NCBI GenBank assembly: GCA_963830365.1 | Contig: CAWHMU010000029.1 | Span: 1-17,310, forward strand | DNA from: an uncultured Chlamydiae bacterium | GTDB taxonomy: Bacteria; Chlamydiota; Chlamydiia; Chlamydiales; Parachlamydiaceae | Reading direction: 5' to 3' | DNA length: 17,310 nt | Part shown: positions 1-17,310 of the stretch, in pieces | Position numbering within the stretch: position 1 is the first letter of the stretch | How the letters are laid out: the number at the start of each line of letters is the position of its first letter | The notes under the pieces: generated by a model | The model's input: only the letters and a program-made list of their open reading frames with translations | The model's database searches: none | What the model was told of the DNA's origin: nothing | Translations under genes and position numbers: made by a program

Positions 1-1206
1 CATCGTGCAAATGAGTACCTAACTTTGTGTAAACTATAGAGACGTAATTTAAAATACTCCATATCTCGAAATCCGTAAGCTTGGCGCTTCATTGTTTTAA
101 TCTTGTTATTGATCCCCTCAGTCTTTGCATTGGTGATGGGATGTTTAAAATAGTTTACCAATCCTTGCCAATGCCTAAGCAGGGTTTTTCCTGCCTTCTC
201 CAGCTCATGTATCCCTGACTCCATAGTATCCATTATCCACCAAGCAAGAAATCTAGCCCCCCTCTTTCACCGTCTGTTTAGACCAAAATTGACGAATTTG
301 CTCCTTCATTGCATGAGCCAAGGCTATCGGTTGATTTACTTCTAAAAGGCATTCCAAACTACTTTTTCTCTTAGAATCAAGTTTTTCATAGTTCCTTAAA
401 AGTAAAAATCTCATTCCTTTAATGACTCTTAAGCCAACTTCATTGCATTTTGCCTGCTGATCTCTCCGGATTTCCTCGATTGCCGTATTCAATAATGCCA
501 CGACATGAAATCGATCAAATACTATGTCAACATCCGGTAAATGATTTTGTACAGCTGATGCATAGGCTGCATTCATGTCCATAGCCATCGCTTTGAGCTG
601 TAAAGCCTTTTCCTTCAACTCTAAGAGGAATGGGATTACGCTTCCCATGCTTTTACCTTCTACGGCGTGAATGATTTCTCCTGTCTCAAGGTTGATGAAA
701 ATCGTCATGTATTCATGCCCTTTTCGAATACTAAACTCATCGATGCCCACGTATCGAAGGGATGTAAAATCGAAACTCTTATACTCCCTCTGAAGATATG
801 CTTTATGTATACCCTTCACGAGACTCCAAGAAACCCCAAGGAATTTTGCCACATGTTCTATTGTTGCAAACCCCATAAGATTAATGACAAACTTCTCAAA
901 GGAAGTGGTATAACGCTTTCTGGGCTTGACAAAGGGAATCGGGGGCCACCAAACGTGTAGGCAATTGACGCATTGAAGACGATGTAGCCGCAGGTTGAGA
1001 AAAGCCATTTTGTTCCCTAGAGGGGCCATGCGAAGCCTACGTAACTTCAGTCCCTTCGATATGGATTCACTGTTCCCACAGCAAGGACAAAGTGTTTTTT
1101 TGGGTTGAAGAAGCGCCTCGAAAAGTATTTTGTCTTCATGATATTCACGATTCAGGACTTGAACATCTTCGATCTGATTGGTATGGTAAAGCAGTGAAGC
1201 AGGCAT
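1..1206 (-). pseudogene. ISL3-family transposase, frameshifted
   Basis: ORF 253-1206 has the zf-ISL3 cysteines (CPCC...CVNC), GIDEF, AMDM and FDRFHV. Removing one G from the G6 run (C6 at 257-262) restores ...EGARFLAWW...ITNAKTEGINNKIKTMKRQAYGFRDMEYFKLRLY..., which runs into the TIR at the window edge. Confidence 0.9.
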
Positions 1207-1238
1207 ATTAAATCTCCTTTTTTGTCGAAGGATTTAAT
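1207..1238 (-). promoter_or_regulatory. Hairpin covering the ISL3 transposase ribosome-binding site
   Basis: attaaatc (1207-1214) / gatttaat (1231-1238) inverted repeat encloses the minus-strand AAGGAG just upstream of the ATG. Confidence 0.5.
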
Positions 1239-1400
1239 AAATTGTCTGCTTCTCTTTTTCAACTAGTTAAACTAGCCCCATTTCTTCGTTCTCCTCGGCT
1301 AGGTACTCATTTGCGCGATGAGCCACTTTTACTCCATTAAAAGCAAAGGAAAAACAATAAATAACTATTAAATAAAATTATTTAATCGGTTTTTTTTAAT

Positions 1401-1462
1401 TATACCACCCACGGTTAGGTTTTTCACATTTTTGCTGTGCACAATCTACCGCGCGCGGTATA
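1401..1462. repeat. 62-bp imperfect palindrome with TATACC...GGTATA ends (TA-flanked MITE-like)
   Basis: tataccacccacggttaggtttttcaca pairs imperfectly with tgtgcacaatctaccgcgcgcggtata. A related arm occurs at 8601-8658. Confidence 0.6.
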
Positions 1463-1506
1463 GCTGCATCTATGATTGATTGCGTCAAAATTCGTGGCAA
1501 AAAATG

Positions 1507-1745
1507 GGTTCATCACACAAATGAGTGGTTGACAGAGGTGAAAACCCAAAAACCCTAAATGTAGACTTTGGTTGAACGGATTGGGGTCCGGCTTGCGATT
1601 TGCGATTTGAAAGGAGTCGGGCTCTCTAATGCATTTAGGACTTTCAAATCACAAATCACAAGCCGGACCCCAATCCTCAAAGACCTGTCACGCTATGAGT
1701 TTTTGAGAAGTTATCTCTGCCAACCACTCACTTGTGTGATGAACC
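1507..1745. mobile_element. ISL3-derived MITE (239 bp) with an internal 36-bp inverted repeat
   Basis: 31-bp TIRs at 1507-1537 / 1715-1745 (2 mismatches) and an inner IR at 1578-1613 / 1641-1676 (2 mismatches). No exact target duplication. Confidence 0.88.
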
Positions 1746-1958
1746 CGAAATTGCTGTCGCCTTATTCACGGCTCTCTTTATACTACATTTTATTCCATAG
1801 GTTGACACCTATGGCTACATGCTTCCGCCTCTATCGAGGCTAACTAGACCTTATGTGCTAGAATGCCGATTTGTTTCAAAGAGAACATTACAAATAGATC
1901 ATTACTTCTCATATTTCGACCATCAATTACTAGGGCTTTTTGACGAATCATCATGGGC

Positions 1959-1982
1959 AGGTACTCATTTGCGCGATGAACC
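1959..1982. repeat. Orphan ISL3 terminal inverted repeat (right-end orientation)
   Basis: aggtactcatttgcgcgatgaacc is 23/24 identical to 1301-1324. Confidence 0.85.
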
Positions 1983-2074
1983 CCATTTATTCCAAAATAG
2001 GCTAATACAAGTGTTTTTCCTACCCTCCGCTTTGTCCGCTTGTGGCTGTCCGTCTCGTCCTCATCGTCCGCCTT

Positions 2075-2911
2075 TTAAGCCATGGGGGCTTTTTGGCATT
2101 TAGGGCAGAGGTGGGTGCCGCGCTGGGCGAGGGTGATTTTGATGAGGGGGGTATGGCAGCGGGGGCAGGGCAGGCCGTCGCGCCGAAAAACATTTAGCGC
2201 ATCCTGGTTGCTGCCGCGGCGGCCGCTGACGCTATAGTAGTTGGCGCGCTTGGCGCCAAGGCTTGTGCCCATGTTTTTGATGCCTTTGCTTAAAACTTTG
2301 GGGATGGCTTTATGCAGGGCTTTGATTTCGGCTTTAGTAAGCGTACCAAGGCGTCTGGCGGGGTGGATTTTGGCTTCCCATAGGGCTTCATCGACATAGA
2401 TATTGCCGAGGCCGGCGACGAAACGCTGGTTCAGCAGGAACGCTTTGATCTGCAGCCGGCTGCGTTGCAGCACTTCCTGAAAGGCGGCCAGCGTAAATTC
2501 CTTCGATAAAGGCTCAAGCCCTAGCTCGGAAAGTTTATCGTCGGCTTGCGCCATCAGATACCATTTGCCGAATTTGCGCTGATCTTCATAGCGCAACTGG
2601 CGACCATCACTAAGCCACAGGCGCACCCGTTCGTGCGCCGAGATCCCCTCAGTACTTTCCGCAAAAGTAAATTTGCCGGTCATGCGCAGGTGTACCAAGA
2701 GGGTATGCGCGGATAGGACAAAGACCAGAAATTTGCCGCGCCGCCGGATTTCGATGATGGATTGTCCGGCGATAAGGCGGCAAAAATCGGCCTCGCCGGG
2801 GGTGGCGATGCTGCGGGGCCAAAAGACATGGGCCCTGGTAATGGTTGTGCCCTCAAGAAGAGCCTCGCGCATCTCGCGCGTAATCGTTTCGACTTCCGGC
2901 AACTCAGGCAT
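2075..2911 (-). CDS. mutM: Formamidopyrimidine-DNA glycosylase (Fpg)
   Basis: N-terminal MPELPEVE, RRGK, HLRMTG, H2TH motif GLGNIYVDE, and C-terminal zinc finger CPRC...RGTHLCPKC. Confidence 0.98.
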   Translation of the reverse strand: MPELPEVETITREMREALLEGTTITRAHVFWPRSIATPGEADFCRLIAGQSIIEIRRRGKFLVFVLSAHTLLVHLRMTGKFTFAESTEGISAHERVRLWLSDGRQLRYEDQRKFGKWYLMAQADDKLSELGLEPLSKEFTLAAFQEVLQRSRLQIKAFLLNQRFVAGLGNIYVDEALWEAKIHPARRLGTLTKAEIKALHKAIPKVLSKGIKNMGTSLGAKRANYYSVSGRRGSNQDALNVFRRDGLPCPRCHTPLIKITLAQRGTHLCPKCQKAPMA

Positions 2912-2912
2912 G

Positions 2913-5660
2913 TTAAGCTTGCGGTGTCGCTGTAAAGGCAGCTTTGGCGAGGTAGTCCCCTTCCAGCAGGCGGTAGTTGATCTTGCCGGTGCCCATGATG
3001 GGCAGCTCGTCCAGCTTGATGACGGCAGAGACTCTGACGAGGTTGCTGAAGCCGGAATCCTTCAGGGTGCTATTGACCTCTTCAAGGACGATATCAAAGC
3101 GGCTGAAGAGGAATAATTTCGTCTTCTCTCCCGGAATTTCTTTCGAGCACATAGCCAGGGAAGGCCCCTCTTGATTCGTCGGCCAGCCCTTCTTGACGCC
3201 AGCTTCCAATAGAGCTTCTTCCAGCGATGCCAAACTGACCATTTCGCCGCCGATCTTGACGAAGCGCTTCATCCGGCCGGAAAGCGTCAAAAAGCCTTTG
3301 TCGTCCAGATAGCCGAGATCGCCCGTCTTATACCAGCGCTCGCCATTGATGGTGGCGAAGGGAGAGGCCAGGCCGGGATTGAGATAGCCGTTGAAGATGT
3401 TAGGGCCTTTGGCCAGGATCAGACCGCGCTCGCCCTGTGGCAAGGGCTTTTCAGTCTCAGGATGGACGATGCACAGCTCGATACCGGGGAGGGCTTTGCC
3501 AACGCCCTTGCTGTGGCTGTCGGGCGGATTCATGGTCAATACCGGCGAGCATTCCGTGATGCCGTATCCTTCCATCAGGATGCCCGGCTTGCCGCGCTCT
3601 TCCAGCATTTTGAATAATTCCGGCGGCGCCTTTTCGGCGCCGGTGACGCACAGGCGCATGGTTTTGATATCCTCTGCCGTGGCCGCTTTCAGCATCCCCT
3701 TGATAAATGTCGGCGCGCCGCACATGATGGTCAGCTGCCAGCGGGCAAAGCCGCGCGCCAGCTTCTTGCCGTCGGTAGGATTCGGGGAATAGAACACTCT
3801 CACTCCCGACAAAAGCCCAAGGATGCCGCTGATGGTGAAACCGAAAGAGTGGAACGGCGGCAGGATGCCATAGATGGCATCATCGGAGAAGACCTCGACA
3901 GCCTTAAGGGAAGCTCGCAAATTGCTTAATATATTCTGCTGCGATAGCGGCACGCCTTTGGGCATGCTTTCAGTACCGCTGGTGAACAGCAGCACCGCCG
4001 GGCTGTCTTTGCTGACCTTGTCGATGGCAAACGTCTTCAAGAGGGCTCGCGTGCTCATTTTAGAGCGGATGAAGGCTTTAAGTTTATCGGCAAGGGTGAT
4101 CTCCCGCACCACGTCTTCCAGCATTACCAGCATCTCATCGACGCCGGTGAGGTCGACATTTTCCAGCTTGTCGATGAAGGCCCAGGAGCTCAACACCACC
4201 TGCACTTTGGACAGCTGGGCGACGGACTCCAGATGGCGCGGACCGACGGTCCAGTTGACCATCAGAGGTACCTTGCCGGCCAGCTGGCAGGCCAGGATGA
4301 GCAGGTTGGCGCCGGCGCTGGCCGGCAGCATGATGCCGACATAGGAACCGGGAAGCTTGCGCAGATACTCGGCGATCAGCACGGCGCGCAATTTAAGCTG
4401 GGCATAGGTCTGGATGCCCATGCGGGCATCGGCACAGGCGACGGCCCCTTTGGCACGGGCGCACTGGTTCAAAAATACTTCTGCGATGGTATCGCCAGGG
4501 GCGATATCGACGCGCCGCTTGGCTACCGGCTGCAGCCATTTTGACAGGTTGAATTTTTCATCTTCGACAATTTCTTGGCATTCGATCTGGTGGGCAGCGA
4601 TGCCCATCAACTTGGCAACCGTCGTCAATTCTGTGGCTTGCACGCCGCTGACATCGTATTGATCCTGCAGGAAGGCGATGAGATCTGCCGTATCCAGCGA
4701 GTCAAGGCCGAGATCCGTGGCCAGATGCATTTCAGGTTTTATGGTGGCCGGATCGCATTCCAAAAGCTCGGCCAGTTTGGCGATGATGTTAGCCTGCACC
4801 TCTTTGGGGATGGACGCCAGAGGGATTTCCTTTTCGGAAGGGGCGTTGACACTGCGCAATGGCAGGTACTTCTTAGAGAACATACTATAGGAAACAAGCA
4901 CCAGTGAATCGCCGGGAGACTCCCCGCTTTGCTGGCTCAGCCCATCGGGCTGGTTGTACCATTTCTCAAGGTATCTATTGATCTCCAAACGCGAAGCCTG
5001 GCGCGGGAAATCCACCGGCGCGACTTCAAACTCCACCATGACTTCACGGCGTGGGGTGAACAGGATAAGATTTTTTAGCAGCGCTTTTAAATTATCCACA
5101 ATAATACTCCCCAAGGCTGAAGTATCGCCGGTGGCCCGGGAAAAACTGCTCCCCCATAACCCCTTCACGCGCACCAATACGACATTGGCTTCCGGCACCT
5201 CCTGGATGATGTGGTGGACGGCAGAGGTGCCGCCGATGACTTCCCGTGCGCTATGCTTGGCTTTTCCTGAAGGATATATCAGGAAATTTTCTTTACCTTT
5301 CAAGCCCTCAATGACCTCATTGATGACTTTGTCCCCCTTCTTGCGCTTGAGGCTGTTAGTTGAGCTGACAAAGTCCGGCACCGGCAAAGCATTGATCAGG
5401 CGCATCATCGAATGGACGACGGGCAGATAATACATGAATTCTACCACCAGCGGGCGCACCTTGAATTTAGGCCATAGGGTTAGTGAGGTGATCAGGGGAT
5501 CGATGAAGAAGGTGGGATGGTTCGGCATGAACAGAATGCCTCCCTTCCTATTTAAGGCGGCGGGAGTCAGCTTATCAAAGCCCTTTGCCCGAATGCGATA
5601 GCGCAGCCCAAGGGTCACATTAAGCAATTTGATGGCCAGATATTCGACAACTCTCTTCAC
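2913..5660 (-). CDS. aas: Aas-like fusion: PlsC-type acyltransferase + acyl carrier (PP-binding) domain + AMP-dependent acyl synthetase
   Basis: NHPTFFIDP / IYPSG acyltransferase motifs; DLGLDSLD phosphopantetheine site; adenylation motifs FTSGTESMPKG, EGYGITE, YKTGDLG, GRMKRF and GKI. GTG start; stop lies 1 bp before the mutM start. Confidence 0.9.
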   Translation of the reverse strand: MKRVVEYLAIKLLNVTLGLRYRIRAKGFDKLTPAALNRKGGILFMPNHPTFFIDPLITSLTLWPKFKVRPLVVEFMYYLPVVHSMMRLINALPVPDFVSSTNSLKRKKGDKVINEVIEGLKGKENFLIYPSGKAKHSAREVIGGTSAVHHIIQEVPEANVVLVRVKGLWGSSFSRATGDTSALGSIIVDNLKALLKNLILFTPRREVMVEFEVAPVDFPRQASRLEINRYLEKWYNQPDGLSQQSGESPGDSLVLVSYSMFSKKYLPLRSVNAPSEKEIPLASIPKEVQANIIAKLAELLECDPATIKPEMHLATDLGLDSLDTADLIAFLQDQYDVSGVQATELTTVAKLMGIAAHQIECQEIVEDEKFNLSKWLQPVAKRRVDIAPGDTIAEVFLNQCARAKGAVACADARMGIQTYAQLKLRAVLIAEYLRKLPGSYVGIMLPASAGANLLILACQLAGKVPLMVNWTVGPRHLESVAQLSKVQVVLSSWAFIDKLENVDLTGVDEMLVMLEDVVREITLADKLKAFIRSKMSTRALLKTFAIDKVSKDSPAVLLFTSGTESMPKGVPLSQQNILSNLRASLKAVEVFSDDAIYGILPPFHSFGFTISGILGLLSGVRVFYSPNPTDGKKLARGFARWQLTIMCGAPTFIKGMLKAATAEDIKTMRLCVTGAEKAPPELFKMLEERGKPGILMEGYGITECSPVLTMNPPDSHSKGVGKALPGIELCIVHPETEKPLPQGERGLILAKGPNIFNGYLNPGLASPFATINGERWYKTGDLGYLDDKGFLTLSGRMKRFVKIGGEMVSLASLEEALLEAGVKKGWPTNQEGPSLAMCSKEIPGEKTKLFLFSRFDIVLEEVNSTLKDSGFSNLVRVSAVIKLDELPIMGTGKINYRLLEGDYLAKAAFTATPQA

Positions 5661-5710
5661 AAGAACCCCTAGGTAAATAACGTCATCTTAAAAACAACTC
5701 AAATACATTC

Positions 5711-5836
5711 ACCACAGAGACACAGAGGCACTGAGACACAGAGGCACTGAGAAGCAAGGGATGGAACGGGGTAAACCCGATTAAAGAAGGCTTCATTTAG
5801 CCTGCTTGTTTTGCTCTGTCTCGGTGTCCCGGTAGT
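5711..5836. repeat. ACCACAGAGACACAGAG-type repeat element with a 16-bp tandem duplication and a degenerate inverted arm
   Basis: gagacacagaggcact occurs twice (5717-5748). Degenerate inverse arm ctctgtctcggtgtcccggtagt at 5814-5836. Another inverse half copy lies at 12901-12919. Confidence 0.6.
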
Positions 5837-5857
5837 AAATTTATTAGTCTCTTCTTG

Positions 5858-8299
5858 TTAAGCCTGATTCATATATTTTTCTTCAAGCTCATTATAATGA
5901 ATTTTACCGGCGCCGGTGATCGGCAATTTGTCCAATTTCTTTACTAGAGATACTTTTACCAGGTTGCTGAATCCGGCTTTCTTCAATACGCTATTGACTT
6001 CATCAGCCGAGATGTCGAATCTGCAAAACAGGGTGATCTTGGATTTTTCGCCGGCGATTTCTTTGGCGCAGATTGCCAGCATCGGTTCATCCTGGTTGGC
6101 CTGGGGGTAGATTTTTAAGATGTGCTGCATCAGCACGTCTTCGATGGCGGCAAGGCTCACCATCTCGCCTCCCATCTTGACAAAGCGTTTGATGCGTCCG
6201 GAAATTGTCAGGTAGCCATGTTCATCCAGATAGCCAAGATCGCCGGTTTTATACCAATTGGCATTGTTGACCATAGTGAAGGGGGAGGAAATCCCTTTAT
6301 TGACATAGCCGGTGAAGATATTGGGACCATTGACTAAAATCAGCCCGGCTTGGCCGGTGGGCAACAAAACTTCTGTCTCGGGATGGACGATGCATATGTT
6401 TATGCCGGGCAACGGTTTGCCGACACCTTTATGGGGCGCGCCGAGAGGATTCAAGGTTAGTACAGGCGAACATTCGGTGATACCATACCCTTCCCTTAAG
6501 TTTATGCCCTTATTTAATTTCTCCAGCTTCTGAAACAATTCGACTGGGCATTTTTCCGCACCGGTGATACACAGGCGCAGCGTTTTGATTTGACTTGGAT
6601 CGGAGACGAATTTAAGCATGCATTTAAGGAAGGTGGGGGCGGCAAAAATGATCGTTGCCTGCCAGCGCGTGAAGTTGCGGGCGATACAACGGCCGTCGTT
6701 TGGATTAGGGTAGAAAAATACGCGCGTGCCGGAGAGCAAGCCAAGCAGGCCGCCGACGGTAAAGCCAAAGGAATGGAAGGGGGGCAAGAAGCTGAAGATG
6801 ACATCGTCGGAAAAAACGGTCTCGGCGGTTAGGCAGCCCCTTAAGTTACTCAACAGGTTGGTGTGTGAAAGTGGCACGCCCTTGGGCTGCGCTTCGGTGC
6901 CGCTGGTGAATAACAGCACCGCCTGGCTATCGGGCGAGACTTTATCTATGCCAAAGCGTTTCATGATTGCCCGCGTGCCCTGTTTGGCACGGAACCATGC
7001 CTTAAGCTTATCGATGAGGGAGAGCTGCTTGACGATATCATCGATCATCAGCAGGCGGTCGTCGACACCATTGAGATCGACGCTGTCCAGGCGTTCCAGA
7101 AAGGCTGATGAGCTGATCACCACCTCGACATGTGAAATCTCTATCACTGAGGCTAGATGGCGCGGCCCGACGGTCCAGTTTACCATCAACGGCACTTTCC
7201 CCGCCAGCTGGCAGGCCAGGATGAGCAGGTTGGCGCCGACGCTTGAAGGCAGCATGATGCCGATATACTTGCCGGGCAGCTTCCGAATATAATTGGCAAT
7301 GATAATGCTGCGCAGCTTTAGCTCGGCATAAGTTTGTATGCCCAGGCGTTCATCGGCACAGGCGTTTAAATTCCCCGCGCGGGCGCATTGATTTAAAAAG
7401 ACTTCGGCAATGGTCTTTCCCGGCGCGATATCGACGCGGAATTTGACCCTGCCATCCTCCCATTTGGGGAGTGTGACGTTTTTCTTATCTTTAGTTTCGC
7501 CGGCTGGAGGGATGAGCACGAGGGTATCGCCCGGCGTATCGCTTGTACTAGTGGCATCGGCCGGCTTGCCCAGGCCATCGGGACTATTATACCACAGTTC
7601 CAGGCGCCGGTTGAAATCTTGGCGCGTGGCATTCCAGGGGAAGATGGCAGGGGCCACTTCAAACTCGACCACGACATCACGGCGCGGGGCAAAGAACAGT
7701 AAATTCTTAAGCAGAATTTTGGCAGATGAGCATAGCAAGCCAAAAGTTGTCGGTTCTTTGTCGCACAAAGCCCTTGAAAAGCTGCTGCCCCACAGTCCTT
7801 TCACTCTTATCAACACGATGTTGGCATCAGGACAATGGCTGACGATATGATAAGCTGACGTGGCATTACTGCCGATCGTCTCATAGGCGGAATTTTTGAC
7901 TTTGCCTGCCGGATAGATAAGGATATTCTGCTTCAGCTGCAAGCCTTTGATGGCGCGGTCGAGGGCTTCGTCTTGTTTTTTGCGTTTTTGGCTATGACCG
8001 GAGCTGACGAAATTGGGGATAGGGATGCCATCCAAGGCGCACATCAAAGCATGCATCACAGGTACGCGATAGATATTTTCGGCTATCACCGGCCGAAAAG
8101 GAATTTTAGGCCAGAGGGCTAGAAAAGTCACGAGGGTGTCGATGAAATAGGCGGGGTGATTGGACAGAAATACGATGCCGCCAGTTTTAGTGAGCAGGTC
8201 TGCCCTTAAATTTTCCATGCCTTCCACCCGAATGCGATAGCGGCCGGAAAAGGCCAGCTTTATAATACAGGCTAAGAAATATTGGATCGCTTTTTTCAC
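5858..8299 (-). CDS. aas: Second Aas-like paralog (acyltransferase + acyl synthetase) lacking the internal ACP domain
   Basis: Colinear with 2913-5660 (NHPAYFID, KGLWGSSFSRA, NWTVGPRHL, FTSGTEAQPKG, EGYGITE, YKTGDLG) but about 100 aa shorter, with no GxDSL motif. GTG start with AAGGAG RBS. Confidence 0.88.
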   Translation of the reverse strand: MKKAIQYFLACIIKLAFSGRYRIRVEGMENLRADLLTKTGGIVFLSNHPAYFIDTLVTFLALWPKIPFRPVIAENIYRVPVMHALMCALDGIPIPNFVSSGHSQKRKKQDEALDRAIKGLQLKQNILIYPAGKVKNSAYETIGSNATSAYHIVSHCPDANIVLIRVKGLWGSSFSRALCDKEPTTFGLLCSSAKILLKNLLFFAPRRDVVVEFEVAPAIFPWNATRQDFNRRLELWYNSPDGLGKPADATSTSDTPGDTLVLIPPAGETKDKKNVTLPKWEDGRVKFRVDIAPGKTIAEVFLNQCARAGNLNACADERLGIQTYAELKLRSIIIANYIRKLPGKYIGIMLPSSVGANLLILACQLAGKVPLMVNWTVGPRHLASVIEISHVEVVISSSAFLERLDSVDLNGVDDRLLMIDDIVKQLSLIDKLKAWFRAKQGTRAIMKRFGIDKVSPDSQAVLLFTSGTEAQPKGVPLSHTNLLSNLRGCLTAETVFSDDVIFSFLPPFHSFGFTVGGLLGLLSGTRVFFYPNPNDGRCIARNFTRWQATIIFAAPTFLKCMLKFVSDPSQIKTLRLCITGAEKCPVELFQKLEKLNKGINLREGYGITECSPVLTLNPLGAPHKGVGKPLPGINICIVHPETEVLLPTGQAGLILVNGPNIFTGYVNKGISSPFTMVNNANWYKTGDLGYLDEHGYLTISGRIKRFVKMGGEMVSLAAIEDVLMQHILKIYPQANQDEPMLAICAKEIAGEKSKITLFCRFDISADEVNSVLKKAGFSNLVKVSLVKKLDKLPITGAGKIHYNELEEKYMNQA

Positions 8300-8338
8300 A
8301 ACAGCTCCTTAAGCTCGATTCCCGGTTGAGAGTGACGA

Positions 8339-8376
8339 TTTTGCCCTTTTCGCTAAATAAATTCCATAGCGGAAAT
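8339..8376 (+). repeat. 38-bp direct repeat, copy A (partner at 12819-12856)
   Basis: ttttgcccttttcgctaaataaattccatagcggaaat vs ttttgccctttttcccaaattaattccatagtgtaaat: 32/38 identical without gaps. Confidence 0.75.
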
Positions 8377-8378
8377 GA

Positions 8379-8402
8379 AGCTCATCGCGCAAATGAGCAG
8401 CT
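8379..8402. repeat. Degenerate ISL3 TIR (left-end orientation)
   Basis: agctcatcgcgcaaatgagcagct is 21/24 identical to the reverse complement of 1301-1324. Confidence 0.8.
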
Positions 8403-8533
8403 TTAAGACCTTCGCTGACGTTCTCTTTATCTCGGCAGGAAGCCTGCGTCGGTGGTATGGTATTCTTAACCAATAGTTTGAACGGAAATACAGCCAACCT
8501 TTACCCTTAGCCACTTTTGATTAAAATGGTTTG

Positions 8534-8658
8534 CTATACCATGATCCAGTGAGAATTTGACATCTTGGGTCACTTTCGATCTTTCAACTGCGGGGCTTTG
8601 GCGCAGCCAAAATGTGCACAACCTAACCGCGCATGGTCCTAACCACGCAATGGTATAG
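8534..8658. repeat. TA-flanked MITE-like element (CTATACCAT...ATGGTATAG)
   Basis: 9-bp terminal IR at 8534-8542 / 8650-8658. The right arm tgtgcacaacctaaccgcgcatggt resembles the 1401-1462 arms and has a local tandem duplication (8622-8637 / 8638-8654). Confidence 0.55.
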
Positions 8659-8671
8659 TCCTCACAAAACC

Positions 8672-8695
8672 TACCCTTCACTTGCGTGATGAATC
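8672..8695. repeat. Degenerate ISL3-type TIR (right-end orientation)
   Basis: tacccttcacttgcgtgatgaatc is 19/24 identical to 1722-1745. Confidence 0.6.
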
Positions 8696-8810
8696 CAGGC
8701 AGAAATTTAAGGTTCATCACACAAATGAGTGGTTGACATTCATCCAGTTTTGGGGCCAAAGACGTGAAGTAGAGTATAGAGATGTTACTAGGCGAAGCCC
8801 ATCTCTTTGT

Positions 8811-9205
8811 AGCCCGTCAGCTAAGGCTTGCGAGCGAAAGCGAAGACAGCCACAGCTACGGGTTTGTACAAACAAAAGATAACCCCATCGAGACAATTGC
8901 AAAAGTATTTCACGAGTTATACAGCGATTCTTTGGAAGTCAATCGTACCCGGGATCAAAATGAATCGATGCTAGAACGCTCAAAACTACACAAAAACTCG
9001 AGCTTTACTTCAAGAATTCACAATAACTTCAATTTAGAACAATTTATTGTCACTTATGCAATTGCCTCCATCGGGGTTCTTCTCTTTAGTCCTTATACCT
9101 TAATAGATTAAAAGAGAAGAACCCCGATGGGGTTAAGCAGTCAATTTACTGTTCCCGTAGCTGCGGCTGTCTTCGCTTTCGCTCGCAAGCCTTAGCTGAC
9201 GGGCT
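8811..9205. repeat. Pair of inverted 52-bp palindromic units (REP/REPIN-like)
   Basis: 8811-8862 equals the reverse complement of 9154-9205 with 1 mismatch. Each unit is itself an imperfect hairpin (cccgt-agct...agct-acggg). Confidence 0.9.
9068..9130. repeat. Perfect 20-bp inverted repeat
   Basis: ccatcggggttcttctcttt (9068-9087) / aaagagaagaaccccgatgg (9111-9130). Confidence 0.9.
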
Positions 9206-9206
9206 T

Positions 9207-9498
9207 CCGAGTAACAATAGGTTGAATGCTTACGAAACTTATGCCTGCGTTATTGGTGGATATTTCATCATTTCTCCTGCTTTTGGAGTCGAAAGGCATT
9301 AATCATTAAAAAGGCGGAGGAAAGAACATAATGCCAGGCGATCTTCCGAACGGGATAGCTATGCTTCCCAATGATATTATCGCGATTCTTTCCGACCAAG
9401 CTACAAAACGGGCATTCAGCACCAGTGCTCGATGGGTCAATTTTTTCCACGAATTTTTGATTACCGCTATTCAACCGGTCTTACTTTTTTTGTCTTTT
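9207..9498 (-). ncRNA. Candidate bridge/seek RNA in the IS110 3' non-coding end
   Basis: About 290 nt non-coding with several stems. Contains a target-like segment (9408-9418, 9/11) followed by a donor-junction match (9341-9349, 9/9). Confidence 0.4.
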
Positions 9499-10896
9499 TT
9501 ACGCCGCTACGGCAACTAGTTTATAACCTAATTTTTCAGCTTTTTTATGCAACCCAGCCAAGTTTTTCATTGCATGCATTTTTTCATTATATTCGGCTCC
9601 TTTTTCATAATATTGCCAGCCTTCCTTACACATGTGATATACCATTGTCGCTAGCTTATGCGCTCCAGCCTTAATCCCTTTAGAGTTGTCCGTTCGGCCG
9701 CATATGCGCCTGATATGTGCTCCCAATGCTGCATCTGATTTTTTAGCTGCCACTGCAGACATTCTTAAAGCTTGTGAAATGTAATTGGCGCTTGGTTTTT
9801 GCCTTTTGCTTTTACGTCGTTTGCCTCCTGAAACATTGTTGCCGGGGGACAGTTTCAACCAGGAAGAAAATGCTTTTTCGCTATTCCATGCACTTACGTC
9901 AGTCCCTCCAAGTTCTGAATAAATGAGTAGAGCAGTACTATCTGCTATACCTGGCAGGGCAGTTAGGTCTATTCCCGTTTTTCTCCAGAGAGTGTCTCTG
10001 ACACCAAAACAAAGATCATTTTTCTTAGGTTTTTTGAATTGAGAAAACTGAGGACGCTTTTTTTTATCCTTATGGTTCTCTGGTGGAGGCGTATTGACTA
10101 CATCAGGAAATCGCTCAAGCTCCTTCTGAATGCATTCGTCACATGCGTCCAGCTGTTTATGTGCAAAATCGTATTGATCTAGGGCTTGCTTTAGCGAAAA
10201 AATATGTTCATCTTGATAATTCCCTGTCAGAGCTGCTACAAATAGGCTCTCTTCTTTTTTGCAAAGCTTATTCCTCATTGCAGCTAACTTATATGGATCT
10301 CTTTCACCAGCTACTATTGCTCGTGTTATATTTAAACCGGAGACTCCCGCTATATCGCTTACAGCGGTGCTCAGCTTGATATTCATTAGCTGCAAGGCTT
10401 TTTCCATATGCAGAAGTGCATATTGCTTCGTTTTGATGACATTCATGCGCTGTCTTACATACGCCCGCAATTTTAAACGATCGCGTGGCGGGCGATAAGC
10501 AGCTCTTAATAGACCACAAGAATATAATGTTTGGATCCATTGAGCATCCACCACATCAGTTTTTCTCCCTGGTGGATTTTTTACATTTTTAGCATCCACT
10601 AAGACAGGCATCAAGCCTGATTCTTCCATAATTTCATATAGGGGAATCCAATAAACACCCGTAGCTTCCATAACACCAATTTCTACTTTAGCCTCTTTAA
10701 GAACTTTGACTATTTCACGGAGTTGAGGTGTCGTTGTACCAAATTCCCTCACGTAAGAACCACCTTTACCATCAGGAATAGCTACATGGATTAGCTTATC
10801 TCCTATATCGATGCCAGCAACAGTAGGATCGATATATCCAAGCCTGTTTTTATGTTGTTGTTTTTTTAAATGATTGGAATTGCTATTATTAGACAT
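9499..10896 (-). CDS. IS110-family DEDD recombinase/transposase
   Basis: RuvC-like DEDD motifs AGIDIG, VMEATGVYW and RKTDVVDA; C-terminal LPGI...LSPGNNVSGG (catalytic Ser motif); intact 465 aa with AAGGAG RBS. Confidence 0.97.
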   Translation of the reverse strand: MSNNSNSNHLKKQQHKNRLGYIDPTVAGIDIGDKLIHVAIPDGKGGSYVREFGTTTPQLREIVKVLKEAKVEIGVMEATGVYWIPLYEIMEESGLMPVLVDAKNVKNPPGRKTDVVDAQWIQTLYSCGLLRAAYRPPRDRLKLRAYVRQRMNVIKTKQYALLHMEKALQLMNIKLSTAVSDIAGVSGLNITRAIVAGERDPYKLAAMRNKLCKKEESLFVAALTGNYQDEHIFSLKQALDQYDFAHKQLDACDECIQKELERFPDVVNTPPPENHKDKKKRPQFSQFKKPKKNDLCFGVRDTLWRKTGIDLTALPGIADSTALLIYSELGGTDVSAWNSEKAFSSWLKLSPGNNVSGGKRRKSKRQKPSANYISQALRMSAVAAKKSDAALGAHIRRICGRTDNSKGIKAGAHKLATMVYHMCKEGWQYYEKGAEYNEKMHAMKNLAGLHKKAEKLGYKLVAVAA

Positions 10897-10964
10897 GAAC
10901 GATCTCCTTTTAGCTTTTTACTGTGAGAAAAAGAAAGCTATTATAAGAGATCGTTCTTTTTTTT
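10897..10964 (-). promoter_or_regulatory. RBS-occluding hairpin with an internal TATAAT -10 upstream of the IS110 ORF
   Basis: gaacgatctc (10897-10906) / gagatcgttc (10947-10956), with inner tagcttt/aaagcta. Minus-strand TATAAT at 10940-10945. A T8 run follows on the plus strand. Confidence 0.6.
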
Positions 10965-11128
10965 CGAATTATGACAACCGTTACTTTCCAGATATCAGCG
11001 GTAAACCGCTTGGGCGCTACAAAGAGATGGGTTTGTCCATGCCTTGCTTCACATCTTTAACCTGCAAAAAATGATGAACCACTTTTAAACCACTCATTTG
11101 TGTGATGAGCCAAATTTAACAACGTATA

Positions 11129-11157
11129 TTGATTAAATTAAATCACTATGTTATTTT
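11129..11157 (+). promoter_or_regulatory. Putative sigma70/sigma66 promoter of the kinase-like gene
   Basis: TTGATT-N17-TATTTT with an extended -10 TG. The AT-rich context lowers specificity. Confidence 0.3.
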
Positions 11158-11196
11158 TAATAACTTCATTTATTTTAAAAACAAGGAATTTATAAT

Positions 11197-12609
11197 ATGA
11201 CAAGCACAAACACAGGCGGCGGCCCAAACATAAATAATTTTCAAATGTCTTTTAGTTTATTTGCCACCTCTTCTGCATCAACACCAGCATCCGCAAGCAC
11301 CCAGGGAGGAACCATAAGTCCTTTGGTTTCAATGGCTATGGCTTCTTCCCCCTCTCCAACTAGCAATATGGGAACAATGATAGGAATAAGTAATGAAGTA
11401 GTTGCTGAGACAGAAGAAAAACATTATGAAGCAGGGACTGCAAAGCATTATAAAACCATTAGGATAATTGACGACCTCTTCCACGATTATCTAGTCGGCC
11501 CAAAAAGCGAGCTGGAACAGGAATGCAAAGCGGCCAAGGAGATTGCATTAGCCCTGTCCCAAACGATAGAAGCTGGTGTATCTGAAGATAGCGATAGCGA
11601 CGGAGATGATAGTTTAGCAGACTACAGCGCTCCAAAAAAGCACGAAACGACTGCTGAAGAAATACTAAGATTTCTGGGGAAAAATTCAGTCGGAATGGGA
11701 TTGGAATTGGATGTTCAAGAAACTAAGCTCACCGACGGCTCTTATGCCATAAAAGTCCCCCATGCTAAATGCACCATGGACCAGGAGTTTGCCGAGCTGT
11801 TTGACAATGGGCCGGCAAAAGACCACTTCCAAACCATGGCCAAACTATGCACAGAATTTTTGCATGGCATGTGCGACCTGCAGGCCGCAGGCTATGTACA
11901 CGGCAATCTCAAAGCTGGAAATTTGAAAATCTATCAGGATGAGCAGTTTATCAATGCTGAAAAGAGCTTGAAGATTTCAGGATTAAAGAAAGTGCAGCTC
12001 TGCAAGGACAATCAAGAATCGACCTATACTGGAAATATGCGCACCGTCAATCCTGAAGGCATACTAAGCAAAAATGGAGAGGTCTATAGTGTCGCTTTGC
12101 TGCTCACCGGCATGCTGGAAAGCGAGTTTTTATACTACGCTAACACAAAAAGAAACACCGATATGCTTGTCCAGCCGGAAACAACAGCCGCTAATAGTAT
12201 ATATCCCCTCCCTGACAATTGCCATGGCTTCGAGAAGTTTCTATGCCTTGACAAGGATTGTCCCCAATTTGCTGCCGACAGTACAGCTGGAAAAATAACA
12301 AGAGTTGCCCAAACGGTAGCTTCCTTTATTCCCTTTGTCTCCAGTTGGGTCGCCTATGACCCGACTTGCGCCGCTGCAAAACAAATCCGCACAAAAGTCC
12401 ACAAGTATATTGACGCCGTTTGCGATGAGCTCACCAATAAGTATCAGGATGCATTCAATATTAAAGCCTTGAATGCCTTGCTCAAAAAAATGACGGATGA
12501 GAAACCCAGCCAGCGCGGCACGATGCAGGATGCTATGACGGAGTTTTCGAAGGCGGTAAAGCCATCATCAGGCGGAAGCTCTAAAAAGACCGATGAACAC
12601 AAGCTGTAG
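11197..12609 (+). CDS. Hanks-type Ser/Thr kinase-like protein (probable pseudokinase) with a Ser/Thr-rich N-terminus
   Basis: GYVHGNLKAGNL (catalytic loop), LKISGLKK (DFG position), YTGNMRTVNPE (activation/APE), GEVYSVA (subdomain IX) and PSQRGT (subdomain XI). Confidence 0.75.
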   Translation: MTSTNTGGGPNINNFQMSFSLFATSSASTPASASTQGGTISPLVSMAMASSPSPTSNMGTMIGISNEVVAETEEKHYEAGTAKHYKTIRIIDDLFHDYLVGPKSELEQECKAAKEIALALSQTIEAGVSEDSDSDGDDSLADYSAPKKHETTAEEILRFLGKNSVGMGLELDVQETKLTDGSYAIKVPHAKCTMDQEFAELFDNGPAKDHFQTMAKLCTEFLHGMCDLQAAGYVHGNLKAGNLKIYQDEQFINAEKSLKISGLKKVQLCKDNQESTYTGNMRTVNPEGILSKNGEVYSVALLLTGMLESEFLYYANTKRNTDMLVQPETTAANSIYPLPDNCHGFEKFLCLDKDCPQFAADSTAGKITRVAQTVASFIPFVSSWVAYDPTCAAAKQIRTKVHKYIDAVCDELTNKYQDAFNIKALNALLKKMTDEKPSQRGTMQDAMTEFSKAVKPSSGGSSKKTDEHKL

Positions 12610-12632
12610 CAAATAAGCCATCAAAATCAAAT

Positions 12633-12675
12633 CGGCAGTGGATGGCAGGCAAAAAGATGCCCCACTGCCGTTTTT
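12633..12675 (+). terminator. Intrinsic terminator after the kinase-like gene
   Basis: cggcagtgg (12633-12641) / ccactgccg (12662-12670) followed by TTTTT. Confidence 0.7.
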
Positions 12676-12787
12676 ATTTCCTTCTTCCTCCTTTACGGCC
12701 CTGGTTTATGGCCCTGTGACTGTATAATAAATCCTTATATCTTAATCCAGGATTTGAACCTGCTAAACTGGATGAACCAGATCTTCG

Positions 12788-12811
12788 AGGTACTCATTTC
12801 TGCAATGAGGC
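12788..12811. repeat. Degenerate ISL3 TIR (right-end orientation)
   Basis: aggtactcatttctgcaatgaggc is 20/24 identical to 1301-1324. Confidence 0.7.
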
Positions 12812-12818
12812 TTATTTG

Positions 12819-12856
12819 TTTTGCCCTTTTTCCCAAATTAATTCCATAGTGTAAAT
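12819..12856 (+). repeat. 38-bp direct repeat, copy B
   Basis: 32/38 identical to 8339-8376. Confidence 0.75.
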
Positions 12857-12949
12857 TGGAGTGTACTGCGCAACCATTTCTCTTTCCCCTGTTTCACTGC
12901 GCCTCTGTGACTCTTTGGTAAATTGTCTTCCTTAGGAGCTCGTGCTATT

Positions 12950-13690
12950 ATGGCGAAAACGAAACTCATCGGTCATCGCGGGGCCGCCGGCATCGCGCCT
13001 GAAAACACTTTGCGCGCCATAAGCGCCGCTTTGGCCCTCAAGGTCGACTACATTGAAATTGACGTCCGCCTTACCAGGGATGGCGTCCCGATAGTCCTAC
13101 ATGACGCTTCCTTAAAGCGCACCACCGGTGTTAAAAAGAACGTCTCTTTGCTGACGCTAAGCGAAATCAAGGCCCTTGATGCCGGCAAGTGGTTTGGCAG
13201 CGCCTTCGCCGGTGAGACAGTGCCTACCCTTGAAGAGGTGTTGACGACGTTGGGGCAGAAGGCCGGGCTCATGCTGGAGATCAAACACTGCGCCCAGCCT
13301 GTAAATGTGGCTGTCGACGCCATATTTAAGGTACTGCAGCATCTTTCCTCCCCTTTGCCAACACTGCTCATCGGCAGTTTTTCATTACCCACCATTATCG
13401 AAGTGCAAAAGAAGGCTGCCAGGATGGGGCATGACATACAAACGATCGGTATTGTCGAAAAGCACCAGATGATCGCGCCATTTTTAAAACGCGGCGTAGA
13501 TAAAATAGCCGTCTGGCATAAAATCCTGACTCCCGGCCTGGCGGCCCATCTGCAGGAAAAAAGCATAGAAACCTGGTCTTTTACCGTTGATGATATTGTT
13601 TTGGCCCGCTTCTTAACTTCCATCGGCGTATCAGGCATCATTTCCAACCATCCAGAGCGCATGCAGCCACTTATAGGAGAAATATTATGA
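12950..13690 (+). CDS. Glycerophosphodiester phosphodiesterase (GDPD, GlpQ/UgpQ family)
   Basis: IGHRGA...PENT, IEIDVRLTRDG...VLHD..L.RTT, PTLEE and LEIK motifs. ATG at 12950 follows AGGAG at 12934-12938 and is preferred over the TTG at 12923. Confidence 0.95.
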   Translation: MAKTKLIGHRGAAGIAPENTLRAISAALALKVDYIEIDVRLTRDGVPIVLHDASLKRTTGVKKNVSLLTLSEIKALDAGKWFGSAFAGETVPTLEEVLTTLGQKAGLMLEIKHCAQPVNVAVDAIFKVLQHLSSPLPTLLIGSFSLPTIIEVQKKAARMGHDIQTIGIVEKHQMIAPFLKRGVDKIAVWHKILTPGLAAHLQEKSIETWSFTVDDIVLARFLTSIGVSGIISNHPERMQPLIGEIL

Positions 13691-15321
13691 AGGACTTCAC
13701 CCTCTCAGGCAACATCGTCGATGTCATCGGCAAAAAAATCTTTCCGGGCACCATCAGCGTGCGCGATGGCAAAATTGCTGCGCTTAAGCCCGATAGCAGC
13801 GTGCGCGGCGGCCCCTACCTCATGCCAGGCTTCATCGATGCCCATGTGCATGTGGAAAGCTCGATGCTGGTGCCATCGGAATTCGCCCGCCTGGCGGTGG
13901 TGCATGGCACGGTGGCTACCGTATCGGACCCGCACGAGATCGGCAATGTATTAGGATTGGCAGGGGTGCGCTACATGTTGGAGAATGGCAAGAAAGTACC
14001 CTTTCATTTTTACTTCGGCGCCCCCTCATGCGTGCCGGCTACGGCCTTTGAAACGGCCGGGGCGGCTATTGGCGCAGAAGAAATCCGCACTTTGCTGTCA
14101 GACGACGGGCTGCACTATTTAAGCGAGATGATGAACTATCCGGGCGTACTTGAAAAAGACCCCCTCGTGATGGAAAAGATCCGTATCGCCAAGCAGCTGG
14201 GAAAACCTGTGGACGGGCATGCCCCAGGCTTAAAAGGTGATGCAGCCAGACGCTATATCGAGGCCGGAATTTCCACCGACCACGAATGCTTCACGCTGGC
14301 AGAGGCGCTGGATAAGGTGGGTTTTGGCATGCAGATCCTGATACGCGAAGGCTCGGCCGCCAAAAACTTCGAAGCCCTGCATCCATTGCTGTCGTCTCAC
14401 CCTGAACGCGTGATGTTCTGCAGCGATGATAAGCATCCGCATGAGCTTGTGGAAGGTCATATCAATCAGCTTGTGCGTCGGGCCGTTGTCGATAAAGGTT
14501 ATGATGTGATGGATGTGCTGCGCGCAGACTGCCTCAATCCCGTCCGGCACTATAACCTCGCTGTCGGCCTGCTGCAGGCTGGCGATGCCGCAGATTTCAT
14601 CGTGGTCGACAACCTGCGCGATTTCAACGTCTTGCAGACTTACATCAAAGGGCAGCTCGTTGCTGAAAATGGCCAGACACTGATCCCATCGGTCAAGGCC
14701 GCGGTGGTCAACCGTTTCCATGCCGAGACCATCACGCCCAAAGACATTGCCTTGCGCGCCGAAGGAAAGCGCCTGCGCGTGATCGAGGCTTTTGACGGCG
14801 AGCTCATCACGCGCAGCTTGGAAGTGCCTGCACTGATCGAAAACGGCTTTGTCGTTTCCGATGTCGCCCATGACATCCTTAAATTGGTGGTCATCAACCG
14901 CTACGCCAAGGCTCCTGCCGCCGTCGGCTTCATCCGCAATTTTGGCCTGACGCATGGTGCTTTGGCCTCTTGCATCGCCCACGACTCCCATAATATCATC
15001 GCTGTAGGCGTTTCTGATGAAGACCTCTGCCGCGCCATCAACGGGGTAATGCACAGCCAAGGAGGCATCAGCGTGGCCGCCGGCACAGAGTGCGACGTGC
15101 TGCCCCTGCCGGTGGCCGGCCTGATGAGTGGCGATGATGGCTATGCCGTCGCCAGGCGCTATGCCGCCATCGACCAAAAAGCCAAGCAGCTTGGCACCAA
15201 GCTGCACGCCCCCTTTATGTCGCTGTCATTCATGGCGCTGCTGGTCATCCCCTCACTGAAGCTAAGCGACAAGGGTCTTTTCGATGGCGAAAAGTTTGCT
15301 TTTACCCCGGTGACATACTAA
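13687..15321 (+). CDS. ade: Adenine deaminase
   Basis: PGFIDAHVHVESS, DPHEIGNV, DGHAP, TDHE, REGSAA, CSDD and AHDSHN motifs. ATGA overlap with the GDPD stop. Confidence 0.96.
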   Translation: MKDFTLSGNIVDVIGKKIFPGTISVRDGKIAALKPDSSVRGGPYLMPGFIDAHVHVESSMLVPSEFARLAVVHGTVATVSDPHEIGNVLGLAGVRYMLENGKKVPFHFYFGAPSCVPATAFETAGAAIGAEEIRTLLSDDGLHYLSEMMNYPGVLEKDPLVMEKIRIAKQLGKPVDGHAPGLKGDAARRYIEAGISTDHECFTLAEALDKVGFGMQILIREGSAAKNFEALHPLLSSHPERVMFCSDDKHPHELVEGHINQLVRRAVVDKGYDVMDVLRADCLNPVRHYNLAVGLLQAGDAADFIVVDNLRDFNVLQTYIKGQLVAENGQTLIPSVKAAVVNRFHAETITPKDIALRAEGKRLRVIEAFDGELITRSLEVPALIENGFVVSDVAHDILKLVVINRYAKAPAAVGFIRNFGLTHGALASCIAHDSHNIIAVGVSDEDLCRAINGVMHSQGGISVAAGTECDVLPLPVAGLMSGDDGYAVARRYAAIDQKAKQLGTKLHAPFMSLSFMALLVIPSLKLSDKGLFDGEKFAFTPVTY

Positions 15322-16589
15322 CTGATAATTGTAAATTTCCTGCCATCCTTCGTGGCAGAGGGGTAGTAGCTTTCGCCGAGTTCGTCCAGGGACTGCTTGA
15401 CGGCAGCTTGAATTTTTTCATCGAGCTTCCCTTGGAATTGCGTGAAGTAATGGCGCCGCATAGATGAGTTTTCTTTTTCTGTATCAACAGGTACAAGAGA
15501 ATAAGCATCCTGGGAGAGCATTAAAGGGAAATGTGCTTTCTGTACTTCCTGGGGCTGCTTAGGATTAAACTGCACCACACTTCCCAGCAGAAACCCAAAT
15601 TGTGTGACCGGGTCCTGGCTGGGAAGCAGCGCGCAGAGGTTAGGTTTTTGTTCTGCCGGGATATTATGCCACTGTTGCAGGAGATCCTTATTTACACCGG
15701 GGGAGTTGAAAATCATCGAAGGCTCATGGCTCTTCTGGCTGATGAAGGCATTTTCATTGATGGCTGTATATTGTGCAAAGGCGCCGCCTTGGCTGTATCC
15801 AAACACCCGCGCTTTCTGGGAGGCAGACGTCACACTTTGCAGCCATTGGTGAATGGCATCTTTGGCATTAAGGAAAAATGAGAAGCCTGCACCTTTCGGA
15901 TCAAAATTGATGGCGACGGACATTTTGGCAGCTTCTGTTTTGACGGAAAAGTTGGTGCCTCTAAAAAGCAATAAAGGGGCAGCTTTGACACTTTCTTTGT
16001 GGCAGGAACCGAAGAATGGCAAATACTCATAGATGCTGAAGGCCGCCGCCGCATGAGGTTTAAGCCCATAGGCAGGTATCCCCAGTCCCAAGTCAAAACA
16101 CTTATCAACTTCATATGTGACCATTTCGCTCTTCCCCTCGCCATTGATCACGGGGATGGAAATCAGCTGCCCCTTATCCAGGGGGATTCTGGCGACAATT
16201 TTAGCTAATATTTCAGCGACCATCCATTGCTGAAGCTCCGCGTCTTTGATATTAGTATGAATGGCCTCAAAAATTTTAGCAGTTTTTTCAAGTACCCTGT
16301 CATGCGATGACACGATGGCATGGTATCCATTTTCGAAATTGATGATTTCATCATGTGTCATCACAATTTCTTTAGCGCTTTTATCAGGTATCAGATGGTA
16401 GGAAGCAGGGATAGAGCTGTACAGATGGTACATTGTCAGAAACGAGGTACTCTGTACTTTTTGGATCGTATGATAAATAACCGAGCCAATATCTCCCATC
16501 GACGGATGCTCCTTGGGTGGGGCACCATTAGGGCTGATAATTCCCGGATTGCAACTTGAGGAGGCAGCATTAAATAACAAATTAAACAT
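15318..16589 (-). CDS. Alpha/beta-hydrolase (lipase class 3-like) protein
   Basis: LLFRGT, GYSQGG (GxSxG nucleophile elbow), FNSPG, QDPV and a downstream His. ATG at 16589 after AAGG is preferred. Its stop codon overlaps the ade stop convergently. Confidence 0.72.
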   Translation of the reverse strand: MFNLLFNAASSSCNPGIISPNGAPPKEHPSMGDIGSVIYHTIQKVQSTSFLTMYHLYSSIPASYHLIPDKSAKEIVMTHDEIINFENGYHAIVSSHDRVLEKTAKIFEAIHTNIKDAELQQWMVAEILAKIVARIPLDKGQLISIPVINGEGKSEMVTYEVDKCFDLGLGIPAYGLKPHAAAAFSIYEYLPFFGSCHKESVKAAPLLLFRGTNFSVKTEAAKMSVAINFDPKGAGFSFFLNAKDAIHQWLQSVTSASQKARVFGYSQGGAFAQYTAINENAFISQKSHEPSMIFNSPGVNKDLLQQWHNIPAEQKPNLCALLPSQDPVTQFGFLLGSVVQFNPKQPQEVQKAHFPLMLSQDAYSLVPVDTEKENSSMRRHYFTQFQGKLDEKIQAAVKQSLDELGESYYPSATKDGRKFTIIS

Positions 16590-16917
16590 TATGTACAACC
16601 TTAATTTTATTTAGATATTTTTATGGATACATACTATATATAATTTATTAAGGAAGTATAAAGGGAATGTGTTTTTGGTATTAATTGATGTGGTATTGAA
16701 AAGCCTTTGCTCCTATAAATCAATGACCGATAACACTTGAGCCTAAAGGCAGGGCTTTTTCATTAAAGAAATTTAACACCAAAAATTCCACTCACAGCCA
16801 GCTCTAAGGCGATTTCGCCATTTTTATTCTCATATATCTAGCCTAATACATAAAAAAACAATTGACTGTATTTATCACGTATATTACAAGGTGTTTTAAA
16901 TAAATATATGGTCTAAT

Positions 16918-17310
16918 ATGTCGATGAATCTGGTAGATCTACATCTAAACTGGGGTGCATTTACCTCTAAGGGCAAGAAGTATGTCTCCTATAGCCTTGC
17001 TAGATCCATTTGGACAAACGGCTCATGCCGGAAAGAAATCGTACTTAAATTGGGTAAACTCACTAATGAGGAAGTCGTATTCTGGCGTCAGACGCTGAAA
17101 GACGCAAAAAAACGGCGCAAGGCAATTTCTCAGACAGCCCCTAATCCTTCAGGTGACTCCAGTCCTTCACTTGTCGAAGCTAATAAGTTGACAGCGAATT
17201 CTCAGGATCCCGATACTGGAGATCTTCAAATTGCTACGGGGGATTTTGAGGGCGAAAACATGTCAGTAAGAAAGAAATTCATCTACGACGAACACGATCA
17301 AAATGTCGAT
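16918..17310 (+). CDS. 5'-partial ORF; N-terminus resembles IS1634-type transposase N-terminal domains
   Basis: Hand translation is open to the window edge: MSMNLVDLHLNWGAFTSKGKKYVSYSLARSIWTNGSCRKEIVLKLGKLTNEEVVFWRQTLK... Confidence 0.5.
   Translation, partial: MSMNLVDLHLNWGAFTSKGKKYVSYSLARSIWTNGSCRKEIVLKLGKLTNEEVVFWRQTLKDAKKRRKAISQTAPNPSGDSSPSLVEANKLTANSQDPDTGDLQIATGDFEGENMSVRKKFIYDEHDQNVD

Follow-up and report, generated by a model that had tools for sequence, protein, structure and literature searches.

Insertion of IS110 elements at REPs is already established. The core CT of IS621 of E. coli lies in the CTAC foot of a REP, in the target ATCAGGC-CT-AC (PMC11208160, accessible in part), and ISPpu9 of P. 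putida has AG at both ends and inserts in REPs, with many copies in REP doublets, according to the accessible portions of PMC12288879 and PMC3184786. The IS1111 group (ISPa11, ISEc11; IS4321/IS5075) carries a long non-coding end downstream of its gene and targets other mobile or repeated DNA, such as REPs, attC and, according to a title cited in PMC11187229, the TIRs of Tn21. For the repeats themselves, the nearest described systems are REP/REPIN-RAYT and TIRtrons, with GTAG-footed palindromes, inverted doublets and a flanking Y1 HUH gene (PMC3733652, PMC6006769 and 10.1101/2021.07.10.451892, each in the part available). TIRtrons consist of long repeats flanking Y1 genes, GTAG repeats have been reported in the PVC superphylum (available part of PMC3733652), and REPINs are held distinct from MITEs in the available part of 10.1101/2021.07.10.451892. 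ISL3-derived MITEs have ISL3-like TIRs and an 8-bp TSD, are non-coding and multi-copy, and share a genome with intact ISL3 elements.

The locus analysed here lies in a window of 17,310 nucleotides and combines traits of all these systems. Like IS621, its IS110 element encodes a DEDD and serine recombinase, has its core CT in the CTAC foot of the target repeat (here GACGGG-CT-AC) and has predicted left guides of 7 or more nucleotides that include the core. It differs from IS621 in its gene-strand core AG, in a long guide that reads the flank outside the hairpin, in a candidate right guide that precedes the left one, in a predicted bridge RNA located at the downstream instead of the upstream end, and in a target repeat that lies inside MITEs. 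With ISPpu9 it shares the described traits of AG at both ends, REP insertion, a small left-end hairpin and many copies in repeat doublets (PMC12288879, in part); the REPs of ISPpu9, however, are 35-bp chromosomal repeats and not MITE cargo. The single mechanisms are known, and we regard the system as a variant in which the combination, the packaging of Y1-associated doublets and the relocated bridge RNA are new. Less familiar are the presence of REP-like doublets in four DDE-type MITE families and a bridge RNA downstream of the gene; in the literature searched, covered in part and with PMC11602168 among it, DDE MITEs that contain REP-like doublets and serve as IS110 targets are not described.

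Layers of the composite element

The assembly under study (G000) is a MAG of 2.73 Mb in 48 contigs, 82% complete. The window is its contig C29; other C-numbers denote further contigs of this assembly, and other G-numbers further genomes compared. BLAST against the genome resolves the 2401 bp of the composite into three layers, namely a 405-bp MITE, a 179-bp element and an 1813-bp IS110 (Table 1). We name R1 the REP-like repeat in the 405-bp MITE, R2 and R3 its sister repeats, and R4 another Y1-associated repeat.

Table 1. Positions of the features of the composite element and of related sequences in the window
Feature	Position	Strand	Remark
ISL3 family-1 element, cut by contig start	1..1324	-	317 aa here, 401 aa in intact copies
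Sister 239-bp ISL3-type MITE	1507..1745	.	Same outer TIR, R4 doublet inside
Left 8-bp target duplication AAATTTAA	8703..8710	+	Matches right copy
Left outer TIR GGTTCATCACACAAATGAGTGGTT	8711..8734	+	ISL3-type, 24 bp
Left inner TIR, degenerate	8739..8753	+	Like ends of second ISL3 family (GGTTCATCCGG)
Left R1 arm	8799..8889	+	GTAG 8809-8812, long hairpin 8813-8862
179-bp non-autonomous element, TIR GAG(A/G)CAATTGCA	8890..9068	.	IS1182/IS5-like MITE
Doublet centre	9069..9130	.	23-nt loop with the adjoining inner end of each R1 arm
Right R1 arm up to IS110 insertion point	9111..9205	+	Core CT 9204-9205
IS110 element, 1813 bp	9206..11018	-	One core copy included (CT 11017-11018; AG on gene strand)
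Downstream non-coding end, 293 bp	9206..9498	-	Predicted bridge RNA scaffold inside
Predicted bridge RNA scaffold	about 9300-9445	-	Conserved, in downstream end; extent approximate
Predicted left donor guide UCGGAAG	9343..9349	-	Identical to own downstream end and core
Predicted left target guide UUUGUAG	9401..9407	-	Identical to target flank and core
Candidate right target guide	9426..9432	-	Pairing: G of the core; +1, +3, +4 of the target
IS110 recombinase gene, 465 aa	9499..10896	-	
Upstream non-coding end, 122 bp	10897..11018	-	Short hairpin close to core
Rest of right R1 arm beyond IS110	11019..11031	+	
Right inner TIR, degenerate	11061..11080	-	ISL3 family 2 type
Right outer TIR	11088..11111	-	23/24 complementary to left TIR
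Right 8-bp duplication AAATTTAA	11112..11119	+	

The duplicated octamer occurs 221 times in the 5.46 million positions of the genome. Among the 56 TIR pairs listed genome-wide with at most five mismatches, 24 have a perfect 8-bp duplication, every one of them different; given these counts, the duplication in the window is not due to chance. Judged by these 24 perfect duplications of differing sequence, the ISL3-type MITE family appears to be active. The family has TIRs like those of an autonomous ISL3, an 8-bp TSD and multiple non-coding copies, with a sister subfamily of 410-412 bp that is TSD-flanked at C2 and C18. The outer TIR has 17-18 of 24 bases in common with the TIR of the intact ISL3 family 1 of this genome, the inner end pair matches ISL3 family 2, and intact 401-aa transposases of both families are present; no intact ISL3 with exactly the outer TIR of the MITE was found behind the 13 unpaired ends examined. 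Two nested ISL3 end pairs set this element apart from ISL3-derived MITEs, as does an interior formed by a Y1-associated repeat doublet and not by deleted ISL3 sequence. The MITE at 1507-1745 has no TSD (3/8 mismatches), and its R4 also flanks Y1 genes on C20.

The second layer is flanked by a 4-bp duplication, CATC (8886-8889 and 9069-9072), having landed in a small CCCC-n3-GGGG hairpin of R1. Copies of this element lie mostly in such hairpins, and the one in the window is identical to four of the five others compared. Hairpin loops are the target of some IS1182 members. Relatives of 592 bp and 1463 bp exist, the longer of which (C1:1-1463) is a coding partner with a DDE transposase (PF05598 and PF01609) that we class as IS1182/IS5-like, its top NCBIfam match being IS1182 at 72.8 bits, under the cut-off of 270.

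The third layer has a fixed target, a shared core dinucleotide and neither TIR-type ends nor a TSD, as in the IS110 family, and both of its boundaries are identical in every copy that retains them. The recombinase passes the NCBIfam model NF033542 (IS110) with 210 bits against a cut-off of 140 and contains PF01548 and PF02371. Residues D30, E77, D114, D117 and S356 are invariant among 46 homologues, and the DEDD motif and catalytic serine align with those of IS621 (PMC11208158). The genome holds 14 loci of the element in two subfamilies about 5.5% apart; the copy in the window has private SNPs. Copies C34:48545-49915 and C46:81769-82915 are interrupted or truncated by other IS, adding further nesting layers. 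The closest named homologues of the recombinase come from a Chlamydiales MAG, which points to a chlamydial host, and a plasmid search returned only IS110s of about 41% identity; a single-protein query gave no match against the genome contigs, and an alignment query matched.

The sequence-only reading had described most of this shell correctly: the ISL3-type TIRs with their perfect duplication and the IS110 ORF as the only credible gene are borne out, the 109-aa ORF at 8782-9111 being rejected as a gene, as it crosses from one element into another and matches nothing in Pfam. Its estimate of a MITE of about 550 bp after removal of the IS110 was wrong, since 588 bp are left and 183 bp of them belong to a third mobile element that it had overlooked; accordingly, the empty MITE that it proposed to look for does exist, at C7:29922-30326, but measures 405 bp. 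Likewise, its comparison with the MITE at 1507-1745 stands for the ends, 1507-1534 being identical to 8711-8738, and fails for the inner repeat, which is different. The genome-wide TIR-pair search that it proposed gave the 56 pairs reported above.

Target and predicted bridge RNA of the IS110 element

On the gene strand the insertion site reads TTTGT-AG-CCCG, where AG belongs to the GTAG at the foot of the long R1 hairpin. R1 adjoins 12 of the 13 left-end and all ten right-end junctions, and 13 of the 14 copies lie in R1, including one (C47) at which 11 nt of R1 were lost. The thirteenth left-end junction is that of a 62-bp remnant on C21, outside R1, at a site where the match to the left guide persists. 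The genome retains 65 empty R1 sites; the left arm in the window (core AG 8811-8812) is an unoccupied target. The 77 R2/R3 sites, which have TTTGTAGCCC but no G at +4, are all free of IS110 (p=1.4e-4). Insertions were found in left and right arms, in two MITE subfamilies, in an older ISL3 shell and in a MITE with CTTGTC ends (C41:60553-62858, 9-bp TSD). In ISL3 shells the R1 arms stand back-to-back, and in the latter family, of 487 bp with 9-bp duplications, they stand face-to-face. The IS110 thus targets the GTAG foot of R1, not the MITE as such. The idea that it parasitises a MITE family is right insofar as the family is multi-copy and ISL3-type hosts hold 8 of the 13 left-end junctions, but it misses that the target is a repeat found in an unrelated MITE family as well. 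Occupancy is higher in ISL3-type arms (8/23) than in the face-to-face family (3/37; p=0.015) with the same predicted guide word, in a comparison where sites are not independent, hosts were classed by motif rules and C1 was assigned by eye.

Related IS110s with downstream RNA were also observed in G089 (L118, L120 and L121), where their insertion site is the AG in the GGAG foot of a doublet repeat, with 28 pattern matches against none in a reversed control. Two elements with 47-64% identity to the IS110 in the window have this target in common.

The downstream non-coding end, with guides that match target and donor, is predicted to contain a bridge RNA. Of 166 related loci, 84 contain a conserved scaffold, which lies upstream of the gene in 77 and downstream in seven. 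In a set of 67 distinct guide pairs, 46 left target guides recur in the upstream flank of the element that encodes them (1.2 on average and at most 6 after shuffling), and 54 left donor guides recur at the downstream end of theirs (0.95 on average and at most 5 after shuffling), with a null that omits pairings of identical guides and is therefore slightly lower for the common donor guide. The right-guide register is weaker than the left guides, scoring 129 matches in 55 elements where the null gives 71 (at most 96), L119 and L013 being excluded because their junctions are not trusted. As the candidate right guide pairs with +4, it fits the discrimination of R1 from R2/R3 at that position. Visual inspection yielded no right donor guide, and the MFE fold of the predicted RNA is no better than that of shuffles (z=0.34).

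The longer downstream end is a trait of the IS1111 group. In contrast to that group, however, the element lacks subterminal inverted repeats of 7-17 bp at distances of about 7 and 3 bp from its termini, the sole such pair being one of 6 bp (GTTACT/AGTAAC) located 4 and 31 nt away from the core, and most of its scaffold-bearing relatives (77/84) have the RNA upstream. In view of the missing repeats we assign it to the IS110 type, with its RNA placed downstream, exceptions of which kind are noted in the available part of PMC11187229. In a FastTree phylogeny of 30 related proteins, six of the seven downstream-RNA loci fall in one clade with support 1.00; as the tree is midpoint-rooted with no outgroup, the relocation may have gone in either direction. 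The element would provide a small bridge recombinase that was active recently and whose natural target is fully mapped, together with the empty on-target sites and the near-target R2/R3 sites of a single genome, and with a predicted downstream RNA in a clade whose relatives have it upstream.

Origin of the composite and of its R1 repeats

We consider it probable that the 405-bp MITE landed first and that the 179-bp element and the IS110 were then inserted successively in place. According to this model, R1 would have arisen as a palindrome on either side of a Y1 HUH gene; an R1 doublet without the gene would then have acquired ISL3 ends, those of family 2 before those of a family-1-like type. 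The MITE would be spread in trans by an ISL3 transposase, and R1 multiplied with it. Wherever R1 occurs, in any MITE shell, the bridge-RNA-guided recombinase would join the circle junction to the target, conserving one core copy per end, and the IS1182/IS5-like element would independently pick the small R1 hairpin. The MITEs would serve as gene-free landing sites, each composite being assembled in place. If so, a transposase of another kind can multiply the sites that an RNA-guided recombinase recognises, and a fixed guide would stay useful.

The alternative, proposed by the sequence-only reading as a second, DDE-driven route of mobility, is that one or more MITEs already loaded with the IS110 were moved whole by an ISL3 transposase in trans, creating the AAATTTAA duplication. 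The TIRs and TSD of the composite are undamaged, and the genome encodes intact 401-aa ISL3 transposases. Composites with other duplications, which that reading expected, do occur at C42:67789-70007 (AAAAAATG), at the end of C2 and start of C38 (AATCTTGA, inferred across the contig break) and in the CTTGTC family at C41; the C42 composite even belongs to the same MITE and IS subfamilies as the one in the window and is filled in the same arm, with a different TSD. However, descent from one loaded unit should give equal divergence of host and IS. The C29 and C42 hosts have 10/406 differences and their IS110s 4/1814 (Fisher p=2e-5; p=0.02 with the non-coding ends of the IS only), the C29 host is just as distant from the empty C7 copy (10/406), and the IS110 of C42 is identical to that of C47, which sits in a different host. 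The mismatch is reversed between C34 and C38 (host 1/226, IS110 93/1823), no composite pair has matching divergences, and a filled and an empty copy (C34 and C28) have 320 bp of flank in common. Movement of the composite as a unit is thus not supported by these comparisons, nor by the use of both arms and of two IS subfamilies, although a move in which the donor copy was lost may have taken place.

It must be taken into account that mosaic tracts in the IS110 copies of C34 and C38 weaken the clock, as gene conversion could have reset it, and that palindromic hosts may mutate faster. Furthermore, the higher occupancy of ISL3-type arms speaks against assembly in place insofar as it is also expected from movement of loaded units. 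Taking both sides together, we regard transposition of a loaded MITE as unlikely and retain successive insertion as the preferred explanation.

The proposed source of R1 is a Y1 locus. On contig C46 of G019, a member of a related genus, two R1 arms enclose a 151-aa Y1 HUH gene (PF01797) whose product passes the IS200/IS605 model and has the YxxxQxxHH motif of subclass 1.2, as described in the accessible part of PMC6006769. With two R1 arms around this gene, the interior of the MITE looks like such a locus minus the gene. R1 shares with REPs and REPINs the GTAG at the palindrome foot, the inverted doublets and, in G019, the flanking Y1 HUH gene. Unlike in REP/REPIN-RAYT systems, its unit is long (about 115 bp, with a hairpin of about 55 nt) and exceeds the 20-40 bp REP range, for which reason we call it REP-like; the Y1 protein carries the subclass 1.2 motif, a subclass generally without typical terminal structures according to the available part of PMC6006769. 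The doublets also differ from REPINs in being enclosed by DDE-type TIRs and TSDs.

R1 could instead be merely internal MITE sequence, unlinked to Y1 HUH genes, with the Y1 gene of G019 captured between repeats. The cognate gene is present in only 1 of the 73 family genomes searched, R1 is longer than classical REPs, and a single arm folds weakly (z=-1.69). In the 82%-complete G000 assembly no Y1 gene cognate to R1 was found, nor any Y1 gene within 6 kb of R1, although it holds a gene 64% identical to that of G019, flanked by the sister repeat R2; a DNA search of the 72 other family genomes gave matches in five, with R1 itself in four. On the other hand, three further Y1 genes of G000 and one of G056 are each flanked by a palindrome family of their own, two of them GTAG-CCC-footed, and R1 doublets free of TIRs exist in G019: among six examined, four are without a TIR-TSD pair, one has ends of ISL3 family-2 type with a near-perfect TSD and one has IS1182-like ends. 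An origin of R1 unconnected with Y1 genes is therefore quite improbable, and a Y1 locus remains our preferred source.

In G000, nine Y1 (PF01797) matches were observed, unusually many for a 2.7-Mb genome, at sites including C27:48439-48888, C45:169619-170500, C20:43615-48917, C33:72173, C23:24348, C28:30322 and C17:28013; those inspected each have a different flanking palindrome family. Four DDE-ended MITE families of this genome, namely ISL3 of 405/412 bp, ISL3 of 239/498 bp, CTTGTC of 487 bp and IS1182-like of 592 bp, each hold an inverted doublet of a Y1-flanking repeat (examples: 1507-1745 in the window, C3:23989-24579 and C42:159604-160090), and R2 doublets are located in the 592-bp MITE. 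R3 forms a tandem array at C16:73782-78973, with about 14 doublets and a period near 384 bp.

A broader reading would be that in this lineage palindromes of Y1 HUH genes are routinely packaged in unrelated DDE ends, their doublets being spread by borrowed DDE transposases and tracked, sometimes hitch-ridden, by an IS110 with a relocated bridge RNA, in a parasitism chain of four enzymes. This reading draws on four MITE families in G000 and two shells in G019, and we offer it as speculative and rather doubtful. Already under the preferred model, packaging in MITEs would provide a spread route for REP-like doublets that does not depend on their HUH enzyme, bearing on how REPINs replicate, and MITE-packaged doublets would blur the published distinction between REPINs and MITEs.

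Assembly and remainder of the window

An assembly chimera of collapsed repeats is very improbable as the source of the composite: the MAG is fragmented, several contigs begin inside IS copies, C46 and C8 hold the split ends of one TSD and flanks are duplicated in C34/C28 and C33/C6, yet the 8-bp TSD matches across 2.4 kb, the 4-bp TSD matches around the inner element and the IS copy has its private SNPs. The single DNA sequencing run (share 0.06) yielded six short pieces, none of which crosses a junction, and does not enter the evidence. The split case concerns C46:115438 and C8:30625, where a MITE insertion with the duplication AGCAATGT has its two ends on different contigs, each beside an IS110 copy, which may reflect rearrangement between copies or misassembly.

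Elsewhere in the window, an Rfam scan gave six weak hairpin matches, none reaching the gathering score, and a promoter scan gave 6 sites against 5.6 expected. The ISL3 transposase at 253-1206 has one added G in a G run, leading to the stop at 317 aa. Positions 2913-5660 and 5858-8299 are a tandem paralogue pair similar to acyltransferase/acyl-ACP synthetase (Aas-like) genes, separated by an 8-bp tandem repeat tract (5707-5752) whose complement appears again at 12885-12923. A 470-aa ORF (11197-12609) with a low-complexity N-terminus starts 78 bp past the composite element and has a weak protein-kinase match, under the Pfam cut-off. Isolated pieces of ISL3 ends, together with a family of 37-bp repeats, fill the intergenic DNA nearby (8339-8402, 12788-12856, 1959-1991 and 8601-8637).

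Follow-up and report, generated by a model that had tools for sequence, protein, structure and literature searches.

What are the true ends of the IS110 element in this locus, where does its guide RNA lie, and what does the donor loop of that RNA read, given that a second guide had been found in neither loop? The window, the whole stretch of 17 310 nucleotides analysed here, comes from an uncultured Chlamydiae bacterium of the Parachlamydiaceae and carries the element on its minus strand. A first account based on the letters alone (the sequence-only reading) had proposed an IS110 element with a candidate bridge RNA on its 3' side. Our comparisons lead to an ISPpu9-like IS110 element inserted in GTAG-tagged REP-like repeats, with a two-loop RNA downstream of its gene whose donor loop probably recognises the joined ends folded up as a single strand, a reading to which we assign a probability of about two in three. 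Papers and preprints given by PMC accession or DOI are cited from the portions of their text available to us.

The recombinase gene had been recognised correctly (Table 1). Its product of 465 aa matches PF01548 and PF02371, and residues D30, E77, D114, D117 and S356 are invariant in an alignment of 51 sequences and align with the catalytic motifs of IS621. The structure model (pLDDT 82.9) has IS621 and ISCro4 as its best fold matches, and the protein joins a DEDD RuvC domain to a Tnp domain with a catalytic serine, as IS110-family recombinases do. A scan of a genome-contig collection with this single protein recovered no relatives; its own genome holds 13 protein matches. These copies define the boundaries: all 13 left ends start at the equivalent of 11016 and are preceded by GTAG, and all 10 right ends stop at the AG equivalent to 9205-9204. 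The right end proposed at 9204 was therefore accurate, as was a core reading CT on the other strand, but the genome copies give AG rather than the suggested AAG, and the left end placed at 11057 falls 41 bases outside the element, in host sequence. The corrected empty target, a 15-mer, occurs 51 times in the genome, one of them within the window, whereas the empty target derived from the former ends has no genomic occurrence. The circle junction had been built on the wrong left end; neither it nor the corrected junction occurs in the genome, as expected for a circle junction. Circle joints were also sought in four contig sets from DNA sequencing and none was found, no piece spanning the element. 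At one right junction (C47) the first bases of the target repeat are missing. In a second genome, two other elements with a downstream RNA show an identical layout across several insertions. A short core at both ends, a specific target and no long terminal repeats agree with the IS110 family, and this is a genuine IS110 element with a predicted bridge-type RNA on its 3' side, its ends, core, target and RNA fold being established by comparing sequences.

Table 1. Coordinates, within the window, of the element, its target repeat and the predicted guide RNA.
Feature	Position	Strand	Basis or remark
Complete IS110 element (1813 bp, counting the AG core once)	9204..11016	-	junctions and empty targets
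Second copy of the AG core	11018-11017	-	left junction
IS110 recombinase open reading frame, 465 aa	9499..10896	-	Pfam PF01548 and PF02371, alignment, structure model
GTAG-tagged hairpin repeat split by the insertion, right half	9154..9203	-	target
Left half of the interrupted repeat, whose terminal GTAG tag supplies the AG core	11017..11034	-	junction comparison
Intact empty copy of the target repeat, inverted orientation	8795..8862	+	empty target within the window
Right-end box: 6-bp repeat arm GTTACT, four guide-read bases, AG core	9204..9215	-	
Left-end box: six bases, hairpin 11010-10997, guide-matched site 10996-10991, repeat arm AGTAAC 10985-10980	10980..11016	-	
Core of the predicted bridge RNA, conserved, with an inner hairpin in each of its two internal loops	9336..9439	-	profile matches, paired helices
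Target loop, predicted 5' guide: reverse complement of the core G and right target, 4/5 paired	9427..9431	-	family covariation
Target loop, predicted 3' guide TTTTGTAG: sequence shared with left target and core, seven exact and one wobble	9401..9408	-	
Handshake-like positions: same as the first two left-end bases, 1/2 in this element	9399..9400	-	
Donor loop, predicted 5' (fourth) guide: not complementary to the core-flanking bases	9373..9378	-	identical to 10995-10991 inside the left end
Donor loop, predicted 3' guide TTCGGAAG: sequence shared with the right end of the element and the core	9343..9350	-	
Promoter-like site	10967-10940	-	scan of the linear region; weak
10-bp hairpin that would cover the ribosome-binding site	10956-10947 with 10906-10897	-	putative function

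The insertion site is a GTAG-tagged REP-like hairpin repeat. It has 78 matches in the genome (64 with an intact tag, nine at right junctions of elements and five others), and we found the traits of the GTAG family of REPs, defined here in part from PMC3733652: a tag followed by a hairpin, many copies and frequent inverted pairs. A cognate Y1 (RAYT) transposase with such repeats on its flanks also belongs to the family; the genome has nine Y1_Tnp matches, none of which adjoins a mapped target repeat when their coordinates are compared. A search of Rfam returned, on the flanking repeat, only low-scoring matches to miRNA hairpins.

Behind the recombinase gene lie 292 nt of non-coding DNA, as the sequence-only reading had estimated. 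A profile seeded from this region gave 182 matches in the fetched homologous loci, all on the strand of the gene. By profile HMMs and pair counts rather than a covariance model, pairing reaches 98-99% in three helices across 73 sequences, with compensatory changes on both sides; the fourth, the closing stem of the donor loop, is 46% paired as drawn on the alignment. A long stem said to bracket the guides does appear in the minimum-energy fold, but the region as a whole folds no better than shuffles (z -0.79). The RNA core matches no Rfam family at gathering score, and the genome has no free-standing RNA copies beyond the 10 elements. The layout differs from IS621-type elements, where the RNA sits in the left end behind a junction promoter: here the RNA lies downstream, a comparison that drew on a scan of the linear region and on inspection of the joined junction by eye. 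The promoter-like site is weak, because six such sites were found in the scan where 5.4 were expected.

What the target loop reads can be followed through 132 non-redundant RNAs scoring at least 40 bits (three tandem downstream copies skipped), 130 of which were aligned. Its 3' guide is exact at four variable positions in 67 of the 90 elements with a candidate left box (null mean 3.1, maximum 10). Nature provides a one-base switch: elements L209 and L216, 98.6% identical and with ends set by alignment, have target guides that differ by one base and targets that differ by the same base. The 5' guide, which the sequence-only reading had been unable to find, is an ordinary reverse complement and pairs with the right target with z of 7.3 and 4.2 in two registers (n=60). 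It is weak and variable in register, and its single mismatch here falls at a target position that varies among insertions. Two handshake-like positions agree with the two opening bases of the left end in 66/67 and 49/67 homologues (expected 45.6 and 18.9), a pattern described for IS621 (PMC11208158). On the strand of the gene, the order of target matches is that of IS1111 seekRNAs (PMC11187229). On the CT strand the loop shows the geometry of IS621, so the target is likely to be read as an ordinary duplex.

The guides thus track target and donor across homologues, as bridge RNAs of the IS110 family do, and the original proposal of an IS110 bridge system with a 3' guide RNA, target loop before donor loop, holds in that form. 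Its details fared less well. The segment at 9418-9408, put forward as target guide on a 9/11 match, exists as written but is scaffold: it differs in five of 10 copies with the same target, its match is at chance level (of 5000 11-mers drawn at random from the genome, 216 match the region in at least nine positions), and the actual guide begins where that match ends. An element running from 11057 to 9204 with an AAG core and this target guide is almost certainly wrong, in spite of the presence of its strings and of seven real bases in its donor match, given the uniform left ends at 11016, the absence of its predicted empty target and the variation of its guide segment among copies.

In the donor loop, 61 of 65 elements have a 3' guide that agrees with the right end at each of the four variable positions (null mean 5.7, maximum 13), right ends having been located by motif independently of the guides, and 15 of 15 changes in sister pairs were concerted. 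Of the 9/9 match across the donor junction at 9349-9341, likewise present as written, seven bases belong to the real guide and the last two to the closing stem.

The missing second donor guide could also be located, and it is non-canonical. Across nine offsets, with or without wobble, no canonical pairing of this fourth guide with the first five left-end bases was detected (best positive z 1.2, n=64). Its sequence recurs instead within the left end, 20-30 bases in, at an inner site that immediately precedes a 6-bp repeat arm. Among 64 elements with an exact target-guide match and clean anchors, in which some rows labelled 3p are tandem arrays, identity to this inner site amounted to 184 matches against a permutation mean of 95.5 (maximum 125 in 1000; z 11.4). 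The neighbouring register reached z 3.6 and the other seven at most 1.6, and the same identity test on the target loop, as a control, was flat (85 versus 76). In the main register only 25/64 elements match at 4/5 or better; the element in the window uses the neighbouring, minority register, with a 5/5 match. In ten further downstream-RNA elements, the other guides served to locate the ends; with the better of the two registers allowed in both observed and permuted data, these elements gave 40 matches versus 28.8, a value reached by 0 of 20000 permutations, although two of the ten score 2/5, one of them lacking a clear repeat arm. Across 32 disjoint sister pairs (65/75 elements being on the tree), 21 of 47 changes in the fourth guide were mirrored in the DNA, compared with 1-5 in other registers and 0 when swapped. 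Covariation supports all four predicted guides and the handshake-like positions.

Because the fourth guide is identical to the inner site, it would pair with the bottom strand, as the other donor guide does. The CT strand carries the complements of both donor guides, at the right end beside the core for the one and 20-30 bases into the left end for the other; the reading of staggered strands beside the core that is typical of IS621 is found in the target loop but not in the donor loop. Which strand is read is fixed by relatives with non-palindromic inner sites; the inner site in the window is palindromic and in the minority register, and therefore cannot show the strand alone. A second AG core at the inner site, present here and in a few 3' elements, was considered as a candidate feature and dropped since it is not conserved. 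An antisense RNA would have bottom-strand sequence as well, and ISPpu9 makes one over its 5' region, Asr9 (PMC12288879). The fourth guide could thus be regulatory, pairing with a left-end antisense RNA, with the right donor arm recognised by protein alone. We consider this improbable: the fourth guide, no more than 4-6 bases in length, has a position that corresponds to that of the right-target guide in the target loop, and the spacing between its site and the DNA repeat arm is constant in 5' and 3' elements alike.

The sequence-only reading saw no subterminal inverted repeat of the IS1111 type, which is correct as far as it goes; a covarying 6-bp inverted repeat nonetheless joins 9215-9210 to 10985-10980, at -12 and +32. 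Its arms are exactly complementary in 42/46 elements and come in three sequence types, a count to be read in the knowledge that the search patterns favour such types. From the core, the arm lies 31 to 41 bases into the left end, and the inner site is flanked by this arm and by a hairpin of fixed register, the centre of which falls within one three-step window in 49/75 elements (null 4.5, maximum 10). Alone, the hairpin folds weakly (median z -1.3; 29/74 below -1.65 and 12 above 0). A 55-bp mini-element elsewhere in the genome (C21) consists of the two boxes only.

We propose that the CT strand of the joined ends folds, the two repeat arms pairing and the hairpin closing the far side. The internal loop of about 10 x 12 bases left between stem and hairpin would mimic the melted duplex bound by IS621, and the donor loop would read both sides of this bubble. 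The CT strand might be cut and exchanged first, as in IS621, and could move as a single-stranded circle, or else be displayed on the extruded arm of a cruciform; the bridge RNA would be processed from a transcript running through the recombinase gene. Such a folded donor would fit the single-strand excision reported for IS621 (10.64898/2026.08.31.748434) and CazIS110 (10.1101/2025.10.25.684509). Counting against it, double-stranded donors of CazIS110 were integrated better at one junction (10.1101/2025.10.25.684509). In ISPpu9, a mutant of the A-box palindrome still forms circles by end-point PCR (PMC12288879), so the inner hairpin may be dispensable for excision.

The same RNA and guides could also act on a donor that is mostly duplex, the recombinase binding the two 6-bp repeat arms as duplex and looping or locally melting the DNA to bring the fourth guide to the inner site, with no need for a free single-strand intermediate. 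Covariation gives the strand that is read and not the state of that strand, a recombinase about 140 aa longer than IS621 could bind extra DNA, and the palindrome mutant of ISPpu9 agrees with this alternative too. Yet the repeat arms change sequence while staying complementary, in three types, which fits pairing better than protein read-out, and the hairpin keeps its register despite a spacer of variable length, in keeping with a fold. We therefore regard a duplex donor as unlikely, albeit a serious contender, and retain the folded strand as the preferred reading.

The position of the RNA is less constant than its code. Of 163 distinct near-full-length proteins, 129 have the RNA motif upstream of their gene, 15 have it downstream and four have it on both sides, probably as tandem arrays; for the other 15 it was not found. 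The tree contains 18 rows with a downstream RNA, 17 from the order of the window or from records with Chlamydiales in their titles and one from a Bacteroidota contig; the chlamydial group also includes eight rows with an upstream RNA. In a quick tree the 3'-RNA elements form three supported groups (7, 9 and 2 rows) on an open base, and the position of the RNA may have changed at least twice, or may have a single origin. The RNA could have moved between ends through tandem insertions or insertions of RNA-only mini-elements; the tandem arrays of relatives, together with the ssr9 module that sits downstream of the gene in ISPpu9 (PMC12288879), would offer a possible route for such an end switch. 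We lean, by a little over even odds, towards a broader view in which the ISPpu9-like branch of IS110 elements comprises distinct bridge recombinases with single-stranded donors and in which the RNA of chlamydial elements can move between 5' and 3' ends with its code unchanged, so that RNA position would not divide IS110 from IS1111.

Whether circles in IS110 movement are single- or double-stranded is an open question in the available text of the 2025-2026 preprints, and a family whose guide code makes sense only on a folded single strand makes it directly testable by paired changes in guide and DNA. Reading of the inner site would explain the apparent absence of one donor guide in ISPpu9-like elements; for the mining of editing tools, donors designed by IS621 rules are predicted to fail with such elements. 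Related elements with one RNA family at either end would also offer a present-day example of the end-to-end move, which Durrant et al. put forward for the IS110/IS1111 split by inference only. Our literature search, which covered text outside preprint supplements, figures, subscription papers and the Supplementary Table 5 of Durrant (any of which may already hold this RNA family), found no folded-donor model, and none appears in the available portions of PMC13626964, 10.1101/2025.05.14.653916, 10.64898/2026.10.21.760802, 10.64898/2026.08.14.744561 or 10.1101/2024.06.21.599552. For ISPpu10, a stem-loop on the target side has been described (10.64898/2026.03.19.712850).

How, then, does the element compare with known systems? 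A downstream RNA with the complement of the top strand first is shared with the IS1111-group elements ISEc11, ISKpn4 and ISPa11, which have the same order of target matches (PMC11187229); ISPa11 also targets REPs (PMC11187229), and a 3' non-coding region in IS110-type elements has been noted before as an exception (PMC11187229). An ordinary IS1111-group element with a downstream seekRNA is nevertheless very improbable. The subterminal repeats of 11-13 bp, set in by 7 and 3 bp, are absent, and the protein has 465 aa against 330-350 aa (PMC11187229), a comparison of lengths rather than a direct alignment to an IS1111 protein. Moreover, the RNA is homologous to the upstream RNAs of IS110-group relatives, where it precedes the gene in 129 of the 163, and the motifs of the recombinase match the ISPpu9 cluster. 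The sequence-only reading had likewise judged the element not to be of IS1111 type, and we would place it in the ISPpu9-like IS110 group.

In the IS200/IS605 elements (HUH) and in integron attC sites (tyrosine recombinase), a folded single DNA strand serves as substrate with no RNA guide. The likeness to the present element is in the folded-strand substrate; the enzymes are unrelated and the fold here is a predicted one. With IS621 and ISCro4 (IS622) the element shares DEDD plus serine and the same protein fold (PDB 8wt6, 9t56), target loop followed by donor loop, a CT core on the strand that the 3' guides recognise, and handshake positions (PMC11208160, PMC11208158). Its recombinase, however, is 17-18% identical to theirs and about 140 aa longer, its gene and RNA have the opposite orientation to the CT strand with the RNA at the 3' end, and its two donor guides recognise the same strand, one of them at a site well away from the core, whereas IS621 loops read staggered top and bottom strands.

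The closest likeness in layout is to ISPpu9 and MITEPpu9 of Pseudomonas putida, also of the IS110 group, with a common AG core, insertion into REP repeats, and a left A box of about 40 bp with a palindrome plus a short right B box, spaced as here; the available text likewise reports no dependence on a junction promoter (PMC12288879). The motifs of the ISPpu9 cluster (PMC11208160, a row of Supplementary Table 1) were matched to the recombinase by eye, not by alignment to ISPpu9 itself, which was not recovered among the 401 sampled genomes. The two differ in that the bridge RNA of ISPpu9 is placed in the 5' region and not mapped in the available text, whereas here it is predicted downstream with four guides mapped, and in that the ends of ISPpu9 are regarded there as lacking inverted repeats, with no folded donor proposed (PMC12288879), whereas the ends described here carry a 6-bp repeat.

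The element copies in the window's own genome fall into two variants, one found on contigs C33, C38, C40, C41 and C1 and the other on C29, C42, C46, C47 and C34, with 96% protein identity between them and all guides in common. The C38 copy joins a gene of variant B to the last 100 bases (the tail) of variant A, a mosaic which suggests that recombination may have taken place between element copies. On C34 (46957-50142) the copy is interrupted near codon 35 by ~1.4 kb of DNA foreign to the element, and at ~79230 of C21, on the minus strand, we found a 55-bp mini-element consisting of the left box joined to the right box. It lies outside any repeat, after a perfect target-guide match, and its right core is AA.

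A sub-branch of the homologous loci (L244, L247, L114 and others) has an AA core, and in it the target guide matches the A-run ending an upstream ORF; this ORF presumably resembles an IS3-type orfA. At another locus, L111, donor and target guides are identical and element-end-like sequence occurs on both flanks, the pattern of a probable self-targeting element that builds tandem arrays. A 98-bp palindromic insert separates the predicted bridge RNA from the stop codon in L216 and L220 (two of the three copies), but is missing from L209.

The GTAG-tagged REP-like family that serves as target has 78 matches across the window's genome, inverted pairs being common. On comparison of coordinates, no cognate Y1 transposase was identified among the 9 Y1 matches in that genome. 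In G417, another genome with related elements, the target is a GGAG-tagged repeat related to this family. Other short dispersed repeats are nested about the target repeat, frequently as pairs spaced ~184 or 100 bases apart. We take the tandem ORFs of the window to resemble acyltransferase/acyl-CoA synthetase fusions.

Repeats and neighbouring ORFs in the window
Feature	Position	Remark
ISL3 transposase	253-1206	truncated by contig end
Two long ORFs	2913-5660, 5858-8299	in tandem
Kinase-like ORF	11197-12609	weak
GTAG-tagged REP-like repeat	8795-8862, 9154-9203, 11017-11034	
Other short dispersed repeat families	8711-8738, 11088-11111, 1507-1534, 8535-8637	

Compared by eye, the ssr9 primer of ISPpu9, as listed in the PMC12288879 supplement, is similar to the first loop motif of the RNA family to which the window's RNA belongs. 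This resemblance hints that Ssr9 could be a bridge-RNA copy within a mini-element.
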